This document shows positions 1 through 64,000 of a stretch of 64,000 bases of DNA, one piece after another (position 1 is the first letter of the stretch; each line of letters begins with the position of its first letter). A program made the position numbers and the translations under genes. The DNA is from Zestosphaera sp. (GTDB taxonomy: Archaea; Thermoproteota; Thermoprotei_A; Sulfolobales; NBVN01): the NCBI GenBank assembly GCA_038727705.1, contig JAVYVJ010000002.1, positions 359,051 to 423,050 of the forward strand, in the 5' to 3' direction. The notes beneath the pieces are model-generated. The model was not told the origin of the DNA, searched no databases, and saw nothing but the letters and a program-made list of their open reading frames with translations.

Positions 1-393
1 GTACGACTTAACCACCTTCACCTGAGAACTGGCTGCAGGCCCTATGACCACCTTAATCCCCTGCTGAGCGAAGCTCTGAACGTTCTGAAGGGCTTTCTCC
101 TCGACAGTGCCGTCGTCCAGTATCACAGACCTGAACTCAACGTTGAATCCGTAGGCCTGAACCTCCCTGTTTAGATCCTCTATCGCCAACTGAACCACCT
201 TCTCCCACATCTTGCCGATGGAGGAGAGCTCCCCCGATAGCGGGAGCGTGAACCCTATACTGTAGGTCTTCTTAGCAGGGGTCAGTGTGACGGTCGTGGT
301 AACTCCGCCAGCACCGCCTACCGCGGCGGACAGGGCGTAGCCGGCCGCCAACCCTATTATCAGAGCTATCGCGATGAGCGCTACTGACCTCAT
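1..393 (-). CDS. ABC-type substrate-binding protein (LivJ/LivK-like, PBP1), N-terminal part; the gene runs off the left edge
   Basis: Hand translation of the reverse strand from ATG at 393 gives MRSVALIAIALIIGLAAGYALSAAVGG...KKTYSIGFTLPLSGELSSIGKMWEKVVQLAIEDLNREV...GIKVVIGPAASSQV. That is a membrane anchor followed by the IG-x3-PLSG and VIGP-x2-S pattern of Leu/Ile/Val-type binding proteins. It is absent from the ORF track because the window edge truncates it. An alternative in-frame ATG lies at 405. Confidence 0.6.
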   Translation of the reverse strand, partial: MRSVALIAIALIIGLAAGYALSAAVGGAGGVTTTVTLTPAKKTYSIGFTLPLSGELSSIGKMWEKVVQLAIEDLNREVQAYGFNVEFRSVILDDGTVEEKALQNVQSFAQQGIKVVIGPAASSQVKVVKSY

Positions 394-813
394 ATCCAGT
401 GCCATACCCGAGACACCTCAGGTTACTACTGACATCTATGTTTTTAAGCTTTTCTGTTGACAGAATGAAATAACTGCAATGACTCCTGGATATGTTACAT
501 AATCGTTGAACAAGACCTCTACATATGATGGAAATCATTATTTATATAACTTTTACAATTGAAAGCCTTACCACCTAACATAAACTCAACTAGATGAAAG
601 AATCGTGAAGTCTTTACGTTCCGCTAGTAATTTGCGGTAAAACTGTTAGGCAATATTATGTTGAGGTTCGTCAAAACAGCCCTTAGGGTGAGGAGGGCTG
701 CTTTCTTTGCTGGTGTTTTAGGAAGGGTTTGTAGGAGGCCTTGCGTCGCTAGGCTCGGCAACCGCCAACGAACCCGCAGGGGTATCTCTGGGGTAAGGTG
801 GAAGCCCCTGAAT

Positions 814-837
814 GAAGAGAGGGGCGGGGGTTAAAAC
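814..837. repeat. diverged, inverted copy of the 25-nt repeat
   Basis: The reverse complement of 814-837 is GTTTTAACCCCCGCCCCTCTCTTC. It shares GTT..AA and the 12-nt core CCCCCGCCCCTC with the 34.6-kb repeats. Confidence 0.45.
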
Positions 838-913
838 ATCTGGAGGCGAGCGCGGCCAGAGTGTAGTTGCTGAGGTGCTCGAGGGAGTGTTGAGTTTTGA
901 TTTTGCTTGAGCC

Positions 914-2380
914 TTAAGCCCCTTTCCCTTCTGAGAGGAGTCTTCTAGCGCAGTGCACTAGAGTGATCACTAGGAGGTTTGAGGCGAGTCCCCACACTAT
1001 GCCGTGTATTCCAAGCGGTTCTAGCTTCCATCCGTAGTACCTCATTAAGGCGAATATCCCTAACACCGTTAATTCGCCTGCTATCAGGCCGCTCGTCACC
1101 TCATGCTTTCTAAGGCTTTTCCAGAAGATACCTATGAAAAGGCCTGGCAGTAGTTGAGCCACACCTGCATAACCTACCAGGAGTAAATCCACTAAGAGTG
1201 CGGGGGAAGTGTATGCTAGGATCGTCGATACTACGCCTAAGCCCGCCACCGCCACTCTAGTGATGTTTATCAATTCCTTATCACCTATCTTAGGTTTGAA
1301 GACCTGCTGTATCAGGTTTCTCGAGATGGTGCTCGCTTGATCCAGGAGTATACCTGCGGCGGTGGAGAGCGATGCTGCAGCGCCGCCAGCGGCTATTAAG
1401 CCCAAGACGCTTGGCCCGAACGACAGGCCAACCAGGTTGAGGAATGCGTAGTCCGAGGACCTCAGCTTGATGCCTAGAGCGAGGGCGACTAAGCCCATGT
1501 GCGTGACCCACAGAGATCCCAGTATTAAATACCATGAGTTGAGAACCATGCCCTTCTTGAGCACTTTAACGTCCTTAGCCGTGAATAAGGTCTGGACTCT
1601 CTGAGACCAGCACCAGAAGCCTAACCCAGTCCCAACGACTGATGAAATGAACCAGGTTTCAGGCCTTAACCCTCCGGGGCCTGGGAGGGTCAGGTGTGCT
1701 GGGGACACGGACGCTACGGCATCGTAGAGGCCCGGCAGGCCGCCGAAATACTTCAGTATTAAGGCCCAACTACCGCCGAACATTGTTACGAGCATTATCG
1801 CCCCCAGGAACACGTTAGTAAGGGCTATGGACACCATGCCCCCCAGGAAGACGTACAGGATAACGAGACCGAGGACAGCCACGGAAAGGTGTAGTGAGGG
1901 CAGCATGCCGTACGACACTGTGTCCAATATTATCGAAACCGCTTGAATCTGTAGCTGAACGTACGGGATCTGAAAGACTATGGACACTATCGCGGCCAGA
2001 ACCATCAGCAGTTTGCTGTCATACCTCCACATAATGAAGTCGGAGAGCGTCATCAGATTATGTTTCTTAGCTAAGCTCCAGACGCGCGGCGCCAACAGGT
2101 ACCCAGCAACGTACCCCAGCAGTGAAGTGCCCCAGGCAAACATGGTGGCCGCCCCGTAGGTGTAGGAATATCCTGCAGTGCCCAGGAACGTGTAGCCGCT
2201 GTAGATGACTGCCGCGGAGTTCAGGAAAAACACTATAGTCCCTAACGTCCTCCCAGCGACTATATAAGTGTCAGCCCTTAAGGTCTTTAACCTCAGCCTC
2301 GAAGTTATTAACCCTATAGCCACCGATATGAAGATAACTGAGAGGACTATCGACGACGCGATGATTGGATCCTGATTCAA
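914..2380 (-). CDS. sodium:solute symporter (SSS/SSF) family transporter
   Basis: 488 aa, polytopic and hydrophobic throughout, Gly/Ala-rich helices, overall SSF-like layout. Paralogous in architecture to 12687..14237, and both are preceded by a small TM ORF. Confidence 0.8.
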   Translation of the reverse strand: MNQDPIIASSIVLSVIFISVAIGLITSRLRLKTLRADTYIVAGRTLGTIVFFLNSAAVIYSGYTFLGTAGYSYTYGAATMFAWGTSLLGYVAGYLLAPRVWSLAKKHNLMTLSDFIMWRYDSKLLMVLAAIVSIVFQIPYVQLQIQAVSIILDTVSYGMLPSLHLSVAVLGLVILYVFLGGMVSIALTNVFLGAIMLVTMFGGSWALILKYFGGLPGLYDAVASVSPAHLTLPGPGGLRPETWFISSVVGTGLGFWCWSQRVQTLFTAKDVKVLKKGMVLNSWYLILGSLWVTHMGLVALALGIKLRSSDYAFLNLVGLSFGPSVLGLIAAGGAAASLSTAAGILLDQASTISRNLIQQVFKPKIGDKELINITRVAVAGLGVVSTILAYTSPALLVDLLLVGYAGVAQLLPGLFIGIFWKSLRKHEVTSGLIAGELTVLGIFALMRYYGWKLEPLGIHGIVWGLASNLLVITLVHCARRLLSEGKGA

Positions 2381-2387
2381 GCCTCCC

Positions 2388-2612
2388 TCACCTCTCTAGC
2401 GTGTAGAGGATTGTCAACGCGGTTGCCGTGATCACCGAGACGAGTATGTAGTAGAACCAGAGTAAAGGAAGTCCCAAAACCTTAACATCAGCCCTATTGA
2501 CGAAGGGCAGCAGGACAGTCCAGAGGACGTATATGGCTATCCCTACGATCACCTGGTGAGCCTTAGGTCCTGAAGGAGCTTCCTCCAAGACACCACCCGT
2601 AGAATAAAGCAC
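2388..2612 (-). CDS. small 2-TM membrane protein, putative SSS-transporter accessory subunit (DUF3311-like)
   Basis: 74 aa with two hydrophobic helices. It ends 8 nt upstream of the symporter start. The same arrangement recurs at 14230..14448. Confidence 0.5.
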   Translation of the reverse strand: MLYSTGGVLEEAPSGPKAHQVIVGIAIYVLWTVLLPFVNRADVKVLGLPLLWFYYILVSVITATALTILYTLER

Positions 2613-2701
2613 GTTGAATTAAAAAGTTTTCTACGACATCCAACCTGAGTGATTTCCTTAAATATTCTCCCTAACAAACATCTTTATTAGAGTGTGCGAG
2701 A

Positions 2702-3613
2702 GTGACCATAGTTAATGAGTTTAGTGTAGCCTCCCCGCTGGATGCTAGTGAAGTTCTCACCATCCTAGCGGACCTCCAGCTCCACTTGAGTCTGTGGCCC
2801 GTTCTGGAGTCTCTAGCTGAGGTGTTAAGCGATAATGAGGTCTTAGCTGATCTGAAGGTGGGGGATTCCCTGAGCCGGGTACACCTTAAGATGAGCACAA
2901 GTAAAGAGGGTGAAGTTGCGGTCATAACGGTGGAGGGGCACGATGACTTGAGTTTGGAACTCAGGCTGAGCGTCGTGGGCAGGAAGTTGGTCGGCAGGCC
3001 CCTGACCTTAATTAGGGGGAGGATCGTGGTCAAGTCGGCCAACGAGAAGGCTCTGAAGCCGTACATTAAGACATTCGTTGAAGCCTATCAGAACAGGCTG
3101 ATCGGCGCGCTACCTACAGTACTTGATGCGTGGAGGAAGGGACTCGTCAAGAAGATGGGAGTGAGGGCCGCGGCACCGCCGCCGGTGGAGGCAGCCCCTA
3201 AAGAGCTACCTAAACGTGAGGAACTTCCTAAGCCTGAACTCAAGCTGGAGGGTGTGAACGTAGTAACGAGCCCCACAGCCCTTGATGATGAGGTGCTGGT
3301 AAGCAACATAATCCTTAAGTCCCACATCTTAAGCACGGTGAAGGAAGAGCTCAGCGGCCTCGAACTCCTGAGGAGATTAAGCGAAATGTACACCGGAACG
3401 GGACTTAAAACCCTCTACACACTCGCGATAGACGCTGAGGGCAACAAAGTCAGGGTATTGTTTAGAGATGATGCCATCGTGGGAGTTAGGGTTGAGCTAC
3501 GGGAAGGCACCATCATTAGCGGCGTAGATGCGGTGAAGAGGCTTAAGGAGCTGGACAAGAAGGTCTGGAGGATCTCCACCTATTCAATACCTAAGGAACT
3601 GTTTTCATCGTGA
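2702..3613 (+). CDS. hypothetical two-domain protein (N-terminal SRPBCC/CoxG-like fold suspected, Pro/Glu/Lys-rich linker, C-terminal alpha/beta domain)
   Basis: 303-aa ORF with good coding look. The linker is AAAPPPVEAAPKELPKREELPKPELK. The N-terminal 150 aa has the alternating beta/long terminal helix pattern of SRPBCC proteins, which is inference only. Confidence 0.55.
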   Translation: MTIVNEFSVASPLDASEVLTILADLQLHLSLWPVLESLAEVLSDNEVLADLKVGDSLSRVHLKMSTSKEGEVAVITVEGHDDLSLELRLSVVGRKLVGRPLTLIRGRIVVKSANEKALKPYIKTFVEAYQNRLIGALPTVLDAWRKGLVKKMGVRAAAPPPVEAAPKELPKREELPKPELKLEGVNVVTSPTALDDEVLVSNIILKSHILSTVKEELSGLELLRRLSEMYTGTGLKTLYTLAIDAEGNKVRVLFRDDAIVGVRVELREGTIISGVDAVKRLKELDKKVWRISTYSIPKELFSS

Positions 3614-3855
3614 TCTTAATGACCCCTCGATGCCCCTCCGCCGTTTCGGCATCACTAACGCAAAAAAACGTTAATTGACGCGGCTGGAAGAGCTTCGGCG
3701 AGCTTAGTGAGAGAGGTAACACGTCCCTCATTCATAGTTATGTCATGTGAGGAATTCTTGCCGCTAGGTAGGGAAGGAGATCCGCTCTTAAGCCGGGGTC
3801 TTCTCCCACACTAAAAGGCAGATTTTATCCGTTGAGACCGTGTGCGTCAACAGTC

Positions 3856-4533
3856 CTAAACCTTCTCGTGGTGCGGCCCCACGCTTCTTGAAATGTTCCT
3901 GATGAGGAAGCGAAGGGATTCAAGCAGTTCACGCACTGAACCTAACTCAGGTTTGGACACCACCTCAACTGCATTAAGCTCCTTGTATGCTGAAAGCTTG
4001 TAGATGGGTTTGGAGGTTGTGTCCACTATTCTGTTAAGCAGACCAACATCCTTAGGCTCCTCGTAGAAGACTTCGTAAATCCCTCTCGCAGTGCTTACTG
4101 TGGTCTTACTCAGCCTTTCTAGGCGTTCCCCAAGATCCTTTGCCAGGGTGTTCATAAGTCTTGACTCACCCCTCTTGACCGCGTGCAGATCCCTCAGAAC
4201 GTTTCTCCCGGTGAGCTCCAACATTATGGTTACCCTATCGTCGTGTCTCAACGCCTTGGCTACTGGGTAGTAGAAGAAGGAGTATCTGGGTGTGGTCGTG
4301 AGCAGTACGTAGGCCCTCCTCCCTTCACCGAGTTCGTACACGGCCTTATACCCGACGAGGTACCCTAGGAGGGTGTACTCCTTATCCCTAGGCCTCAGTT
4401 CCCTCTCCAACTCCTCAGTGAAATCCTTCATGAACTTAATCATCCTCCTCCTCATTCTGAAGTACCATAATGCGGCAGCGACCGACACTGCCATCAAAAC
4501 TGAGATCGCGATCGCTTCAAAGAGAGTGTTCAT
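3856..4533 (-). CDS. hypothetical N-terminally membrane-anchored protein (third gene of the ArsA-like operon)
   Basis: 225 aa with a single N-terminal TM (AIAISVLMAVSVAAALWYF) followed by RMRRR and a soluble domain. Its start overlaps the stop of the ArsA-like gene (ATGA). Confidence 0.6.
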   Translation of the reverse strand: MNTLFEAIAISVLMAVSVAAALWYFRMRRRMIKFMKDFTEELERELRPRDKEYTLLGYLVGYKAVYELGEGRRAYVLLTTTPRYSFFYYPVAKALRHDDRVTIMLELTGRNVLRDLHAVKRGESRLMNTLAKDLGERLERLSKTTVSTARGIYEVFYEEPKDVGLLNRIVDTTSKPIYKLSAYKELNAVEVVSKPELGSVRELLESLRFLIRNISRSVGPHHEKV

Positions 4534-5495
4534 GCATACCCCCTGACTACAACTACAGTGTCTCTTAACTTAACTATATCCTCAAGACTGGAAGGTGGGC
4601 TGCTGGCATGCGGGATCATGATGGACCTGCATTCTATAGACCTGAACTCCCTGAGCGTCTCCGCCTGCTCGGCGTAAGTTCCCAGACTAGCGGCCACTTC
4701 ATCTGGAAGGACTTTATTCATCACTAAGAGCTTAGGTTTAATGGTTAACTCGTTTTCTAGGAAGTTGAGGATCTCCCTCAGCTCGAACATCGGCAGGGGT
4801 TCCGGGTTCGTGACTACTATGTACGACGTTCTTAAGGGATTGCTTAGCACCTCCTTGACTCTGGAGTATGTGTTCTTCAGTTCGTAGAGTTTTTTCAACG
4901 CTGGGTCCCTCATCTCGAACTCCTTGCCGAGGGTCTTAGCTATGACGTATCTGAGTGACACTATCCTCTCCCTGATGTTGATCAGCTTGTCGAGCCAGAG
5001 CAGGTAGAGCCTCGGCAGGGCTAGGGTTCTGAGGGAGACGCCTGTCGGCGGCGTGTCGACCACGACATGCTTATAACCTTTGTCCCCGTACGTGTCAGCC
5101 AGCCACCTTAGAAACACCTCCTCCTCCACCCCTGGCGCATACTTCATGGCTTTAGTGACGTCCTCCAGGTTGAGGACTGTAAGTGACGGAAACATCTCAG
5201 CCATGAGGTCTGAGTAGCTCGACATCAACTTCCTGGCTGAAGCCTCTATGTCCAGCTGGCATGCCGAGAGGTTCTCCGCAACCTCCACGGTCTCCATAGG
5301 CTTGCGTAAGCCAAGGTACTTCAGTATGTGTTTAGCCGGGTCGAAACTCACTAGGAGGGTCCTGCCCTGAGACCTCAACTCGTTAGCTACTAAAATGGAT
5401 GTCGAGGTCTTGCCGACGCCGCCCTTCCCCAACACCACGATTACGTGAGGCTCCCCTTCAAGGGGCTTAAGCAACTCAGTTAAAACACTCACCAC
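4530..5495 (-). CDS. ArsA/Get3-family P-loop ATPase
   Basis: Deviant Walker A GKGGVGKTS, DPAKH (DPAH-like), PGVEEE switch region, DTPPTGVSLRTL (DTAPTGHTL-like). 321 aa. Confidence 0.85.
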   Translation of the reverse strand: MVSVLTELLKPLEGEPHVIVVLGKGGVGKTSTSILVANELRSQGRTLLVSFDPAKHILKYLGLRKPMETVEVAENLSACQLDIEASARKLMSSYSDLMAEMFPSLTVLNLEDVTKAMKYAPGVEEEVFLRWLADTYGDKGYKHVVVDTPPTGVSLRTLALPRLYLLWLDKLINIRERIVSLRYVIAKTLGKEFEMRDPALKKLYELKNTYSRVKEVLSNPLRTSYIVVTNPEPLPMFELREILNFLENELTIKPKLLVMNKVLPDEVAASLGTYAEQAETLREFRSIECRSIMIPHASSPPSSLEDIVKLRDTVVVVRGYA

Positions 5496-5782
5496 TCGCC
5501 ACCCAAGGAGGACATGAGGTCCCCTAGGACATCACCACCCCTCACAGCCCTAGACTCAAGGATTTTCAACTCACTCTTGAGGGCGTCGAGCAATTCTAGA
5601 CTGAGAATCGGGGAGACGGTCCTAACGCCTACCAGAGTCCCTAGAATCATCGTTACAAACGCTGCCTCCAGCTCGTTGTGCTCCAGCACTAGCGCGCTGA
5701 CGCTCTCCTCTAATATGGCTTGGTTGATACCCTTGATAAAGGCGATCACCTCGCTTAAGATTCTCCTCATTAACCTAAGCAA
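5489..5782 (-). CDS. hypothetical small helical protein (first gene of the ArsA-like operon)
   Basis: 97-aa ORF that overlaps the ArsA-like start by 7 nt. No recognisable motif. Confidence 0.45.
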   Translation of the reverse strand: MLRLMRRILSEVIAFIKGINQAILEESVSALVLEHNELEAAFVTMILGTLVGVRTVSPILSLELLDALKSELKILESRAVRGGDVLGDLMSSLGGEW

Positions 5783-5886
5783 CCTACACCCCCCTTATTC
5801 TCGCCACTGCAACTATTAAAACATTGCCCGCTAGCTAAACGGAGTTTGTATGAGGGGTTCGAGTTTAATAAAAAACGTTGAAGGGT

Positions 5887-7737
5887 TTATTTAGCCCTTC
5901 TTAACCCGCTCACGAACAGCCCTATCAGCAGGAAGTCAAGCACTACCGACACAGCCACAATCGTTCCTGCACCAGCTTGGTAGAGTGGCGGTAGGCCGGG
6001 AACCACTGCGTAGAGCCACCATATGAGGCCGACTGTGACAGTCACCCACAGGAAGAGTGCCGGGATCATTAAAAGCAGTGAGGTACCCCCTCTAACCTTC
6101 TGTATTGCGTAGGCCCACAGCGTGGCAGTGAGTAGGGCAAGGGCGGCGAGCAACTGGTTAGTGCCTGCGAACGCGGGCCATATGATCGAGTACGCGTAGA
6201 CGGTCGTGACCCTGTTAAGCTCTGGTATGAAGACCTCTATCTTGGGGTAGGCCATGATCGCGCCGAAGACCACCGGTATTATTGAAGCAACCCATCTATT
6301 TGTTAACGCCTTATAAGCTGACTCGCTCTTAGGCTTGAGCCAATCGAAGAGCTCTCTCCAAGCGAACCTGGCCAACCTGTTGCTCGTGTCCAGAGTGGTC
6401 ATCACAAATCCTGAGAGTGCCCACGCAGCGAAAGTCCTGAACGTCAGGAACGCGCTCTCAAACACTCCGGGGCCGAAGATCCTTGACCAAGCCACTGCCT
6501 GCTCCAAGCCGTAGCCGACCAGGAATCTATCCGTTCCAGCAAGTCCTGTGATGACTGGGACTGTCGTAGTGTTTATGCCTGCCTTCAGAAGCGCGCTAGA
6601 TACAGGGAGACCGGTCGCGGAGGCCAGTGATGCGAAGTTCCACGCGAGCGCGATCGGCGTGATCACCGCGAGGGATGAGAGTGCCCCCTCCGTCAACATG
6701 CCTCCGTACCCTACAAGCATCGCGTCCAGTTCGTTCGACAACTGCTTAGAGGTCGTGCCGGACCCAACTACCGAGTGGAATCCTGAGAGGGCCCCGCAAG
6801 CGATAACCAACGGAACTGTGGGCCAGAAGTAAGCTATGTTTGCCTTGCCGGCTGCAGTGCCCGCTATCGCCCCTATTACAGTGCCGGGGGCTGCGAAGCC
6901 TGTGTATATGGGGCCTGTGAAAGTTAGATCCGGTATTATGAACGCACCTATGATCGCAAGACCCACGAAGACCCACAATAGGTACGCGTTTATGTAGTCC
7001 CTAGGCTGCAGAAGGTACCAGACAGGCAGGGCTGCAGCCACTATAGCATAGAGTGAGATGACGACCACCCACGCCTCATAGGTTAGGTAGAGCGGGGTGT
7101 TCAGTGAGTAGAAGAACGCTACAACCAGGAGTATCAACGCTATCGCCGTCCCAGTCTTAACGCTCACCCCGGTCCTGTAGACCAGTAGCCCGAAGACCAG
7201 CGCTATCGGCATGAAGAGAACGGTGATCGTCGCCGCTGTAGGGGTGCCCACAAAGGTTGAGGAAGCCACACTGAAGAACGCCGCCAAAACCAGCACTAGG
7301 GCGAACCAGACGTACGCGAGGAATATGTACTTAGCCTTCCTCCCCATCACGTTCTCACTTATGCTCATTATGGACACGCCGCCGTGTCTCACGCTAGCCA
7401 TAATGGCGAGGTAGTCATGGACCGCGCCTATGAATATGTTTCCGAACAGAACCCATATGAAAGGAAGGCCCCACCCCCACACCATGGCTAAAGCCGGGCC
7501 CGTTATAGGTCCTGCCCCAGCTATTGAGGCGAAGTGATGGCCGTAGAGCACATACTTATTAGCTGGCACGTAGTCAATCCCGTCAAACTTCTCGAAGGCT
7601 GGCGTCATCCTATCCGGGCTGGCCCCCACAACCTTCTTCTCAAGTATTCTCCTCCCATAGAACAAATACGCTAGGCCATACACCGCCAACACAATAACCA
7701 AAACCAATATGACCGGTGAGCCGTCCACCACAACCAC
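5887..7737 (-). CDS. cstA: carbon starvation protein CstA (peptide/pyruvate transporter family)
   Basis: 616 aa and polytopic. Conserved CstA N-terminal block GHHFASIAGAGPITGPALAMVWGWGLPFIWVLFGNIFIGAVHDY. Confidence 0.9.
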   Translation of the reverse strand: MVVVDGSPVILVLVIVLAVYGLAYLFYGRRILEKKVVGASPDRMTPAFEKFDGIDYVPANKYVLYGHHFASIAGAGPITGPALAMVWGWGLPFIWVLFGNIFIGAVHDYLAIMASVRHGGVSIMSISENVMGRKAKYIFLAYVWFALVLVLAAFFSVASSTFVGTPTAATITVLFMPIALVFGLLVYRTGVSVKTGTAIALILLVVAFFYSLNTPLYLTYEAWVVVISLYAIVAAALPVWYLLQPRDYINAYLLWVFVGLAIIGAFIIPDLTFTGPIYTGFAAPGTVIGAIAGTAAGKANIAYFWPTVPLVIACGALSGFHSVVGSGTTSKQLSNELDAMLVGYGGMLTEGALSSLAVITPIALAWNFASLASATGLPVSSALLKAGINTTTVPVITGLAGTDRFLVGYGLEQAVAWSRIFGPGVFESAFLTFRTFAAWALSGFVMTTLDTSNRLARFAWRELFDWLKPKSESAYKALTNRWVASIIPVVFGAIMAYPKIEVFIPELNRVTTVYAYSIIWPAFAGTNQLLAALALLTATLWAYAIQKVRGGTSLLLMIPALFLWVTVTVGLIWWLYAVVPGLPPLYQAGAGTIVAVSVVLDFLLIGLFVSGLRRAK

Positions 7738-7738
7738 C

Positions 7739-7984
7739 CTAACTCAGCTTCCTCCCGGTCTTAGCTTCAACCAGTTTTTTGAGGTTAGCGGGTACCTCAC
7801 CAAGCCACAACGCAGGGCCTAAGATAATCAGCAGGAAGCCTGCGGAGATCAGCAAGGCGTCGGCGGCGACCTGACCCTTGATCCCTATCCCCCCGACCGT
7901 CAGGCCGACGTAGAGTATCTCATAAGCGAATATTAGGAGGCTTAGAATGGTGATCACCAGACCTAAGACCTCCTTGGCGCCCAC
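7739..7984 (-). CDS. small 2-TM membrane protein upstream of cstA
   Basis: 81 aa with two hydrophobic helices. The stop is 1 nt from the cstA start, so co-transcription is likely. Confidence 0.45.
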   Translation of the reverse strand: MGAKEVLGLVITILSLLIFAYEILYVGLTVGGIGIKGQVAADALLISAGFLLIILGPALWLGEVPANLKKLVEAKTGRKLS

Positions 7985-8336
7985 TAAAGATGCACCCCGT
8001 ATAATATTTAGAGTCCCCTCCTTAAAAGCTTTTTATATTAACCTTAGGATGTGGTCCATGATATTTTTACAGTAAAGCAGGGCCGCAACACATCAAACTG
8101 ATCAGCTCGTTCCCGTGATGAAAAGATGGTAACCCGCTAAACACAGGCATTAACATACTGGGTTAGGGATCAAGCTTCATGAAGACCTTGCATAAATTAC
8201 GAACTAGATAAGATGCTCACTAAATCGGCAAACACGTAATGAACTGATCTTCAGCTTAAGCACATCTTATGAAAGAGGGTTTAGCTAATCACCACGTGTT
8301 TAAATTTCTGCATCATTTTTCTGTGGGTGTGGCGCA

Positions 8337-9629
8337 ATGGATGCGAGGCAACTGATTGCGTTGGGTGTTCTGATTTACTTAGTACTCTCCCTCATCCTCA
8401 GGTCCAGGCGTCCTAAGACCCCTGTGTGGGCCCTCATGGCTCTAGCGTCTTCCCTGGTAGTTGTTGGCGGGTTGGTTGAGGTGGATGAGCTGGGTTCCAC
8501 CATAGATCTGGACGTCATACTGTTTCTCATCGGCATGTTCAGCCTGGTCTCCCTCGCCGAGTCCTCCGGTCTCCTGGCCGCTATCTCGTTATCCCTGATC
8601 TCCAGGTTCAGGAGGAGGAGTCACCTGCTCTACGCCGCGTCCCTCCTATTCGGGGTTCTCTCAGCGTTGGCAGTCAACGACACTGTGGCCCTGATGGGGC
8701 CGCCCATAGCGTACGTGATTTCAAGAGCTACCTCCATAGACCCTAAGGCGTTGTTCCTTCTCCTAGCGTTCTCCGTGACTATAGGGTCTGCAATGACCCC
8801 CATAGGGAATCCTCAGAACGTCCTGATAGCTGTTGAGTCAGGCATCGAGGCGCCTTTCCTAACCTTCGTGAAGGTCCTAGCGCTACCCACGCTGGCGAAC
8901 TTAATTCTGACCGCATACATCATCAAGAGGGTATACAGGGTTAGCGATGCCCCGGTAGAGCTCACAGCATTGCCTCAGGAAGCTATAAGCAGCAGGAGAG
9001 ACGCCCTACTGGCTGGGGCAGGACTTGCGGCCGTCATCACAGCGCTCGTGATGAACGACCTCCTCGAGCTCTCCGGCCTCCCACACGTAACTAGCAGGGG
9101 CCTCATACCATTTGTAATAGCCGCCGGCCTCTACGTATTCTCAACAAACCCCAGAGGGCTGCTGAAGTCTGTTGACTGGGGTACCGTGATCTTCTTCATA
9201 ACTATGTTCATAACTATGGATGGTATCTGGCGTAGCGGCGTGCTCCAGCCCCTCTTACTCTACATGGTTCCTACAAGACTCGAAGGTATTCGTAATGTGG
9301 TAGCGATAACCGCTACCTCAGTGATCTTGAGTCAGGCCTTAAGTAACGTGCCCTTCGTCAAGCTGTTCATACACTACATGCAGTCCCTCGGGTATGACTC
9401 AAGCAACACCATTTCATGGATTACGCTGGCCATGTCGTCAACTATAGCGGGTAACTTAACGCTACTGGGGGCAGCGTCCAACATAATAATCCTGGAGGCT
9501 CTGGAGACAAGGCTTCACTACACGATTTCATTCAAAGAATTCACTAAGGTTGGATCCGTAGTCACTTTGGCCAACCTGCTGGTTTATTCAGCGTATTTAA
9601 CACTACTGCACCTCCTTCCCGTCGCTTAA
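8337..9629 (+). CDS. ArsB/NhaD-superfamily anion permease (CitMHS / P-protein-like)
   Basis: 430 aa with about 10-12 TM and an internal two-fold layout. Motifs GSAMTPIGNPQNVLIA and AGNLTLLGAASNIII are typical of this superfamily. Confidence 0.7.
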   Translation: MDARQLIALGVLIYLVLSLILRSRRPKTPVWALMALASSLVVVGGLVEVDELGSTIDLDVILFLIGMFSLVSLAESSGLLAAISLSLISRFRRRSHLLYAASLLFGVLSALAVNDTVALMGPPIAYVISRATSIDPKALFLLLAFSVTIGSAMTPIGNPQNVLIAVESGIEAPFLTFVKVLALPTLANLILTAYIIKRVYRVSDAPVELTALPQEAISSRRDALLAGAGLAAVITALVMNDLLELSGLPHVTSRGLIPFVIAAGLYVFSTNPRGLLKSVDWGTVIFFITMFITMDGIWRSGVLQPLLLYMVPTRLEGIRNVVAITATSVILSQALSNVPFVKLFIHYMQSLGYDSSNTISWITLAMSSTIAGNLTLLGAASNIIILEALETRLHYTISFKEFTKVGSVVTLANLLVYSAYLTLLHLLPVA

Positions 9630-9666
9630 AGTCGAGTTATACTACAACTATGGCAGTGCTTAATAC

Positions 9667-10080
9667 CTACTCAGGCTTCAACAGCCCGACGCTGATGAGC
9701 ACCCTCCTGGTTTGAGTGACGAGCCACCTGTCAGGGTTTGATGACCTGCCTAGCGTCAGTAATTCGCTAACCACTCTGCCCTGCTTCTCGTCAAGCAACA
9801 TTAGCCCGAGCAGGAAGGCCTTCTCCCCAGTAGTTAAGGGCTTGCCGAGCTCGCCGGGGAGTTTCGTGAAAGTGTTGCCCAGGTCGCTTAACCCCCACAC
9901 GTCATCACCGACGTTAGCCGCTAATGGATTCCACCTTAGTAGAACATCCCTCACCCAAGACCCTCTAGGCCGTAAACTGGGGTATTTCTCACGTAGCTTA
10001 ACCCCCACCTCCTTGCGTGCCTTAGGGCCCTCCGCTAGAATCCTAGCTACATCCCTACATCTGACATCCAATACGGGCAA
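9667..10080 (-). CDS. hypothetical protein
   Basis: 137-aa ORF with no recognisable motif. An antisense ORF of similar length (9716..10141) makes the strand choice less certain. Confidence 0.4.
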   Translation of the reverse strand: MPVLDVRCRDVARILAEGPKARKEVGVKLREKYPSLRPRGSWVRDVLLRWNPLAANVGDDVWGLSDLGNTFTKLPGELGKPLTTGEKAFLLGLMLLDEKQGRVVSELLTLGRSSNPDRWLVTQTRRVLISVGLLKPE

Positions 10081-10157
10081 GAGATATCATCCCCTCTATT
10101 TTCTCTATTACAGAGTTTTTAAAGCCCAACCACCCTACTGAGGGTGGAAGGGTTTCC

Positions 10158-11135
10158 TCAGCCCCAGTACTCATCGCTCTCCTCAGTCGTTAGGGAAGGC
10201 CTCTCCACCTCGTTGAGGTAGTTGGAGGTAAGCCTCTCCGCTTCATCAACACCTACCTCAACGAACCTGACCCTACGCCCTGGCCTAGCCTGCGCTAGGA
10301 TATCCAGGTCTGGCGGTACTGCATGGAGGGCTACTGCATAACCGCCCGTAGTCTGCGCATCGGACATCAGGATTATGGGCTTCCCGTCCGGCGGTATCTG
10401 AACATACCCCCTGTCAGTAGGTATTGATGGCAGTCTACCCAGCCTCGAAGCTGACCCAAGGGAGGGCCCGTCCAGCCTGTACCCCATACGGTCGCTCTCC
10501 AGCGTAACCACGTACTCCGACCTAAGAAGCGTGCCCAGGTCCTCCAGTTGATCAGCGTGGATGCCTTTAGTGGCTCTAACGACTATGGTCTCGCCGGTTT
10601 TAGGGAGCTTCTCGTCAATGTTTAAAGCCGGCCTTAAGTTATACAACCTAGCCCACAGACCATCCACGTCCACATCAGCGCTTACTAGCGTGTCACCCGT
10701 CCTGAGCGGCCTCCCCAAACATCCGAAGCCACCCCTAACGTATGTTGACCTGCTGCCTAACACGCTCTCACACTCTATACCCCCGGCCACAGCTACGTAG
10801 TAGACATTACCTCTGTCTGAGGGACGCACTACCAACTCTTTACCTGACTTCAGGTAGACAGGCCTCCAGGGAGGGATCTCGTATTGATCAACGTACACTT
10901 TGGGAAGGCCGCCCGTCACGGCGACGATTAGGTCCCCGTCACCCCTCAGCCTAATGGAGCCGATGAGCTCCATCAACGCCGCACCCACCGCATTCCCCAC
11001 GAGGGCGTTGGCGTAGGAAGCGGACGTGATGTCGAGAGCCCCGGAGATCGGTACCCCGAGGGTCCTGTAGCCGTGTCTGCCGAGGTCCTGCACCGTGGCC
11101 ACTCCGGCTAGGTAGGTGATGTGGAGGTTAACCAC
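10158..11135 (-). CDS. pxpC: 5-oxoprolinase subunit C (PxpC; KipA / allophanate hydrolase subunit 2 family)
   Basis: TVQDLGRHGYRTLGVPISGALD N-terminal signature and GGYAV near the C-terminus. The ORF is open from 11183, but the family-typical N-terminus fits a GTG at 11135 (or 11144), which overlaps the pxpB stop by only 8 nt. Confidence 0.85.
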   Translation of the reverse strand: MVNLHITYLAGVATVQDLGRHGYRTLGVPISGALDITSASYANALVGNAVGAALMELIGSIRLRGDGDLIVAVTGGLPKVYVDQYEIPPWRPVYLKSGKELVVRPSDRGNVYYVAVAGGIECESVLGSRSTYVRGGFGCLGRPLRTGDTLVSADVDVDGLWARLYNLRPALNIDEKLPKTGETIVVRATKGIHADQLEDLGTLLRSEYVVTLESDRMGYRLDGPSLGSASRLGRLPSIPTDRGYVQIPPDGKPIILMSDAQTTGGYAVALHAVPPDLDILAQARPGRRVRFVEVGVDEAERLTSNYLNEVERPSLTTEESDEYWG

Positions 11136-11847
11136 TGTACTCACCCACGTACAGGCCTCTGAGCCTGCTGAACTCCTCCACACTCACGGGCTTGAAGGTC
11201 ACCACGTCGCCCGGAGCTATAGGTATCGGCGGATCCCTCCTGTAGTCAAACATAATGAGGGGTGTCCTGCCTATCAACCTCCAGCCTCCCGGGCTTTCAA
11301 GACCGTACACACCTGTCATCTTACCCGCTATGCCGACGGAGCCCGCTGGTATCTTGACTCTAGGCGTCTCCAGTCTGGGCGCCGCTATTTTAGGATCCAC
11401 CTCACCTAGGTAGAGGAAGCCCGGCGTGAAGCCCAGCGTGTAGCACGTGTAGCTCCTTGAAGTATGGAGCGCCACAACCTCCTCCTCCCTCAAACCCGCC
11501 CAAGAAGCGACTGACTGCAGATCCGGCCCTAACTCACCGCCGTAAGCTACGGGAACCGTGAATCTTCTCGGTCTGTAGACCTCGCTTAACTCGACCTGCC
11601 GACTCCACTCCCACAACTCCCTGACCTTCTTGACTAGCTCGCTGCTGGACGTTGACCTCGGGTCGTAGAACAACGCAAGAGACGTCACCCCGGTCACCAA
11701 CTCCTCAACGAGCCCTGAGAGCTCCCTCTTAAGCGTGTAGTACAGCTTGTGCATAGCCTTAACGCACTCAGGGGTGACGTCCTTGCAGACGTCCACGTGG
11801 ATTACGTAGCCCCCGCTACTAATGATCCTTACTTCGGAGGACCCCAT
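11128..11847 (-). CDS. pxpB: 5-oxoprolinase subunit B (PxpB; KipI / allophanate hydrolase subunit 1 family)
   Basis: 239 aa. FTPGFLYLG and IPAGSVGIAG motifs, cyclophilin-like KipI layout, sits between pxpA and pxpC. Confidence 0.85.
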   Translation of the reverse strand: MGSSEVRIISSGGYVIHVDVCKDVTPECVKAMHKLYYTLKRELSGLVEELVTGVTSLALFYDPRSTSSSELVKKVRELWEWSRQVELSEVYRPRRFTVPVAYGGELGPDLQSVASWAGLREEEVVALHTSRSYTCYTLGFTPGFLYLGEVDPKIAAPRLETPRVKIPAGSVGIAGKMTGVYGLESPGGWRLIGRTPLIMFDYRRDPPIPIAPGDVVTFKPVSVEEFSRLRGLYVGEYSG

Positions 11848-11852
11848 AACCT

Positions 11853-12641
11853 CTAAACAACCTCTGACATCGGCTTGATCTCGACGCCGAATTCCCTGAG
11901 GCTGGCCTTAACTGATTTGGCGAACTCCACAGCCTTAGGACTGTCGCCGTGGATGCATAGAGTGTGCGCCCTGATTTCCACGGGGCTGCCGTCCAACGCC
12001 TGCAGGACCCCCTTATCAATTATGCTTAAGGCCCTCTCCACGGCCTTGCTGACGTCCGATATGAGGGCGCCTGGAGCCCCCCTAGGGGCCAGCCTGCCAT
12101 CCGGCATGTAACCTCTGTCTATGAACGCCTCGTAAGCCACCTTCAGACCCAACTCCTCAGCAGCCCTAGCCGCCCTCGACCCGTACGGCGCCACCACTAT
12201 GAGCCCCCTATCGTAGGAGGCCACGGCCTCGGCGATCGCCCTAGCGTAGTCCTCCCTAACCCACGCCATGTTGTAGAGAGCCCCGTGAGCCTTAACGTGC
12301 TGAAGCCTGAGTCCCTCAACCCTCAGGAAAGCCTCCAGAGCGCCGAGCTGATAGACTATGTATGCCTTTAAATCATCGAAGTCAACCCCCATCTCCCTTC
12401 TCCCGAAACCCATCAGGTCCGGGAAGCCTGGGTGAGCGCCCACAGCAACCCCGAGGGACTTAGCAAGCCTAACAGAACCCCAGATGCTTGCCGGATCCCC
12501 TGCGTGGAAGCCACATGCTATGCTGGCTGAGGAGACGTGTTTGAAGAGCTCCCCCTCATCAACTAACCTCCACCTGCCGAACGACTCCCCAGCGTCCGTG
12601 TTCAGGTCTATTCTCCTAACCAACGGAAGCACCATAGACAA
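11853..12641 (-). CDS. pxpA: 5-oxoprolinase subunit A (PxpA; LamB/YcsF family)
   Basis: IDLNTDAGESFG N-terminal motif, ACGFHAGDP and VKAHGALYN blocks diagnostic of LamB/YcsF. Confidence 0.9.
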   Translation of the reverse strand: MSMVLPLVRRIDLNTDAGESFGRWRLVDEGELFKHVSSASIACGFHAGDPASIWGSVRLAKSLGVAVGAHPGFPDLMGFGRREMGVDFDDLKAYIVYQLGALEAFLRVEGLRLQHVKAHGALYNMAWVREDYARAIAEAVASYDRGLIVVAPYGSRAARAAEELGLKVAYEAFIDRGYMPDGRLAPRGAPGALISDVSKAVERALSIIDKGVLQALDGSPVEIRAHTLCIHGDSPKAVEFAKSVKASLREFGVEIKPMSEVV

Positions 12642-12686
12642 TAATCTAAAGAAAGATTAAAAACTAGAGACTAAAACATGCCTGCT

Positions 12687-14237
12687 CTACTTCATGTAGA
12701 GTAGCCTCATGTACTCCTCGAAAACCTTCTTCTCCCCATCGGCAGTCTTAGTGAACGCGCTGATCAGCAGCGCCAGAACCGTGTTAACGACAAGCCCTAT
12801 CAGTCCAGCTATGGCGGCGTGGTAGGTGACCGGCATGCCGAAGTACTTTCCGGTCTGCGCTGTGAAGAGGGCGACCGCTATGGAGCCTACGGCGAAGCCC
12901 GCCACAGCGCCGTTCCTGTTAATCAGCTTCCTCCTAGGTATTATCATCTGCAGTGTGAGTGGGAGTAGCTGCAGGCCCCCGGCGACCGCTATGGACGTCA
13001 CGTCAAATATCAGGCCGGGCTTCAGTATGGCGAAGTACCAGCCTATGAGGAGCCACACCAGCATGAGGACCCTGCTTACAGTGACGTACTCGCCCTCCGG
13101 CTTACCGGGCCTTACGTACCTCTGATAAATATCCCTAACCAGTATTAGGGAGGTCGAGCCGAGGAAGGAGTCCAGGGTGGACATCGCTGCTGCGGCGGCC
13201 CCCGCGAGCAGGAAGCCCGCCAGGGCAGGGTGCAGGAACGTGTATATCATGACGGCCATCACTGCGTCGGAACTCCCATACTTAGCGGTGAGCGCGGATA
13301 TGAAGCCCTTGTCCAGGACTCCGGGCATGCCGACGGCGTTCACGACTGCGGCGGCAAGCCCTACCAGCGCCGTCGGTATGTAGTAGGAGGAGAGGTACAC
13401 GGCCGTCCCGAGCGCTGAGGTCTTCAACGCCTTCTCGTCTTTGGCGACGTAATATTTTATCCAGAGGTGCGGTAAGAGCATGAGTCCCGGGGCGTATATC
13501 ATTATGGCACCCAACATCATGAGGGGGTCCCAGTTCATGGTGAGCAGGGATGGCTTGATGGTCCTGACCTGATTCATCAACTCAGGCACGCCGCCCGGAG
13601 CAAGCCTCTGCAGTATCATAACCCCAGCGATTATGACTCCTACGTACATCCACACGCCCTGAAGCACGTCGGTCCAGTACGCCGCCCGGAGCCCGCCTAA
13701 GACTAAGTAGAGTGTTGTGACCAGCATTAATATGAGTGAGCCCCACATATATGGTACGTTTCCGCTGCTACCTATGTCCATAATTAGGCCCAGCCCGACG
13801 GCCTGAACAACTATGTACGCTATGACGAAGACCGCCATGACCACGGCGACGAGGACTCTCAGCGCTTCACTCCTGTAGAAGTCTGCCAGGGCATCAGCGG
13901 GTGATATGTGGCCTCTGGCCTTACCTAACTTCATTAATCTAGTTCCAGCCAAGTACATGAAGACCGCGGCTCCTGTAGTCCAGGCCGAGGAAGCAACCCA
14001 CCACGTCACTCCAGTAGTCGCGTAGGTAGCCACGCTCGTCAGGAACGCGAATGCGCTGTGATATGTGGCAGCTGTGGCAAGGAATGTGACTATAATGCCT
14101 GCACGCCTGCTTAACACATAGAAGTCCTCAAGAGATTTTTTAAGCACCCTGCCGGACAGAAACCCAACGATCACTACGGAAAGGCAGTATATGAAGATTA
14201 TTGAGAGCGTGATTTGCCATGCCTCCACATCAACCAC
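12687..14237 (-). CDS. sodium:solute symporter (SSS) family transporter, first large gene of the pxp operon
   Basis: 516 aa and polytopic, SSF-like. Co-oriented with pxpABC across a 45-nt gap. Confidence 0.8.
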   Translation of the reverse strand: MVDVEAWQITLSIIFIYCLSVVIVGFLSGRVLKKSLEDFYVLSRRAGIIVTFLATAATYHSAFAFLTSVATYATTGVTWWVASSAWTTGAAVFMYLAGTRLMKLGKARGHISPADALADFYRSEALRVLVAVVMAVFVIAYIVVQAVGLGLIMDIGSSGNVPYMWGSLILMLVTTLYLVLGGLRAAYWTDVLQGVWMYVGVIIAGVMILQRLAPGGVPELMNQVRTIKPSLLTMNWDPLMMLGAIMIYAPGLMLLPHLWIKYYVAKDEKALKTSALGTAVYLSSYYIPTALVGLAAAVVNAVGMPGVLDKGFISALTAKYGSSDAVMAVMIYTFLHPALAGFLLAGAAAAAMSTLDSFLGSTSLILVRDIYQRYVRPGKPEGEYVTVSRVLMLVWLLIGWYFAILKPGLIFDVTSIAVAGGLQLLPLTLQMIIPRRKLINRNGAVAGFAVGSIAVALFTAQTGKYFGMPVTYHAAIAGLIGLVVNTVLALLISAFTKTADGEKKVFEEYMRLLYMK

Positions 14238-14448
14238 CCCTCTTCAAGTCGTAGGCCGCGTAGCCAATGAATATCAACAGGGCCGCAACCCACCACAGTA
14301 TGGAGTATGTGTAGGTAGTGCTGAGCCCTGCTAGAGGCGTCGGGTCAGCGCTGTTAACTAAGAACACACCGAAGGCTAAAGCCCACACAACCAGCACCAG
14401 CACAACGAATAAGGATTCGCTTGACCCAGCCCTACTGCTTGAGGGCAT
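14230..14448 (-). CDS. small 2-TM membrane protein, putative SSS accessory subunit (DUF3311-like)
   Basis: 72 aa with two TM helices. It overlaps the symporter start by 8 nt. Second instance of this pairing in the window. Confidence 0.5.
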   Translation of the reverse strand: MPSSSRAGSSESLFVVLVLVVWALAFGVFLVNSADPTPLAGLSTTYTYSILWWVAALLIFIGYAAYDLKRGG

Positions 14449-14553
14449 ATAGGTACCTCAGGTTAATTGACGACATACAAGTTAATAAACACATTCTTAT
14501 CAACAATAAATGTAGAATCGCTCTTTTTGACGCTGTGCCAGTGAGAACCGCCA

Positions 14554-16284
14554 TCAACTAGTGTCCGAGGATGCGGCTTTCATCTTAAGCAGGTTTAGCA
14601 GGGCGTCCTGTTTTAATGCCCTGCCGTTTACCTCCTTCGCAAGGGCCTCTATGAATGTGTTGAGGGGTACATCCCCTGCCTGCAGGTTGCCCCTACCCCT
14701 TACTGTGACAGTTCCGCGTTTAGCTTCCCTCTGGCCGACGACGATGACGTACGGTATCGCCTGCTCGTAGGCCATCTTTACCTTCTTCTGCACCGTCTCC
14801 TCGCTTAAGTCTTCGTGCACCCTGAACCCTGCACTACGTAGGAGTTCAGCCACCCTCTGAGCGTAGTCTGTGACCTCCCTGGACACGGGGATCACCACGG
14901 CTTGCGTCGGGCTGAGCCACGTCGGCAGCCTCCCCTCAAACTCCTCAATCAGTATAGCCATGAACCGCTCTATACTGCCCAGTATGGCTCTGTGAATCAT
15001 GACGGGCCTCCTCTTGCTACCGTCACTATCGATGTACTCGAGGTTAAACCTCTCTGGGAGGGCGAAGTCCACTTGGATGGTAGTGCATTGCCACCACCTG
15101 CCCAGCGAATCCCTGAAGTGCACGTCTATCTTGGGTCCGTAGAAAGCCCCCTCACCCTCCCTGACCTCGTACGGAATTCCTAAATCGTCTAAAGCCTGCC
15201 TAAGCGCGGCAGTAGCCTTATCCCAAACCTCCTCCGAACCTATGTACCTCTTAGGCCTCGTGGATAGGTAGATCCTGGTGTTCTCCCTAGCTATGCCGAA
15301 CAACGCGAGGAGGTTGAAGACCTCCCTCACTATGTTCTTAACCTCATCCCTGACCTGGTCCTCCCTCACGAACGCATGACCGTCATCCTGGGTGAAGCCC
15401 CTTACCCTGAGGAGCCCGTAGAGCTCACCTCTCTTCTCCCACCGGTAGACGGTGCCGAATTCAGCCAGCCTGATCGGCAGGTCCCTGTAGCTACGCGTCT
15501 TACTCTTAAAGATGAGTATGTGGCCCGGACAGTTCATAGGCTTAACGCCGTACTCCTCACCGTCGACCTCAGCCAAGACCATCTTATCCCTGTAGAGGTC
15601 GTAGTGACCGCTCATCCTCCACAGGACGGACTTGTAGACGTGCGGCGTGTAGACCTCACTGTACCCCAGCCTAGAGTTCATCTCCCTAACGAGCCTCATT
15701 AACTCCTCCCTAATCACCTGACCCTTAGGGTGGTAAATCACTAAGCCCGGACCCGCCTCATCATAGAATCCGAAGAGCTCCAGCTTCTGTCCTAAGATCC
15801 TGTGATCCCTCCTGAGCGCCTCCTCATAGTACTCCAGCCACCTACTGTATTCACCAGCATCGTCGAAGGCAACGCCTATCAACCTAACCAAGCTAACGCC
15901 CGGCATCGGGTTGTGTGCAGACACGTTCCGCACCAGGATGGCCTTCACAACGCTTGAGGAGGGCCTCACCTCAGACTCCAGAAACACCTCAATACCGTTT
16001 ACTGAGTAGGCGGCCCTACGTCCAAGCAGCCTGAGGAGGTCGTCGTCAGCCACACCAACATAGCTTATGCTTGCTTGCGAGGAACTCTCAACCTCCAGAA
16101 CAGTCCTCTCAATCTTCCTGACTAGATCCTCCCCAGGCCACATCCCGGAGGTAGGTATGAAGTCGCACTTAAACCCGTCCTCAGCAACGCTACATCCAGC
16201 AGGCCTCAGCCACGCGACCTCCCTAGAAACCGCGTACTGCAGGATCAGGCCCGCGCGGGCTAGGACCTCGGGCTTCAGCATCAC
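14554..16284 (-). CDS. thrS: threonyl-tRNA synthetase (class II; catalytic-type form)
   Basis: RDHRILGQKLELF linker; class II motifs (FRDLPIRLAEFGTVYRWE, GFTQDDGHAF, GAFYGPKID); C-terminal anticodon-binding domain (PTQAVVIPVS...). The N-terminal 150 aa lacks any recognisable editing-site His/Cys motif. Confidence 0.95.
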   Translation of the reverse strand: MMLKPEVLARAGLILQYAVSREVAWLRPAGCSVAEDGFKCDFIPTSGMWPGEDLVRKIERTVLEVESSSQASISYVGVADDDLLRLLGRRAAYSVNGIEVFLESEVRPSSSVVKAILVRNVSAHNPMPGVSLVRLIGVAFDDAGEYSRWLEYYEEALRRDHRILGQKLELFGFYDEAGPGLVIYHPKGQVIREELMRLVREMNSRLGYSEVYTPHVYKSVLWRMSGHYDLYRDKMVLAEVDGEEYGVKPMNCPGHILIFKSKTRSYRDLPIRLAEFGTVYRWEKRGELYGLLRVRGFTQDDGHAFVREDQVRDEVKNIVREVFNLLALFGIARENTRIYLSTRPKRYIGSEEVWDKATAALRQALDDLGIPYEVREGEGAFYGPKIDVHFRDSLGRWWQCTTIQVDFALPERFNLEYIDSDGSKRRPVMIHRAILGSIERFMAILIEEFEGRLPTWLSPTQAVVIPVSREVTDYAQRVAELLRSAGFRVHEDLSEETVQKKVKMAYEQAIPYVIVVGQREAKRGTVTVRGRGNLQAGDVPLNTFIEALAKEVNGRALKQDALLNLLKMKAASSDTS

Positions 16285-16324
16285 AGTGTTTGGCGTTGCA
16301 TCACCACCAACCTCTTAACAGCCA

Positions 16325-16492
16325 TCACTTAATAAGCGTGTTAAGCTTAATATAGCCTAAGCCAGCTTCAGAGCAGTGACCCCTATCACTCTCCACCCTA
16401 ACGACCCTGACTTTAAGGACCCTCCCAACATCGCTGACGTCCGCGTTAGGAACCCTCACCACGGGGCCGTGGGGGAGTGTGTAGGCTATGAG
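16325..16492 (-). pseudogene. out-of-frame continuation of the radical SAM gene encoding the second half of a TRAM-like domain
   Basis: An alternative frame on the same strand reads LIAYTLPHGPVVRVPNADVSDVGRVLKVRVVRVESDRGHCSEAGLGYIKLNTLIK*. Together with the upstream ...GAVLNVVGVERVRG it gives a complete TRAM-like pattern. The frames meet at a CTCTC run at 16488-16492. Confidence 0.6.
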
Positions 16493-17823
16493 AGTCCCCT
16501 CACGCGTTCGACGCCTACAACATTGAGCACAGCCCCAATCAGCTCCGCCTTCCTGAGTTTGTTAAGCCTCCGCACCAGGTAGTAGAGCCCCTTGTTCCAA
16601 GTCATCACAGCAGGCCTGCCCTCGGGAAACCCCTCGAATGCGCTGCCCTTAAGCGGTCTGAATCTATATAGCGTGAACTTCTCCACCCCCATCCTGCTGA
16701 ACCTCCTAACGGCATTCAAGGACATCCTAGCGCTCCCACCAGTCTCTCCGGGCAATCCGTGTATCAGGTATATGTATGGCCCTAAACCATGCCTAACCAG
16801 CAGCTCGACCGCCCTGCAGACTTCATTCACCGTCGACGGCCTGCCCAAATTCACGTGGAGCCTTGGATCCCCCGACTCCAGACCTAAGTGGACGCTGGTC
16901 CCATTGAGGTGTTTCCCAAGAACCCTCGCTACATCCCCGGTTAGTAGGTTAGGCTTTATGTTCTCAATCATTACATAAGCGTCACCCGAACCCACTTCAG
17001 GGATTGAGGTCAATCGAGTTAGTAGCGACTCAATAGCGCTTAGGTTGGGCGGCGGGTTCCTGGGGTCCGTCAGGAGCTCCGGAGCCACCAGTAGGTCCCT
17101 CCCGTAGTCTAGGAAGTCAGGCGCTGAGAGGACCACCCTCCTGACCCCCAGCTTAATCAGCTCCCTAACCTCCCTGACCACCAGGTCCTCAGGCCTCGAT
17201 CTAGCGGGCCCGTAGAGGTTGGGGACGGAGCAGTACCCACAGCCAGGAGGTATCCCCAGCGGGCATGACACACGCTCGTGAAGCGAACCACTTCTACAGG
17301 ACCCGCAATCCACGCACTTCCTGCCATCCGCCAGCCTAAGCCTAGGTCTGAAGTAGTTGGAGCACCCGCGAACCACCTCCACATAGACTCTGGCACCCCA
17401 CCAGTACGGATACGCTGCAACCAAGCTCACTGAGGGTGCGTAGCTCCACAAGGGCGGTGAGGGAAGCCAGGGTAGCGTATGCGTGACTCGAGGTTTGCCC
17501 CCCTCCATGTACGCTAGGTTGGGCACTTCCTCCGGGGTTGCGTCCCTCACCCCACCAATCAATTCAACAAGCCCCGGCAGCGTGCCCTCAGCCTCTCTAA
17601 GCGCTACGTAGTCATACCCAACCTTCAGGAGATCGCCCCAGTCCACCGAAACAGGGCCGCCAGCGACCAGCGTGGTCCTACCTCTCAGCAGGGACGCAAC
17701 TCTTACTACGGAGTCAATGTCTGAACTCATGCCGGAAACTAAGGTCGCGTCATAGCCGGACACATCAACAGCGCCCCTGAGCACCTCGTCACACACAAAC
17801 AAATCTGCCCCAACGCCGATCAC
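16486..17823 (-). CDS. radical SAM protein with N-terminal Rossmann/B12-binding-like domain; the C-terminal TRAM domain is interrupted
   Basis: 445 aa from a GTG start. Cluster region RGC-x40-GCGYCSVP followed by a TIM-barrel-like SAM core (VVLSAPDF, GLESGD). The ORF stops in the middle of a TRAM-like beta domain (ELIGAVLNVVGVERVRGLS*). Confidence 0.8.
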   Translation of the reverse strand: MIGVGADLFVCDEVLRGAVDVSGYDATLVSGMSSDIDSVVRVASLLRGRTTLVAGGPVSVDWGDLLKVGYDYVALREAEGTLPGLVELIGGVRDATPEEVPNLAYMEGGKPRVTHTLPWLPSPPLWSYAPSVSLVAAYPYWWGARVYVEVVRGCSNYFRPRLRLADGRKCVDCGSCRSGSLHERVSCPLGIPPGCGYCSVPNLYGPARSRPEDLVVREVRELIKLGVRRVVLSAPDFLDYGRDLLVAPELLTDPRNPPPNLSAIESLLTRLTSIPEVGSGDAYVMIENIKPNLLTGDVARVLGKHLNGTSVHLGLESGDPRLHVNLGRPSTVNEVCRAVELLVRHGLGPYIYLIHGLPGETGGSARMSLNAVRRFSRMGVEKFTLYRFRPLKGSAFEGFPEGRPAVMTWNKGLYYLVRRLNKLRKAELIGAVLNVVGVERVRGLS

Positions 17824-18024
17824 GTCCCTAGTGACGACCCTAGACCCCCAGACCCGACGCCTAGGCAGTCAACGATAGCGGCTTTCAAAGCACATCACTA
17901 ATCCACAGAGTGTTCAGAGATAATTAACTGAGGCCTTCCATGGGGCTAGGGTTTGCGCATGCGTTCACCTACATACTGAGGGTCTATACCATGTCCGTTC
18001 TAAGGGGCTAGAACGACTTCGTTG

Positions 18025-19239
18025 TCACTCGTACCTCAGTGCTACGGCTGGAGGTATTTTAGCGGCCCTGAAGGCAGGCAGTATACCGCCCGCTATACCC
18101 ACCATTATCGTTATCAGAACTGTAGTGATTATGGTGCCCGCAGTTATTTCCGGGTTGGCCACTATCTGTAGGTTGCTGCTTCCGGCAGCTATGCTCAGCC
18201 CCCTTGAGGCCAACGCATGCGCCCCGACGACGCCCAGCGTTATCCCTATACTCCCCCCTATTAGTGACATGATAACGGCCTCAGCCAATATCATCGTGAC
18301 CACCTGCCTGTCCGTGAAGCCAAGCGCCTTCAGAACCCCTATCTCACGCGTTCTCTCAATCACTGAGGTGATCATGGTTGAGGCCGTTCCAGCGACCGCC
18401 ACTGCGAACGCTGAGAGGGAGGCCGAGAAAACTATGAAGTCTAGGGCTCCCGTGACCGAGGACACAGTCCTAGCTATCTGTTGGAATGCAACTATGGTAA
18501 CTTTATCTTGGTAGGTGCTCCTCAACCTGCGCGTCAGCGAGTCAACGAGTGAGGGATCCTTAGCTATTATGAATATTCCTGACATGTCCTTGATGTTGAG
18601 GAGTGCAGGCCCGCTCCTCACGGGGAGGAAGATGCTTTGGTCGGGGGATACGAATGCGGCCCCGCCAAACTCCTTTAGAATCCCCTTAACCCTGACTGAG
18701 ACTTTCCTCACATTAACCTTACCGCCGCTCACCACCTCCACTATGTTGAGTGTAATGACGTCACCTACGTCGTAGACTTTAGTGTCTGTAGCGGTCGAAT
18801 ACGCTATCGAATGCCCTACTACACAGTAAGTTAGTTCAGTGTCTGTAGGGAACTCTCCAGACTCCATCTCCAGATTGCCTATAGCTTTAAGTAGAACGGC
18901 GGCGTCAACAGCGTACATGAAGACGCTTCTCCTCCCTTCAGCGGTTTGAACGAATCCTTGAGTGGAGTAGAACGGGTCGGCGTCGCTGACCTCATCCAAA
19001 CCCCTGATGAAGTCGATGTCGGACGCGGACAGCCTGTATTTCTCAGAAGGAAGGATTACGACGGTGTTCTGACCCAACGTCAATATGCTTTGCTCGATGA
19101 AGCCCGCGTACCCCCTCACAGTCGAGGTCATCATGACTAACGCTAGAGGACCTATAGCGATGCCTATGATCGTCAGAATCGCTCTAAACCTCTTCTCGGT
19201 CAGAACTTTCATGGAGTACCTGAAGATGTCGTTGAGCAA
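18025..19239 (-). CDS. ABC transporter permease, MacB/FtsX type (N-terminal TM, large extracytoplasmic domain, C-terminal FtsX 3-TM bundle)
   Basis: 404 aa. Single N-terminal TM, about 220-aa loop, then EIGVLKALGFTDRQV and the C-terminal hydrophobic bundle ending PPAVALRYE, typical of FtsX-domain permeases. Confidence 0.85.
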   Translation of the reverse strand: MLNDIFRYSMKVLTEKRFRAILTIIGIAIGPLALVMMTSTVRGYAGFIEQSILTLGQNTVVILPSEKYRLSASDIDFIRGLDEVSDADPFYSTQGFVQTAEGRRSVFMYAVDAAVLLKAIGNLEMESGEFPTDTELTYCVVGHSIAYSTATDTKVYDVGDVITLNIVEVVSGGKVNVRKVSVRVKGILKEFGGAAFVSPDQSIFLPVRSGPALLNIKDMSGIFIIAKDPSLVDSLTRRLRSTYQDKVTIVAFQQIARTVSSVTGALDFIVFSASLSAFAVAVAGTASTMITSVIERTREIGVLKALGFTDRQVVTMILAEAVIMSLIGGSIGITLGVVGAHALASRGLSIAAGSSNLQIVANPEITAGTIITTVLITIMVGIAGGILPAFRAAKIPPAVALRYE

Positions 19240-19241
19240 AA

Positions 19242-22200
19242 CTACTCCCTCACCTGAGGGACGGGATGTGTCTTGAGGTACCTGTAGAGGATGAACGCGA
19301 CGAGGGCCAGAAACACCGCGACGAGGGCTAGTATACCGTACCTCAACGTAGCGTCGACCGCCTGGGGGGCTGTCACCGTTGGCGTGGTGGTTGCGACGGG
19401 GGTCACGCCGAACTCCCTAACTAACACCTCCTCCTCATTGTAGGGGTTTCTATAGCTCAACACAAGCTTGACGGTCTCCACGTACGTGCTCAACTTGAGT
19501 GAGACCGCGAAACTTGTTTGTGAGGATGGATCCACATCACCGACGAATACCTCACTGCCCTCCACACCCCCGCCGACTAGCCTAGCCACTATCCTCTGAG
19601 CCTGAGCATTCCCAACGTTTATCAGAGTGCTTGAGAGCCTGACCTCATTCCCGGTGTAGATCACTTTAACGTCTGTCAGCATGAGCTTTATGTAGGGCTC
19701 AATGCTAACGGTGAAGGTCGAGTTCATAACCTGCCTCAAACCGTTCGACGTGGTGTACACCACAGCAGCCATGAACGGAATGTTACCGTAGGTTATGGAG
19801 GCAGGGACTTGGGGCGAGGGTAGCGGATTGATGTAGACAGGCATCTTGAGGGTTACCACGTTGCCCGGATCCAGCCTGCTTATGTATATTGGTGTGGTTT
19901 TGGGGAGGATGACGTAAGACCCGTATGGGTAGACTGCTAGGTAGACGTTGTAGGCGGGGGCGGTGCCCACGTTGAGAAGTTTAAGGGTCATGTTGGCCTC
20001 TCTTGACTCCCTAAAGCTCAGGGAACCCTCACTCCATACCTGAATCAGTATGGGGGAGCCTAACACGCTTACAGGTACCCTGAAACTCTGTGTTCTCAAG
20101 TTACCCCAGTGGTCTATGAAGGAGACGTTGAATAACGCGTAGTACGTCCCGGGACCCGCTGAGAGAACATTCAGCGGTAGTGAGAAGTAGATGTAGTCAC
20201 CCTTACTGAACTGCGTCTGCGTCGGCGTCTGGATGCTCATTGCCTGCGTGTAGTACCTAAGCAGTTCCTGAATCTGAGACCCACCGATCTGCTGAGTCGG
20301 TAGTTGAGGTAGTGACGAGACGGCCAGTATCCTTACTCTACTCTCATTATTTATTGAGGACGTGAGGCCCTCAGGCAGTGAAACGTCGGCCACCAACCCT
20401 CTGACGGAGGGGTACTCTGAGTTCCTCAGCGTTATGAGGAGGACGTTTCCGTAAGTCCCAGGCTCCGCCGGCCTCCCAGCCCAGGATGCCGTGATTAACT
20501 CGAGTCCTTGCAGGACGCCGTTAACGAGTATAGGCACCCTCAGCTCCTCACCAACCCCCACGCCCTCACCACCTGAGTTGACTAGGTAGGTGAGTCTTAA
20601 TCTAGCCTCGTACGTGCCTGGATTCAACGCACCCACGTTCAACTGGAAGGTCAGCTGAGCGACTTGGTTAGGTTGCACAGGTCCGGGCAGGTATGCTGTG
20701 TTCAGGCCCTTACTGGCTGTGAAGCCCTCCGGGAGTGCGAGCTCGCCCAGGATTGACGTCACTGGGTACGGATAACGGTTGATTAACGATATTACGTAGG
20801 TGGCGTTCTGCGTGTTGGGGTATGTGGGGTTGTTATTCAACCAAGCAAACCCTATTAAGCTTAGGTTCCCTAGCTCTTTAGGTGGGTACCTACTCACAGG
20901 TATTGAGGCGGGGTAATTCATGCTCACCGGGATGTTGGAGCCGTACATCGTCACGTAATAGTTGACGGAGATCGTCAAGTTTAGGCGGTTCCCGCTAAAC
21001 ATAGTCAGGTTAACATATGGGGTCAATCTGCATGAAGTGCCCGGACTCAAGTACGTGGAGCAAACCCCTTCACCGTCCACCACACCAACGGTGTGAGGGG
21101 CTGACACTCTAACGTAAACGTAGCTCGCCGCATACCTGCCCAAATTAGTTATCTCCACGTGGAGTGGTTGCATGCCCTCCATCCCGTAGGAGACGGTCGG
21201 TGCAGCGGTGCCCCACCACACCTTACTCAAGACTACGTCGGCGCTGTATTCGTCCGGGCTGGAGATTGGGACCTGGAGGTTCAGGTCTACGGTGCGGTAA
21301 AGTATTGACGTGCCTGTCCTGCTGGAGTACGTAACCGTGAGCAATGAGTCGTAGAGGCCTGGCCTGGCGTTAGGGCTTATGTCGACAACCATCTGCAGTA
21401 GGCATGTAGCTCCGGGTTGAACTCCTGCGAAGCAAGCCCCCCCGATCGACTTCACAGCGACGAATTCCGGGAGCTGAGGGAGGACTTTGAGGACCGTGAG
21501 GGGATCCTGCCCCAGGTTGCTTAACCTCACGTTAAGCACTACGTCCTTCGAGGATGGGAGGGCCTCCGCCACACCCCCCTGATAACTCCATTCAACACTG
21601 CTTAACCTGAGGACGTCCTCCACAACCACCGCGGCCCTGACAGGTAGTGTGATGTTGAACCAGAACTCGGCACCACGGTATGAGGCAAGCCCCTCTAGAC
21701 GGAGGCTAGCCAATATGATGTCTGGGCGGTTCGAGACATTAAGTACTATATCGCTGAAGGTCAGTGTGGCGGTATCACCATAACTTAACTGCCGTCCAAG
21801 AGGGAGCACCACATACTCCCTCCCGTCCCTCGCTCTGAGACCCTCAGGAAGGTTTAAGATAGCGACCAACGAATTTATCGTTGCCAAATCCTTATTCTGC
21901 AGTGTAACGAAGAGCGAGAGAGCTCTTCCCTCAGGGTATGCGACACCATAACTCCAGCCGCTGTCAACCACGACCAGTTTAGGTGCCGCACCCCCGCTAA
22001 CCCGCACGGCTGAAGCAACTACGACCCTACCGTCGTAAGTGACGCCGTCCTCAGTTCTTGAGGTTACGTTGAGATCGAGGTAGACACTGTAAGAGCCGGG
22101 CGTCGCTGACGGAGGTATGTCAACACCCCCGACCTCGAGGACATACGTGCTACCACTAGGCATTGACGGTAGTTGAACCCTAATCTTTTCAGGCTTTAGG

Positions 22201-22841
22201 GGTTGTTGAAGTGTTATAGTGCCGTACCCTCCCATAATGTCTGAGGGGCCTGGATTCCTGACTCTGATGCTCAAGGCAGCGCCCCGAGTGCCGGGGAACA
22301 CTTGATCCGACCCCCACCAAGAATCCACAACCTCTAACGAGGTGGCAGGGTAGTGGCTAACTATAATCGGCACCTCGAGCGTCACGTAGTTTATTTCCGA
22401 ACCGAGTCTGTAGGTTACATCAACCTGCAGGCGGTAGATCCCAGGCCACACGTCGTTTGAGACGTCAACTTGAGTCCTAAGCTGGAAGACCTCCCCAGGG
22501 CCGAACCTGTTGACCCATGAACCGTTTGTTGAGAGGGCTGAGACGCAGGAGGACACTCCGGCAGAGAATTTGAAACCCCACGGAAGCCTGAAGCACCCCT
22601 GAACCCCAGTAATGTATTCGCTCTCATTATTCCTGAGTTCAAGGACTATACGTACGTTCTTACTGCCTGGATATATTGAGGAGCCGCCCGCCGCGTTGTA
22701 TTGGGTCGAACTGACGAGAGTGAGGGCGTTTTGACCTCCCATCACGTAGAGGGGTGCCACCAAAGCAAGCACCAGCGAAGCTAACACCATGCTTAAGACG
22801 GACAGCGAGAGAGCCTCCTTCCTCAGCTCCACCCCCATCAC
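19242..22841 (-). CDS. 1,199-aa cell-surface protein built from about 9-10 CARDB/NEW3-like beta-sandwich repeats, with N-terminal signal/anchor and C-terminal TM anchor
   Basis: N-terminal hydrophobic segment. The recurring motif PG-x-Y-x3-L/V-x-V/L-x-Y (PGIYRLQVDVTY, PGSYSVYLDLNV, PGLYDSLLTVTY, PGTYEARLRLTY, PGTYYALFNVSF) appears roughly every 110-130 aa. A Thr-rich stalk (TPVATTTPTVTAPQ) is followed by a TM (ILALVAVFLALVAFILY). Its stop is 2 nt from the permease start. Confidence 0.8.
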   Translation of the reverse strand: MMGVELRKEALSLSVLSMVLASLVLALVAPLYVMGGQNALTLVSSTQYNAAGGSSIYPGSKNVRIVLELRNNESEYITGVQGCFRLPWGFKFSAGVSSCVSALSTNGSWVNRFGPGEVFQLRTQVDVSNDVWPGIYRLQVDVTYRLGSEINYVTLEVPIIVSHYPATSLEVVDSWWGSDQVFPGTRGAALSIRVRNPGPSDIMGGYGTITLQQPLKPEKIRVQLPSMPSGSTYVLEVGGVDIPPSATPGSYSVYLDLNVTSRTEDGVTYDGRVVVASAVRVSGGAAPKLVVVDSGWSYGVAYPEGRALSLFVTLQNKDLATINSLVAILNLPEGLRARDGREYVVLPLGRQLSYGDTATLTFSDIVLNVSNRPDIILASLRLEGLASYRGAEFWFNITLPVRAAVVVEDVLRLSSVEWSYQGGVAEALPSSKDVVLNVRLSNLGQDPLTVLKVLPQLPEFVAVKSIGGACFAGVQPGATCLLQMVVDISPNARPGLYDSLLTVTYSSRTGTSILYRTVDLNLQVPISSPDEYSADVVLSKVWWGTAAPTVSYGMEGMQPLHVEITNLGRYAASYVYVRVSAPHTVGVVDGEGVCSTYLSPGTSCRLTPYVNLTMFSGNRLNLTISVNYYVTMYGSNIPVSMNYPASIPVSRYPPKELGNLSLIGFAWLNNNPTYPNTQNATYVISLINRYPYPVTSILGELALPEGFTASKGLNTAYLPGPVQPNQVAQLTFQLNVGALNPGTYEARLRLTYLVNSGGEGVGVGEELRVPILVNGVLQGLELITASWAGRPAEPGTYGNVLLITLRNSEYPSVRGLVADVSLPEGLTSSINNESRVRILAVSSLPQLPTQQIGGSQIQELLRYYTQAMSIQTPTQTQFSKGDYIYFSLPLNVLSAGPGTYYALFNVSFIDHWGNLRTQSFRVPVSVLGSPILIQVWSEGSLSFRESREANMTLKLLNVGTAPAYNVYLAVYPYGSYVILPKTTPIYISRLDPGNVVTLKMPVYINPLPSPQVPASITYGNIPFMAAVVYTTSNGLRQVMNSTFTVSIEPYIKLMLTDVKVIYTGNEVRLSSTLINVGNAQAQRIVARLVGGGVEGSEVFVGDVDPSSQTSFAVSLKLSTYVETVKLVLSYRNPYNEEEVLVREFGVTPVATTTPTVTAPQAVDATLRYGILALVAVFLALVAFILYRYLKTHPVPQVRE

Positions 22842-23062
22842 CTGAGTTAAACTAAGAACGACCGGTTATATACGTTAAATAATAACTGAGAACACTCCTT
22901 CGACTCAGGACATGGGCTTGTTTTCTGTGCTTTTAGTGTTCTGGGTGTTTGTCGGGGACCCCGGACCCCTAGGGTCGCGGCAACACGTGTGGGAGGGGGT
23001 TAGAGGAAACTACGCCAAAACAACCTAGAACAGAGACAGTAAGACCGGCTGGACCTCCATCT

Positions 23063-23443
23063 TCATTTCCGTGTCTGCGATGCGGTGCCGTGCATGGCTT
23101 CCCAATACTCCATCAAGTCGTACCCGTAGAGGGTCTTGAACGCCTCCCTACCTTCAGGGGTCATTCTGCTCGGATCCCACGGCGGGTTGAAGGTGAGTTC
23201 CACCGTGACCTCTCTGACGCCGTCGATGCTTCTTAACGTGTCCTCCACCATAGATACCAGCGAGCTGGCTAACGGGCAGCCGGGGGCTGTCAGAGTCATT
23301 AAGACGTAGACATCCCCTGCCTCACTAACTCTCAGGTCATACACGAGTCCTAAGTCCCACACGTTTATAGGTATTTCAGGATCGTATAAGCCCTTCAGAG
23401 CGTCGATTGCCCTACCTCTTAAGTCCGAGCTCACGTCAATCAC
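23063..23443 (-). CDS. DUF59 / SufT (MIP18)-family Fe-S cluster assembly protein
   Basis: 126 aa. DPEIPINVWDLGLVY and LTAPGCPLA motifs characteristic of DUF59. Confidence 0.8.
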   Translation of the reverse strand: MIDVSSDLRGRAIDALKGLYDPEIPINVWDLGLVYDLRVSEAGDVYVLMTLTAPGCPLASSLVSMVEDTLRSIDGVREVTVELTFNPPWDPSRMTPEGREAFKTLYGYDLMEYWEAMHGTASQTRK

Positions 23444-23566
23444 CTACTCACTAAAATATCATTAACAGAGTTAAATAGGTTCTGACCCCCACCTTGAAGG
23501 GCAAGACTTTCAGCTGTAAGCAAAAGTTATAAGCATCCACGTCGAAGTGGGAGATGGTATGCTAGG

Positions 23567-23992
23567 ATGCTTAAGGTAGGGGTTTTCGACTTCGCCAGTA
23601 AGTATGTGGTACCAGCCATTAAGAAGATGCTTATCGGGATTCTCTACAGGGAGTACGGCTTCACCCAGTTAACTATTTCGAGGATGTTGGGGGTCTCTCA
23701 GTCGTCGGTCTCCAAGAACGTCTCTAAGTATAAGCTACTCGCTACGGAGTTGGGGGGTCTCTCAGTTGTTGAGGCGGCTGTGAGGAGGTTGGCGGAGGGG
23801 TTGGTGAACGGGGACCTAAGGGTCAAGGATCTTGAGTTAGCTATAGACGTGCTGGCTTTGGAGTTGCTGCGCGAGGGGCATTTATGCAAGTATCACTCAC
23901 TGATCTCGGAAGATATTAAGCTCGACTCATGTAATCTATGTCGGGAGCTCTTCAGAGCTAATGTGTTGGGAGGTGGTGATGCAAGTGTTTAA
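23567..23992 (+). CDS. HTH transcriptional regulator with C-terminal Cys pairs (archaeal COG2522-like)
   Basis: The helix-turn-helix GFTQLTISRMLGVSQSSVSKNVSK is preceded by VVPAIKKML. C-terminal C-x17-C-x2-C. Paralogue of 57222..57581. Confidence 0.65.
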   Translation: MLKVGVFDFASKYVVPAIKKMLIGILYREYGFTQLTISRMLGVSQSSVSKNVSKYKLLATELGGLSVVEAAVRRLAEGLVNGDLRVKDLELAIDVLALELLREGHLCKYHSLISEDIKLDSCNLCRELFRANVLGGGDASV

Positions 23993-24518
23993 GTACGTTA
24001 CTAGGGTGATGCATCCGAGGCCCGTGAGCATCGTTGTAAGTAGGTCAAGGGATGGGAAGGTTAACGGCTGCGCAGTCGCCTGGTTCATGCCGGTCAACGT
24101 CGACCCCTTCATGTTTGCAATCACGTTAAGTCCTAGAAGGCTGACGTACGAATACATTAAGGAGTCGGGGGAGGTAACGCTGAACGTAATACCCTACAGA
24201 CTTGCTGAGGCAGCCCACCGTGCCGGCAGTGTTTCGGGTAGGGAGGTGGAGGATAAGCTCACGAAATTCGGTTTCGAGTTAGAGCCCTCGGTTAGGGTGG
24301 GCGTCCCCCACATTAAGGGGGTTCCAGCATATGCTGAGGGGTTGTTGAGGAATGAACTGCAGTTCAGCGACCGCTCCCTGATGGTGTTCGAGTGCGTCCA
24401 CGTCCACGTGGACGAGAAGTACTTTAAAGACGGCGCCTTCACAGAAGACACTGAAGTACTGCTTCACGTCGGAGGGAACACGTACGCGAGACCCTGCCGC
24501 TATGTCAGGATAGACTGA
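23961..24518 (+). CDS. flavin reductase-like FMN-binding (split-barrel) domain protein
   Basis: RPVSIVVSRSRDGKVNGCAVAWFMPVNVDPFMFAITLSPRRLTYEYIKESGEVTLNV matches the flavin reductase-like domain pattern. An alternative in-frame ATG at 23979 reduces the overlap with the upstream regulator. Confidence 0.7.
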   Translation: MCWEVVMQVFKYVTRVMHPRPVSIVVSRSRDGKVNGCAVAWFMPVNVDPFMFAITLSPRRLTYEYIKESGEVTLNVIPYRLAEAAHRAGSVSGREVEDKLTKFGFELEPSVRVGVPHIKGVPAYAEGLLRNELQFSDRSLMVFECVHVHVDEKYFKDGAFTEDTEVLLHVGGNTYARPCRYVRID

Positions 24519-24581
24519 CCGCCACCCTCGAAAAGCCGAAGTAACTTTTTAAACCACGTAGCATCAAGTGTTAGCGTTGAT

Positions 24582-25184
24582 TCAGTTTGAGAGGAGAGTG
24601 ATCGCAGGTATTAATACCGGCACCATGACCGTCAGCAACATGCCGTGGACGAACGCCATGACGCCCACCTCAGCACCGCCCACGGAAGTTATTAGGGGCA
24701 GCGTCGTGTCCATGGTGGTAGCCCCGCCCACACTCACCGATGAGTACCTCCACCTCCTGGCGAGTAACGGGTAGGTGAGGTACGTGTAGACCTCCCTCAA
24801 TACGTTGGACACGTATCCGAGGAACCCTACGTACGGATCAATGTTGCCCAGGTACGTTCCTGTGAAGCTGTACCAACCCATGCCGGCAGCTATTGCTAAC
24901 GAGTATCTCAATGAGAAGCCCGTCAGCAGGTGGGTCACTAGCCCGCCGGTGAGGGAGCCGGCAACCGTTGCCAGGGGCATCACTAAGCTCCATAAGGTCC
25001 TCCTCCTAACGGTGCGGAGGACGCTGTCGAAGTCCAGGCCTATCGTGACGCCTGTTATGAAGATCAGTCCCAGAAGAACCGTCCACACCAGCTCCTCAGG
25101 AGTTCTGAAATCGAGCGCCAGCCCGGCCAGTATCCCCAGAACGAAGACGACTGAAACCCATGAAACCCACACATCCCTGCCCAT
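24582..25184 (-). CDS. LysO-family (DUF340) membrane protein, large subunit
   Basis: 200 aa, about 6 TM, adjacent to a 92-aa DUF340-like partner. The split DUF340 arrangement is common in archaea. Confidence 0.65.
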   Translation of the reverse strand: MGRDVWVSWVSVVFVLGILAGLALDFRTPEELVWTVLLGLIFITGVTIGLDFDSVLRTVRRRTLWSLVMPLATVAGSLTGGLVTHLLTGFSLRYSLAIAAGMGWYSFTGTYLGNIDPYVGFLGYVSNVLREVYTYLTYPLLARRWRYSSVSVGGATTMDTTLPLITSVGGAEVGVMAFVHGMLLTVMVPVLIPAITLLSN

Positions 25185-25190
25185 GACACC

Positions 25191-25469
25191 TCAACCTCTG
25201 ACAATGACGTACGCAACCGCCAGACTGAGGGCTGTGGGGATTGCTGAGAACATAAGTACCGTGAGTAAGACTTGAGCGCCGCTGGACAGCATGTCTGGCA
25301 GCACGTCAGCCACCCTCAATCCTATCATGAAGACTAGAGTGTAGGTCATGAGGAGGGCGATCCCCCCTAGCCTGCTCCTCAAACTGTCCTTCAACGAACG
25401 CCTGCGGGAGAGCGCGTTGATTGAAACGCCTACGATTATGCCAGCACACAGCGCTACTACGACTTCCAA
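25191..25469 (-). CDS. LysO-family (DUF340) membrane protein, small subunit
   Basis: 92 aa with 3 TM. Ends 6 nt upstream of the larger DUF340-like gene. Confidence 0.55.
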   Translation of the reverse strand: MEVVVALCAGIIVGVSINALSRRRSLKDSLRSRLGGIALLMTYTLVFMIGLRVADVLPDMLSSGAQVLLTVLMFSAIPTALSLAVAYVIVRG

Positions 25470-25556
25470 GCCAGCACCCTTGTCCTCTAGACGCTTTCAG
25501 CGTTTTAAGCGTTAAGGCGTTATAGTTTTTATTGCTGAGCTCAGCGATTAGAGTAG

Positions 25557-26303
25557 ATGTGGCTGATGAGCGCCCGGAGTACTGACGCGATAATGAGGTT
25601 GGAGGACGTTTGGAAGGCCTACAGAGTGGGTGATATAGTCACCTGGGCGTTGAGGGGCGTTAACTTAAGCGTTGAGAGGGGGGACTTCATCTCCATCATG
25701 GGTCCTTCAGGCTCCGGCAAGACGACGTTGCTTAACATACTCGGCCTGCTTGACAGGCCCACTAGAGGCAGGGTATATATAGACGGTGTTGAGGTCTCCG
25801 GCCTGAAGTCAGATGAACTGGCTAGACTTAGGAACAGGAAGATAGGGTTCGTCTTCCAGCAGTTTAACCTAATAGCTCGGATGACCGTCTACGAGAACAT
25901 AGAGCTATCTCTAGTGCCTGCGCGGGTCTCGACGTCCAGGAGGCGTGAAATGATCTTAAGGGCTCTGAAGTCCGTCGGGGGTGAGGAGGGGTGGCTTGTG
26001 AAGAAGCCGACTCAACTTTCCGGCGGGCAGCAACAGAGGGTGGCTATAGCTAGAGCACTGGTGAATAACCCGGAGATAATACTTGCTGACGAGCCGACGG
26101 GGAATCTGGACAGAGCGTCGGCTAAGGTTGTGTTGGAGACCTTTCTTAAACTCAATAGAGGGGGTCAGACAATCATAGTAGTTACTCACGACCCCGAGGT
26201 AGCGAATTGCACTAATAAGATCCACCTAATCAGGGACGGCGTGATAGTGGAAACCAAGAAGTCTGAGAGGAGCTTATGTATAGCGCTTAAGGAGGCTCCG
26301 TAG
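25557..26303 (+). CDS. ABC transporter ATP-binding protein (MacB/LolD-type)
   Basis: Walker [11 protein letters not shown]-loop, signature [15 protein letters not shown], Walker [13 protein letters not shown]-loop VTHD. The FVFQQFNL block is typical of the LolD/MacB clade. Confidence 0.9.
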
Positions 26304-26475
26304 GTAGAGGGGGTCTGAGCGTCCTGACGCACCTCGCGTAGAACATGCAGACCTAACTGTTTGCTGAGGGCCCCCGGCTCGTGAGCGGGTTCACATCTTG
26401 CCGAGTCAGGGGGGTCGGGTCGCGGAGGACTTAAATACAACCTAACGCATATCCTACTTTAGGTTAAGCAGAGAG

Positions 26476-27723
26476 ATGAATGAATTACGCGAATTAATCG
26501 AGAGTGAGATTAGGAGGCCCTCCGTCTTCATTGATGAGTCAATCCTGTACCCTGAGTATGTGCCGCCCGTGATAAGGCATAGGGATGAGCAGCTGAGGCA
26601 GTTGGTCAGGCTTTTCAAGCCGGTGGTCCTGGATCCCGGAGCGACCAGCGTTAAGGCCCTCCTAGCAGGGCCTGTAGGCACTGGGAAGACCGTGACCGCG
26701 TCAGTGTTCGGACGTGAGATGGCCAGAGTGGCTGAGAAGAAAGGCGTTAACCTGAGGTATGTCCACGTTAACTGTTCTAAATCCAGAAACCTTGTAGGCG
26801 TCATGAGGGAGGCTAAGGGGATGTTAGGGCTACACATACCTGATAGAGGTCTCTCCTCGAATGAGTTGTTGTCGATTTTTCTCAGGATGTTGGACAGGGA
26901 GAACATGCACATAATAATGACGCTCGACGAATTCGATTATTTTCTGGGCGTCGCCCCGCCGGAGGATCGCTACTCCTTACTGAGGCTTTACGACATATTC
27001 CAAACTAGCGTTAAGAGGGTGAGCATGCTCTTCATAGCCAGGGGCTCCCCGGCCGGCGTGTGGTCGAGGGTGGATACGATGACCGGTGGTTACTTGATGA
27101 AGAACTTGATATCGTTCGAGCCGTATAGGGCTGTTGAACTGCATGCGATACTTAAGGATAGGGTGGAAAGGACCTTCTACGAGGGAGTTGTTAGTGATGA
27201 GGTACTCGACCACATATCCAGGATGTGTGGTTATGATACGGGTGGCGACGGAAACGCTAGGAGGGCGCTGGCGATCCTGCACGCTGCCGGCAAGCTGGCT
27301 GACAGGGAGTTCGCCGAGGGGAAGACCAGCAGAGTCACGATAGAGCATGTAAGGCAGGTTATTGGCCACGAATATCCGGCGCTGATAGATCTGCTGGATT
27401 CACTGCACTATCTCGGGCTGCATGAACTTCTGGTGCTTAAGGCAGTGGTGCAAGCGCTTAAGGAGAGCGGTCTGGAGTACGTCCCCATAAGCATAGTTGA
27501 ATCTACCTACGAGAGGATCTGCAATGAGGTTGGTGAGACGCCTAAGAAGCACACCCAGCTCTACATGTGTCTGATGGACCTCAAGCAAAGGGGTTTAATA
27601 CTGACCAGGAGCTCTATTAAGGGGAGGAGGGGCAGGAGCACCTACGTGGGTTTCGGGATGGCGCCCTTGAACGAGACCCTCCAACGACTTGATGCGGTAA
27701 TCAAGCAGGTGAAGGTGGTCTAG
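26476..27723 (+). CDS. cdc6: Orc1/Cdc6 replication initiator
   Basis: 415 aa. N-terminal PEYVPPVIRHRDEQLRQL, Walker A GPVGTGKT, Walker B MTLDEFD, sensor region GDGNARRALAIL, C-terminal winged helix. Confidence 0.95.
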   Translation: MNELRELIESEIRRPSVFIDESILYPEYVPPVIRHRDEQLRQLVRLFKPVVLDPGATSVKALLAGPVGTGKTVTASVFGREMARVAEKKGVNLRYVHVNCSKSRNLVGVMREAKGMLGLHIPDRGLSSNELLSIFLRMLDRENMHIIMTLDEFDYFLGVAPPEDRYSLLRLYDIFQTSVKRVSMLFIARGSPAGVWSRVDTMTGGYLMKNLISFEPYRAVELHAILKDRVERTFYEGVVSDEVLDHISRMCGYDTGGDGNARRALAILHAAGKLADREFAEGKTSRVTIEHVRQVIGHEYPALIDLLDSLHYLGLHELLVLKAVVQALKESGLEYVPISIVESTYERICNEVGETPKKHTQLYMCLMDLKQRGLILTRSSIKGRRGRSTYVGFGMAPLNETLQRLDAVIKQVKVV

Positions 27724-27983
27724 TGAACAATTCCCTCGAGGACGTGTTGCTGAGCAGGGCTAGGGTTAGGGTACTTAAGATAGTTTTCAGCAAGGGTGAG
27801 GCAAACATAAGCCAGGTGGTTAGGGAGACGGGCCTCAACCATAAGCTGGTTTCCAAGCACCTGAAGCACCTAGTTGACGCAGGCTTGGTTGAGGAGGTTA
27901 GGATCGGCAGGCTCAGGCTCTTCAGGCCTAACTGGCTCAACCCTAAAGCCAGGATAGTTGAGGAGTTGATTAACATACTCTGA
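27723..27983 (+). CDS. small ArsR-like winged-helix protein translationally coupled to cdc6
   Basis: 86 aa. Its GTG start shares one nucleotide with the cdc6 stop codon. The pattern LSRARVRVLKIV...ANISQVVRETGLNHKLVSKHLKHLVDAGLVEE is an ArsR/wHTH pattern. Confidence 0.65.
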   Translation: MNNSLEDVLLSRARVRVLKIVFSKGEANISQVVRETGLNHKLVSKHLKHLVDAGLVEEVRIGRLRLFRPNWLNPKARIVEELINIL

Positions 27984-27985
27984 AC

Positions 27986-29401
27986 TCACTTCCTGGAGAA
28001 CGCGTCCAACCCACTCCTCCCTGGATGATCTGCTCTACCAACTGGCTTGCTGATGTTGCCGCGGGCCCTAACTCCAGCCTGATTCCCGGACCCCTCAGCC
28101 CGTGATCTAAGCATCCTCCTCAACTCCTTGACTTTAGCGACTACTTCATCACCCCTCTCCCGTGAGAGGTATTTGATCATTGCGTCTGTGAGGTTCAACG
28201 TTATGGCTAGTCTTGCTGCAACGTCCACATTCGTCTCGAAGATCGCTTTAACGTAGGGCAGAACCTCCTTCAAGACCTTGGCCTTAGAGGTGTGTACGTG
28301 CGCCCCTATCGCTTCCGCTATGCTCTCCCTCAACACCCTGGCCTCCTTGGTCTGGGACATCAGCCTTATCTTCTCGGGGAACTGATAGCTAACCCACCTG
28401 TACTTAGACTTGACATCATTCTTCGGTGCAAGAGCAACCCCAGCAGTCATTAACTCAGTGACGTATGCGAGGAGATCCCACGAGTTTGTCCTGACTATCC
28501 GCCCCCTGTAGACGTCGGCCTTAGCAAGCACCTCATAAGCCCTCCACAAGTCCTCAGGGTCTGTGAACTGCCTCGGAAGGTTTTCGTTTATCCACTCCAT
28601 CAGTGTGTCCGGATCCAGATCCGTCTGGGTTGCGTTTAGCCTGGCCTGCCAGATGTACTTGGATGTGAAGATATTACGCACGACCTCAAAGGGCTCCAAC
28701 ACCCTGTCCCTAGTCCTCAGTATCTGCTTAGCCAACTCCTCAGTAACTTTACCGGCGCCCTCAGCAACCGCTTCCAGATCGTTTATCGCAGACCTCAAGT
28801 CACCCCCGGACTTCTCAGCTATAAAATTAAGCGCTCCCTCATCGCAGGTTAGACCCTCAGAGGAGCATATCCTCCCAAGAACGTGGACGACGTCCGATTT
28901 CCTCAGTCTCCTGAACCCGATGAGCAGCGACGCTTCCCTTAGAGGCCTCAGCCTGAGATCCCAAGGGTTGTTAGCGATCATGACCACCGGGTTCTTGGTA
29001 ACCTCCAGGAGGTCGAGGATTGCCTCAATAGCTCCTGCGTCAACAGCGCCGGTGACGGTTAGGCCGTCTATCTCGTCCAGGAGGATTAACCTCCTCTCGG
29101 CGAAAAGCCCTCTCTGCACGCTGGCCAGTCTAGCCACCCTCTCAATGTCCTGAGCCCTCCTGTAGTCGCTGGCGTTCATCTCAACCAACTGCAGCCCGTA
29201 CTCCCTGCAGAGGGCCTCGACCACCGAGGTCTTCCCAGAGCCGGGCGGGCCGTGGAGGAGTGCTGCCTTCCTCTCAGCCCTTCCAGCAAGCCAGTCATCA
29301 AGCCACTTCTTGAGAGTCTCCACCGCCTCCTTCTGATTCACGAAATCGCTGAGTTTCCTAGGCCTGTACTTGACGACCCAAGGAACCTTACTTGCCGACA
29401 C
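27986..29401 (-). CDS. rfcL: replication factor C large subunit
   Basis: PWVVKYRPRKLSDFVNQ, Walker A GPPGSGKTS, Walker B ILLDEIDG, basic C-terminal tail. 471 aa. Confidence 0.9.
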   Translation of the reverse strand: MSASKVPWVVKYRPRKLSDFVNQKEAVETLKKWLDDWLAGRAERKAALLHGPPGSGKTSVVEALCREYGLQLVEMNASDYRRAQDIERVARLASVQRGLFAERRLILLDEIDGLTVTGAVDAGAIEAILDLLEVTKNPVVMIANNPWDLRLRPLREASLLIGFRRLRKSDVVHVLGRICSSEGLTCDEGALNFIAEKSGGDLRSAINDLEAVAEGAGKVTEELAKQILRTRDRVLEPFEVVRNIFTSKYIWQARLNATQTDLDPDTLMEWINENLPRQFTDPEDLWRAYEVLAKADVYRGRIVRTNSWDLLAYVTELMTAGVALAPKNDVKSKYRWVSYQFPEKIRLMSQTKEARVLRESIAEAIGAHVHTSKAKVLKEVLPYVKAIFETNVDVAARLAITLNLTDAMIKYLSRERGDEVVAKVKELRRMLRSRAEGSGNQAGVRARGNISKPVGRADHPGRSGLDAFSRK

Positions 29402-30413
29402 GTTTAGGCGTTACCCCCATCACCTTCTTCCCAACGGCCGTTAGTTTAGCCAGCAGAGCGTCAAGCTGAATCTCCTCGTCAGCGCCCTCGACCAACCTGA
29501 ACTGAACCTCACCCACATAGTCGACCAGCTCTATCTTCAAATCCTCGGGAAGTTCAGTGTCTGATGAGGTGAGCTCCCTATGGATCTGCTTGAGGACGTC
29601 AATACCTGAAAGGCCGTAGGTGATCATTAAGTTCCTTAAGATCGTCCTCGCTTTCATGAAGTCACCGTTTAGGGCGGTCTTAACCATCTCCCTAACCTCC
29701 TTCGGATGCGCTAGGCCGACCACCTTATAGACGTTGGAAACCGTTACCTCACCCAGCGTCGCCGCCGTCTGCAGGATGTTTATCGCCTTCCTCATGTCAC
29801 CCTCGCTCAGATCGTGTATCGAGTCCAGCGCGTCCTGAGCACACTTAACACCCTCCCTAACGCATATCCACGAAAGCCTCCCAACAACGTCCTCCCTGCT
29901 TAACGGCACGAATCTGAATACGGCGCACCTGGACTGGATGGGCTCGATGATCTTACTAGGGTAGTTGGCGATCAAGATAAATCTCGTTACTGCGACATAC
30001 ATCTCCATGAGCCTCCTCAACGCCTGCTGAGCATCGCTGGTCATGTTGTCGGATTCGTCCAGCACAATCAGTTTGAACGGCACGTTCCCGTGCATCTTAG
30101 TTCTGGCGAACTCCTTCACCTTAGTCCTGATCACGTCGATCCCCCTTTCGTCCGAAGCGTTCAGCTCAAGTAAGTACGGCCTATAATCACTCCCGTATAG
30201 GTCGTGGGCGAAGGCGTGCGCTACCGTAGTCTTGCCTGTTCCCGGGGGGCCTGCGAAGAGCAGGTGTGGTGTGTTCCTCTCCCTTATGAACTGCTTGAGC
30301 CTCAGTATTATCTCCTTCTGATTCACCACCTCATCCAGCGTTTTAGGACGATACTTCTCGGTCCATAGTAGCTCAGCTAGAACCCTGCTTGAGTCTTCAC
30401 TCAACTCAGGCAC
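29388..30413 (-). CDS. rfcS: replication factor C small subunit
   Basis: LWTEKYRPKTLDEVVNQ, GPPGTGKTT, VLDESDNMT, SRC motif (IQSRCAVFRF). 341 aa with no intein. Overlaps rfcL by 14 nt. Confidence 0.95.
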   Translation of the reverse strand: MPELSEDSSRVLAELLWTEKYRPKTLDEVVNQKEIILRLKQFIRERNTPHLLFAGPPGTGKTTVAHAFAHDLYGSDYRPYLLELNASDERGIDVIRTKVKEFARTKMHGNVPFKLIVLDESDNMTSDAQQALRRLMEMYVAVTRFILIANYPSKIIEPIQSRCAVFRFVPLSREDVVGRLSWICVREGVKCAQDALDSIHDLSEGDMRKAINILQTAATLGEVTVSNVYKVVGLAHPKEVREMVKTALNGDFMKARTILRNLMITYGLSGIDVLKQIHRELTSSDTELPEDLKIELVDYVGEVQFRLVEGADEEIQLDALLAKLTAVGKKVMGVTPKRVGK

Positions 30414-30509
30414 CCGATTTATTATCTGAGGAGCCAGCCTTATAACGATTTGGCTTAACGGGGCTATGGCACACCTTGAGCTCAGCCCTCACGCGCGGTC
30501 GGGGAGGCT

Positions 30510-30800
30510 CTACTTCCTAGAAATCCCCAGCCTCTCCGTGACTGACGCATGGAGGACGTCGTTCTCAATCTTCTTCACTACCACCCTTACCTTCTCCCCT
30601 AGAACAGCCCTCGGCACCACCACCTTTAAGTTGTTGTGATACCCTATCCCCCTCCCCTCACCGTCAACCTCAATTATCTTCACCACCAACTCGTCCCCTA
30701 CTTGGGGATTAGACCTGGATCTACCGCTTTTGTCATAGTATATGCTGAAGCGCTGAACGTTTACTGAGTATGGGTCAGAATACTTCCTGTACTTAGTCAT
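30510..30800 (-). CDS. TRAM-domain protein
   Basis: 96 aa. VGDELVVKIIEVDGEGRGIGYHNNLKVVVPRAVLGEKVRVVVKKIENDVLHA is a stand-alone TRAM beta-barrel pattern. Confidence 0.75.
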   Translation of the reverse strand: MTKYRKYSDPYSVNVQRFSIYYDKSGRSRSNPQVGDELVVKIIEVDGEGRGIGYHNNLKVVVPRAVLGEKVRVVVKKIENDVLHASVTERLGISRK

Positions 30801-31200
30801 TCATTCCACCTATCCCACCTAAAGGTACGTACATGACTTCTACACACTATAATTAACGTGTTTAAGGTTTATAAACCGTGAGCCCTAAGGCCTGCCCGCG
30901 TTGAGGTGATTCGAGGCTTCGGCCCTATAGTCAGGCGATACCGTCCGCTACGTTGTTCTTGTCCGTGATTGCTTAGGCCCCGCGTGCCGGTTCATCGCAA
31001 TCCCCCGAACCGGGAACACTGGAACGACCGCTGATCCTTAAGCCTAATTGACCTCGGACAGGCCTTTCATAGCCCATCAAGTCATCGCCCTTCACCCCAG
31101 CCCTCATCCCCGGCTAACTGCAGCAGGGAACTCCCGACACCCCAGTGTTGGATGCGTAAGTTATAATACTGTTAGCAGTTAATCTAGAGGGTGTGAGCGT

Positions 31201-31473
31201 TTGGTTACAGTGGTAATTCACGTGGATAAGGACGGTGCTAAAGTCGGTTTCTACGACGAGGAGGGTAAGTTGAGGGATTCGGCGGACCTCAGGTCGGGAC
31301 GCAGGATCGTCCTGGACTTCAGGGGGGTTAACGAGGTCCGGGTGACTCCCTACAGTTTCTCAGAGGGTGTTGTGGTCGTGATTAAGGATTTCAAGGAGTT
31401 CAAGACTATGGAGGTCGGAGGAGTTGAGGAAGCCGCTGGAGTTGAGGGTGGAGAGGTCGAGGAGCCGGAGTAA
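31201..31473 (+). CDS. hypothetical small protein with acidic tail
   Basis: 90-aa ORF from a TTG start, about 35 nt downstream of a TTATAATA box. Acidic C-terminus (GGVEEAAGVEGGEVEEPE). First of five co-oriented, tightly packed genes. Confidence 0.4.
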   Translation: MVTVVIHVDKDGAKVGFYDEEGKLRDSADLRSGRRIVLDFRGVNEVRVTPYSFSEGVVVVIKDFKEFKTMEVGGVEEAAGVEGGEVEEPE

Positions 31474-31498
31474 CCTCCACAAAAGAACATCCCTCTAC

Positions 31499-31882
31499 AT
31501 GGTGATGAGCAAGAACTGTGACAAGGCCAACTATACAGTCGTTGAGAAGGTGGGTGTGAGACCTGCTTACGCAGTCGGGAATGCTGAGCTGCATAAGGTA
31601 GCGGTGCCCGAGGACTCCTTCGCCGTCCAAGCGACCTTCACGCTCAATCCAAGGAACAGAGTGAGTGGTGAGATCATAGTGCTTGACCCTGAGGGAAGAC
31701 GACTTTCCAGGGCCGTCTACAGGAAGCTCAAGGTCAGGGTGCTTGAGGGCGGTGATCCCTTAACTCTAAAGATGCTCAAGTGCTTATTCGACTCCCTGAA
31801 GCTGTTGGTGAAGAAGTACAGCGTGCTGCACCCCGTCAGCCGTTTAGGAACACCTTCAAAGCGCTATAGGGAGGTTCCATAG
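31499..31882 (+). CDS. hypothetical protein
   Basis: The ORF is open from 31424. The ATG at 31499 (MVMSKNCDK...) avoids overlap with the preceding ORF. No motif recognised. Confidence 0.45.
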   Translation: MVMSKNCDKANYTVVEKVGVRPAYAVGNAELHKVAVPEDSFAVQATFTLNPRNRVSGEIIVLDPEGRRLSRAVYRKLKVRVLEGGDPLTLKMLKCLFDSLKLLVKKYSVLHPVSRLGTPSKRYREVP

Positions 31883-31884
31883 CG

Positions 31885-32217
31885 ATGCTATCTCCGGAGG
31901 AGATGAGGGTCAAGCTACTCGACCAGCTGCGGAACTTGGGCTTCGGCATATTGACGGCGTCCGAATATCAGGTCGCGAGCAGGCTGCTCACAATCGCCGG
32001 GGTCCATAGGGACGTAATCGTCAGGAGAGTGCCACAAACCCAATACTACGTACTCGAAGTCGATAAGAGGTCGTTCATATCAGAGTGCAGGAACCTGGCC
32101 AGGAGGAACGAAGTCACGAGCGTGAGCCTCCTAATCACCTGCGTCGAGAGTAAGAAGGCAGAGACCCTGGGTAGGATCATGGAGAAGCTATCTCAAGCCA
32201 GGTTTGAGGGTGTCTAA
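31885..32217 (+). CDS. hypothetical protein
   Basis: 110 aa. Starts 2 nt after the previous stop and overlaps pth2 by 14 nt. Any nuclease-fold resemblance (D-x13-E-V-D-K) is too weak to call. Confidence 0.5.
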
Positions 32218-32578
32218 TCAGGTGTTCAGATTCAAGCAGGTTATATTGGTACGCATGGACCTTGAGATGAGCAAGGGCAAGCTGGCCGTGCAGGTGGCCC
32301 ACGCATCGGTCACGGCCTTCATGGAAGCTCTTAAGGCCAGGAGGGAGTGGGCTGACGCGTGGGTTAGGGAGGGGCAGAAAAAGGTGGTCCTCAAGGTGGC
32401 TGATCTGCAGGAGCTCACTACCTATTATGAGGAGGCGAGGAGGCTGGGGCTCCCGGCCTCGATGATTGCTGACGCAGGGCTCACGGAACTCCCTGAAGGC
32501 ACGGTGACGGCTGTCGGGATAGGGCCGGCTCCTGAGGATCTGGTCGACAGGGTTACTGGCAATCTGAAGCTCCTTTAG
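32204..32578 (+). CDS. pth2: peptidyl-tRNA hydrolase, archaeal/eukaryotic type (Pth2)
   Basis: [26 protein letters not shown] ... [21 protein letters not shown] is the Pth2 signature. The exact start is uncertain (TTG 32204, GTG 32210 or GTG 32222). Confidence 0.9.
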
Positions 32579-32596
32579 GAGGGCCGGGTTACGTCG

Positions 32597-33817
32597 ATGA
32601 GCCTCGCGTTCTCAGAGCACTGGCTCGACAAAGTTGTGGGCATTCTCCTCTACAGCAGGCCGGAGTTAAGGCTCGGCGAGAACGTAAGGTTCTTCAAGAG
32701 TGGGGACTTCTTCAAGGTCTACGAGATCGACGCTGAGGGCGTCCAGGCAGTACCGCCTAACCCTTCCTCAAGCGATGGAGAGCCCTTCACCTGCAGAGGG
32801 GGTGAGGTACTTCGGTATGTCCTCTGTAAGGAGGGGTTCTCAACACCTGAGGCCGTCGGGCACATATCTGCGCTCATGGAGGCTGAAGTAGCATATGCTG
32901 GTATTAAGGACTCTGAGGGACTCACGTGCCAGTTCATAACGGTTAAGTGCAGGCCTGGAGCGAGGCGTGAGGCCTACTACGAGCTACTTGAAGGCAGGAT
33001 TAAGCTGTTTCTTCACGGCCGCGCCGACGTCATGCTTGGGAGGGGCGATCTAGGCGGCAATCGCTTTGAAGTAACTCTGCTCGGGGTCAACGCGGGCGAC
33101 ATCGCAAAGTTGGAACGGCTGAGGAACAAAGGAAGTGATATGAGTTTCCTTAATTACTACGGGCACCAGAGGTTCGGCACTAGAAGGCCTGTAACCCACC
33201 TTGTAGGTCGGGCCCTGCTGGGAGGGGATGTTGGAGAGGCTGTTGAGCTAATACTTGGCAAGCCCTACCAGAGCGAATCGCCGAGAGTGGTTGAGGCTAG
33301 GAGGGCTTATGAGAGGGGGGACTTCAAGGAATCGCTGAAGCTCTTCCCAAGAAGTTTTAGGGTTGAGAGGCTCTTGCTGGGGGAGCTACTCAAGGGAAGG
33401 AGGGCTGAAGAAGCCTTAAAAAGAGTTGACGAATGGCTTCTCAGGATGTACGTAGAGGCCTACCAGTCCTACCTCTTCAATACATCCTTAAGCAAGTTAG
33501 CAACGGACTTTGGAGGGGTTGACGAGCTAGCGAGCGCGTGTGATACGCTTCCAATACCCAGACCCGGCTTGAGGGTGCTGGACAGGTGTTCCCAGGAATT
33601 CATCGCGGCCGTTGAAAGGGAGTTGGAGATGATCGATGATACAAGTGCGTACACTAAGTACCTAAACAAAGGCAACCGTGAAGCGACGTTCACACCGCAG
33701 AACCTCACGATGGCGGTGAATGAGGACGTAGTGACGTTAAGCTTCACCCTGAAGCCATCAACATACGGGACTATACTCATACGCGAGTTGATTACCACAC
33801 ATCGCCTCCTGCATTAG
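32597..33817 (+). CDS. truD: tRNA pseudouridine synthase TruD/Pus7 family
   Basis: GIKDSEGLTCQFITV (GxKD catalytic-Asp motif), NYYGHQRFG, and a C-terminal TruD insertion-domain layout. 406 aa. Confidence 0.85.
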   Translation: MSLAFSEHWLDKVVGILLYSRPELRLGENVRFFKSGDFFKVYEIDAEGVQAVPPNPSSSDGEPFTCRGGEVLRYVLCKEGFSTPEAVGHISALMEAEVAYAGIKDSEGLTCQFITVKCRPGARREAYYELLEGRIKLFLHGRADVMLGRGDLGGNRFEVTLLGVNAGDIAKLERLRNKGSDMSFLNYYGHQRFGTRRPVTHLVGRALLGGDVGEAVELILGKPYQSESPRVVEARRAYERGDFKESLKLFPRSFRVERLLLGELLKGRRAEEALKRVDEWLLRMYVEAYQSYLFNTSLSKLATDFGGVDELASACDTLPIPRPGLRVLDRCSQEFIAAVERELEMIDDTSAYTKYLNKGNREATFTPQNLTMAVNEDVVTLSFTLKPSTYGTILIRELITTHRLLH

Positions 33818-34154
33818 ATAATACCCAGCTAATCCTCACCGGTCTAACGAGCGCACACGTGGATAGCTAGAGGAACAACTACATCTCTGGCTAAAGTCTC
33901 GTTAAGACTTCGCTAGAGTACCTAAGATGATGACAAGCACCCGGACAGTGATGCGGGCTTTGCCCCAAGCTCAGGACATGAAGAGGTGTCTACTGATATG
34001 GTCTGCAGGCATCGCGGAACACAGGATTAAAGCACGATGCATTCCAGCAAGGTCCATAACAGCCTAATGTAGGGGCGGCAATGTTCAAAGCTAGATGCTC
34101 ATCCCTAATGTCTGAGGCGGGCCGCTTAAACCATAATATTCAAGAAGACATGAG

Positions 34155-34490
34155 TTACTCAGGCTCCACCAAGACGGCAGTCCCGTAGGCAACCATCTCC
34201 GCCGCTCCACTCATTATGGAAGACGTTGCAAACCTAACTCCTAGAACAGCGTTCGCACCCATAGCTTTAGCTTTCTCAATCATTCTGGAGAGTGCTTCAT
34301 TTCTGGAGGACGCTAGAAGTTCCGTATACTCCACTATCTCTCCGCCGGCCAGGTTCCTTAATGCAGCCACTATATCCCTACCTACGTTCCTAGCCCTGAC
34401 GGTGCTGCCGCTAACTATACCTAAAACCTTCTTGATCCTATAGCCGGGCAACGTCTCGAGCGTAGTAACCAGAAAATGAGCCTCGGACAC
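34155..34490 (-). CDS. YbjQ/UPF0145 family protein
   Basis: 111 aa. VTTLETLPGYRIKKVLGIVSGSTVRARNVGRDIVAALRNLAGGEI...GANAVLGVRF is the canonical YbjQ pattern. Confidence 0.85.
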   Translation of the reverse strand: MSEAHFLVTTLETLPGYRIKKVLGIVSGSTVRARNVGRDIVAALRNLAGGEIVEYTELLASSRNEALSRMIEKAKAMGANAVLGVRFATSSIMSGAAEMVAYGTAVLVEPE

Positions 34491-34623
34491 AGTTTCACCT
34501 ACTAAATTTAGGTCTCTACTCCTTAAAATGGAGCTTAAATCGTGCAGAGTTGAGCTTAAATGCTTGAACCGGTTTTACCCACCTTAGCGAGACACACGCT
34601 TCCATTACACGGAGGTTCCTACA

Positions 34624-34713
34624 GTTGGAAGCCCCCGCCCCTCATAACACCGTTGCTCTTCGCGCTGTTTCTGGCCGCCATAATAATTGTTGGAAGCCCC
34701 CGCCCCTCATAAC
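34624..34713. repeat. two perfect 25-nt direct repeats (GTTGGAAGCCCCCGCCCCTCATAAC) separated by a 40-nt unique spacer; CRISPR-like geometry
   Basis: Copies at 34624-34648 and 34689-34713 are identical, with a 65-nt period. There is no third unit at +/-65 nt. No cas genes are present in the window. Confidence 0.6.
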
Positions 34714-34764
34714 CGAGAGGTCGGCGTGGATTTAGCGTGAAGTCCTAGGCAGTAGGTGGAGACG

Positions 34765-35835
34765 CTACGGGTTACTGCAGTAGTCGGTTATCGTGTCCCG
34801 GTAGATTCTGGCGCCTAGTTCCAACTCCTCGATGCTTATTTCCTCACGGTCTGTGTGGGAAAGCTCCGACCTTCCAGGCCCGTAGCTAACTATATTGCTG
34901 GTTAGTCCTGCCAGCAGATTCATGTCGCTGGTGCCGAGCTTGAGGACAGGCGTTGGTTTCAGGTTGTTTCTTATGATGGCCCTCACCAAGGATCTGACTA
35001 TTGGCGCGTTGACGCTCACCTTGACGGGTGGTGTTTCATCATCTATACTGTAGACGCACCTCTCATACCCGTTGGAGAGGAGCTCCACTAACTTACCCTT
35101 GACGGCATCCAACCCTAACCCCACTGGAACCCTTATATCTACTAGGGCGTCGCACTCCCTCGGTATGACGCTGAAGGGCATACCGCCCTTGATGTAGTTC
35201 ATGCTGAGACTTAAGTTCGGGATTGAGCCAAGTAGCGATTTGAGGTCTAACCACAGTCTCATTAACTCCTCAATTGCCGAGACCCCCTCGCTAGGATTCG
35301 ATGAGTGACCACCACTACCCAAGCACTTAAGCTTTAGTTTGATGGTACCTCTATAACCAATGACTACTCCGTCACACCCTGACGGTTCGCCGACCACCAC
35401 TGCCGTTGGCTTAGCTCCGCCGGAATTCAGGACACTCATTAATGCCCTGGCACCCGGGCTCCTGCCCTCCTCACCCACTAGCGCTACTACAGTAACTCTG
35501 CATCTATCGTCCACGTGCTTGAGAGCCTCTAACGCTCCCACAGTGATCGCCACCAACGGGCCTTTAGCGTCCACCGCACCCCTGCCTCTGAAGACTCCAC
35601 CCTCATAATCTACTGGCAGCTCGCCTGCAACTGTGTCTATGTGCCCAGCGAGTAATACCCACCTACCCCCGTTGCCATGGTCTATGATTGCGTTGCCTGC
35701 GTGGTCGGCGTGCGCGTCAACGATGTGTAGGCCATTCACGAAGCTTATATACCTCCTGACAGCCGCCTCCTCACTGCCGGTAGGGCTGTAGGTCCTGAGC
35801 AACTCAAGCATTAACTCTTCTAGCAACCTCCTCAT
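34765..35835 (-). CDS. lysK: [LysW]-lysine/ornithine hydrolase (LysK; ArgE/M20 peptidase family)
   Basis: M20 motifs (LLAGHIDTV, GRGAVDAKG, EEG). Position is last in lysWXJK. Confidence 0.85.
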   Translation of the reverse strand: MRRLLEELMLELLRTYSPTGSEEAAVRRYISFVNGLHIVDAHADHAGNAIIDHGNGGRWVLLAGHIDTVAGELPVDYEGGVFRGRGAVDAKGPLVAITVGALEALKHVDDRCRVTVVALVGEEGRSPGARALMSVLNSGGAKPTAVVVGEPSGCDGVVIGYRGTIKLKLKCLGSGGHSSNPSEGVSAIEELMRLWLDLKSLLGSIPNLSLSMNYIKGGMPFSVIPRECDALVDIRVPVGLGLDAVKGKLVELLSNGYERCVYSIDDETPPVKVSVNAPIVRSLVRAIIRNNLKPTPVLKLGTSDMNLLAGLTSNIVSYGPGRSELSHTDREEISIEELELGARIYRDTITDYCSNP

Positions 35836-36973
35836 CTAGACACCTGTCCATGGCTGAGGCTATTGCCGAGACGTCCTCGTCGTTAATGAGGTATGGAGGC
35901 AGGAGCCTAACCACGGTGTTCCCTGCCTTCAGCGCTATCACTCCTTCCCTCTGTAGACACTGGATGACGAATTTGGGATCGAACCTCAGCTCCACCCCGA
36001 CCATCAGTCCGACACCTCTGACATCCCTGACCACTCGGGAGTCGCTGCACACCTTGCCCAACTCGCTGAGTAACTTACTACCTACAGTGCATGCTTTGCC
36101 AGCCACGTCTTCCTCCATCAGCACTTCAGCGGCGGCCTTAACCGCGGCTAGCGCTATGGGGTTACCGCCGAAGGTGGTTCCGTGATCACCCTCACCTAAC
36201 TGAGGGCCTACGTCTTCCCTGAGCAATGCTATTGACACAGGTACTCCACCACCTATCGCCTTACCAATCAACATCACGTCCCCATAGACTCCGTACATGT
36301 CTGAGGCCCACGTGTATCCAGTCCTGCCACAACCTGTCTGAATCTCGTCAACTATCAGGAGAGCCCCCCTGCTCTCGGTGACTTCCCTAAGTACCTTCAT
36401 GAACTCCCGCGTCGCCGGGTTAATCCCACCCTCGCCCTGTACTGGCTCAACCACCACCGCAGCGATGTCCTCGGTCACGGTCTTCTCCAACGCGCCCACA
36501 TCGTTGAACCTGGCAAACTCTACGTCGAGGAGGGGCTTGAAGGGTTCCCTATACCTAGGATTCCACGTGAGTGACAGCGCGCCAAACGTGCGTCCATGAA
36601 ATGAGTTAATGAACGACACGAACTTAACCTTCCTCCTAACCTTTCTAGCGACCTTCAGGGCGAAGTCAACGGCCTCAGAGCCGGAATTCAGAAAGAACGC
36701 ATAGGTGTAATGCTTAGGCACTATCCTCCCGAGAGCGACTAATGCCTCATCTCTGAGTTCATTGTCAAACGTTGCAGGTAGGGTCATTACCTTACCCAGT
36801 TGCTCATTAACCGCGCGAACTATCTTCGGATTCCTGTGACCTAGGAACGCCACCCCATGACCTGTATGACAGTCCAGATACCTGACGCCGTCAACGTCCC
36901 ACACGTACTGACCCTCACCTCTGACGATCCTTAATCCCCTGGACGTGTAGAGGTTGAGCTGCTTGAGCATCAC
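35804..36973 (-). CDS. lysJ: [LysW]-aminoadipate semialdehyde / acetylornithine aminotransferase (LysJ/ArgD, class III)
   Basis: SGSEAVDFALKVAR, DEIQTGCGRTG, GKAIGGG (PLP-Lys region), TFGGNP. Confidence 0.9.
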   Translation of the reverse strand: MMLKQLNLYTSRGLRIVRGEGQYVWDVDGVRYLDCHTGHGVAFLGHRNPKIVRAVNEQLGKVMTLPATFDNELRDEALVALGRIVPKHYTYAFFLNSGSEAVDFALKVARKVRRKVKFVSFINSFHGRTFGALSLTWNPRYREPFKPLLDVEFARFNDVGALEKTVTEDIAAVVVEPVQGEGGINPATREFMKVLREVTESRGALLIVDEIQTGCGRTGYTWASDMYGVYGDVMLIGKAIGGGVPVSIALLREDVGPQLGEGDHGTTFGGNPIALAAVKAAAEVLMEEDVAGKACTVGSKLLSELGKVCSDSRVVRDVRGVGLMVGVELRFDPKFVIQCLQREGVIALKAGNTVVRLLPPYLINDEDVSAIASAMDRCLDEEVARRVNA

Positions 36974-37839
36974 TACTCCCTCGCCACACTGATTAGGTGT
37001 TCCAGAACCTTACGCGTGAGGTCATAACCTGTGACGGCGACGGTGTTTCTGAACTCCGTGACGGCGTTCACCTCATCCACCACGTAGCCCTTCTCAGGGT
37101 GCTCGAATACGTCGATCCCAAGGAAGTCCCCCCCAACCGCCTTGGCAGCCCTCAGCGCCAGATCCTCGAGCTCGGGATCTATCTGGGCAGGCACCGCCTT
37201 ACCACCCCTGGCTGTGTTCGTTATCCAATGGTCGCTGTACCTGTATATCGCTACAGGAACCTCCTCTCCCACGGTGAACACTCTAATATCTCTGCCGGGT
37301 TTCCTCACTAACTCCTGCACGTAATAGACGCTGTACATAGGGTTATGCATGAAGGACCTGTGCTCGACCACGGTCCTTAGATCCTCCTCATCATCCACTA
37401 GTGCGAGCAACTTACCCCAACTACCGTGTATGGGCTTAACCACGAAGGGGTACCGTAGCCCGTTCCCGACGATCCTATACACGGTATCGTGGTTGAATGT
37501 AACATACGTGTCAGGTGTCGGAACCCCGTTCCTAACGAGGAGTGATGTGGTCCAGAGTTTGTCTTGACATGTCATGATCGTGTATGATTTATTCATGACG
37601 TTAATGCCGTAAGATTCCATCAATATCGTGGACTCCAGTGAGTTGTAGAAGCTGACGGATCTCTGAAGCGCCACATCAACCTCACCTACACCCGTCAGAG
37701 ACTTGTCGCCTACCTTACCGAAGACTGTTGGGACGTGGAGCGGTATGATATCTACACCGAGCTTCCTAGCTGTGTCTATGAAAGACTTTTCCTCCCATCT
37801 AAGGATATCGTAGAGGAGTAGTAGTCTTACTCCCCCCAA
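36973..37839 (-). CDS. lysX: alpha-aminoadipate--LysW ligase (LysX; RimK/ATP-grasp)
   Basis: ATP-grasp layout, FVVKPIHGSWGK, EVNAVTEFRN. Lies immediately downstream of lysW. Confidence 0.9.
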   Translation of the reverse strand: MGGVRLLLLYDILRWEEKSFIDTARKLGVDIIPLHVPTVFGKVGDKSLTGVGEVDVALQRSVSFYNSLESTILMESYGINVMNKSYTIMTCQDKLWTTSLLVRNGVPTPDTYVTFNHDTVYRIVGNGLRYPFVVKPIHGSWGKLLALVDDEEDLRTVVEHRSFMHNPMYSVYYVQELVRKPGRDIRVFTVGEEVPVAIYRYSDHWITNTARGGKAVPAQIDPELEDLALRAAKAVGGDFLGIDVFEHPEKGYVVDEVNAVTEFRNTVAVTGYDLTRKVLEHLISVARE

Positions 37840-37991
37840 TCCTCTCTAACACCCTCCAAAGGTTTTAACCCCACCAAATCACCATCCACAACTACCTCCA
37901 GTGTAATGCCGCACTCATGCTCAACTAACTCGCCGGGGAGGGCGTCGTCAGGCACGTTCACTTCACCACCGCAGACAGGACACTTAGCCAT
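37827..37991 (-). CDS. lysW: amino-group carrier protein LysW
   Basis: 54 aa, MAKCPVCGGEVNVPDDALPGELVEHECGITLEVVVDGDLVGLKPLEGVREDWGE. It has the N-terminal CPxCG zinc-ribbon half-site and the C-terminal EDWGE acceptor tail. The 115-aa track ORF is an unsupported N-terminal extension; the start is ATG 37991 or 37994. Confidence 0.85.
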   Translation of the reverse strand: MAKCPVCGGEVNVPDDALPGELVEHECGITLEVVVDGDLVGLKPLEGVREDWGE

Positions 37992-38079
37992 CATTGCTTG
38001 CACACCGACTTGAGTCTTCATGGTTCGGTAGTTAAAAACTTCGGTGCTGGGTTGGGTGCTGGTTGTTTGAACTGAATGC

Positions 38080-38124
38080 ATGATTTCAAGACAAATCATC
38101 AAGAGTGCGGTGCGGAAACCGCAC
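38080..38124. promoter_or_regulatory. two palindromes in the lysW / lysY divergent promoter region (candidate Lrp/LysM operator and a GC hairpin)
   Basis: ATGATTT-caagac-AAATCAT at 38080-38099 and GTGCGGT-gcggaa-ACCGCAC at 38105-38124, both read directly. An Lrp/AsnC regulator is encoded at the end of the lysYZ arm. Confidence 0.35.
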
Positions 38125-38216
38125 CACATATTCCTTGACTGGAACGAAGGATGCATGAGTACGTAGCTAATCACTTAATAAGCGTCTGCGGAAAGTAGCT
38201 AGCTTAGGGAGTTGGG

Positions 38217-39269
38217 TTGTCAGTCAGGGTTGGCGTGGTCGGCGCCTCTGGGTATACCGGCGGTGAGCTACTCAGGTTGCTCGCAACTCATCCGGAGGTC
38301 GAGGTGACGTACGTAACATCCAGGGAGTACGCAGGTAAACCCGTGCACTACGCCCACTTCAACCTCAGGGGATACTATAGGGGGTTGAGGTTCAGCGAGT
38401 TTAAGGTCGATGATGTAGTGAGTAGGTGTGACGCGGTGTTCCTATCATTGCCTCATGGCGTCTCAGTGAGCTACGTGCCTGAGCTGGTTGAGGCGGGTCT
38501 GAAGGTAGTTGATTTGAGTGCGGACTTCAGGTTGAAGGAGCCCGAACTCTACGAGATGTGGTACGGCTTCAGACACCCGTACCCAGATCTTCTTAAGAGG
38601 GCTGTGTACGGTCTGCCCGAGTTGCACAGGGACGAGTTAAGGAACGCCGACCTAGTAGCGTCACCAGGATGTAACGCTACTGCCGTAATATTGTCATTGA
38701 TGCCCATTGCCAGGGCAGGTGTTGGAGATCTGAGTAGAGTCGTCGCCGATGTCAAGGTCGGTAGCAGTGAGGGTGGCTCCAGGTCTTCCCCTAGTTCGCA
38801 TCACCCTGAGAGAGAAGGTGCTGTAAGGCCTTATGATGCTGAGGGTCACAGGCACGTGGCTGAGGTCGAGCAGGAAATCGCTCGACTCGCGGGCTGTGGG
38901 GTCGGGATCTCCTTGGTGCCTCACTCAGTGAGTAGTGTTAGAGGGGTTTTGACATCCACACACGTGTGGCTCGGCAAGGACATTGATGACGTGGAGATCA
39001 TGAAGCTCTACATGCAGGCGTTCTCTAAAGAGCCCTTCGTCAGGTTCATTAGAACCGTGCCTCCCGGCTACCCGGACCCGAAGTACGTGGTAGGCAGCAA
39101 CTACGTGGACTTAAGCTACGCCGTGGAAAGGAGGTTGGGGAGACTGACCTCCTTCGCGGCTCTGGACAACCTGGTTAAAGGGGCTGCAGGTCAGGCGATA
39201 CAGGCGTTCAACGTAGTCATGGGTTTCGACGAGACTCTGGGACTCAGGCACCCACCACTCAAGCCTTAG
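38217..39269 (+). CDS. lysY: [LysW]-aminoadipyl-phosphate / N-acetyl-gamma-glutamyl-phosphate reductase (LysY/ArgC)
   Basis: VGVVGASGYTGGELLRLL NAD-binding N-terminus and the active-site ASPGCNAT. TTG start. 350 aa. Confidence 0.9.
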   Translation: MSVRVGVVGASGYTGGELLRLLATHPEVEVTYVTSREYAGKPVHYAHFNLRGYYRGLRFSEFKVDDVVSRCDAVFLSLPHGVSVSYVPELVEAGLKVVDLSADFRLKEPELYEMWYGFRHPYPDLLKRAVYGLPELHRDELRNADLVASPGCNATAVILSLMPIARAGVGDLSRVVADVKVGSSEGGSRSSPSSHHPEREGAVRPYDAEGHRHVAEVEQEIARLAGCGVGISLVPHSVSSVRGVLTSTHVWLGKDIDDVEIMKLYMQAFSKEPFVRFIRTVPPGYPDPKYVVGSNYVDLSYAVERRLGRLTSFAALDNLVKGAAGQAIQAFNVVMGFDETLGLRHPPLKP

Positions 39270-39278
39270 GTGATGTGC

Positions 39279-40079
39279 ATGGTGTACGTCGTTAAGGTTG
39301 GTGGTAAGGTGATTGACGGAAACCTGCACGGAGTTCTAGAGAGTGTCAGCAGGGAAGCCAGGCACAGTCAGATAGTGTTGGTTCACGGAGGCGGCAACGT
39401 GGTCACCGAGTACTGCAGGAGGGTCGGCGTAGAGCCCAAGTTTGTGGTGTCGCCTGAGGGCATCAGGAGCCGGTACACTGATAAGGACGAACTCGAGGTC
39501 TTCATAATGGTGATGGCTGGCAAGCTTAACAAGGAGATGGTCTCTGGTCTCATAGCAAGAGGGGTCAAGGCTGTGGGCACATCAGGCGTCGATGGGCCAA
39601 CACTGATCGCGGAGAGGAAGAAGAGGATCGTGGTCGTGGACGAGAGAGGCAGGAAGAGGGTTATAGACGGTGGGTACACAGGAAGTATAATAGGTGTCAA
39701 CACGAAGTTCATAGAGTGGCTACTCAGTAGCGGCTACACGATCGTCATGACTCCCGTAGCAATCGATGGTGAGGGCAACATGCTGAACGTCGATGCCGAT
39801 CAGGTAGCTTGCAAGGTGGCCACATCCATTAAGGCGGACAAGTTGATGATACTGACTGACGTGCCCGGCGTTCTCTTAGGCGATGAGGTGATAGGGAACG
39901 TGAAGGTCAGTGAGATTGAGGACATACTACCTAAGGTAGGTGCTGGCATGAACAGGAAGTTGATGGAGGCTGTTAACGCGCTGGCGGGTGGTGTTAAGGA
40001 GGTAGTAATATCTTCAGGATTGGCGGAGGACCCGCTCAAGCGCGCGCTAGACGGTAAGGGAACGGTGTTAACTCCTTGA
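39279..40079 (+). CDS. lysZ: [LysW]-aminoadipate / acetylglutamate kinase (LysZ/ArgB, amino-acid kinase family)
   Basis: MVYVVKVGGKV...VLVHGGG...NVDADQVA pattern of the AAK family. The ORF is open from 39270 (GTG/ATG alternatives at 39270 and 39273). Confidence 0.9.
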   Translation: MVYVVKVGGKVIDGNLHGVLESVSREARHSQIVLVHGGGNVVTEYCRRVGVEPKFVVSPEGIRSRYTDKDELEVFIMVMAGKLNKEMVSGLIARGVKAVGTSGVDGPTLIAERKKRIVVVDERGRKRVIDGGYTGSIIGVNTKFIEWLLSSGYTIVMTPVAIDGEGNMLNVDADQVACKVATSIKADKLMILTDVPGVLLGDEVIGNVKVSEIEDILPKVGAGMNRKLMEAVNALAGGVKEVVISSGLAEDPLKRALDGKGTVLTP

Positions 40080-40504
40080 GGTCAGTTTTCCTGGATGAGA
40101 CGGATCTGAAGATACTCAGCGTACTCAGGATGAACTCCAGAACATCGTATGCAGAGATGGCTAAGGAGCTGGGGCTGAGTGAGTCGGCAATACGTAAGAG
40201 GATCAGGAGACTGACTAGACTTGGAGTCATAAGGAGGTTCACCATAGACTACAGCATATCCAGTGAGGTTAGGGCGTTAATTCTTGTTAAGACGCAACCG
40301 CCAACGCCGGTGCCGGAGGTCGCTAGGAACTTAATGAAAGTCACATGTACGGATAGGGTTTACGAGGTGACTGGCGAATACGACATAGTGGTCGCGAGCA
40401 TAACCACGGACATCCCAAGCCTGAATAAGTGCATAGACGAAATCAGGTCAGCTAAGGGAGTGACCTCAACTAATTCTATGGTGGTTCTGAAGATGTGGCC
40501 GTAA
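40076..40504 (+). CDS. Lrp/AsnC-family transcriptional regulator (LysM-like by position)
   Basis: LDETDLKILSVLRMNSRTSYAEMAKELGLSESAIRKRIRRL HTH plus a C-terminal RAM domain. Overlaps the lysZ stop by 4 nt. Confidence 0.8.
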   Translation: MRSVFLDETDLKILSVLRMNSRTSYAEMAKELGLSESAIRKRIRRLTRLGVIRRFTIDYSISSEVRALILVKTQPPTPVPEVARNLMKVTCTDRVYEVTGEYDIVVASITTDIPSLNKCIDEIRSAKGVTSTNSMVVLKMWP

Positions 40505-40719
40505 CAATTTTTTGAGGTCAAATACGTTCGGAAGGGCTTAAGGTATGGCAACCGTTTCCATGTTTCAACTCAATGTCTGGCAACTGTTCTCAGGATGATG
40601 ATAGCGGATTCATAAAAAAATCCAAGCTACACATCTAACAGCGTTTTGGACGTGCGCCCGCACGGTCTGGATTGATGGTTAATCTGAAAGAGGGGATTGT
40701 GGGTATAAATTAGGCTGGG

Positions 40720-42450
40720 GTGCTGTATTGTACTTGGGGTTTCGTCTTGAATGGAGCTAAAGCACTCCTGGAGATGCTCAGAGGGTATGACGTTAAGCAC
40801 GTCTTCGGCCTTCCAGGTGAGACCACTCTCCCGCTTTATGCTGAGTGGGTGAAGTTCCCTGAGATCAAACACGTTATGTTCAGGGATGAGAGGAACGCGT
40901 GCTTCGCGGCAGACGGCTATGCCAGAGCGTCCTACAAGCCGGGTGTGTGTGAAGCACCGAGCGTTGGTGCAACCCACGTCATACCGGCGGTGGTCGAGGC
41001 GTATAAGTCATCACTACCGATGATTTTCATAACTACCGACACTCCCCTCTACTTGGAGAAGAGGAACGTGCTAACAGGCTTCGACCAGACATCCCTGTTC
41101 AGCGGTCTTACTAAGGAATCGCTGACGGTCCTGAGGGCTCAGGACATCCCCTTCATGGTCAGGAGGGCCTTCAGGGTCGCCACGACAGGGAAGCCAGGAC
41201 CCGTCCACCTCAGAGTCCCGCTGAACGTTCTTGAGGAGGGGGCGGATTCCCCCGACCTTTACGTCCAGAGGGAATTCTCTAGATATCCTGGCCACAGATA
41301 CACTGCCGGGGAAGACATCATAGCTAGGGCCGTTGACCTGCTCCTCACTGCCGAACGTCCTGTGATCGTGTGCGGTCAGGGAGCTCTTTACTCCCAAGCA
41401 TGGGATGAGTTAGTCGAGCTGGCGGAGATGCTCGATATCCCGGTCGGCAGTACCATGACAGGCAAGGGTTGCTTCCCTGAAAACCACCCGCTCTCCATAG
41501 GGGTTGTAGGCGCTAGAGGAGGGACTAGTTTCTCCAACGAAGTGTTGAGAAGAGCTGACGTCGTCTTCTATGTCGGGTGCAATACTGACCAGGCAGTAAC
41601 AGATGCCTGGACTCTACCGCCTTCGGAAGCTAAGATAATACACCTGGACATAAGTGAGGCTGAAGTTGGTAACACGCTGCGAACTGCAGTAATGCTGGTG
41701 GGCGACGCTAAGAGCACCCTAGGGAAAATGATTGAGGTGCTAAGGGTTAAGAATCTCAAAAAGGGTCCTGAGAGAGTTAAGGAAATAGAGGATGGGAGGA
41801 GATCCTACGAGGAGAAATTACGCACGTACACCCTGCATTCCGAGTACCCTATAAACCCGGTAGCGTTCGTGAAGATCTTAGAACAAGTCCTGGCCGGAGA
41901 TTACATCATAGTCTGCGACCCTGGAGTGAGTGCAATATATACAGCAGCGTTCTTCAAGGTTAAGAGCGCGGGCAGGAGGATGATCTTTAACTACTCCATG
42001 GGGGCTCTCGGTTACGCCCTACCAGCGTCTGTCGGGGCGGCCTTCGCCAAACCTGATGCGACGGTAATTGCGTTGATCGGTGACGGAAGCTTCGGCTTCA
42101 CCGCGGGCGAATTGGAGACCCTGTCTAGGCTGGGCGTTAACGTCAAGGTAGTCATCTTCAACAATCAGAGCTTCGGATGGATAAGAGCTTCCATACTTTT
42201 CCGATACGGCCCTAAGTACTTCGCGACGGAGTTCAAGCCTGTTGACTATGTAAAGATAGCTGAGGGGTTTGGGCTCAACGCCCTCCGAGTGGAGGGACCT
42301 GAAGAGGTGGAGGCTAAGCTTAGGGAGTTAATGAAGGTTGAGGGACCTGCGTTAATGGATCTACCGGTCCTACCGGAGGATAAGTTAGTGCCGCCGGTAT
42401 CTAGCTGGGCGTCTAAAGCCGAGAAGCAGGGGATAAGATGCATTTACTGA
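40720..42450 (+). CDS. thiamine-diphosphate-dependent enzyme (acetolactate synthase large-subunit-like family)
   Basis: N-terminal Pyr domain (VFGLPGETTL, FRDERNACFAADGYAR), central domain, and the C-terminal TPP motif GDGSFGF...NN. The true start is probably downstream of 40720 (near the NGAKALLEML segment). Confidence 0.85.
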   Translation: MLYCTWGFVLNGAKALLEMLRGYDVKHVFGLPGETTLPLYAEWVKFPEIKHVMFRDERNACFAADGYARASYKPGVCEAPSVGATHVIPAVVEAYKSSLPMIFITTDTPLYLEKRNVLTGFDQTSLFSGLTKESLTVLRAQDIPFMVRRAFRVATTGKPGPVHLRVPLNVLEEGADSPDLYVQREFSRYPGHRYTAGEDIIARAVDLLLTAERPVIVCGQGALYSQAWDELVELAEMLDIPVGSTMTGKGCFPENHPLSIGVVGARGGTSFSNEVLRRADVVFYVGCNTDQAVTDAWTLPPSEAKIIHLDISEAEVGNTLRTAVMLVGDAKSTLGKMIEVLRVKNLKKGPERVKEIEDGRRSYEEKLRTYTLHSEYPINPVAFVKILEQVLAGDYIIVCDPGVSAIYTAAFFKVKSAGRRMIFNYSMGALGYALPASVGAAFAKPDATVIALIGDGSFGFTAGELETLSRLGVNVKVVIFNNQSFGWIRASILFRYGPKYFATEFKPVDYVKIAEGFGLNALRVEGPEEVEAKLRELMKVEGPALMDLPVLPEDKLVPPVSSWASKAEKQGIRCIY

Positions 42451-42700
42451 ATCCACCATCCTCATCACAAGCATGAATAAGCTCTTCAACGCGTCGGTCA
42501 CTATGAAACGTTGAGGACTCTACTGCGAACGCGTAACAACCACTTTTATCTCCAACCCTTAATCCCAGCTGCTTGCCTGTTTTGACGTTATTATCGTAGC
42601 AAACGATGTTGATGTGGTTTGGTGCGTGTGTTTCGTCATACCCCCTGATAGTGCATACGGGGGCATTGTTTACGACGACCCTATCGTTAACCAGGATCAC
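42413..42700 (-). CDS. hypothetical ORF (downstream member of the pair)
   Basis: 95-aa ORF. Its 3' end overlaps the convergent TPP-enzyme gene by 38 nt. No family recognised. Confidence 0.3.
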   Translation of the reverse strand: MILVNDRVVVNNAPVCTIRGYDETHAPNHINIVCYDNNVKTGKQLGLRVGDKSGCYAFAVESSTFHSDRRVEELIHACDEDGGFSKCILSPASRL

Positions 42701-42978
42701 ACCCCCCTAGTCACCTCAAAGAAGCAAAGATATGCGGCACCCCTAGCCGTACCACCAGGTCTTGCAGAAGGGTCTGCTGTAAGGATTAACTCATGGATTT
42801 CATACTTCCTCAATGCCCGCGAATGTGGAGCTATGAGGTTCAACGACCTCTCAGGCAATACGAGATCCATAACAGCGACGACCCTGCCTGCAATAGATCC
42901 TTTATCCGCGAAAGTTACGTCAGTGCTGATCTTGAACGAGGAATATGGATCCAAGCCCTGGCTACCCTTCAATCCCAA
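42697..42978 (-). CDS. hypothetical ORF (upstream member of an ATGA-coupled pair; possibly a split gene)
   Basis: 93-aa ORF whose TGA overlaps the ATG of the next ORF. No family recognised. Lies in a region that looks decayed. Confidence 0.3.
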   Translation of the reverse strand: MGLKGSQGLDPYSSFKISTDVTFADKGSIAGRVVAVMDLVLPERSLNLIAPHSRALRKYEIHELILTADPSARPGGTARGAAYLCFFEVTRGV

Positions 42979-43086
42979 TGCACCGCAGTTAAGGTACTGT
43001 CCACGTTTATAAAATCTCGGTTATCACGTACATGTCGTAATGTCGAAGTAATTCCATCCTAGGGTTCACCCGCGTGCAGGGCAGCT

Positions 43087-43735
43087 ATGGCCACTCAAGT
43101 GGCATACGCTGAGGGGGTCAGCAGATCCAAACGACGCGAGGAGTACGGAACCGGGTCGGTGGAAGCTCTAGCATACACTCATGCTACGATAGGGGTTACC
43201 TCCCGGAGCGTTAATACCCATGCTGACGTTCGGGATGCCTGGGGATTCAGTAACTGCGGTGATACTGGGGGCATTCCTAATACACGGGCTCATCCCAGGC
43301 CCCACGCTGTTCTCTGAGCAGATGCATATGGTGTTACCTATGCTTGCCGCATTCCCGATAGCTTTCATCCTCTGCTACATAACCACGCCGATCTTCGGCC
43401 CCTTCGTCGGCAAGGTAATAGGGGTGAGGAAGGCTTTCCTATATCCATTCATCATGTTGGTATCGTTAACCGGTTTGTGGGTAATGACATACTCACCCAC
43501 GCAACTGACGTTATGCGTTGTTTTAGAGGTAGTAGCATACCTGATTGAGAGGGGGCGCCTCCACAATATCGTTCTTCATGGGATACATGCTAGTGCCTCA
43601 GTTTGAACATCTATTCAGAATAGCTTGGATGGTCAGTAGAGCGGAGATCTTCATAAAAAGTCCTTATCAGCGCTGTTTATACTGCTCACACTTGTGTACA
43701 CAGTATACGTGATACGCAAGTCAAAGAGCGGGTAT
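43087..43735 (+). pseudogene. 5'-truncated, multiply frameshifted remnant of a TctA-family tripartite tricarboxylate transporter permease
   Basis: Four successive frames read: AYAEGVSRSKRREEYGTGSVEAL; then LTFGMPGDSVTAVILGAFLIHGLIPGPTLFSEQ...; then ISFFMGYMLVPQFEHLFRIAWMVSRAEIFIKSP; then ISAVYTAHT. Together these follow the conserved C-terminal half of TctA (FG-G-EG, LGIPGS-TAV-LGA-L-HG-PGP-LF, LGP-E-R-L-S-G-F-PIS). The N-terminal half is absent. Confidence 0.6.
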
Positions 43736-43923
43736 TAAACCTACACACGTGCTGAAGCCGCGATCCCCCCATCAATGCCGCCGCAATTGAGGAGGGTTTA
43801 AGGGCCTCCATGAACGCAGGAGCTACATAGCTTCAGAACCCCTTACGAAGCGCTCTGTCGATACCTCACTATTAGCGTGAGGGGGATTTTAAAAGAGAAC
43901 CTAGCGGAATTCGTGAAGGATAT

Positions 43924-44967
43924 CTATAATAAAAATTCTTGACACTCTCGCAGGTCAGGGCGCTTGCCCAGAACCTCAGGGTTGGCTATGTTTACAGGCC
44001 TGCAGCCCATCAACACCCTCACGACGTCCTTATGCGCGGTCACGGTCTCCCTTTCGTAGGCTTCGTAAGTGCATGATGCGAAGTGAGGGGTAGCTATGAC
44101 ATTACTCAATTGCAGCAAGGGGTGGTCTTTAGGGAGGGGTTCTTTTTCGAACACGTCTAGCGCGGCACCGGCTATCCACCCCTCCTTCAAAGCCCTCACT
44201 AGGGCCTGCTCGTCAACTATGGCTCCTCGGGCCGTGTTAATAAGGTACGCTGTCGGCTTCATAAGCCTCAGCTCCCTCTCCCCCATCATGTGGTAGGTCA
44301 CGGGCGAGAGTGCCGCGTGTATAGTAACTATATCCGATTCCCTGAGGAGCTCGTCCAGACTACCGACCATCACTATGTGAATGCCTCCGAGGGCCTCGCG
44401 CTGGACGTATGGGTCATAGCCTATTAACCTAACCCCGAACGACTGGAGTATCCTAGCGACCCTCCTCCCTATAGCGCCTAGTCCCACCACTCCAACGACT
44501 TTCTCCTTGAGCTCGCGGGTGAAGTTGCTTTTCTCTATAAGGAGTTCGCTCCTCCACAGGCCTTGCCTTAATGCCTGGTTTAGGAAGCATATCTTCTTAA
44601 GCACGCACAATATTAAACTGACTGTGAACTCCGCAACGCTGTCGGAGTTGGCTTCAGGCGAATACACGACCGGTATGCCTCTCTCAGTGGCTGCCTCAAG
44701 ATCGACGTTGTCTGGCCCCGGCTTAGAGCCGTACTTAGCTATGACCTTAAGCCTCGGGCTACTGTAGATGACTCGACGGGATACCTTATGTTGAGAGGTT
44801 ATTATGACGGCGTCGAAGTCCTTAAGCACTTCAGCCAGCGCCTCCTCATCATATCTGACCCCATGTTTCCCCACGATAACCTCGGCCACCTCCTCGAGGA
44901 TCCTGTGTGATTCGGGCCACTCAGGCTCGGGTATGAATACCCTGAAGCTCTTTATGCAAACCACCAC
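43924..44967 (-). CDS. D-isomer-specific 2-hydroxyacid dehydrogenase (glyoxylate/hydroxypyruvate reductase-like)
   Basis: NAD fold GVVGLGAIGRRVARIL, catalytic-region LINTARG...D and PHFAS (His) motifs. 347 aa. Confidence 0.9.
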   Translation of the reverse strand: MVVCIKSFRVFIPEPEWPESHRILEEVAEVIVGKHGVRYDEEALAEVLKDFDAVIITSQHKVSRRVIYSSPRLKVIAKYGSKPGPDNVDLEAATERGIPVVYSPEANSDSVAEFTVSLILCVLKKICFLNQALRQGLWRSELLIEKSNFTRELKEKVVGVVGLGAIGRRVARILQSFGVRLIGYDPYVQREALGGIHIVMVGSLDELLRESDIVTIHAALSPVTYHMMGERELRLMKPTAYLINTARGAIVDEQALVRALKEGWIAGAALDVFEKEPLPKDHPLLQLSNVIATPHFASCTYEAYERETVTAHKDVVRVLMGCRPVNIANPEVLGKRPDLRECQEFLL

Positions 44968-45021
44968 TAGTTTCGCAAGACCCGGCGTTAAAAAGCTTTA
45001 CCTGCGAGAAACGGGTGGGGT

Positions 45022-46251
45022 TCAGCTCAGCCTCTTCCTAACAACCCTTCCTAAAGCCTCCACCCCACCTTCTATGTCCTCAACCGGCGGGTAGCTGAAA
45101 TTCAGCCTCATAGTATTCGAACCCTCCTCATCCACGAAGAACTGCCGTCCCGGAATGTAGTACACACCCGCTTGGAAGGCCTCCGGAAGCATCTCCTCCG
45201 TATCCACGCTTTCGGGAAGCCATATCATTATGAAGAGCCCGCCGACCGGCCTCACCCACCTGCCCTCAGGCACGTGCTTCTCAAGCGCCTGCAACATGAG
45301 GTCCCTCTTAACCTTGTAGAGGCTCCTAGCCTTACTTATGACCTCAGCAACTATCCCCCTCTCAATGGCTATTCTCGATATGTACTGACTCAGCGAGGGT
45401 GTCTGAATGTCTATGAGTGCTTTCACACGCTCTAAGTGATTCACCAGCTCCTTCTTAGCTAGTATCCAGCCCACCCGCAGAGCCGGTGCAAGTATCTTGC
45501 TCATCGTGCTCAGGTAGATCACGCGGCCCTCCCGATCCAGCGTTTTAAGGGGGGTTACGTCCGCCTCCTCGTAGGTGAAGTATGAGTACGGGTCGTCCTC
45601 AACTATCAGGAAATCGTGCTCGCTAGCTAGCTCAATCAGATGCTTCTTCCTGTCAGCACTCATGGTGGCTCCAGTCGGGTTGTGGGCGACTGGAACCACA
45701 TACACGAACTTAATTCTAGAGCCCGCTGACTTAAGTTCCTTAAGCCTACCCTCAAGAGCATCCACATCCATACCGTTCTCGTCCACCGGCACCCCAATCA
45801 TCCTCGGGTTCGCCGTCCTGAAAGCATTTATCGCCGAGAGGTATGTGGGGTTCTCAACGGCAATGTAGTCCCCGGGGTTGATGAGCAACACCGAGACCAA
45901 GTACAGCGCTTGCTGCGAGCCCGTCGTCACTATGACCTCGTCATCTCCATCAACCCTGACGCCCCTATCCCTCATGAAGTTCTTCAGGACTTCGACAAAC
46001 GTCCTATCACCCCTAGTTGAGCCGTAGAGCAACACCCTATCCCTATACTGAAGCATCACCTCCTTAGCTATCTCGCCCAACACCTCGTAAGGGTATATCT
46101 CAGGCCCCGGGTTACCGACAGCGAAGCGCACAACCTTCGCCGGCCTAACTCCCTCAAGCCTCCTGGCCGCCTCCCTGGTCGCGAGAGGTCTATAGTGCCC
46201 TGCCCTATCGCTTAGGAACCTCTCATACGACATTTTAATCACTAATATCAA
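45022..46251 (-). CDS. PLP-dependent aminotransferase, class I/II (LysN / 2-aminoadipate-aminotransferase-like)
   Basis: NPTGATM, LIVEDDPY, STMSKILAPALRVGW (PLP-Lys). The likely real start is MSYERF at 46233. Confidence 0.85.
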   Translation of the reverse strand: MILVIKMSYERFLSDRAGHYRPLATREAARRLEGVRPAKVVRFAVGNPGPEIYPYEVLGEIAKEVMLQYRDRVLLYGSTRGDRTFVEVLKNFMRDRGVRVDGDDEVIVTTGSQQALYLVSVLLINPGDYIAVENPTYLSAINAFRTANPRMIGVPVDENGMDVDALEGRLKELKSAGSRIKFVYVVPVAHNPTGATMSADRKKHLIELASEHDFLIVEDDPYSYFTYEEADVTPLKTLDREGRVIYLSTMSKILAPALRVGWILAKKELVNHLERVKALIDIQTPSLSQYISRIAIERGIVAEVISKARSLYKVKRDLMLQALEKHVPEGRWVRPVGGLFIMIWLPESVDTEEMLPEAFQAGVYYIPGRQFFVDEEGSNTMRLNFSYPPVEDIEGGVEALGRVVRKRLS

Positions 46252-46297
46252 GACCTTGCGTAGGACTTAAAAATACAGGTCATAGTTTTATGGAACT

Positions 46298-48247
46298 TCA
46301 GGCCTGCCGCGCGGCCTTCATGACCTTCCAAGCCCTCAGGAAGGCATATACCACTAAGGGCAGCGTTAAGACTAACCCCAATATCTCGTAGAGCCCTCGA
46401 GTGAATAACAACAGCGCCGAACTAACCACCAACAACGCCTTAAGAGCCACGTCTAAGATCTTTCTATGATGCAACGCCCAGTACGCGACCACCTCTATAC
46501 CTATTATACCCAACGCCAGCTCAGCCCCCGTGAGAATCTGCTCTACCCCCGGGGCCAGCACCAGCTCCGGCTTGAGAGGGGTCACGGCGATTATCAGCGG
46601 CAATCCTATGCCCATCTTGACCAGCTCCTTCAGGACGGACGTGAACGAGACCTTAGCTATCCTTGATATTGTGGCCGCAGCCACGGACATAGGCGGCGCG
46701 AACTCTGCGTGGACGCCTATGAAGAAGGCCGTGAACTGCGCTGCCCAGGGCCTGATCCCCAACCTCATTAAAGCCGGGACGACCACAGGGTATACTATGA
46801 CGTAAGTACCCAGGGGCGGGACTCCCATCCCGACTATGTATCCGAACGCGTACGACAGCAAGATCACTAGGTAGAGGTTTCCAGCACCTAAGCTGACTAT
46901 CGCCGACCCCATCTTAAGGGAGAGCCCCGTAACGGTGAATAGGGCTTTGAGTATGCCTAAGAGCGCCAGCAGGAGGGTTAGGTTAGCCGTCTCGATGGAG
47001 AAGAACTCCAGAGCCTTAACAGTCTTCACACCTATATCCTTGATAACCTCCAGAGCCTTAAGCCTCCTACGGAAACCCACGAAGAGGTTTACAAAGATAA
47101 CCGCCGCCAACACCACGCCCGCCGACCTTATCGCAGCGAGTGGTGCGTAGACCCAGGAAGCCATAAGCACTATGAGGACTAATATCCCGCTCGCGAAGAG
47201 AAGTACGTAAACGTAGTCCAGTAACGATAACCTCGAGCGGGTTGCCGTTGAACCGCCTTCAACACTGTCCGCCCTAACACTCTTCAACGATATGAAGTAA
47301 ATAGCCGCAGCAAGGCCTGCGAAGAAGACCAGCGCGGGAACGAATCCCCTAATCATTACCTCGAAGTAGGGGACGCCGAGCGCGTCCGCCATGACGAACG
47401 CGGCAGCCCCCATCACTGGAGGCATCAGTTGAGCCCCTATTCCAGCTGCGGCGGCCATGGCGGAGGCCATGGCCAGCGGGACGCCTAAAGTCTTAACTAT
47501 GGGTACTGTGAGACTCCCGACCGTGGCGGTCGCAGCGCCTGCACTTCCGGTAACCATCCCTACCGGAACCCCCACTAGTATGTTGGTTTGAGGTATGAGT
47601 TTAGGCGACCTAAGCTTCGAGAGGACAACTCTGTTGGTAGCCTCAACCAGGCCGAACCCGCTCAGTATGCCCACGAAGAGCATGAAAGCACTTATGACAG
47701 TCGTCGCGATTTGGGAGAGGCTCTCGAATACCCCTGTCGAGAAGTCGACACTCACCGCGGCTATGAGTCTTGAGTAGCTGAGTCCCGGATGGTTAAGTAT
47801 TCCGGGGAAGTAACGGCCGTAGAGCACGTTCAATAGGAAGAACATGGTTATCGCGAATATAATCGGGTATTTAACGGCCCCGAACCACAGTATCACCACA
47901 GCTATCAACGCCCCCATAATGAGGTCTGTCTGGGTGTAGAACCCCATCCTAACGCTAACTAAGTCCCAGAAGTTCTCGTTTATGTAGTAGCCAGATAGTA
48001 GTGACAGCGCTATGAATACGATGCCGACAAGCGCGTTAGCATATAGATTCCTGACCTTCGGTATAAGGGGGTCCCTCCTGTAGAGAGACTCAATAACCCA
48101 CACCACCACGGAGACTGGGACCATGATCACAACAAACTTTCTGGCACCCTCCCAGCCTGTGGTGAAGTAGTACAGGATTAGCACCGCATATATTATAATC
48201 AGCGCTAGCCGTGCGTACCTTAAGGCCCTCCCCAACAAGTTCTTCAA
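46298..48247 (-). CDS. TRAP transporter fused permease (TAXI-associated 4TM/12TM fusion)
   Basis: 649 aa with about 18 TM. Located directly downstream of a TAXI-type receptor gene. Confidence 0.8.
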   Translation of the reverse strand: MKNLLGRALRYARLALIIIYAVLILYYFTTGWEGARKFVVIMVPVSVVVWVIESLYRRDPLIPKVRNLYANALVGIVFIALSLLSGYYINENFWDLVSVRMGFYTQTDLIMGALIAVVILWFGAVKYPIIFAITMFFLLNVLYGRYFPGILNHPGLSYSRLIAAVSVDFSTGVFESLSQIATTVISAFMLFVGILSGFGLVEATNRVVLSKLRSPKLIPQTNILVGVPVGMVTGSAGAATATVGSLTVPIVKTLGVPLAMASAMAAAAGIGAQLMPPVMGAAAFVMADALGVPYFEVMIRGFVPALVFFAGLAAAIYFISLKSVRADSVEGGSTATRSRLSLLDYVYVLLFASGILVLIVLMASWVYAPLAAIRSAGVVLAAVIFVNLFVGFRRRLKALEVIKDIGVKTVKALEFFSIETANLTLLLALLGILKALFTVTGLSLKMGSAIVSLGAGNLYLVILLSYAFGYIVGMGVPPLGTYVIVYPVVVPALMRLGIRPWAAQFTAFFIGVHAEFAPPMSVAAATISRIAKVSFTSVLKELVKMGIGLPLIIAVTPLKPELVLAPGVEQILTGAELALGIIGIEVVAYWALHHRKILDVALKALLVVSSALLLFTRGLYEILGLVLTLPLVVYAFLRAWKVMKAARQA

Positions 48248-48280
48248 AACACATCACCTAATAGGGTTTGGAGCGAAAAA

Positions 48281-49465
48281 TTAGCTACCGGCTATCTTCC
48301 ACTCACTCTTCCATACCCCCTTCTCCTTCAGGAACATCGCCAGCCCTGGATGCACTGGAACGTCCTTGTTGGTCTCGATCCCGGCGACCTGCACGCCGAC
48401 GAAGTCTTCAGCAAGAAGCCTGAACATCGGGTTTAGCTCTGCCAGCTCCTTAGCGTGCGCCTCGAGAACTTTAAGCATCTTATAAACCACCTCGGCAGGA
48501 ACCTCTGTCCCCACATGGAAGCCGTAGTAGAACCTGAGGGCCGTCAGTTTGGTGCCTGTGTTGAGCTTCACATCCGTTGAGAAGACCTCCTTAGGGGTAA
48601 CGTAGTTCTCAAGCACCTCGAATATCCCTAGCGCGGGGGCTTTAGCCTTGAGGACCTCCACCTCGTCCGGACATGGATTGAGTATCGCCAGTGGGACGCT
48701 GAGCTCTGCCTGCCTAGCCCAGTCCGGCAGACCGTAAACCCCCACGGTGTAGATGTTCGTTGCCACTATCACATCCCTCTCCAGGGCGTCTGGAACCATG
48801 CTCCAGTCAATCTCCACCTGCTCGAAGGTGATGTTGAGTACTTGAAGCGCGGCCCTCAAAGCCGCCCCGACGTCCCACCCCGCCGGGCCGGAGAATATCT
48901 TCATGCCTTTTAAGTCACGCCAGCAAGCGATCTTACCCAGGTTCTTTTGATGTATGGCTATAGTTACCTCGTTTGTGTAAGCCCAGAACGTCTGCACAGG
49001 CCACCTACCTGGGGTGAAGCCCTTGAACCTCCCGGACAGTGAGTAAAGCTCGGTAAACGATGGAGTGGATGCGTAGCAACCTCCCAGCTCACCGCTTGCA
49101 TAGCCCTTTATGCTGGCCACAGCCCCTGCAGTAGGCATAACACTTATCTCAAGCTCGGTCATATGCCTGTTAACCACGTCGGCTATCAACGCTAAGCCAG
49201 TGTACCCCGCACTACCAACTGAGGCTGTACCCCATTGAAGAGTGATCTTAGATATGGGTGTCGTTGGTGTTGGCGTGGGGGTTGTCGGAGTAGTTGCTGG
49301 GGTCGTTGTTGGTGTGGGGGTCGTGGGCTTAGGCGTAGTAGGGGTCGGAGTAGGTGTGGGTGTTGGCGTAGGTGTTGGTGCCATTAGGAACTGGTAAGCA
49401 ACCACAGCAACTATTAGCACGACTATTGCTACGACTACTCCCAACAAAGTTTTCTGGGACGCCAT
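48281..49465 (-). CDS. TAXI-family TRAP transporter solute receptor, membrane-anchored through an N-terminal TM and a Thr/Pro-rich stalk
   Basis: N-terminal TM, a 44-aa TP-rich linker (TPTPTPTPTPTPTTPKPTTPTPTTTPATTPTTPTPTPTTP), then a TAXI-like core (GTASVGSAGYTGLALIADVVN...MPTAGAVASI). Confidence 0.8.
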   Translation of the reverse strand: MASQKTLLGVVVAIVVLIVAVVAYQFLMAPTPTPTPTPTPTPTTPKPTTPTPTTTPATTPTTPTPTPTTPISKITLQWGTASVGSAGYTGLALIADVVNRHMTELEISVMPTAGAVASIKGYASGELGGCYASTPSFTELYSLSGRFKGFTPGRWPVQTFWAYTNEVTIAIHQKNLGKIACWRDLKGMKIFSGPAGWDVGAALRAALQVLNITFEQVEIDWSMVPDALERDVIVATNIYTVGVYGLPDWARQAELSVPLAILNPCPDEVEVLKAKAPALGIFEVLENYVTPKEVFSTDVKLNTGTKLTALRFYYGFHVGTEVPAEVVYKMLKVLEAHAKELAELNPMFRLLAEDFVGVQVAGIETNKDVPVHPGLAMFLKEKGVWKSEWKIAGS

Positions 49466-49481
49466 AAGACATCCCCTCTAC

Positions 49482-49519
49482 TAATCAGTTATTTAGGTTT
49501 TAATCAGTTATTTAGGTTT
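49482..49519. repeat. perfect 19-bp tandem duplication (TAATCAGTTATTTAGGTTT x2) covering the TATA-like box of the TAXI receptor gene
   Basis: Units at 49482-49500 and 49501-49519 are identical. On the gene strand each unit contains CTAAATAA. The proximal box is centred about 27 nt upstream of the ATG at 49465, which fits a leaderless-type promoter. Confidence 0.7.
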
Positions 49520-49659
49520 TTAAGTATTACCACTGTTTAATCGTTACTAAATCCTTTGAAAAGTCTTGCGCGGGTCTAGATGGGTTGGCTTAAATAATTT
49601 CTGGTGGGTTTAGATCCTTAGAATGCCTGATTGAGTGTTAACTGGAACCGGATTTCCTC

Positions 49660-50646
49660 TCAAGCACTCACCCTAAGGTTTACTATGAATTCCTCAAGTG
49701 TTTGAATGAACTCATCCGGTTTTTCCTCATGCGGTAAGTGTCCGCATTCATCCATCACCACGAGTTTGTGGTGGGCCGCTGGATTCAGTAAGCTGACCAA
49801 CTCCAGGCTGTTGCTGAGGTTTACAATCTCATCGTTAAGGCCGTGGATGATTAGAGTAGGGGTCTCTAAGTTACCTATCCCATCCCTGATGTCGGGGAAT
49901 CCCTTATACTTCATCAGCCAGTAGAGGCCCTTATCCCAGTCCTTAGCTCTCAAGGGATACTTATAGCCTTCCAGCACATCCTCAGTTAGCTTTGACTTAT
50001 CGTACCAAGCCCTGTAGAGTATCTGCTCCAACTGCCCTATGAAGCCCCTGACTACGAGGGGGCCGTACTTCTCGGATAGGGGTATTGAATACAGTAGGGT
50101 CTCATGAAGCGAGTTCCGACTGGGCTTCCACGCCGGTGCAACGAGAACCAGCGCCTCCACTAGTTCGGGATAATTGAGCGTGAAGAGTATGGCAACCCCG
50201 CCTCCAGCGGAATGTCCTATGAGGACTGCCTTGCTCACGTTGAGCTTCCCAAACAGTCTGTAGGTCAGCTCCACCTGTCCTTCAGCGGTGTAGGGGTTGA
50301 AGCCCGCCTTAGCTGGATCCACCCTCTCGCTGAGTCCGAAACCCGGTCTGTCGAAGGCTATTACCCTGCCATAGTTACTGAGCGGCTTAAGCACTTCCCT
50401 CCAACTGAAGACACTAGCTCCAAAACCGTGAAGGAGGACGAATGTGAGATTACCTCCCCCGTAGTCCTCGACGTAGTGTATCTTCACACCGTCGATCTCA
50501 ACGAACTTACCCCAGCCCTGAGCTAAATCCTCGACAGGCTCGCCCACAGTCGGCACCGGTACGATATAGAGGATGAGGAGGGTTAGGGTTAAGGCTAGGA
50601 CTGCCTTAAAGAACCTCGCCCTGATTAAAGGTTTCAGCGACTTCAT
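49660..50646 (-). CDS. alpha/beta-fold hydrolase with N-terminal signal/anchor
   Basis: HGFGAS oxyanion region, the nucleophile elbow GHSAGG, and a C-terminal CGHLPHEE (catalytic His). 328 aa. Confidence 0.85.
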   Translation of the reverse strand: MKSLKPLIRARFFKAVLALTLTLLILYIVPVPTVGEPVEDLAQGWGKFVEIDGVKIHYVEDYGGGNLTFVLLHGFGASVFSWREVLKPLSNYGRVIAFDRPGFGLSERVDPAKAGFNPYTAEGQVELTYRLFGKLNVSKAVLIGHSAGGGVAILFTLNYPELVEALVLVAPAWKPSRNSLHETLLYSIPLSEKYGPLVVRGFIGQLEQILYRAWYDKSKLTEDVLEGYKYPLRAKDWDKGLYWLMKYKGFPDIRDGIGNLETPTLIIHGLNDEIVNLSNSLELVSLLNPAAHHKLVVMDECGHLPHEEKPDEFIQTLEEFIVNLRVSA

Positions 50647-50766
50647 CTAATCACGCCCCTAAAGCCCGTTAACGATGTGTACCATAAGCGTGAGAGCCTT
50701 TAACTCTTAGACGGTTTAGTCCCGTGAAGAAGGCTTGTTAGTCATTAAGTCAGTGAAAAATTATGC

Positions 50767-51432
50767 TTAGCTGGACTCTGCAGGGCTCTTCGCTTGTTCG
50801 GGAAGGCCTGAGGGTATCGCCGGCAGTGATGGGAACGTCTCCTTCATCCTCTGCTCAGCCACTACCTTAGCCTCCTCGAGTATCTTCCTCGCATCAGGCG
50901 TTGCATACATGCTCACCGACCCGACCCCTATCATCTCACCGGCCTCCATGACGGTCTCCTGCAGTATGTCCTGAATCTCACCTAGCTCTATCCCTATCTC
51001 GGGGAGTGTGGTCTTTATCGCCTCCCTGATGTCCTTGACCACACTGACTACGGGCCCTAGGTAGGCCGCTATCTCCCCTATCTCCCTTATGGACTCAAGC
51101 CTCAACCCTATCTGCTCCAGTGCCACCTGCACCAGGAAGAGGCTCTTAGCGACCTTCCTCAACTCAGCCACTTCATTAGCGTACATCGTGGCTCTCGTCT
51201 GGTCTTTAGATATGAACGCGTCCACAACCCTCTCGAAGAGCTCCTTATCCCTGGCCTTGAGCCTGTCAAGGTACACCTCAAGCCTCCTGGTCATGGAGTT
51301 CAGCTTGTAGTGAGCCATAGCTAGCCTGTACCTTAAGGGCTTCTCCCTCACGAACAGCTCCTTAATGTGGTCGCCAACCGACTTATCCTTACCCTTCCAA
51401 GACTTCTCGAACTCCTTGAAGCTCGAACCCAA
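50767..51432 (-). CDS. ESCRT-III / CdvB-like (Snf7 family) protein lacking a C-terminal winged helix
   Basis: 221 aa and all-helical. The core blocks RLKARDKELFERVV and RATMYANEVAELRK, followed by LEQIGLRLESI and LGPVV..VKDI, resemble crenarchaeal CdvB paralogues as I recall them. Acidic/Pro-rich tail. Confidence 0.6.
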   Translation of the reverse strand: MGSSFKEFEKSWKGKDKSVGDHIKELFVREKPLRYRLAMAHYKLNSMTRRLEVYLDRLKARDKELFERVVDAFISKDQTRATMYANEVAELRKVAKSLFLVQVALEQIGLRLESIREIGEIAAYLGPVVSVVKDIREAIKTTLPEIGIELGEIQDILQETVMEAGEMIGVGSVSMYATPDARKILEEAKVVAEQRMKETFPSLPAIPSGLPEQAKSPAESS

Positions 51433-51547
51433 TTACTTCACCAACGCTACTCTTGCGATCAAGGAATACTTTTAAAGACTGAGCCTCTTACCCTCCTTTT
51501 TAAGGTCGAGCGAGATTTAACATTCGAGTCCTTGGAGAGGTGTCTGC

Positions 51548-52537
51548 ATGAATAGTGAGTACTTAATGGACTACCTCGACTGGCCGGATTTGGTGAGGGC
51601 GGCGTTAAGCACGGAACCTGCGAACGCAGAGCCTCTGAGGAAGCCCCCTGAGGGCGTGGCGGTACTTGGCATGGGGGGCTCCGGAATAGTGGGTGATGTC
51701 CTGCAGTCAATGTCCGCCGAGAGGTTTGATGCACCGCTGGTGGTCATCAAAGACTTTAGATTACCCAGGTGGGTTGACCGGGATTGGTTAGTGCTGGCAG
51801 TGAGCTACTCAGGGGATACTATGGAGACCCTTACATGCCTTCAGGAAGCCCTCTCAAGAGGCGTTAAGGCGGCGGTAGTTGCTTCGGGTGGTATGATGAT
51901 GGAGCTCTCGGTGAGTAATCGCCTTCCACACTTTAGGATCCCACCCGGGAGGACCCCAAGATCCTCCTTCCCAGCCCTCCTCCTAGGAGCTCTTAAGCTA
52001 CTATCTAAGCTTGGCGTAGAGCTTGAGGGAATGGACGCTCACGAGCTACTCAAATCCCTTGAGGGCAGCGACGCACTTAAGGCCGGCGGCGAATTAGCTG
52101 ACAGGCTCCACGGCAGGATGCCTGTCTTCATAAGCAACGTTAGATATTACCCACTAGCCCTAAGGGCTAAGGACGAGTTCAACGAGAACGCGAAGACGGT
52201 GGCTAAAGCGGAGGTATATCCCGAGGGATTCCACAACGACGTGGTTGGGTGGGAGGGCTGGTTCGGACCCGTGAGCGCCGTGATCTTCAGGGAGGTCGGT
52301 GACTACACGCTTGGATTCCTTGAAGAACTGCTTAAGAGCGCCGGGGTCAGCCTAACCGTGTACGAGATAAGCGGTGACTATGTGAGCAACATCATCAAGT
52401 GGTCTCAAATACTGGGTATAGCGTCAGTGGAAACAGCGTTGAGACGAGGATTAAACCCCAGAGAAACTAAACACATAGCCAGGTATAAAGAGTTCCTAAG
52501 GAAGTGCGGACGCACGAAACCTCTAGGGCAGGGTTGA
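51548..52537 (+). CDS. bifunctional phosphoglucose/phosphomannose isomerase (SIS-domain, crenarchaeal PGI/PMI family)
   Basis: GMGGSGIVGDVL SIS motif, SYSGDTMETL, double-SIS layout. 329 aa. Confidence 0.75.
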   Translation: MNSEYLMDYLDWPDLVRAALSTEPANAEPLRKPPEGVAVLGMGGSGIVGDVLQSMSAERFDAPLVVIKDFRLPRWVDRDWLVLAVSYSGDTMETLTCLQEALSRGVKAAVVASGGMMMELSVSNRLPHFRIPPGRTPRSSFPALLLGALKLLSKLGVELEGMDAHELLKSLEGSDALKAGGELADRLHGRMPVFISNVRYYPLALRAKDEFNENAKTVAKAEVYPEGFHNDVVGWEGWFGPVSAVIFREVGDYTLGFLEELLKSAGVSLTVYEISGDYVSNIIKWSQILGIASVETALRRGLNPRETKHIARYKEFLRKCGRTKPLGQG

Positions 52538-52746
52538 TGATCGCTTAGCCTTCCCCACCTCGTTGAACCTGGGGAAAGTTCACGAGCCTTACGGAGGGTG
52601 GTCCACGACCGCGGTGAAGCACTCAGCGGGGGAGAGACGAACCATACCCGACTGAAAGACAGCACCTAGAACGGGGCGGCTTGCATTCAGTTGTGATTAG
52701 GTGACGACTTATTAGCAGACTAGAAGCTTCTTACAAAGGGTAGGAG

Positions 52747-53562
52747 ATGCTACTGGCTAACTGGAGGCTGGTCAGGGAGCTTCTGCAGGCGGTCGATTTA
52801 GCTGTGGAGGTGGTGGACGGCAGGGATCCCTCCTCGACTAGGAGCAGGAGGTTCGAGAGCATGTGCGGGGAGCTGGACGTTAAGTACGTCCTAGCGCTGA
52901 ATAAGGCTGACCTCGTACCCCGCGACGTCGGGCGTGCGTGGGTTAACTACTTCAGGGAGGTTGAGCACGTAAATGCAGTCCTAATCTCGGCTCAGAGGAG
53001 GTTAGGCACTCTGAGGTTGAGGAGGGTCGTCAGATCTCTGTGCAGGAAGAAGCCGCTCATAGTCGGTGTTTTCGGCGTTCCCAAAGTCGGCAAGTCGACC
53101 CTCATCAATACGTGGGCCGGCAGACACGCTGCCGGAACCTCGCCACACCCCGGCACCCCCGGCTACACCAAGAAGGCACAGCTCTTCAACGTCGGCAGCG
53201 GCGTCTACCTCCTTGACACTCCAGGGATACTGCCCGTAGAGGGTGATGAGGTGGAGATCGCCGTTAGGATGAACCCCATCGACAACATAAGAAACCCGGT
53301 GGCTGTGGCCGTGTCCTTGATTAGGAGGGTGGTGAAGTATAACCCTCGAGCATTCAGCGAGGCGTACGAGATAGAGAGCGCAGACCCTGACGTGATACTC
53401 AGGGAGTTAGCTCTCAGGAGGGGATGGATCTACAGGAGCGACAGAGAACCCGTAATCAGTGAGTCAGCTAAGCTGATAATACGCGACTACCTGGAAGGCA
53501 GGATAAGGTTCTACGTGATGCCCCCCTCAAGCTTCGGCGAAGTTAGGCCTCAACGATCTTAA
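52747..53562 (+). CDS. circularly permuted GTPase (YlqF/RbgA-like ribosome-biogenesis GTPase)
   Basis: Motif order is G4 (LNKADL), then G1 (GVPKVGKSTLIN), then G3 (LLDTPGI), which is the cpGTPase hallmark. Confidence 0.8.
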   Translation: MLLANWRLVRELLQAVDLAVEVVDGRDPSSTRSRRFESMCGELDVKYVLALNKADLVPRDVGRAWVNYFREVEHVNAVLISAQRRLGTLRLRRVVRSLCRKKPLIVGVFGVPKVGKSTLINTWAGRHAAGTSPHPGTPGYTKKAQLFNVGSGVYLLDTPGILPVEGDEVEIAVRMNPIDNIRNPVAVAVSLIRRVVKYNPRAFSEAYEIESADPDVILRELALRRGWIYRSDREPVISESAKLIIRDYLEGRIRFYVMPPSSFGEVRPQRS

Positions 53563-54811
53563 GTATCGAGCTCTTGTCAAGCGCGTTAACCATTAGATAC
53601 TTATCGCTCAACGCCCTCAGGTCTTTATTGTCGCCTTGAATCATTACAGAGGAGAGTCTGGCGTTAGCCTCTCTAAGCTTACGCCTTAAAGTGGTTACGG
53701 AGAGCGCGTCCTCACCATCCGTTATCACCACAATGTCGGAATCCCTCTTAACGAGGCCGCTACCAACTATGTCCTCACACGCTGTCACGATCGCCTTAGT
53801 TATGTCAGTACCTCCACCGCTCTTGACCCTGGCTAAGTTTTTGAGTAACTCAAGGAACTCGGTAGGGCTCGCACGCCTGGACACCTTAATCAGGTCGTGC
53901 GGCATGCCGTCAAAGAACCTCATGTAGAACTCACGAACCTCCCTCCTAGACTTTATCAGGAGGGCTATAGCTGTTGCCTTAGCCCAATCTATCTTCTCAC
54001 CCTCCATGCTCCCCGACTTGTCTGTGAGAAGGTAGAGGGGGCCTAGGGACTTGCTCACCTTCTTGTCGTAGAGCAGGAGCTTGGACTCAGTGTAGCTCAG
54101 GAGGAGATATTTTGTCGGCAACGCTAGTTGCGCGGGAACCAGCCTCTCCAAATCATCGCCCAGGTCGTACCCGTCGAACTCCCCCCTGTTAAACCTGTCA
54201 TACCTCTTTCTAGCTTTCCTGGTGATGTCGGGTATTAATGAGAGGACCTCCAATATCTTGCTTACGTCCACGCTCCTCGACAACCTAAGGATCTTCTCCG
54301 AGTCCTCGTCCAGATCGAACTCACTCCCCACACCGGGTTGCAACCCCGACATGTAGAGTCTCTCAATATTCTTCATGGTCTCAGCCTCCTGAACGCTATT
54401 CCTCAGGGACTCCCTAACCACGGACTTCAGCGCGTTGCTGTTTATGCTGCCTGAATCCCTCGAGGTCAGGAGCTCCCTCCTCTCATCGAGCAATTCTACG
54501 AGGTACTGGATTACGGAGATCGAGATGAGAGTGGATATGAATGAGTTCAGGATTGTATGTTGCTTGAGTTTGACGAGCTCCTCCGATTCGCTGACGGCCT
54601 TGACGAGGCTGTAGTGGAGGCCGCCCCCCTCATGCTCCTCCACAACTATGGCGTGAGGCAGGTAGAGGATGTAGAAGAGATCGGTAGCTAGATCCGTGGT
54701 CAGGAGACTGTGCCTAAGACCCAACTTAGCCGAGAGCTTAACTATCTTCTCCCCCCTATAGCGAACCACAGGATCCTCATAATCGATGCCCCTTAAGAAA
54801 CCCCCGCTCAA
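53543..54811 (-). CDS. VWA-domain protein (ViaA/CoxE-like partner of the MoxR-type ATPase)
   Basis: C-terminal VWA with the MIDAS motif LLTDKSGSMEG plus downstream GGGTD and VVITDGED. Its start overlaps the ATPase stop by 4 nt. Confidence 0.8.
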   Translation of the reverse strand: MSGGFLRGIDYEDPVVRYRGEKIVKLSAKLGLRHSLLTTDLATDLFYILYLPHAIVVEEHEGGGLHYSLVKAVSESEELVKLKQHTILNSFISTLISISVIQYLVELLDERRELLTSRDSGSINSNALKSVVRESLRNSVQEAETMKNIERLYMSGLQPGVGSEFDLDEDSEKILRLSRSVDVSKILEVLSLIPDITRKARKRYDRFNRGEFDGYDLGDDLERLVPAQLALPTKYLLLSYTESKLLLYDKKVSKSLGPLYLLTDKSGSMEGEKIDWAKATAIALLIKSRREVREFYMRFFDGMPHDLIKVSRRASPTEFLELLKNLARVKSGGGTDITKAIVTACEDIVGSGLVKRDSDIVVITDGEDALSVTTLRRKLREANARLSSVMIQGDNKDLRALSDKYLMVNALDKSSILKIVEA

Positions 54812-57060
54812 ACCCTATCAGCCCTCCTGCCCACTAACTCCGTAATGCTGCTCACCAAACTCAGGACATCCTCGCCGAGCCTCAGGACCTGAGGATCCTG
54901 GGACTCCCTCATGATGCTGAGGATCCTCGCCTTAGTCACCTCCAGCTCCCTCTCTATAGTTTCGAACTTCGCAGCCACGAACGAGCTCTCTATCCCCTCC
55001 AGCGACTTCACGTACTGCAGCAACTCCTTCAGGTTAGTCTTTATCTCACTCAACTCCCTCAAGTACTTGTAGGAGGTCTTCAATTCCTCCGCAAGAACTG
55101 CGTTAACCTTCTCGAGATCGTCCCACTCACGCGTTGCCACGTACTTTACGGTGAGCAGGTCCTCCTCAACCGCGTACCTCCTCCCACCTATTAACGCGTT
55201 GGCGGCGATCACCTTCAACGATTTCCCCTTACGTCTGTCAGTTAGGTGGATCCCCCTACTCTCTAGGGCGGCGAAGAGCCTCAACAGCTTCCCCTCAACA
55301 CCACTTAAATCCACTTCATAGAGGGAGGCGTTAATCCTTTTCAGCTCGTCAACGCTCAGGATCCTGCCCCCATCACCTGCCTTACTCCCTAGCGTGTTCG
55401 CTCTCTCCAACTCCCACGAGGCTCTGAGGAGACCTCTCCATAAATCCTCCTGGACAGGTCTGACGAAGTGTCTTAGAAGGAATCTATCGTACACCGACTG
55501 GATCTCAGGGTCTTCGGGCACCTCGTTACTGGCTCCGAAAAGCGTCCACAGATCAACCCTCAACTCCGTGAAGCCATCGTACAGCATCCTCTCCTGAAGT
55601 AGAGTGTTCAGGGCGTTCAATATGGCTGAGTTGGCTTTGAAGATCTCGTCTAGGAAGGCTATCTGCGCATCAGGCAACTTGCCCGCGGTTAACCTGACGT
55701 ACCTGCCGTCCTCCAGGGCTTTAATGTCGAGAGGGCCGAACAGCTCCGAAGGTTCCGTGTACTTGGTCAGCAGGTACTTGAAGAACTTAGCGTTCAGGAG
55801 CTCGGCCGCCCTCCTAACCAGGGCTGACTTAGCTGTGTTGTGGGAGAGGAGTCCGTTAGTGAAGAATGAGTGTGTATCCGGCACGTGAAAGTCGTAAACC
55901 CTTACCCACCCCTCAAGCCTTCTAACGCTCTTGACCTCATCCCACTCGAAGCCTGCGACGTGCATCCCCCCAGCACGGCACTCCATCCTCAATGACCCCC
56001 CAAACTTATGCCGGAGGGTGTCAAGCCCTACCATCTCAACGAGCCTCCGGAGGTTACACGACCCCTCCACGCTGAGGACGTAGCCGCCGTACGCACTGCG
56101 GTCGCGTATGGAGGAGAGCACGCCATACCTCAGCAGAAGTATTTGAACACCCTCTAAGAACGTCCTGCTTCTACCCCTCAGGGTCAAACACGCTCTGGAG
56201 CCCCACTCTAAGACACTACCGCACTCTAAAACACTCCTCAGAAACGCTGCAGAGACTCTGTCCGGTGAGGCGAGGATCGACCAAGGCACTCGTTCCCTCC
56301 CCCTCCCAGCAAGCCACTTAAACAGCTTGACTAAGTACCCTGAACTATACTTAACTATCTGTGAGGAACGTGGCTGGATCACTCGAGGCTCTAAGTTGAA
56401 TAAGTCCTTCATGAGCGTCTCGATTCTCCCACGTAACTCCCCCTCATCAATGCCGACCCTGAACCCTACGGAGTAGTTGCTTAGGTAGCTACCTCTCATG
56501 ACGAACGCTCCTAAAACCTCGGCCAGCCTCTCATCCAATACGCCAACACTCCTAACGCCCGACCGCTTAAGCCTCACGCCAAGCAGTTCAGCGCTCGGGA
56601 TGCTTACGTAATGTGTTGGTGAGGGTAGTTGCGTTAAAACCCTGACCTTATCACCCCTCCTGAGATCCCTCATGCTGACCCAGCCTCTATCAGTCAGCAC
56701 CGGATGGTTTGGCGTTCCGCGAAGTCTGAAACCCCTTCCTGTAATAACCTCGTACGTCTCCCAGACATCGTACACGTGGAGTTCAGTGGCCCTACCGGGG
56801 GGGAAGACGGGAAAGTCCGCTATGTAGACCCCGGGCACGAGGTTCTTCGCCACATCGTCTAAGTAGAGTAGCTTGCCATCCTCTGAGGAGATGATTGTAT
56901 CTCCTGTAACGCAGCCCGGCTCCCCTACGAGGAGGGCGTGCTCGCCTGTGAGGAGGGCTAAGACTACCACACGCGACTCCTCATCCCTGCCCACGAAAGG
57001 TCTCTTAAGCTCCTCCTCAAACTTCTGAACCCTAGTAGCTATATCCCGAAGCCCAGACAC
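54808..57060 (-). CDS. RavA/MoxR-like AAA+ ATPase precursor containing an intein in the Walker A loop
   Basis: The exteins read FVGRDEESRVVVLALLTGEHALLVGEPG | TAKSALVRRAAELL...FGPLDIKALEDGRYVRLTAGKLPDAQIAFLDEIFKANSAILNALNTLLQER. Both are RavA-like blocks (Walker A GxPGxAKS, Walker B FLDEI). Confidence 0.9.
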   Translation of the reverse strand: MSGLRDIATRVQKFEEELKRPFVGRDEESRVVVLALLTGEHALLVGEPGCVTGDTIISSEDGKLLYLDDVAKNLVPGVYIADFPVFPPGRATELHVYDVWETYEVITGRGFRLRGTPNHPVLTDRGWVSMRDLRRGDKVRVLTQLPSPTHYVSIPSAELLGVRLKRSGVRSVGVLDERLAEVLGAFVMRGSYLSNYSVGFRVGIDEGELRGRIETLMKDLFNLEPRVIQPRSSQIVKYSSGYLVKLFKWLAGRGRERVPWSILASPDRVSAAFLRSVLECGSVLEWGSRACLTLRGRSRTFLEGVQILLLRYGVLSSIRDRSAYGGYVLSVEGSCNLRRLVEMVGLDTLRHKFGGSLRMECRAGGMHVAGFEWDEVKSVRRLEGWVRVYDFHVPDTHSFFTNGLLSHNTAKSALVRRAAELLNAKFFKYLLTKYTEPSELFGPLDIKALEDGRYVRLTAGKLPDAQIAFLDEIFKANSAILNALNTLLQERMLYDGFTELRVDLWTLFGASNEVPEDPEIQSVYDRFLLRHFVRPVQEDLWRGLLRASWELERANTLGSKAGDGGRILSVDELKRINASLYEVDLSGVEGKLLRLFAALESRGIHLTDRRKGKSLKVIAANALIGGRRYAVEEDLLTVKYVATREWDDLEKVNAVLAEELKTSYKYLRELSEIKTNLKELLQYVKSLEGIESSFVAAKFETIERELEVTKARILSIMRESQDPQVLRLGEDVLSLVSSITELVGRRADRV
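55837..56913 (-). mobile_element. 359-aa intein with a LAGLIDADG-type endonuclease domain
   Basis: Cys1 (TGC at 56913-56911) in CVTGDTIISS (block A); GTPNHPVLT (block B); LAGLIDADG-like helices LAEVLGAFVMRGS and AAFLRSVLECGS; VYDFHVPDTHSFFTNGLLSHN (blocks F/G, terminal Asn at 55839-55837); +1 Thr. Confidence 0.85.
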
Positions 57061-57221
57061 CCAGTACCACTATCCAATACAATAAGCGTTATACATAATA
57101 AAACCTCTACATCCCATCCAGCACCCGGTCCTCCCTGGCAGGCTTGAGTACAGATCCCTCCATCGAGGGGAATCTATAAAGTTAAATAAGTGCACTATAA
57201 TTTTGTTATAGGAGATGGTGG

Positions 57222-57581
57222 ATGAAGACTTTCTGCGAGGTGTTCGTGAAGCACGTGCTACCTTCGTTGAGGCTCTACCTAGCCGTGAAGATGGTCAGTG
57301 AACACGGCTTCAGCCAGCTGGAGGCATCTCGACTGTTGGGGATTTCCCAACCCCTAGTTAATTATGTGGTGAATAAGCGGAGGAAACCCAAGATGATTGA
57401 GAGGCTCACTAGTATGGATCACCTTAAGAGCGAGCTCGACAGGATCGCCAAGGATTTGGCTGAGGGGAGGGTTAAGTCTGAGAGCCTTGCATGCGACCTC
57501 TGCGTAATCCTTAGGAGGGAGGGCGTCATAGAGCAGATCGCCAGAGACTTAAGATACGGCTTATGCGTCTGTGACGATTAG
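57222..57581 (+). CDS. HTH transcriptional regulator with C-terminal Cys pairs (COG2522-like), paralogue of 23567..23992
   Basis: VLPSLRLYLAVKMVSEHGFSQLEASRLLGISQPLVNYVVNKRRKP plus a C-terminal CDLC...CVC. Confidence 0.65.
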   Translation: MKTFCEVFVKHVLPSLRLYLAVKMVSEHGFSQLEASRLLGISQPLVNYVVNKRRKPKMIERLTSMDHLKSELDRIAKDLAEGRVKSESLACDLCVILRREGVIEQIARDLRYGLCVCDD

Positions 57582-57807
57582 CTGTTCAAGAATCCCCCGC
57601 CTGTGACCCGGTTTGCAGGGGTTTAAAGAGCTGGAATTCATAGATGTGGGGGGAGGTTTTGGACTGCCCTACAGACCCCGGGAGGAGCCTTTGAACCTTA
57701 CGGAGCTCGGCTCCGGCGCGTCTGTCCCTAAAGAACTTATTAAAGGTTTTGTAGACTTTAATGCTTGTCCTAGGTGTTTCGAGTTGGTTGAGGGCTCCAG
57801 CAGGTCG

Positions 57808-59004
57808 GTGAATACTGGGGCGCGAGCGTTGTTGACCGCTCTGATAGCGTTCTACACTATAGTGTATTTCCACAGGGTCATGACGGGCGTTATGAAGGTC
57901 GAGGTCGATCGCGTGGCGTCTGTACACAACGTCAGCCCGGACGTACTTATGGCCCTCCTGTCATCAGCTTACTTCTACGCCTACACCGTGGCTCAACTGT
58001 TCGTCGGCGCCCTGACGGATACCTTCGGCATTAAGAGGGTTGGGTTCCTGTTCGGTGTTGTGATGTGCGCGGGGGGCCTGATTATGTGTCTGATGACGCC
58101 GGCCTCCCTGATCATCGGGAGGTTCTTAGTCGGTTTCTCAGCCGCCGCGGCCTTCCTGGCCTACCAGAGGGCCTCCTCCCTCAGCTACGACGCAGGACAT
58201 CAGGGTAGGTTAACATCCTACGCATTAACGCTCGGTAACTTAGGCGGGCTAGCAGCCACCTACCCACTACGCCTCACACTCAACACTGTCGGCTTGAGAA
58301 CCAGCCTGATGGTTCTGACGCTGCTCGCGCTAATCACCGCCACCTGCGTATTAATAACCTCCGACGACCTAGGTTCTGGGAAGGGTGTTGAAGACCTTAA
58401 GAAGACCGTGATGTACCTTGGAGTGCTGGCCAGAGACCCGCACGTCTGGGGCGTTAGTGTTGGGGCTGTAGGGATATACGGCGTTACACTAGCTTACCAG
58501 ACCTCATGGGGGCAGAAGCACATGATGGAGGCGTTCGGCATGAGTGCCGAGGCCGCTAGCCAGTACTTAATGCTGTTAGCGTTGGCATTCACGCTGACGT
58601 GCCCGCTGTCAGGCTTCCTAAGCGACAGGGTCTTAAAGCGCAGAAGGCCCGTCTTCCTAGCCGGATCGCTCGCATCGGCAACCTCATGGATGCTCATGCT
58701 GTACTCAACCTTAACCCATGACGTGGTAGTCCTAGCAACGTCCCTAACTATCTTAGGAATTGCATCAGGACTTCAGATAATAGCCTCACCCATGATTAAG
58801 GAGAGCTACCCGGTAAAGTACTCGGCAACGGCCATCGCGCTCCTGAACATAACGCTGTTCTCCAGCGCTGCAGTATTACAGACTGCGGCACCCCTGCTCA
58901 GCCTGCGTGAAGCAATCCTCACACACCTCATCATATCCCTAGCCGGCGCTTCTTTAGCGTTGACTGCAACGCGTGAGACCCTAAGACAAGCGAGCGCAAC
59001 CTAG
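57808..59004 (+). CDS. MFS transporter
   Basis: 12-TM layout, with an MFS loop 2-3 region (LTDTFGIKRVGF). The ORF is open from 57613, but the first 65 codons look like a foreign gene fragment. A GTG at 57808 gives a typical 399-aa MFS protein. The last 10 codons plus the stop codon (32 nt, 58973-59004) lie inside the 61-bp direct repeat. Confidence 0.75.
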   Translation: MNTGARALLTALIAFYTIVYFHRVMTGVMKVEVDRVASVHNVSPDVLMALLSSAYFYAYTVAQLFVGALTDTFGIKRVGFLFGVVMCAGGLIMCLMTPASLIIGRFLVGFSAAAAFLAYQRASSLSYDAGHQGRLTSYALTLGNLGGLAATYPLRLTLNTVGLRTSLMVLTLLALITATCVLITSDDLGSGKGVEDLKKTVMYLGVLARDPHVWGVSVGAVGIYGVTLAYQTSWGQKHMMEAFGMSAEAASQYLMLLALAFTLTCPLSGFLSDRVLKRRRPVFLAGSLASATSWMLMLYSTLTHDVVVLATSLTILGIASGLQIIASPMIKESYPVKYSATAIALLNITLFSSAAVLQTAAPLLSLREAILTHLIISLAGASLALTATRETLRQASAT

Positions 59005-59033
59005 TGGGGCCACGGGGATTCGAACCCCGGACC
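58973..59033. repeat. direct repeat copy A (MFS 3' end plus a 29-nt tRNA-Pro 3' fragment)
   Basis: 59 of 61 nt are identical to 60004-60064, at an offset of exactly 1,031 bp. The mismatches are at 59012 (A vs G) and 59021 (C vs T). Confidence 0.9.
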
Positions 59034-59384
59034 GCTGGACTCCATCGGCATGCAGTAGATGATGTCGGCAACCACGTGAATCATACGTCATTACACCTCC
59101 ACCATTCACTTCAAGACTGGAGTCAAGCATACTGCGACTCAAGTGAGGTGGTGAGGGTAGGGTTGAAGCGTTGCAAGGTCCCCTAAAACATACTCTAGAC
59201 CCTACATCACAACCGAATCCTCCACGCCTGAACCCCTCATGAAGCGGGATCGGGATTTGAGACTAGACACCATAGACAGTTACTTATGGGGAACGCGTTC
59301 AATACACGTGATTCAGCAAGCGATAAGCTGACCCAGGTGAGGCGTTTAATAGCATGTTTAACATCGTTAACGGTAGGGTAGCAT

Positions 59385-59633
59385 ATGAGGGAAAGCAGTG
59401 AGGAGTTATTGAAGCGCATTACATGCGATCCCAGGGTAATGGTTGGTAAACCTGTAATACGCGGCACGAGGATAACCATAGACTTGATTTTAGAGTTACT
59501 CGCAGCTGGAATGACCCCTGAGGAGATAGCGGAGGACTACAGTATAAGCGTTGAGGACGTCCGCGCCGCTCTACTGTACGCTGCCAAAGCTTTGGGTAGG
59601 GAGGAGACGCTGATTGTCGAGTCGCAGACTTAA
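59385..59633 (+). CDS. DUF433-family antitoxin-like protein
   Basis: 82 aa. ITCDPRVMVGKPVIRGTRITIDLILELLAAGMTPEEIAEDYSISVEDVRAALLYA is the DUF433 signature. Confidence 0.8.
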   Translation: MRESSEELLKRITCDPRVMVGKPVIRGTRITIDLILELLAAGMTPEEIAEDYSISVEDVRAALLYAAKALGREETLIVESQT

Positions 59634-59982
59634 ACTACTCCTAGATGAGAGCATAGGGCTGAAACCATATAGAGAGCTCAAGGAGAGGGGATACGACGTG
59701 CAGAGCGTTATCGCAGAGAACCGTGGGGCATTAGACGAGGACGTAATCAAGCACTCCATGCAGCACAATAAGATCATCGTAACGATGGATAAGGATTTCG
59801 GTTACCTAGCTCAAGCATACAATCCGCCGGGGATCGTGCTCCTCAGGTTAAGAGAGCCGCTAATACCGCGTAGGTTGGAAGCGATACTACGTGCGCTAAG
59901 TCTCGGTGAAGACCTCTACGGCTATATAGTTATAGTGACGGAGACCCGCATAAGGAGGAGGCAAATCCGCGTAACAAAATGA
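59614..59982 (+). CDS. DUF5615 / PIN-like (Mut7-C-type) toxin-like protein
   Basis: KLLLDESIG N-terminus, DEDVIKHSMQHNKIIVTMDKDF. The TTG start overlaps the DUF433 gene by 20 nt, which is the usual DUF433-DUF5615 pairing. Confidence 0.75.
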   Translation: MSSRRLKLLLDESIGLKPYRELKERGYDVQSVIAENRGALDEDVIKHSMQHNKIIVTMDKDFGYLAQAYNPPGIVLLRLREPLIPRRLEAILRALSLGEDLYGYIVIVTETRIRRRQIRVTK

Positions 59983-60003
59983 TGCGGAACACCAGCACAG
60001 CGT

Positions 60004-60064
60004 GTGAGACCCTAAGACAAGCGAGCGCAACCTAGTGGGGCCGCGGGGATTTGAACCCCGGACC
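60004..60064. repeat. direct repeat copy B (32-nt flank plus positions 45-73 of the intact tRNA-Pro)
   Basis: See copy A. The repeat ends in the variable loop of the tRNA. Confidence 0.9.
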
Positions 60065-60109
60065 ACGGGGACCCGAACCCCGCATTCTACCAAGCTAAAC
60101 TACGGCCCC
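60036..60109 (-). tRNA. tRNA-Pro (anticodon CGG)
   Basis: The reverse strand reads GGGGCCGTAGTTTAGCTTGGTAGAATGCGGGGTTCGGGTCCCCGTGGTCCGGGGTTCAAATCCCCGCGGCCCCA. It has a 7-bp acceptor, a 4-bp D stem (two G-U pairs), the anticodon arm CGGGG/TTCGGGT/CCCCG with G37, and the T arm CGGGG/TTCAAAT/CCCCG. There is no intron and no encoded CCA. A TTATATAT box lies about 25-30 nt upstream. Confidence 0.9.
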
Positions 60110-60235
60110 CACAAAACAATAAGAGGACAAGGATATATAAGGTGCTCAACCCACGTTACCTGAGCGGAGTTCCGCTCCCGCACACGCAGTGTCCATTTTT
60201 ATCCTTAATGACGACAATATATTTGGTGAGCTACT

Positions 60236-60430
60236 CTGGTTAGATGTCCTTACTGCGGTTATGAAGGGGAGTTTAAGTCCTTAAGGAATCCCTGGAAGTT
60301 CCGCACCTACGAGGTAAGGAGGCTTCAATGCCCTAAATGCAACGGGATTTTCAACCACTACAAGAATCTTGCGGCTGGAGGTAAGCCGGAATTCACTATA
60401 AGGGTGAACCCGAGGCCTCTGAAGAGGTAG
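60236..60430 (+). CDS. possible small zinc-ribbon protein (CPYC...CPKC) without a canonical start codon
   Basis: The open frame reads (LVR)CPYCGYEGEFKSLRNPWKFRTYEVRRLQCPKCNGIFNHYKNLAAGGKPEFTIRVNPRPLKR*. Only CTG/GTT codons precede the first Cys after an in-frame TGA. Confidence 0.35.
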   Translation: MVRCPYCGYEGEFKSLRNPWKFRTYEVRRLQCPKCNGIFNHYKNLAAGGKPEFTIRVNPRPLKR

Positions 60431-60474
60431 TACCCCTGCCCAGCAGCGTCGCCTAACATGCGGGGTCCTGCGCC

Positions 60475-60885
60475 GTGAGGATATACTCGGAGGAGTTGAC
60501 CTTAAGGACTGAGAGGAGGTACCAAATAGTCAACATAACTAAGGAAGTTGAGGAGGTCCTCCTCAGAAGCGGTGTGAAGGAAGGCTTCTGCTTGATGCAC
60601 GTTCCCCACGCAACTGCAGCATTAATAGTGAATGAGTACGAGCCGAGGATCGTTGAGGACTACATCAAGTGGGTTACGGAGACCTTCAGACCGGGTGGGG
60701 GGTGGAGACATGATGAGGTGGACGATAACGCGCATGCACACATAGCGTCGAGCGTGATAGGATCAAGCAGATTCCTTCCGGTGAGGAAGGGAGGTCTTGT
60801 GAGGGGTGCGTGGCAGGAAGTAATGCTGGTAGAGTTGGACGGACCTAGAGTGAGGAGGGTGTTCATACAGGTCGTTGGTGAGTGA
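60475..60885 (+). CDS. YjbQ/UPF0047 family protein (secondary thiamine-phosphate synthase-like)
   Basis: VNITKEV...GFCLMHVPHATAALIVNE...DDNAHAHIASSVIGSS...G.WQ.VMLVELDGPR.R is the canonical YjbQ pattern. Confidence 0.85.
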   Translation: MRIYSEELTLRTERRYQIVNITKEVEEVLLRSGVKEGFCLMHVPHATAALIVNEYEPRIVEDYIKWVTETFRPGGGWRHDEVDDNAHAHIASSVIGSSRFLPVRKGGLVRGAWQEVMLVELDGPRVRRVFIQVVGE

Positions 60886-60890
60886 GCCAA

Positions 60891-61631
60891 CTACCTCCCC
60901 CGACTGTAGTTGCAGAGCGTTTTCAGAGGGCATTCACTGCACGCGGGCTTCTTGATCCTGCAGTATGTCTTGGCTATGGAGACTAGTGCGGCGTGAAGCA
61001 TTTTGTAGTTCTCAAGGCTCTTTGGGACACGCTCTTCAAGACTCTTCTGGGCTTTCAAGTAGTTTTTAGGCACATCCAGACCGATCCTCGAGAGCACCCT
61101 CCTAGCAAGCCTGGAGACAGGCAGGACTGGCTTGTTACACGCGAACAAAAGCATGGTGTCGGCGGTTTCGGGGCCGACGCCCTTCAGGCTCAGCACGTCA
61201 TCCCTGATGCTGCTTAAGTCCCTGTCAACGAACGACCGCCAGCCACCCCTCTCCACCACCAGCCTTGAGAAGGCCCTCAAGACTCTTGCCTTGCTTCTGT
61301 AGAAACCGACACCTCTAATCAGTCCCTCCACCTCCTCCTGACTGGCCTCAGACAGGCTACGGGGATCGAGTAGACCCCTCTCCTTAAGCCTCTTCAACGC
61401 CTTGTCGACGACCTCCCACCTGCTGAGTTGAACCAGCACCGCTGAAACACTTATCTCGAACGGGTCTCCGAAACCACCCCACCACTCATATGACTCGGGC
61501 TCGCGCATGAGCCAGCCGTACTTGCTGAGATTACCCCTCGACCACTCCCTGATTATTTTGAGCAACTCCATCATTAAGGCATCGTTAGATCCCGCATCAG
61601 CCATCAACCCGCTGCAGGACATCCAAGACAT
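60891..61631 (-). CDS. endonuclease III-like HhH-GPD DNA glycosylase with a [4Fe-4S] cluster loop
   Basis: HhH LKGVGPETADTMLLF, and the C-terminal C-x6-C-x2-C-x5-C (CRIKKPACSECPLKTLC). Confidence 0.8.
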   Translation of the reverse strand: MSWMSCSGLMADAGSNDALMMELLKIIREWSRGNLSKYGWLMREPESYEWWGGFGDPFEISVSAVLVQLSRWEVVDKALKRLKERGLLDPRSLSEASQEEVEGLIRGVGFYRSKARVLRAFSRLVVERGGWRSFVDRDLSSIRDDVLSLKGVGPETADTMLLFACNKPVLPVSRLARRVLSRIGLDVPKNYLKAQKSLEERVPKSLENYKMLHAALVSIAKTYCRIKKPACSECPLKTLCNYSRGR

Positions 61632-61680
61632 CCCTATAGTCCGCTTTCAAGCTCCAGGTATGCGGGGCTCACGCCGTTGA

Positions 61681-62400
61681 TCAGCATCTGCACTCCTCAC
61701 CAACCGTTAGCTCTAGCTTAGTGAATTCATACCTCTTTAGATCTACTACCAGCAACTTGTTGGTTAGGAGCTCACCAGCCCCTGTGAGGAGTTTTATAGC
61801 TTCAACGGCCTCGATAGCCCCTACAAGCGCTGGCGTCGGCCCTATCACCTGAGGGGGTCTCTCGGCGATCTTGCTCGCCCTCTCCTCACTCAGGTTTAAG
61901 ACGCATCTGAGGCATTTGGTGACGCCTGGGACGACTGTGGTGACTTGACCGTAGAACTCTGAAATGCCGCCGTGCACCAAGGGCTTTCCAAGAGCCCAGG
62001 CCGTCTTGTCCACCACTATCCTGGCCGCCCAGTTATCGAGGCAATCCACAATCAGGTCAGCATTACTGACCTCCTCCCTGAACCTGTCAGACCTCACATC
62101 CTCAACATACCCCACCACCTCAACATCGCTGTTGAGCGACCCCAGCTTACTGGCCGCCGTCAACGCCTTAGGCTTCCCTAAATCCTCCTCCCTATAGAGG
62201 ATCTGCCTGTTTAGGTTGCTGAGCTCCACAACACCGTTGTCGAACAGAATCACCTTACCGACGCCGGCAGCCACCAAAAGCATTGAGGCTGTGGAGCCCA
62301 GCCCCCCGACCCCGGCTACAACCACCCTAGCCCTCCGCAACCTCTCTTGACCGTCATGACCGAGCAGCGCGAGTTGCCTTAAGTACCTTTCGTGAATCAC
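61681..62400 (-). CDS. ThiF/MoeB/HesA-family E1-like adenylyltransferase
   Basis: RYLRQLALLGHDGQERLRRARVVVAGVGGLGS nucleotide-binding N-terminus, a CxxC (CLRC) zinc motif. 239 aa. Confidence 0.85.
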   Translation of the reverse strand: MIHERYLRQLALLGHDGQERLRRARVVVAGVGGLGSTASMLLVAAGVGKVILFDNGVVELSNLNRQILYREEDLGKPKALTAASKLGSLNSDVEVVGYVEDVRSDRFREEVSNADLIVDCLDNWAARIVVDKTAWALGKPLVHGGISEFYGQVTTVVPGVTKCLRCVLNLSEERASKIAERPPQVIGPTPALVGAIEAVEAIKLLTGAGELLTNKLLVVDLKRYEFTKLELTVGEECRC

Positions 62401-62606
62401 CTCCGTCCACCATAAATTCCTACCTAAATCAGCTATTTATGACTTCAAATACCTCGTGCGACATCCCCCATCGACGTACAGCCCTATAGACTCCAACCTC
62501 CCGCAGTCCCTCAGAAGCCACGTTCGAGACTGAGGCATCGGCGCGTCTTCAGCGACGGTAGCTTTATATTTTTGCCCGGAAGGGGAAAAATATTTAGTGA
62601 ACGCCT

Positions 62607-63332
62607 TTGTCCTACGACTTTGTGTTGGAGTTGATAGCTCAGAGGATTGCCGGGGACATAGTTATGAGCGAGAACTGCGGTGCTTCACTCAAGCGGTGGA
62701 GGGAGACCTTCAAGCTGACTCAGACCGACGTCGGGGTGCTTATGGGTGTGAGTGCGTCGGTGATCAGCGACTACGAGAAGGGGAGAAGGTCGCCTGGAGT
62801 CAGGTTTGTTAAGAGGTTTGTTAAGGCTTTGCTAATGCTCGATAAGTCCAGGGGGTACCCGGTCGTCAAGCAGATAGCCAACACCCTCAACCTGAGTATA
62901 GGGGCTATAATGGACATCAAGGACTTCGGCGCCCCTATGAAGCTCGACGAACTGGTCACGGTGGTTGAGGGCTTCATAGTCAATTCCGTGGTGCCCAAGG
63001 ATCTCGAGATCTACGGCTACACAGTACTCGATAGCTTGGAGGCCATAGAGAAGTTGAGCGGTAACGAGTTCTGGCAGATAATGGGGACTACATCCAGAAG
63101 GGCCTTGATATTCACTAAGGTGAGCACCGGGAGGTCCCCGATGATATCTGTGAGGATCAGTCCTGTGAAGCCGCTTGTTGTGGTACTTCACGGCACTAGG
63201 AGGGTTGACCCGCTCGCCATCAGGCTTGCCGACAGGGAGGGCCTGCCGCTCATAGTGTCGCTTAAGCCGGGGGCGGACGACCTGATAAAGACTCTGAGGA
63301 GATGGCTCTCAGAGCGCGAGTTGGGCAGCTGA
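62607..63332 (+). CDS. archaeal XRE-type HTH regulator with a C-terminal domain (COG1395-like)
   Basis: LKRWRETFKLTQTDVGVLMGVSASVISDYEKGRRSPG is the conserved N-terminal HTH block of this family. 241 aa. Confidence 0.75.
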   Translation: MSYDFVLELIAQRIAGDIVMSENCGASLKRWRETFKLTQTDVGVLMGVSASVISDYEKGRRSPGVRFVKRFVKALLMLDKSRGYPVVKQIANTLNLSIGAIMDIKDFGAPMKLDELVTVVEGFIVNSVVPKDLEIYGYTVLDSLEAIEKLSGNEFWQIMGTTSRRALIFTKVSTGRSPMISVRISPVKPLVVVLHGTRRVDPLAIRLADREGLPLIVSLKPGADDLIKTLRRWLSERELGS

Positions 63333-63343
63333 CCCCTCAGGCA

Positions 63344-63706
63344 CTACTTCTCCGTAAGAATCAATATGGCTTGCGGTATATCCCCACCAGCCTTCCTCAA
63401 TGCGTTCAGCGCTTCATCCCTGCTAGCGCCGGTCTGCTCCATGACGAACTTAATGTCGTCCTCGCTTATCGAGGGTGCCTCAACCCTCACCTCCTTATCA
63501 ACCACCTCCTCAGCCCCACCGCTCACGTAGTACATCTTCTGACCTTGGAGCTTCATGATGACGACCTGAGCGTCCCTGATTATTATCTCCTTATCCTGCA
63601 GCTCAATGGCCACCGACCTGACGCCGTTTAACTCCTCAGCATCAATACCTAGCTGTTTCATCCTCCTCCTGAGCTCTCTCGGATTACTCGGGAACATGGA
63701 CACCAC
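63344..63706 (-). CDS. nac: nascent polypeptide-associated complex protein (archaeal NAC)
   Basis: NAC domain (MKQLGIDAEELNGVRSVAIELQDKEIIIRDAQVVIMKLQGQKMY) plus a C-terminal UBA (DIKFVMEQTGASRDEALNALRKAGGDIPQAILIL). Confidence 0.85.
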   Translation of the reverse strand: MVSMFPSNPRELRRRMKQLGIDAEELNGVRSVAIELQDKEIIIRDAQVVIMKLQGQKMYYVSGGAEEVVDKEVRVEAPSISEDDIKFVMEQTGASRDEALNALRKAGGDIPQAILILTEK

Positions 63707-63773
63707 CCGATCAGTCTAGATACTCTACTACTAAGAATATTAATTCTTGACAGTCCTATATATAGGGTTTGAG

Positions 63774-64000
63774 GTGCTCAAGGTAAGGATACTTGGCGGC
63801 GGGCGTGAGGTGGGTAGGGCCGCTGTAGGGTTGCAGCACGGCGGTGGGAGGCTTCTCCTACTGGACTACGGGGTTAACTTCGACGAGGAGGACAAGCCCA
63901 GGTTCCCAGACCATGTGAGGCCCTCAGACGTAGCAGGCCTCGCCCTAACCCACGCCCACTTAGATCACGTCGGGGCGGCACCGCTCCTCTACGTGTCAGG
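63774..64000 (+). CDS. metallo-beta-lactamase / beta-CASP-type RNase, N-terminal part; runs off the right edge
   Basis: Hand translation from GTG 63774 gives VLKVRILGGGREVGRAAVGLQHGGGRLLLLDYGVNF...LALTHAHLDHVGAAPLLYVS, which contains the HxHxDH motif. The start codon is uncertain. Confidence 0.7.
   Translation, partial: MLKVRILGGGREVGRAAVGLQHGGGRLLLLDYGVNFDEEDKPRFPDHVRPSDVAGLALTHAHLDHVGAAPLLYVS

Follow-up and report, generated by a model that had tools for sequence, protein, structure and literature searches.

A LAGLIDADG-containing class-1 intein in the Walker A motif of a MoxR-type AAA+ ATPase from Zestosphaera

Results

The precursor gene and its partner

The window analysed here is a 64-kb stretch of DNA from Zestosphaera sp. 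(Sulfolobales, NBVN01), a hot-spring archaeon (assembly GCA_038727705.1, contig JAVYVJ010000002.1, positions 359,051–423,050 of the forward strand); all of the features described below are encoded on its minus strand. The ORF listing, translation and Pfam matches define a gene at 54808..57060, with a GTG start and the stop codon included, for a 750-residue precursor that combines a MoxR-type AAA+ ATPase with an intein. NCBI has an identical protein, P0001, under the title 'MAG: AAA family ATPase [Zestosphaera sp.]'. With slashes marking the junctions, the translation reads ...HALLVGEPG/CVTGDTII...GLLSHN/TAKSALV.... The N-extein (56914..57060, residues 1–49 in the translation) ends in GEPG, the first half of the Walker A motif; the intein (55837..56913), which is identified by Pfam, an AF2 model, Foldseek and empty orthologues, comprises 359 residues, 50–408 of the precursor; and the C-extein (54808..55836, 342 residues) begins with Thr+1 (55834..55836) of TAKS and contains, according to Pfam, the rest of the AAA+ core. 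The insertion point lies between residues 4 and 5 of Walker A, GEPG/TAKS. These limits had been proposed in an earlier reading of the DNA without database searches (the sequence-only reading), and they prove to be exact to the base.

Taking out residues 50–408 leaves a 391-residue protein with a contiguous GEPGTAKS, in which the predicted peptide across the spliced junction is ...LLVGEPGTAKSALV.... The bpMoxR profile (PF20030) matches the precursor in two stretches with 187.5 bits, rising after excision to 208.4 bits in one stretch spanning profile positions 2–189, in keeping with the earlier proposal that excision restores the ATPase. The corresponding intein-less DNA site is CTCCTCGTAGGGGAGCCGGGCACAGCTAAGTCAGCCCTGGTT, within which the insertion point falls at CTCCTCGTAGGGGAGCCGGGC/ACAGCTAAGTCAGCCCTGGTT. 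Pfam revealed no other intein in 13 further long ORFs from the window, all of them ordinary chromosomal genes.

Once the intein is removed, the extein is matched by PF20030 (208 bits), AAA_5 (PF07728, 100.7 bits) and AAA_lid_8 (PF17868, 26.3 bits). Walker B lies in the sequence IAFLDEIF, and the C-extein also provides the AAA lid and, at its C-terminus, a helical region. Together with GEPGTAKS, AFLDE and the lid, an adjoining VWA gene marks the protein as a member of the MoxR family. This partner gene (53543..54811) has a 4-bp overlap with the ATPase stop and encodes a 422-residue CoxE-like VWA protein with a MIDAS-type DKSGS motif and matches to the Pfam families VWA, VWA_2 and VWA_CoxE. The VWA partner adjoins the ATPase gene at all of the loci checked, with and without the intein, and MoxR–VWA–GTPase synteny is common to intein-bearing and intein-free loci. 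The pair resembles RavA–ViaA and other MoxR–VWA pairs in its AAA_5/bpMoxR core, its AAA_lid_8 and the adjoining MIDAS-type VWA partner; it differs in showing no LARA domain match and no neighbouring β-propeller third gene. The term 'RavA-like' used for the extein in the sequence-only reading is apt as a statement of similarity but not of equivalence, since the RavA equivalog model (NF010054) has a cut-off of 681 bits and gives only 164, matching no more than positions 5–307 of its 498. The better label is bpMoxR/MoxR–VWA family. A role for the pair as a bpMoxR conflict or defence system was dropped because PADLOC returned no defence-system match for the spliced ATPase and the VWA partner; the β-propeller gene is likewise missing from alongside.

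The splicing domain

Profile and structure comparisons confirm that the insert is a full-size canonical class-1 intein, made up of a HINT domain with a two-domain LAGLIDADG insert. The N-terminal splicing region (56617..56913, intein residues 1–99), delimited by alignment and dN/dS, begins with Cys1 (56911..56913) and includes block B, T67-P-N-H70 of GTPNHP (56704..56715). The C-terminal splicing region (55837..55953, residues 321–359), delimited by TIGR01443, includes block F (VRVYDFHVPDTHSFFT) and block G, ...LLSHN, which ends in His358-Asn359 (55837..55842); the intein C-terminus and the first extein residue read VYDFHVPDTHSFFTNGLLSHN/T. Insertion into a host motif, Cys1, blocks B and F/G, the +1 Thr and the HINT fold, which together characterise class 1, are all found. 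Cys1, GTPNHP, the terminal His-Asn and Thr+1 had been singled out beforehand as a full set of splicing blocks, and each is present in the translation; in 44 relatives the splicing residues (C1, TPNH, VYDF..H, SHN and T+1) do not vary. The junctions GxPG/C...HN/T[AG]K[ST] are kept in 44 out of 44 intein-bearing relatives, and in an alignment of 24 sequences with a mean identity of 49%, the invariant positions include C1, T67, N69, H70 and P71 at the N-terminal end and V339, Y340, D341, H348, F350, G354, S357, H358 and N359 at the C-terminal end.

The Intein_splicing profile (PF14890) is matched with an E-value of 3e-11 and 43.8 bits (cut-off 35.8) and TIGR01443 (intein_Cterm) with 26.6 bits (cut-off 15.6), while TIGR01445 (intein_Nterm), at 20.3 against 24.5, falls just under its threshold. 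An AF2 model of the intein has a pLDDT of 90.6 and a pTM of 0.91. Its best Foldseek match is the TliVMA intein (E 1.5e-25; 7qss/7qsu, E 1e-25). Matches to TliVMA and PhoVMA (7qss, 7qsu, 7qst), PI-TkoII (2cw7), PI-PfuI (1dq3) and PI-SceI (1vde), which share the HINT domain with an inserted two-fold LAGLIDADG domain, span E-values of 1e-25 to 1e-11 with TM scores of up to 0.75, and the mini-inteins 1am2 and 4oz6 are also matched. These solved endonuclease-bearing inteins are found by phmmer as well (E 5e-9); they differ from the Zestosphaera intein in host and insertion site, with a sequence identity of 11–20%. The domain and structure matches with inteins are far beyond chance.

The endonuclease region

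The LAGLIDADG endonuclease-like region (55954..56616, intein residues 100–320) is delimited by PF14528, DSSP of the model and Foldseek. The match to LAGLIDADG_3 (PF14528), with an E-value of 4.6e-7 and 30.4 bits, exceeds its cut-off of 22.5, as the splicing profile does its own. DSSP resolves the model into two α-β-β-α-β-β-α halves, and the Foldseek matches also include I-DmoI, I-Tsp061I and WhiA. Both of the LAGLIDADG-like helices noticed in the sequence-only reading are borne out by the model: motif 1, LAEVLGAFVMRG (56491..56526), belongs to helix 128–140 and motif 2, FLRSVLECGS (56215..56244), to helix 218–232. The final residues of these helices, Arg140 (codon 56494..56496) and Gly232 (codon 56218..56220), align with the Glu and Asp of P0016, P0028, P0040 and the CDC48 inteins; motif 2 is FLRGLFEGDG in active-looking relatives. 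TliVMA has Asp at both positions. Neither LAGLIDADG helix ends in the acidic residue that would bind a catalytic metal ion, and the alignments uphold the earlier observation that the catalytic Asp/Glu appears substituted in both. Glu and Asp are kept at the two positions in a few relatives and in the nearest CDC48 P-loop inteins (together, the E/D alleles among MoxR genes and their CDC48 counterparts). Arg at the catalytic position of motif 1 recurs across several extein clades; that of motif 2 varies inside the clade of the window's extein, where Gly, Cys, Ala and Thr are found. Position 6 of motif 2, Glu230, hardly varies in the alignment. Throughout the clade the region is full length, at 222–232 residues with no stops. 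From these substitutions we infer that endonuclease activity has been lost.

Empty sites and inheritance

Among species representatives from other species, GEPG[TV]AKS is uninterrupted at 66 of the 80 orthologous loci, and also in P0044–P0047. The segment is not a conserved domain, and the junction in intein-free orthologues is exactly that predicted from the sequence. Zestosphaera tikiterensis is among the intein-free species, and the sister lineage, Z. tikiterensis NZ3, lacks the intein. In the clade of the window's extein it is present in all 19 members, with Arg in motif 1. We conclude that the intein is fixed and vertically inherited in this clade. Comparison with WIN-L081 gives about 61% amino acid identity in the intein and 90% in the extein, and intein and extein identities show no sign of recent transfer in the clade. 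The E/D alleles present the opposite picture: their inteins are more alike than their exteins, and they are found beside empty alleles that are 95–96% identical. Intein and extein have the same G+C content, 0.55, which rules out a foreign base composition and is counted as support for long residence. In a neighbour-joining tree of the inteins, the only type of tree computed, the window's subgroup lies closer to the E/D group than to the rest of its extein clade; we give this placement no reading, as distance trees are unreliable where dead and live inteins evolve at different rates.

Selection and alternative readings

Ratios of dN to dS were calculated by the Nei–Gojobori method for the closest pairs only, because synonymous sites are saturated in distant pairs and dS is undefined; at the high dS values of 0.3–1.6 the ratios are approximate. 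They are 0.05–0.08 for the exteins, 0.05–0.14 for the splicing regions and, in the window's clade, 0.28–0.31 for the endonuclease region, with upper 95% bounds below 0.5. For an E/D pair the endonuclease-region ratio is 0.106, and the bootstrap intervals are separate from those of the window's clade. Compared with the extein, the endonuclease region thus evolves about 5 times faster; compared with the active-looking alleles, its constraint is about 3-fold weaker. With exteins and splicing blocks under strong purifying selection and the splicing residues invariant, autocatalytic excision and extein ligation very probably take place. The description 'fixed, decaying intein' in the sequence-only reading is right in its first term and too strong in its second: a fast endonuclease region that keeps a dN/dS of about 0.3 suggests that the intein is immobilised and relaxed rather than in free decay. 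The kept length and the dN/dS of the endonuclease region are not what a simple 'junk awaiting deletion' would predict.

Taken together, the data make it highly probable that a class-1 intein in the Walker A motif of a MoxR protein is spliced out, has a dead endonuclease, and is fixed and inherited vertically. Three other readings were weighed against this one. The first accepts that the LAGLIDADG domain is dead and supposes that it is kept for a second role, either in DNA binding after excision or in splicing control leading to conditional activation of MoxR. WhiA and maturase-type LAGLIDADG proteins are examples of sequence-specific DNA binding, and the Foldseek match to WhiA, the constraint that remains on the region, the lack of stops or consequential indels in a clade with extein identities down to about 80%, and the recurrence of Arg for the metal-binding Glu in several extein clades are all consistent with such a role. 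Residual constraint is, however, to be expected in any case, since an insert that failed to fold would keep a useful host protein from being spliced, and it may reflect just this folding need of the precursor; moreover, divergence is high across the surface, with identities of 36–45% across the clade, and the catalytic residue of motif 2 is not conserved. We regard a second role as improbable. If it were true, the intein would have been domesticated as a post-translational switch for a chaperone ATPase, perhaps cued by temperature or another signal.

A still smaller likelihood attaches to an intein that is active and mobile and cuts intein-less MoxR alleles, for example by way of other acidic residues such as the nearly invariant Glu230. 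The full length and confident AF2 fold of the domain and the purifying selection on it speak for this reading, but the canonical metal-binding positions are non-acidic, with the charge reversed in motif 1; constraint is some 3-fold weaker than in the E/D alleles; the intein, unlike theirs, has diverged much further than its extein; and transfer has left no recent trace. That the insert stays in place, as a permanent lineage-specific domain or in a gene that is a disrupted pseudogene, is scarcely credible, for nucleotide binding would be lost with a 359-residue domain inside GxxGxxKS, in a protein whose extein is under strong selection, no splicing nucleophile or assisting residue varies among 44 sequences, and the segment is missing from orthologues exactly at the junction.

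Discussion

In the mechanism that we propose for the spliced, immobilised intein, it would fold after translation, whereupon Cys1 would attack the peptide bond ahead of the intein and the N-extein would be moved onto Thr+1. Cyclisation of Asn359 would then release the intein, and formation of a normal peptide bond would yield the 391-residue ATPase with its P-loop whole. The unspliced ATPase would presumably be unable to bind ATP; the spliced form would act with the VWA protein encoded immediately downstream. The homing endonuclease appears to have lost both catalytic acids in the window's clade, Glu being replaced by Arg140 and Asp by Gly232, and for this reason the intein would no longer be able to home. 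Its persistence may be explained by the rarity of precise deletion, as anything less would wreck the P-loop.

The closest known inteins are those in the P-loops of archaeal CDC48/VCP-like proteins (P0048–P0051, P0121), which occupy the same insertion point, GPPG/C...SHN/TGKT, and align over their full length with 37–39% identity and 236 bits. They share the C1, TxNH, VYDF..H..F..NG and SHN/T+1 blocks and the LAGLIDADG architecture, and differ in their host, CDC48 rather than MoxR, and in keeping Glu and Asp at the catalytic positions. An allele 'Mka CDC48' has been listed in InBase. The nearest relatives at the same P-loop position also include inteins in a CbbQ/NorQ-type MoxR (233 bits), MCM-like GDPG/../TAKS proteins and others. 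In several AAA+ ATPases and in other P-loop NTPases, this is the position that the intein's lineage targets.

Selfish endonuclease genes are held to pass through a homing cycle of invasion, fixation, degeneration and loss, a model which Goddard and Burt are reported to have proposed for omega of yeast and which has also been used for the inteins of VMA1. All of its stages are seen in the MoxR intein family, in the form of E/D alleles, fixed dead clades and many empty sites; the difference is that here the dead domain has kept its full length and a dN/dS of about 0.3. No HEN-less mini-intein of this lineage was seen at the P-loop site among the relatives.

Inteins in the P-loops of MCM and RFC, at 'site a', have been described (Novikova et al. 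2016, Mol Biol Evol 33:783; PMC4760082). They too are inserted in the Walker A motif of AAA+ ATPases, and the MCM-like matches, GDPG/C...HN/TAKS, have nearly the same target; identity is 27–33% only, and the hosts are replication proteins. In that paper MoxR is outside the 15 most frequent archaeal intein hosts, and the word MoxR is absent from its main text. A literature search that included the main text of PMC4760082 yielded no published description of a MoxR intein; the papers it returned on both inteins and MoxR appear to mention the two in unrelated contexts.

The intein is a well-documented case of an already familiar kind, fixed and immobilised, and leaves the current understanding of inteins unchanged. 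It extends the known intein hosts by a MoxR–VWA chaperone ATPase, which is not a replication protein, and shows that a single intein lineage has hopped among the Walker A loops of CDC48, CbbQ/NorQ-type MoxR, MCM-like and bpMoxR proteins. With active-looking transferred alleles, fixed dead clades and empty sites at syntenic loci of hot-spring Thermoproteota, the family is a compact natural data set on the homing cycle. The Zestosphaera intein, thermophilic and with Thr at +1, could be a candidate splicing tool. The gene is best annotated as intein-containing, and not as a 750-residue 'AAA family ATPase'.

An intein in the Walker A motif of a MoxR-family ATPase

The ORF listing of the window contains a single 750-residue reading frame (54808..57060, minus strand) whose translation runs ...EHALLVGEPG/CVTGDTIISSEDG ... 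FFTNGLLSHN/TAKSALVRRAAELL..., the slashes marking the boundaries of an insert. The insert spans precursor residues 50–408 (55837..56913, minus strand), exactly where the sequence-only reading had placed it, and its excision leaves, as that reading anticipated, a 391-residue protein (the extein) with a contiguous Walker A motif, GEPGTAKS. Pfam searches with the whole ORF gave matches above gathering scores to bpMoxR (PF20030), AAA_5, AAA_lid_8, Intein_splicing (PF14890) and LAGLIDADG_3 (PF14528). The bpMoxR match, 187.5 bits in two pieces, becomes a single 208.4-bit match to profile positions 2–189 in the extein; the insert alone matches Intein_splicing (43.8 bits) and LAGLIDADG_3 (30.4 bits), the outcome of the domain searches proposed in the sequence-only reading. 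Among the NCBIfam models, the insert exceeds the cut-off of the intein C-terminal model, falls slightly under that of the N-terminal model (20.3 versus 24.5), and matches the intein parts of many intein-containing equivalogs, DnaB, IF-2, RNR, V-ATPase A and RFC among others. The original observation of the insert is completely confirmed.

Three independent tests of intein identity were applied: empty sites, junction conservation and fold. Taking one genome per GTDB species gave 80 orthologous loci. In 66 of these, including that of Zestosphaera tikiterensis NZ3 (L005), the protein reads GEPG[TV]AKS without interruption, which answers the comparison with intein-free orthologues suggested earlier; 11 carry the insert, and three are truncated by contig ends, with an intein end still visible in two. 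The motif is likewise uninterrupted in the intein-free proteins P0044–P0047. The junction pattern GxPG/C...HN/T[AG]K[ST] is kept in all 44 insert-bearing relatives; the full set of splicing blocks reported at the outset (Cys1, TxxH, His-Asn and Thr+1) holds across the family. A 24-sequence alignment of the intein, in which identity averages 49%, is invariant at exactly the columns of the splicing residues: C1 with T67, N69, H70 and P71 (N-terminus and block B), V339, Y340, D341 and H348 (block F), and S357, H358 and N359 (block G). An AlphaFold2 model built from this alignment has a mean pLDDT of 90.6 and a pTM of 0.91. Endonuclease-bearing inteins head the list of PDB structures that Foldseek matched to it, namely TliVMA and PhoVMA (7qss, 7qsu, 7qst; E 1e-25 to 1e-20), PI-TkoII (2cw7), PI-PfuI (1dq3) and PI-SceI; below them come free LAGLIDADG enzymes (I-DmoI, I-Tsp061I) and mini-inteins. 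By all three tests, the insert is an intein.

Pairwise Nei–Gojobori dN/dS values, obtained at sizeable dS, are 0.070 for the extein and 0.054 for the splicing region between the window's allele and L081, its closest relative with DNA; for the pair L001–L002 they are 0.077 and 0.110. Splicing of the precursor is strongly implied, because a permanent 359-residue insert in the P-loop would be incompatible with such conservation of the host (extein dN/dS 0.070 and 0.077).

Loss of the endonuclease acids and relaxed constraint

The two LAGLIDADG motifs of the intein are LAEVLGAFVMRG (intein residues 130–141) and FLRSVLECGS (residues 224–233), both on the minus strand. In the family alignment, all CDC48 relatives and a minority of the MoxR inteins (P0016, P0018, P0019, L032, P0028 and P0040) read ...FVAEG... 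and ...FLRGLFEGDG..., so that Glu and Asp occupy their canonical metal-binding positions (E/D alleles). In P0041, whose motif 1 is FVAGG, the Asp alone remains. The window's intein has Arg140 and Gly232 at these positions, and a phmmer alignment with the solved TliVMA intein agrees, placing D opposite R and D opposite G. The two residues terminate helices 128–140 and 218–232 of the model, the usual place of the LAGLIDADG catalytic acids. The substitution of both acids, first noticed in the sequence-only reading, is thus upheld by alignment and model alike. DNA cleavage by this intein is very unlikely, since both acids are lost and one is exchanged for a cation.

The endonuclease region (intein residues 100–320) has a dN/dS of 0.280 (bootstrap 95% interval 0.185–0.395) for the window's allele and L081 and 0.306 (0.206–0.488) for L001–L002, compared with 0.106 (0.063–0.172) for the E/D pair L032–L084. 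Its non-synonymous divergence exceeds the extein's about fivefold in the clade with the substituted acids and is about equal to it in the E/D pair. Constraint is clearly relaxed, but dN/dS, as a pairwise Nei–Gojobori estimate with sizeable dS, is still well below 1, and every member of the window's clade retains 222–232 residues here with no stop or frameshift. The description of the intein as decaying therefore stands as regards relaxation (0.280–0.306 versus 0.106) and not as regards erosion of the reading frame. The residual constraint is most simply explained by a continuing need for the insert to fold, so that the precursor can splice; retention of a second function by the endonuclease region is of low probability.

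Fixation and the homing cycle

A neighbour-joining extein tree places the window in a 19-member clade (P0001–P0015 and L001–L004), all members of which carry both the intein and Arg at motif 1; the claim that the intein is fixed holds for this clade. Its sister lineage, Z. tikiterensis, has an empty site. Within the clade, the intein is far more diverged than the host, the outcome expected of a relaxed element that is inherited vertically; between the window's allele and L081, identity is 61% in the endonuclease region and 90% in the extein. The E/D alleles reverse this pattern, intein and host identities being 67% and 50% for P0016/P0028, 64% and 45% for P0016/P0040, and 81% and 70% for P0016/P0018. 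The P0016 extein is 95–96% identical to those of the intein-free L006 and L007, and synonymous divergence between L032 and L084 is 0.40 in the intein against 1.53 in the extein. These patterns are the signatures that homing leaves when an element has recently moved horizontally. With moving E/D alleles, a fixed clade and empty sites, the family displays the whole homing cycle, in which the window's copy would represent the stage at which the element is fixed and the endonuclease lost.

Val replaces Thr at the would-be +1 position (GEPGVAKS) in the intein-free L008, L009, L015, L019, L062 and P0044. An intein there would have no nucleophile and could not splice, so productive invasion of these alleles would in effect be barred.

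A P-loop lineage in a MoxR host

When 1.84 billion representatives were searched exhaustively with HMMER, the 359-residue insert gave 2524 matches at E<=1e-3 and only 9 at E<=1e-30. The strongest, at 236 and 233 bits, are to a CDC48 (P0121) and to P0122, a CbbQ/NorQ-type MoxR ATPase that carries two inteins. Most of the best 35 full-length matches with inspected junctions are inserted at the same Walker A position (for example GPPG/../TGKT, GPSG/../TGKS, the MCM-like GDPG/../TAKS, GPYG/../SGKS and GVPG/../CGKS), and the lineage is therefore specialised on P-loop-encoding DNA. It has passed from one NTPase to another, among paralogues and even between unrelated proteins, in agreement with the clustering of inteins in P-loops noted by Novikova et al. 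2016 (PMC4760082). MoxR is absent from the 15 commonest archaeal intein hosts given there. No paper in the literature searched describes a MoxR ATPase that carries an intein. Pfam assignments of intein and LAGLIDADG domains are already public for these proteins, which NCBI names only 'AAA family ATPase'. Both the intein and its site of insertion are textbook cases, and the novelty is the host allele; the homing-cycle data set is neat to a specialist and holds no surprise.

The first of the two inteins in P0122 (1069 residues, CbbQ/NirQ/NorQ-type) lies at the P-loop (GPSG/C..SHN/TGKS) and is 39% identical to that of the window. P0061, a 666-residue Logan/ENA metagenome protein and distant bpMoxR (34% identity to the query), has a different, 268-residue intein at the same position (GEPG/CLTGDTII...GFVVHN/TAKS) with no LAGLIDADG match; the site has therefore taken up inteins on more than one occasion, or one of another type. 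In the metagenomic relative L085, the VWA partner gene directly following that of the intein-bearing MoxR P0028 (3088–4839, plus strand) encodes a mini-intein of about 140 residues (PF14890, 42.7 bits) within a MIDAS-type motif, ...LYVLLDK/C...VVHN/SGSMDG, where the window's VWA protein has LYLLTDKSGSMEG. Both partners are therefore interrupted there at active-site motifs.

Host identity and gene neighbourhood

By its profile matches, the extein is assigned to the MoxR/bpMoxR family. RavA itself was ruled out, the extein scoring 164 bits against an equivalog cut-off of 681; 'RavA-like', as the host was first described, is right as to likeness and not as to identity. PADLOC gave no match to the extein. 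An identical protein at NCBI (P0001, 'MAG: AAA family ATPase [Zestosphaera sp.]') indicates that the window is chromosomal DNA of a hot-spring Desulfurococcaceae/Sulfolobales member. Insert and extein have the same G+C content (0.55), which differs little from the window's 0.537, so the insert bears no sign of recent arrival.

Downstream, overlapping the ATPase gene by 4 bp, lies a gene for a 422-residue VWA (CoxE-like) protein assigned by Pfam (53543..54811, minus strand), the classic partner of MoxR, and beyond it a convergent RsgA-like GTPase gene. This MoxR–VWA–GTPase order is kept in the loci checked, with and without the insert. The MoxR and VWA genes abut or overlap in all checked loci other than the intein-free L005, where about 800 bp separate them (7128..7937). 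Upstream and divergently transcribed is a 119-residue ORF (57222..57581, plus strand) with no Pfam match; it is conserved in position in L001, L002, L004 and L081 (56–75% identity), and is therefore a real small gene. Elsewhere in the window, a 1199-residue ORF (19242..22841, minus strand) with NPCBM_assoc/NEW3 and CARDB domains is probably a large surface or S-layer-associated protein unconnected with the intein, and the sole tRNA gene found is tRNA-Pro(CGG) (60035..60109, minus strand).

Follow-up and report, generated by a model that had tools for sequence, protein, structure and literature searches.

Introduction

Hyperthermophilic archaea have very many toxin-antitoxin (TA) modules, and split tRNA genes are present in some hyperthermophilic archaea. 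Viruses and plasmids of archaea integrate into tRNA genes, and degeneration of such elements after integration is documented (PMC3718332, PMC4158269, PMC9897764). The CIMEs of Firmicutes rely on the integrase of a related element and form tandem arrays by accretion (PMC6323972). Tycheposon islands of Prochlorococcus also show remnants and scattered partial tRNAs (bioRxiv 10.1101/2020.12.28.424599), and integron cassette arrays have been reported in Archaea too (PMC9668308). Among TA systems, the PIN-COG2442 pair was predicted to be of type II by Makarova et al. 2009 (PMC2701414) and is listed for Synechocystis (PMC4963859).

Here, a 1,031-bp unit from Zestosphaera sp. (Desulfurococcales, not Thermoproteales) is described, which carries a single TA pair between two copies of the 3′ part of a tRNA-Pro gene. 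The DNA that was analysed, in the following referred to as the window, is a stretch of 64 kb and all coordinates are positions within it. An earlier interpretation, in the following called the sequence-only reading, had regarded the unit as the product of an insertion into a tRNA gene.

Architecture of the duplicated tRNA locus

A single direct-repeat family was found by repeat search. Its copies at 58967–59038 and 59998–60069 are 72 nt long, identical in 66 positions (92%) and spaced by 1031 bp. The sequence-only reading had described repeats of 61 bp with 59 identities at this offset. A BLAST comparison of the cassette with the entire window recovers this core (58973–59033 and 60004–60064, 59/61, E 1e-24), and the repeat search extends it to the full 72 nt. 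The same BLAST comparison shows that a third copy is absent from all 64 kb. An empty site, with a single 72-nt copy between 58966 and 60070, would read …GCGTTGACTG|CAACGCGTGAGACC…CCCCGGACC|ACGGGGACCCGAAC….

The intact tRNA-Pro(CGG) gene occupies 60036–60109 on the minus strand (ARAGORN; Rfam score of 62.7 bits with a gathering score of 29). The attR-like copy B (59998–60069) consists of a non-coding duplicate of the MFS gene tail (59998–60035) and the 3′ part of this functional tRNA. It thus comprises tRNA positions 45–73 (60036–60064) and 32–38 nt of 3′ flank, and ARAGORN and Rfam bear out the earlier assignment of these positions. In the attL-like copy A (58967–59038), the MFS gene tail itself (58967–59004) is followed by an orphan tRNA-Pro 3′ fragment on the minus strand (59005–59033). 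This fragment of 29 nt corresponds to positions 45–73, that is, to the T-arm and the 3′ acceptor strand, and is a non-functional relic. The similarity of copies A and B stops at the variable loop of the tRNA, where the divergence had already been noticed. Direct repeats of a tRNA 3′ part, one within the intact tRNA-Pro(CGG) and the other orphaned, constitute the footprint of a tRNA-integrated element.

The MFS transporter gene (57784–59004, plus strand; Pfam MFS_1, 1.3e-30) ends within copy A, which holds its last ~12 codons and the stop codon. The stop codon TAG (59002–59004) abuts the orphan tRNA fragment. The flank in the 61-bp core had been correctly recognised as the end of the MFS gene; its length, given as the last ten codons, is slightly smaller (29 coding nt and the stop codon). 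Homologues of the MFS protein have 389–413 amino acids and begin near residue 58–70 of the 463-residue ORF. Judged from these homologues, the true start is therefore probably TTG 57784 or GTG 57808. Further upstream, by 1.3 kb, an internal fragment of a diaminopimelate decarboxylase gene (102 nt, 57616–57717) lies in the intergenic region between the HTH and MFS genes.

The TA pair

The cassette carries a DUF433 gene and a DUF5615 gene, which are adjacent and co-oriented with the antitoxin first, the layout of type II TA systems. The DUF433 (COG2442) protein, a predicted DNA-binding antitoxin, is encoded at 59385–59633 on the plus strand (Pfam PF04255, 2.1e-24). The DUF5615 PIN-like protein, the predicted toxin, is encoded at 59614–59982 on the same strand (Pfam PF18480, 6.8e-16). 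The two genes overlap by 20 nt and the stop codon of the toxin is 15 nt away from copy B. These Pfam matches agree with the earlier claim that a DUF433/PIN-like pair is the sole gene cargo. A putative promoter is the TATA-like TTTAATAG at 59345–59352, which precedes the start of DUF433 by 33 nt.

In an alignment of 29 sequences with the window protein as reference row, the DUF5615 protein has every invariant column, including the acidic residues Glu12, Asp41, Asp59 and Asp61, as well as the near-invariant Asp11. Described PIN-COG2442 (DUF433) systems share both domains, the antitoxin-first order and the overlap of the genes with the window pair (PMC2701414, PMC4963859). That family is known mainly from cyanobacteria and Chloroflexi, as a prediction, and the archaeal clade considered here likewise comprises TA systems predicted from sequence.

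The non-coding arm and the search for element genes

Copy A and the TA pair are separated by a non-coding arm of ~350 bp (59039–59384), which contains an imperfect hairpin (59090–59162). The hairpin had been noticed before and folds at -26 kcal/mol (z = -3.1 for a region chosen post hoc); the whole spacer of 351 nt, on the other hand, is devoid of excess structure (z of -1.1 and -0.2). An Rfam search at E ≤ 1 gave only tRNA-like matches and no RNA gene in the spacer. When all frames of at least 25 amino acids in 59034–59384 were compared with Pfam and PHROG (E ≤ 1), nothing meaningful was matched. The longest spacer frame (58990–59262, minus strand, 91 amino acids) has two weak HMMER matches among 1.84 billion representatives, both to long proteins and in 4–5 stretches each.

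The earlier statement that no integrase is present between the repeats holds. Pfam, PHROG and HMMER searches of the cassette revealed neither an integrase nor an integrase remnant, and the only ORFs that match a family are those of DUF433 and DUF5615. The frames crossing copy A contain none of the N- or C-terminal integrase fragments that flank att copies of the SSV type. To the left of the locus, 52 window ORFs (917–54811) matched 34 PHROG families, and there is no integrase family among the 25 listed. Terminal inverted repeats joining the cassette ends are absent. An origin as a transposon or MITE is rejected, as there are no such repeats and the duplication is 61–72 nt long rather than short.

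The cassette has no match in PLSDB plasmids, INPHARED phages or IMG/VR. Neither the tRNA-Pro 3′ part nor the tRNA-Arg cassette motif described below matches IMG/VR. The T-arm of tRNA-Arg has a single match there, which is the end of an ordinary tailed provirus beside its terminase. A circular form, a helper integrase or an attP-bearing virus or plasmid was not identified in the window or in the plasmid, phage and IMG/VR collections.

Uninserted loci in related species

In four other species (loci L032, L033, L014 and L058) the MFS and tRNA-Pro genes are convergent, 20–100 bp apart and free of any insert. Locus L014 is on the same contig as L034, and the uninserted loci belong to other species and genera. 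L032, from Ca. Zestomicrobium, retains the synteny on the left side (MoxR-intein, HTH and MFS genes). In L013, with an MFS protein 80% identical to that of the window, the MFS stop codon abuts the tRNA 3′ end just as in copy A. The intact tRNA-Pro(CGG) of the window is 100% identical to that of L032 and L033. Because these four species have no insert between the two genes, the arrangement in the window corresponds to an insertion. The comparison indicates that the tRNA-Pro(CGG) gene was ancestrally positioned tail-to-tail with the MFS gene and that the cassette DNA was inserted later. The attL/attR-like duplication by insertion into a tRNA gene, as proposed from the sequence, is therefore supported by the uninserted orthologous loci, by the identity of the intact tRNA with its orthologues and by the polymorphism of the orphan fragment. 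L144, derived from the same sample as L013, was considered as the cassette beyond the end of the L013 contig and was rejected; what follows its TA pair is a half of tRNA-Arg and not tRNA-Pro.

Variation within the species

Six complete MAGs share this arrangement at more than 99% identity, as do a partial contig and a Logan unitig. The cassette is fixed in the six complete MAGs of the species. It is present in every conspecific contig found, so that the empty site expected from the sequence-only reading was obtained from the other species and not from conspecific contigs. A pattern for the empty junction (an MFS-specific left anchor, 60–85 nt and a tRNA-specific right anchor) had no match in JGI metagenomes, a search of low power, as proteins of the species are recorded from NCBI and Logan only. 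The Logan unitig L148 has one and the same 30-mer at both ends, as is expected from the repeat by itself.

Divergence of the cassette between strains resembles that of the flanks, with the TA genes varying least. Compared to L005, the TA coding sequence has one SNP in 598 nt and the spacer has six in 346 nt, against an overall divergence of 0.56%. Copy A is polymorphic at 58992, 58994, 58996, 58999 and 59012. The acceptor strand of the orphan fragment is affected by the A/G difference at 59012 and, in L006, by a 1-nt insertion at 59006. Furthermore, the T-loop reads TTCGAAT in the orphan fragment and TTCAAAT in the intact tRNA-Pro and all its orthologues. These differences indicate that the orphan fragment is decaying. 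In copy B there are no SNPs across strains; its tRNA part is identical to the tRNAs of the orthologous loci and no variation occurs in its MFS-tail part, whereas copy A varies. As to which copy is native, a crossover at either repeat edge fits the data and gene conversion is possible as well.

TA cassettes at tRNA-Arg genes

In a neighbor-joining tree, the TA pair of the window nests within a clade where association with half-tRNAs is common. The TA proteins of these tRNA-Arg cassettes are 64–73% identical to those of the window. A profile of the tRNA-Arg 3′ half together with a motif of ~90 nt matches 150–370 nt upstream of the DUF433 gene in loci L064, L065, L067, L068, L070–L074, L076, L077, L080 and L097–L099, and the geometry and strand relation are as in the window. 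In L079 the half alone is present upstream, at a distance of about 540 nt. First-pass scans of the TA-homologue loci L019, L021 and L026 with ARAGORN and for repeats revealed no tRNA. In L019, degenerate tRNA-Arg halves that had escaped these scans were detected by the profile search.

Units with a single TA pair bounded by tRNA-Arg 3′ halves are 0.9–1.3 kb long. They form arrays of up to four cassettes which end at an intact tRNA-Arg. The array in L076 consists of DUF433/DUF5615, AF2212 and PIN, again AF2212 and PIN, and finally UPF0175 with MNT and HEPN, each cassette preceded by a half and the last one followed by the intact tRNA-Arg(TCG). The four units comprise 1190, 973, 968 and 1263 bp. 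A TA pair of the window type is the only cargo between tRNA-Arg copies in a unit of 976 bp in L077 and in one of 965 bp in L145. These recurring units of about 1 kb, each with one TA pair between tRNA halves, and their arrays lend support to the "very small mobilisable TA cassette" that had been offered as one explanation of the window.

The cassettes recur in differing order and with differing neighbours between contigs. The PIN cassette of L064 matches 5533–6224 of L076, and 3343–3700 of L079 matches 6831–7192 of L076. L074 and L098 have one cassette in common (94.6% identity), and their upstream DNA is unrelated. The cargo of the tRNA-Arg loci is almost wholly made up of two-gene modules of the TA type and the flanks are housekeeping genes. 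No integrase is present near the tRNA-Arg cassettes in loci covering about 4 kb on each side; a more distant one would escape this search. The tRNA-Arg halves share only a few nucleotides beyond the CCA end.

The window cassette is the only case seen on tRNA-Pro. Its spacer has no detectable similarity to other TA loci or to the conserved motif of the tRNA-Arg cassettes, so that kinship rests on the TA proteins and the architecture. An apparent likeness of the spacer to this motif (GAATCATAC..TCATTAC) failed in blastn-short and was dropped. No published description of such tRNA-half TA cassettes or arrays was found.

Origin of the cassette

The 1,031-bp unit is best explained as a minimal, att-flanked and integrase-less TA cassette that is mobilised in trans, with a probability of about one half. 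A small circular DNA would have carried the TA operon, the arm of ~350 bp and the 3′ part of the tRNA together with the adjoining 3′ flank. Reciprocal (Campbell-type) recombination of this circle with the chromosomal tRNA-Pro(CGG) would have joined copy B to the 5′ part, thereby restoring a complete tRNA followed by its native 3′ trailer, and would have left the useless 3′ fragment of copy A beside the MFS stop codon. Most likely, the recombinase was a tRNA-targeting tyrosine integrase of a virus or plasmid, acting in trans, as the cassette does not encode one. Host homologous recombination may serve as the fallback agent, given the length of the shared segment and its extension beyond the tRNA. 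The DUF433/PIN-like pair is a candidate addiction module, with a stable nuclease toxin checked by a labile DNA-binding antitoxin. This would account for the fixation of the cassette and the conservation of its genes, in contrast to the drift of the orphan fragment and the spacer. Such stackable single-TA units bounded by tRNA 3′ halves are a recurrent kind in hot-spring Thermoprotei, and the newest unit of an array would be the one beside the intact tRNA.

Against this explanation, the repeat does not stop at the tRNA but includes another 38 nt of the MFS tail, which is not the case for the tRNA-Arg halves. Homologous recombination, or an earlier excision that was imprecise, would explain this better than a clean att core does. 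The occupied site in all conspecific contigs, the negative searches for a circle, helper or attP and the dissimilarity of the spacer to the tRNA-Arg motif also count against it. Toxin homologues from outside the species reach no more than 73% identity, so that movement of this particular cassette is not seen.

The main rival to the minimal cassette, possible though doubtful, corresponds to the heavily reduced element of the sequence-only reading: a full-size virus or plasmid that integrated into tRNA-Pro and decayed by deletions which spared the att copies, some junk DNA and the addictive TA pair. Integration of archaeal viruses and plasmids into tRNA genes with subsequent degeneration is well established (PMC3718332, PMC4158269, PMC9897764), and the 346-bp spacer behaves as junk DNA would, since it changes faster than its surroundings (six SNPs) and gives no fold signal. 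The 38 nt of MFS tail in the repeat would likewise be explained by an earlier excision or deletion that was imprecise. However, no frame of the spacer retains a trace of an integrase or another element gene, and the position of the toxin stop codon so close to copy B would demand deletions with precise stops at both ends. Furthermore, the state of one TA pair in 0.9–1.3 kb bounded by tRNA halves is found often, side by side and with different TA families; repeated independent decay to the same end state in relatives is unparsimonious. An unlikely alternative dispenses with a dedicated recombinase. Host recombination or repair would have brought in the TA DNA, either by a single homologous crossover with a conspecific circle or fragment already carrying the stretch or by break repair that duplicated ~70 bp and captured foreign DNA, and the tRNA would be incidental. 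The reach of the repeat well outside the tRNA is in line with this, as are the decarboxylase fragment at 57616–57717, a sign of patchwork insertions at the locus, and the clustered strain differences in copy A (58992–58999), which resemble tracts of gene conversion or recombination. Chance repair would not produce tRNA 3′ halves as the boundaries of the relatives in the TA clade, with a constant cutting point in the tRNA across many independent contigs, and the inner repeat edge at the variable loop together with a rebuilt intact tRNA is the signature of tRNA-targeted integration.

The suggestion that the orphan 59005–59033 might belong to a split tRNA gene, as a working 3′ half whose 5′ partner is encoded elsewhere and joined to it by trans-splicing, is effectively refuted. 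The T-arm of the fragment is still foldable. Its acceptor strand, on the other hand, is polymorphic (A/G at 59012) and carries the 1-nt insertion in L006, and a decaying fragment rules out a functional half. Additionally, a complete tRNA-Pro(CGG) gene with the same sequence as its orthologues is located only 1 kb away, the fragment begins at position 45, where no tRNA is known to be split, and the fragment with its 67 upstream nt folds without excess structure (z of -0.2). No 5′ half was found within the window, in agreement with the earlier reading for the immediate surroundings.

Footprints of integration into tRNA genes are routine and the window case alone is a small curiosity. It gains weight because the same recombinase-less design of ~1 kb, in which a tRNA half and a short arm accompany one TA pair, recurs in relatives and stacks. 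Should the units be truly mobile, they would rank with the smallest known site-specific integrative elements and would account for the spread and build-up of TA modules in hyperthermophilic archaea. In practical terms, the arrays yield many partial tRNA sequences, by which tRNA annotation is confused and metagenome assemblies are broken. More tentatively, a tRNA-specific integrase acting in trans might insert, excise and reshuffle ~1-kb TA circles with a tRNA 3′-half att at tRNA-Arg and tRNA-Pro genes of hot-spring Thermoprotei and so build arrays for addiction or defence, of which the window would be a one-unit example. This would amount to integron-like gene capture in archaea, with tRNA genes as docking sites.

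Comparison with known systems

Integrons resemble the arrays in their cassettes of ~1 kb, which mostly have one or two genes and are poor in promoters, in the structured recombination sites that separate them and in their variable order. TA cassettes are frequent in chromosomal integrons. In contrast to integrons, IntI, attI and attC are absent here, tRNA 3′ halves act as separators and a functional tRNA ends the array. The likeness is one of organisation only, and an assignment to integrons is rejected, as no integrase was found and the separators are tRNA halves.

The tycheposons of Prochlorococcus are similar to the arrays in that integration takes place repeatedly at one tRNA, a partial tRNA copy is present between neighbours and older elements lie further inward (bioRxiv 10.1101/2020.12.28.424599). 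They have their own tyrosine recombinase and replication genes, are much larger and belong to marine cyanobacteria, whereas the cassettes described here are archaeal.

Integrated viruses and plasmids of the SSV and pNOB8 types share with the window the tRNA 3′ target, the repeats of a tRNA 3′ part, the intact tRNA at one end and the orphan fragment at the other. These elements span 5–40 kb and have an integrase; in the SSV type its gene is divided between the att sites. The window unit, in contrast, has 1 kb and neither an integrase nor fragments of one, and its repeat extends 38 nt past the tRNA, unlike those of the SSV- and pNOB8-type archaeal elements.

CIMEs of Firmicutes are bacterial, usually several kb long and derived from ICEs or IMEs, whereas the cargo of the window is a single TA pair and no helper is identified. 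By their definition (PMC6323972) they are like the cassette in other respects: attL and attR are kept and the genes for integration and transfer were lost or never present. The window unit accordingly has intact att-like repeats on both flanks and no integration or transfer gene between them.

Repeats, tRNA-Pro and the TA pair

The cassette is bracketed by a direct repeat of 72 nt (copy A, 58967-59038; copy B, 59998-60069) with 66/72 identical positions and a spacing of 1,031 bp, as found in a repeat search. The 61-nt repeat recognized in the sequence-only reading forms its core (59/61 identical; E 1e-24). BLAST of the cassette against the entire 64 kb revealed no third copy. ARAGORN places a single tRNA in the window, an intact tRNA-Pro(CGG) at 60036-60109 on the minus strand (Rfam, 62.7 bits). 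Thus, copy B comprises tRNA positions 45-73 and 32-38 nt of the 3' flank. In copy A the corresponding nucleotides close the MFS transporter ORF, and its TAG (59002-59004) touches the orphan tRNA-Pro 3' fragment (59005-59033), as originally described.

A spacer of ~346 nt without an ORF of recognizable family separates copy A from the DUF433 gene (59385-59633; 2e-24), which overlaps the DUF5615 PIN-like gene (59614-59982; 7e-16). PIN-COG2442 is a predicted type II TA system (PMC2701414). The hairpin noted in the spacer is real, though modest (59090-59162, z -3.1); folding of the spacer as a whole showed no structure.

Between tRNA-Pro and the YjbQ/UPF0047 gene, a small Cys-rich ORF (60236-60430, plus strand) weakly matches a zinc ribbon (LysW-like; E 0.01). 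To the left, an intein bearing a LAGLIDADG domain interrupts a MoxR-like AAA ATPase (54808-57060, minus strand); the ATPase is conserved, intein included, in L013, L032 and L033. The region separating the MFS gene from the small HTH gene contains a 102-nt internal fragment of a Zestosphaera diaminopimelate decarboxylase gene (57616-57717; residues 214-247 of 418, 33/34 amino acids identical). The full gene is absent from the window, and the corresponding intergenic region in L013 has only 88 nt. The fragment shares the reading frame of the MFS ORF; the 463-residue MFS call in the MAGs is therefore over-extended N-terminally.

The unoccupied site in related species

MFS homologues were traced to their contigs for a comparison of synteny. 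L032 (Ca. Zestomicrobium) and L033 (a related MAG) keep the left-hand order of intein-bearing MoxR ATPase, small HTH gene and MFS gene. In both, a convergent tRNA-Pro(CGG) with 100% identity to that of the window comes 40-100 nt after the MFS gene. L014, which shares its contig with L034, and L058 have a convergent tRNA-Pro(UGG) in this place. Nothing lies between MFS and tRNA-Pro in any of these loci. In L013 (MFS 80% identical) the MFS stop directly adjoins the 3' end of the tRNA, exactly as it does in copy A; the contig stops at this point. This insert-free order in relatives indicates that MFS and tRNA-Pro stood tail to tail in the ancestor and that 959-1,031 bp were inserted in this species, in agreement with the insertion first proposed. 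The intact tRNA-Pro of the window has the orthologous T-loop TTCAAAT and the orthologous acceptor strand. The orphan carries TTCGAAT in every strain; A at 59012 is confined to the lineage of the window.

L014 (5469-5654) and L058 (4611-4796) contain two tandem 91-nt tRNA-like genes upstream of MFS, left untyped by ARAGORN and probably intron-containing.

Variation among strains

Both the MFS protein and the toxin carry the label Zestosphaera sp., which belongs to the Desulfurococcales. Exact-protein look-ups retrieved the same arrangement from six MAGs, one contig ending inside the cassette and one Logan unitig, with 99.3-100% identity to the window and no empty site among them. The most divergent strain, L005, has 76 differences in 13.5 kb, with 6 in the 346-nt spacer and 1 in the 598 nt of TA coding sequence. 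Differences cluster in copy A (58994, 58996, 58999 and 59012), where L006 of the same species has a further one at 58992 and a 1-nt insertion within the orphan acceptor strand. Copy B does not vary among strains. From this spread and distribution we conclude that the cassette is older than the divergence of the sampled strains and that the TA genes are under constraint, the orphan and the spacer not.

L148 (Logan SRR21619495) is a 1,061-bp unitig equal to window 58973-60033 with the same 30-mer at both ends. Because of the repeat, such a graph loop arises alike from a circle and from the integrated form. Copy A of the unitig represents a third haplotype, which combines the window-type MFS tail with G at 59012.

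tRNA-Arg halves and arrays at related TA loci

JGI metagenomes scanned with a toxin alignment yielded 80 loci on fragments of 2-8 kb. ARAGORN finds few tRNAs there, and a search for flanking direct repeats uncovered tRNA-like repeats around the TA pair. The recurrent module consists of a tRNA-Arg 3' half in antisense, which reaches from the CCA terminus as far as the beginning of the anticodon stem, and a conserved ~90-nt motif with TTATAAA, the inverted repeat TGTCCCA…TGGGACA, GAATTCATACC and TAGTATATGGGACA. The motif follows many halves (L074 2325-2418; L076 3276-3367 and 6405-6498; L077 810-899 and 1786-1884; others), has no match in Rfam or IMG/VR, and might serve as recombinase arm site, promoter or operator. 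The spacer of the window has no homology to it.

A profile search places the module 150-370 nt upstream of the DUF433 gene in L064, L065, L067, L068, L070-L074, L076, L077, L080 and L097-L099, in the same strand relation as copy A to the TA pair of the window. In L079 a half alone lies ~540 nt upstream, and half-only copies are frequent after the toxin gene. The closest homologues (L019, L066 and L144; 69-73%) have tRNA-Arg halves alongside in the opposite orientation. In a rough NJ distance tree of antitoxin and toxin, a single large clade is characterized by the half-tRNA association, with the TA pair of the window nested inside it. The association is missing from more distant clades (eight loci were checked with Rfam, seven of which are without the module). 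In one such clade, the DUF433/DUF5615 pair is closely flanked by two perfect copies of a 28-nt direct repeat, TATATAAGAGCTCTTTTCAGGGAATCTA, which does not resemble a tRNA (L094, 3624-3651 and 4375-4402; spacing 751 bp).

Several loci are arrays. L076 (3215-7691) reads half, DUF433/DUF5615, half, AF2212-like+PIN, half, AF2212-like+PIN, half, UPF0175, MNT+HEPN and intact tRNA-Arg(TCG), with units of 1190, 973, 968 and 1263 bp; all four halves diverge from the tRNA sequence at the identical position. Only this TA pair lies between tRNA-Arg copies in a 976-bp unit of L077 (array 750-1884) and a 965-bp unit of the NCBI MAG contig L145 (array 954-4288), the latter followed by two further TA pairs and an intact tRNA-Arg(CCG). 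Units of L074 (array 2267-5540), L067 and L080 carry VapBC-like, RelE/ParE-like, UPF0175+DUF3368 and DUF5678+retropepsin-like pairs, and L079 a HicAB pair. In L076, L074, L145 and L077 the cassettes measure 0.9-1.3 kb and hold a single TA, with tRNA-Arg 3' halves as separators. The same cassettes recur across contigs in differing order and with differing neighbours; one is 94.6% identical in L074 and L098, where the upstream DNA is unrelated. The arrays are flanked by ordinary chromosomal genes (peptidase M1, bile-acid/Na+ symporter family protein, PfkB, ProRS, isocitrate dehydrogenase).

The DUF5678 and retropepsin-like aspartyl protease pairs (L067 2806-3453, L102 2549-3249) occupy array positions usual for TA pairs and may be an undescribed TA-like module. 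Directly upstream of the intact tRNA-Arg of L076 is a sub-threshold match to the C/D-box sRNA sR14 (7741-7798, minus strand; 29.2 bits, gathering score 38).

Mechanism and alternatives

All halves of an array are oriented like the intact tRNA and lie on its 3' side, each followed by a cassette arm. This polarity is the expectation of serial Campbell-type integration into the tRNA 3' half, and the window fits as its one-unit case. A circular DNA would recombine with the chromosome by reciprocal exchange inside the shared segment, leaving a rebuilt tRNA and an orphan fragment. The TA pair plausibly retains the cassette by addiction.

The recombining enzyme would be encoded outside the cassette. 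The insert contains no integrase, as the sequence-only reading had it, nor a relic of one, and terminal inverted repeats are absent. No integrase family is among the 25 PHROG families listed of 34 matched left of the locus (52 ORFs, window 917-54811), and no integrase was found among 143 ORFs of 15 related loci or the 20 largest ORFs scanned individually. A search of plasmid, phage and IMG/VR collections with the cassette, as suggested at the outset, returned no match. Outside the species, the toxin has no homologue closer than 73% identity; the exact cassette is therefore not seen elsewhere. A less likely but viable reading is that the cassette is the decayed remnant of a larger integrated element. 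The orphan had also been considered as the 3' half of a split tRNA. This fails, since an intact isoacceptor gene is present and the orphan begins at position 45, is polymorphic with an indel and has no structured leader. For entry of the window cassette, host homologous recombination has to be taken seriously as an alternative, because the repeat runs 38 nt beyond the tRNA. The incoming DNA would thus already have borne the MFS tail of this species, as expected upon re-entry of DNA that had earlier been excised imprecisely. We speculate that the extension is of benefit in that the rebuilt tRNA retains its native 3' trailer.

Precedents exist for integration into tRNA genes, for orphan tRNA fragments and for att-flanked elements lacking a recombinase. 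In the open-access full-text literature, no description was found of archaeal units of ~1 kb that hold nothing but a TA between tRNA halves, or of arrays of such units. As the agent of integration, a trans-acting tRNA-specific tyrosine integrase is favoured by analogy with archaeal viruses and plasmids, which integrate into tRNA genes (PMC4158269, PMC3718332), and with bacterial CIMEs, the parallel for a recombinase acting in trans (PMC6323972). The serially filled tRNA sites of Prochlorococcus (bioRxiv 10.1101/2020.12.28.424599) are a further parallel to the arrays.
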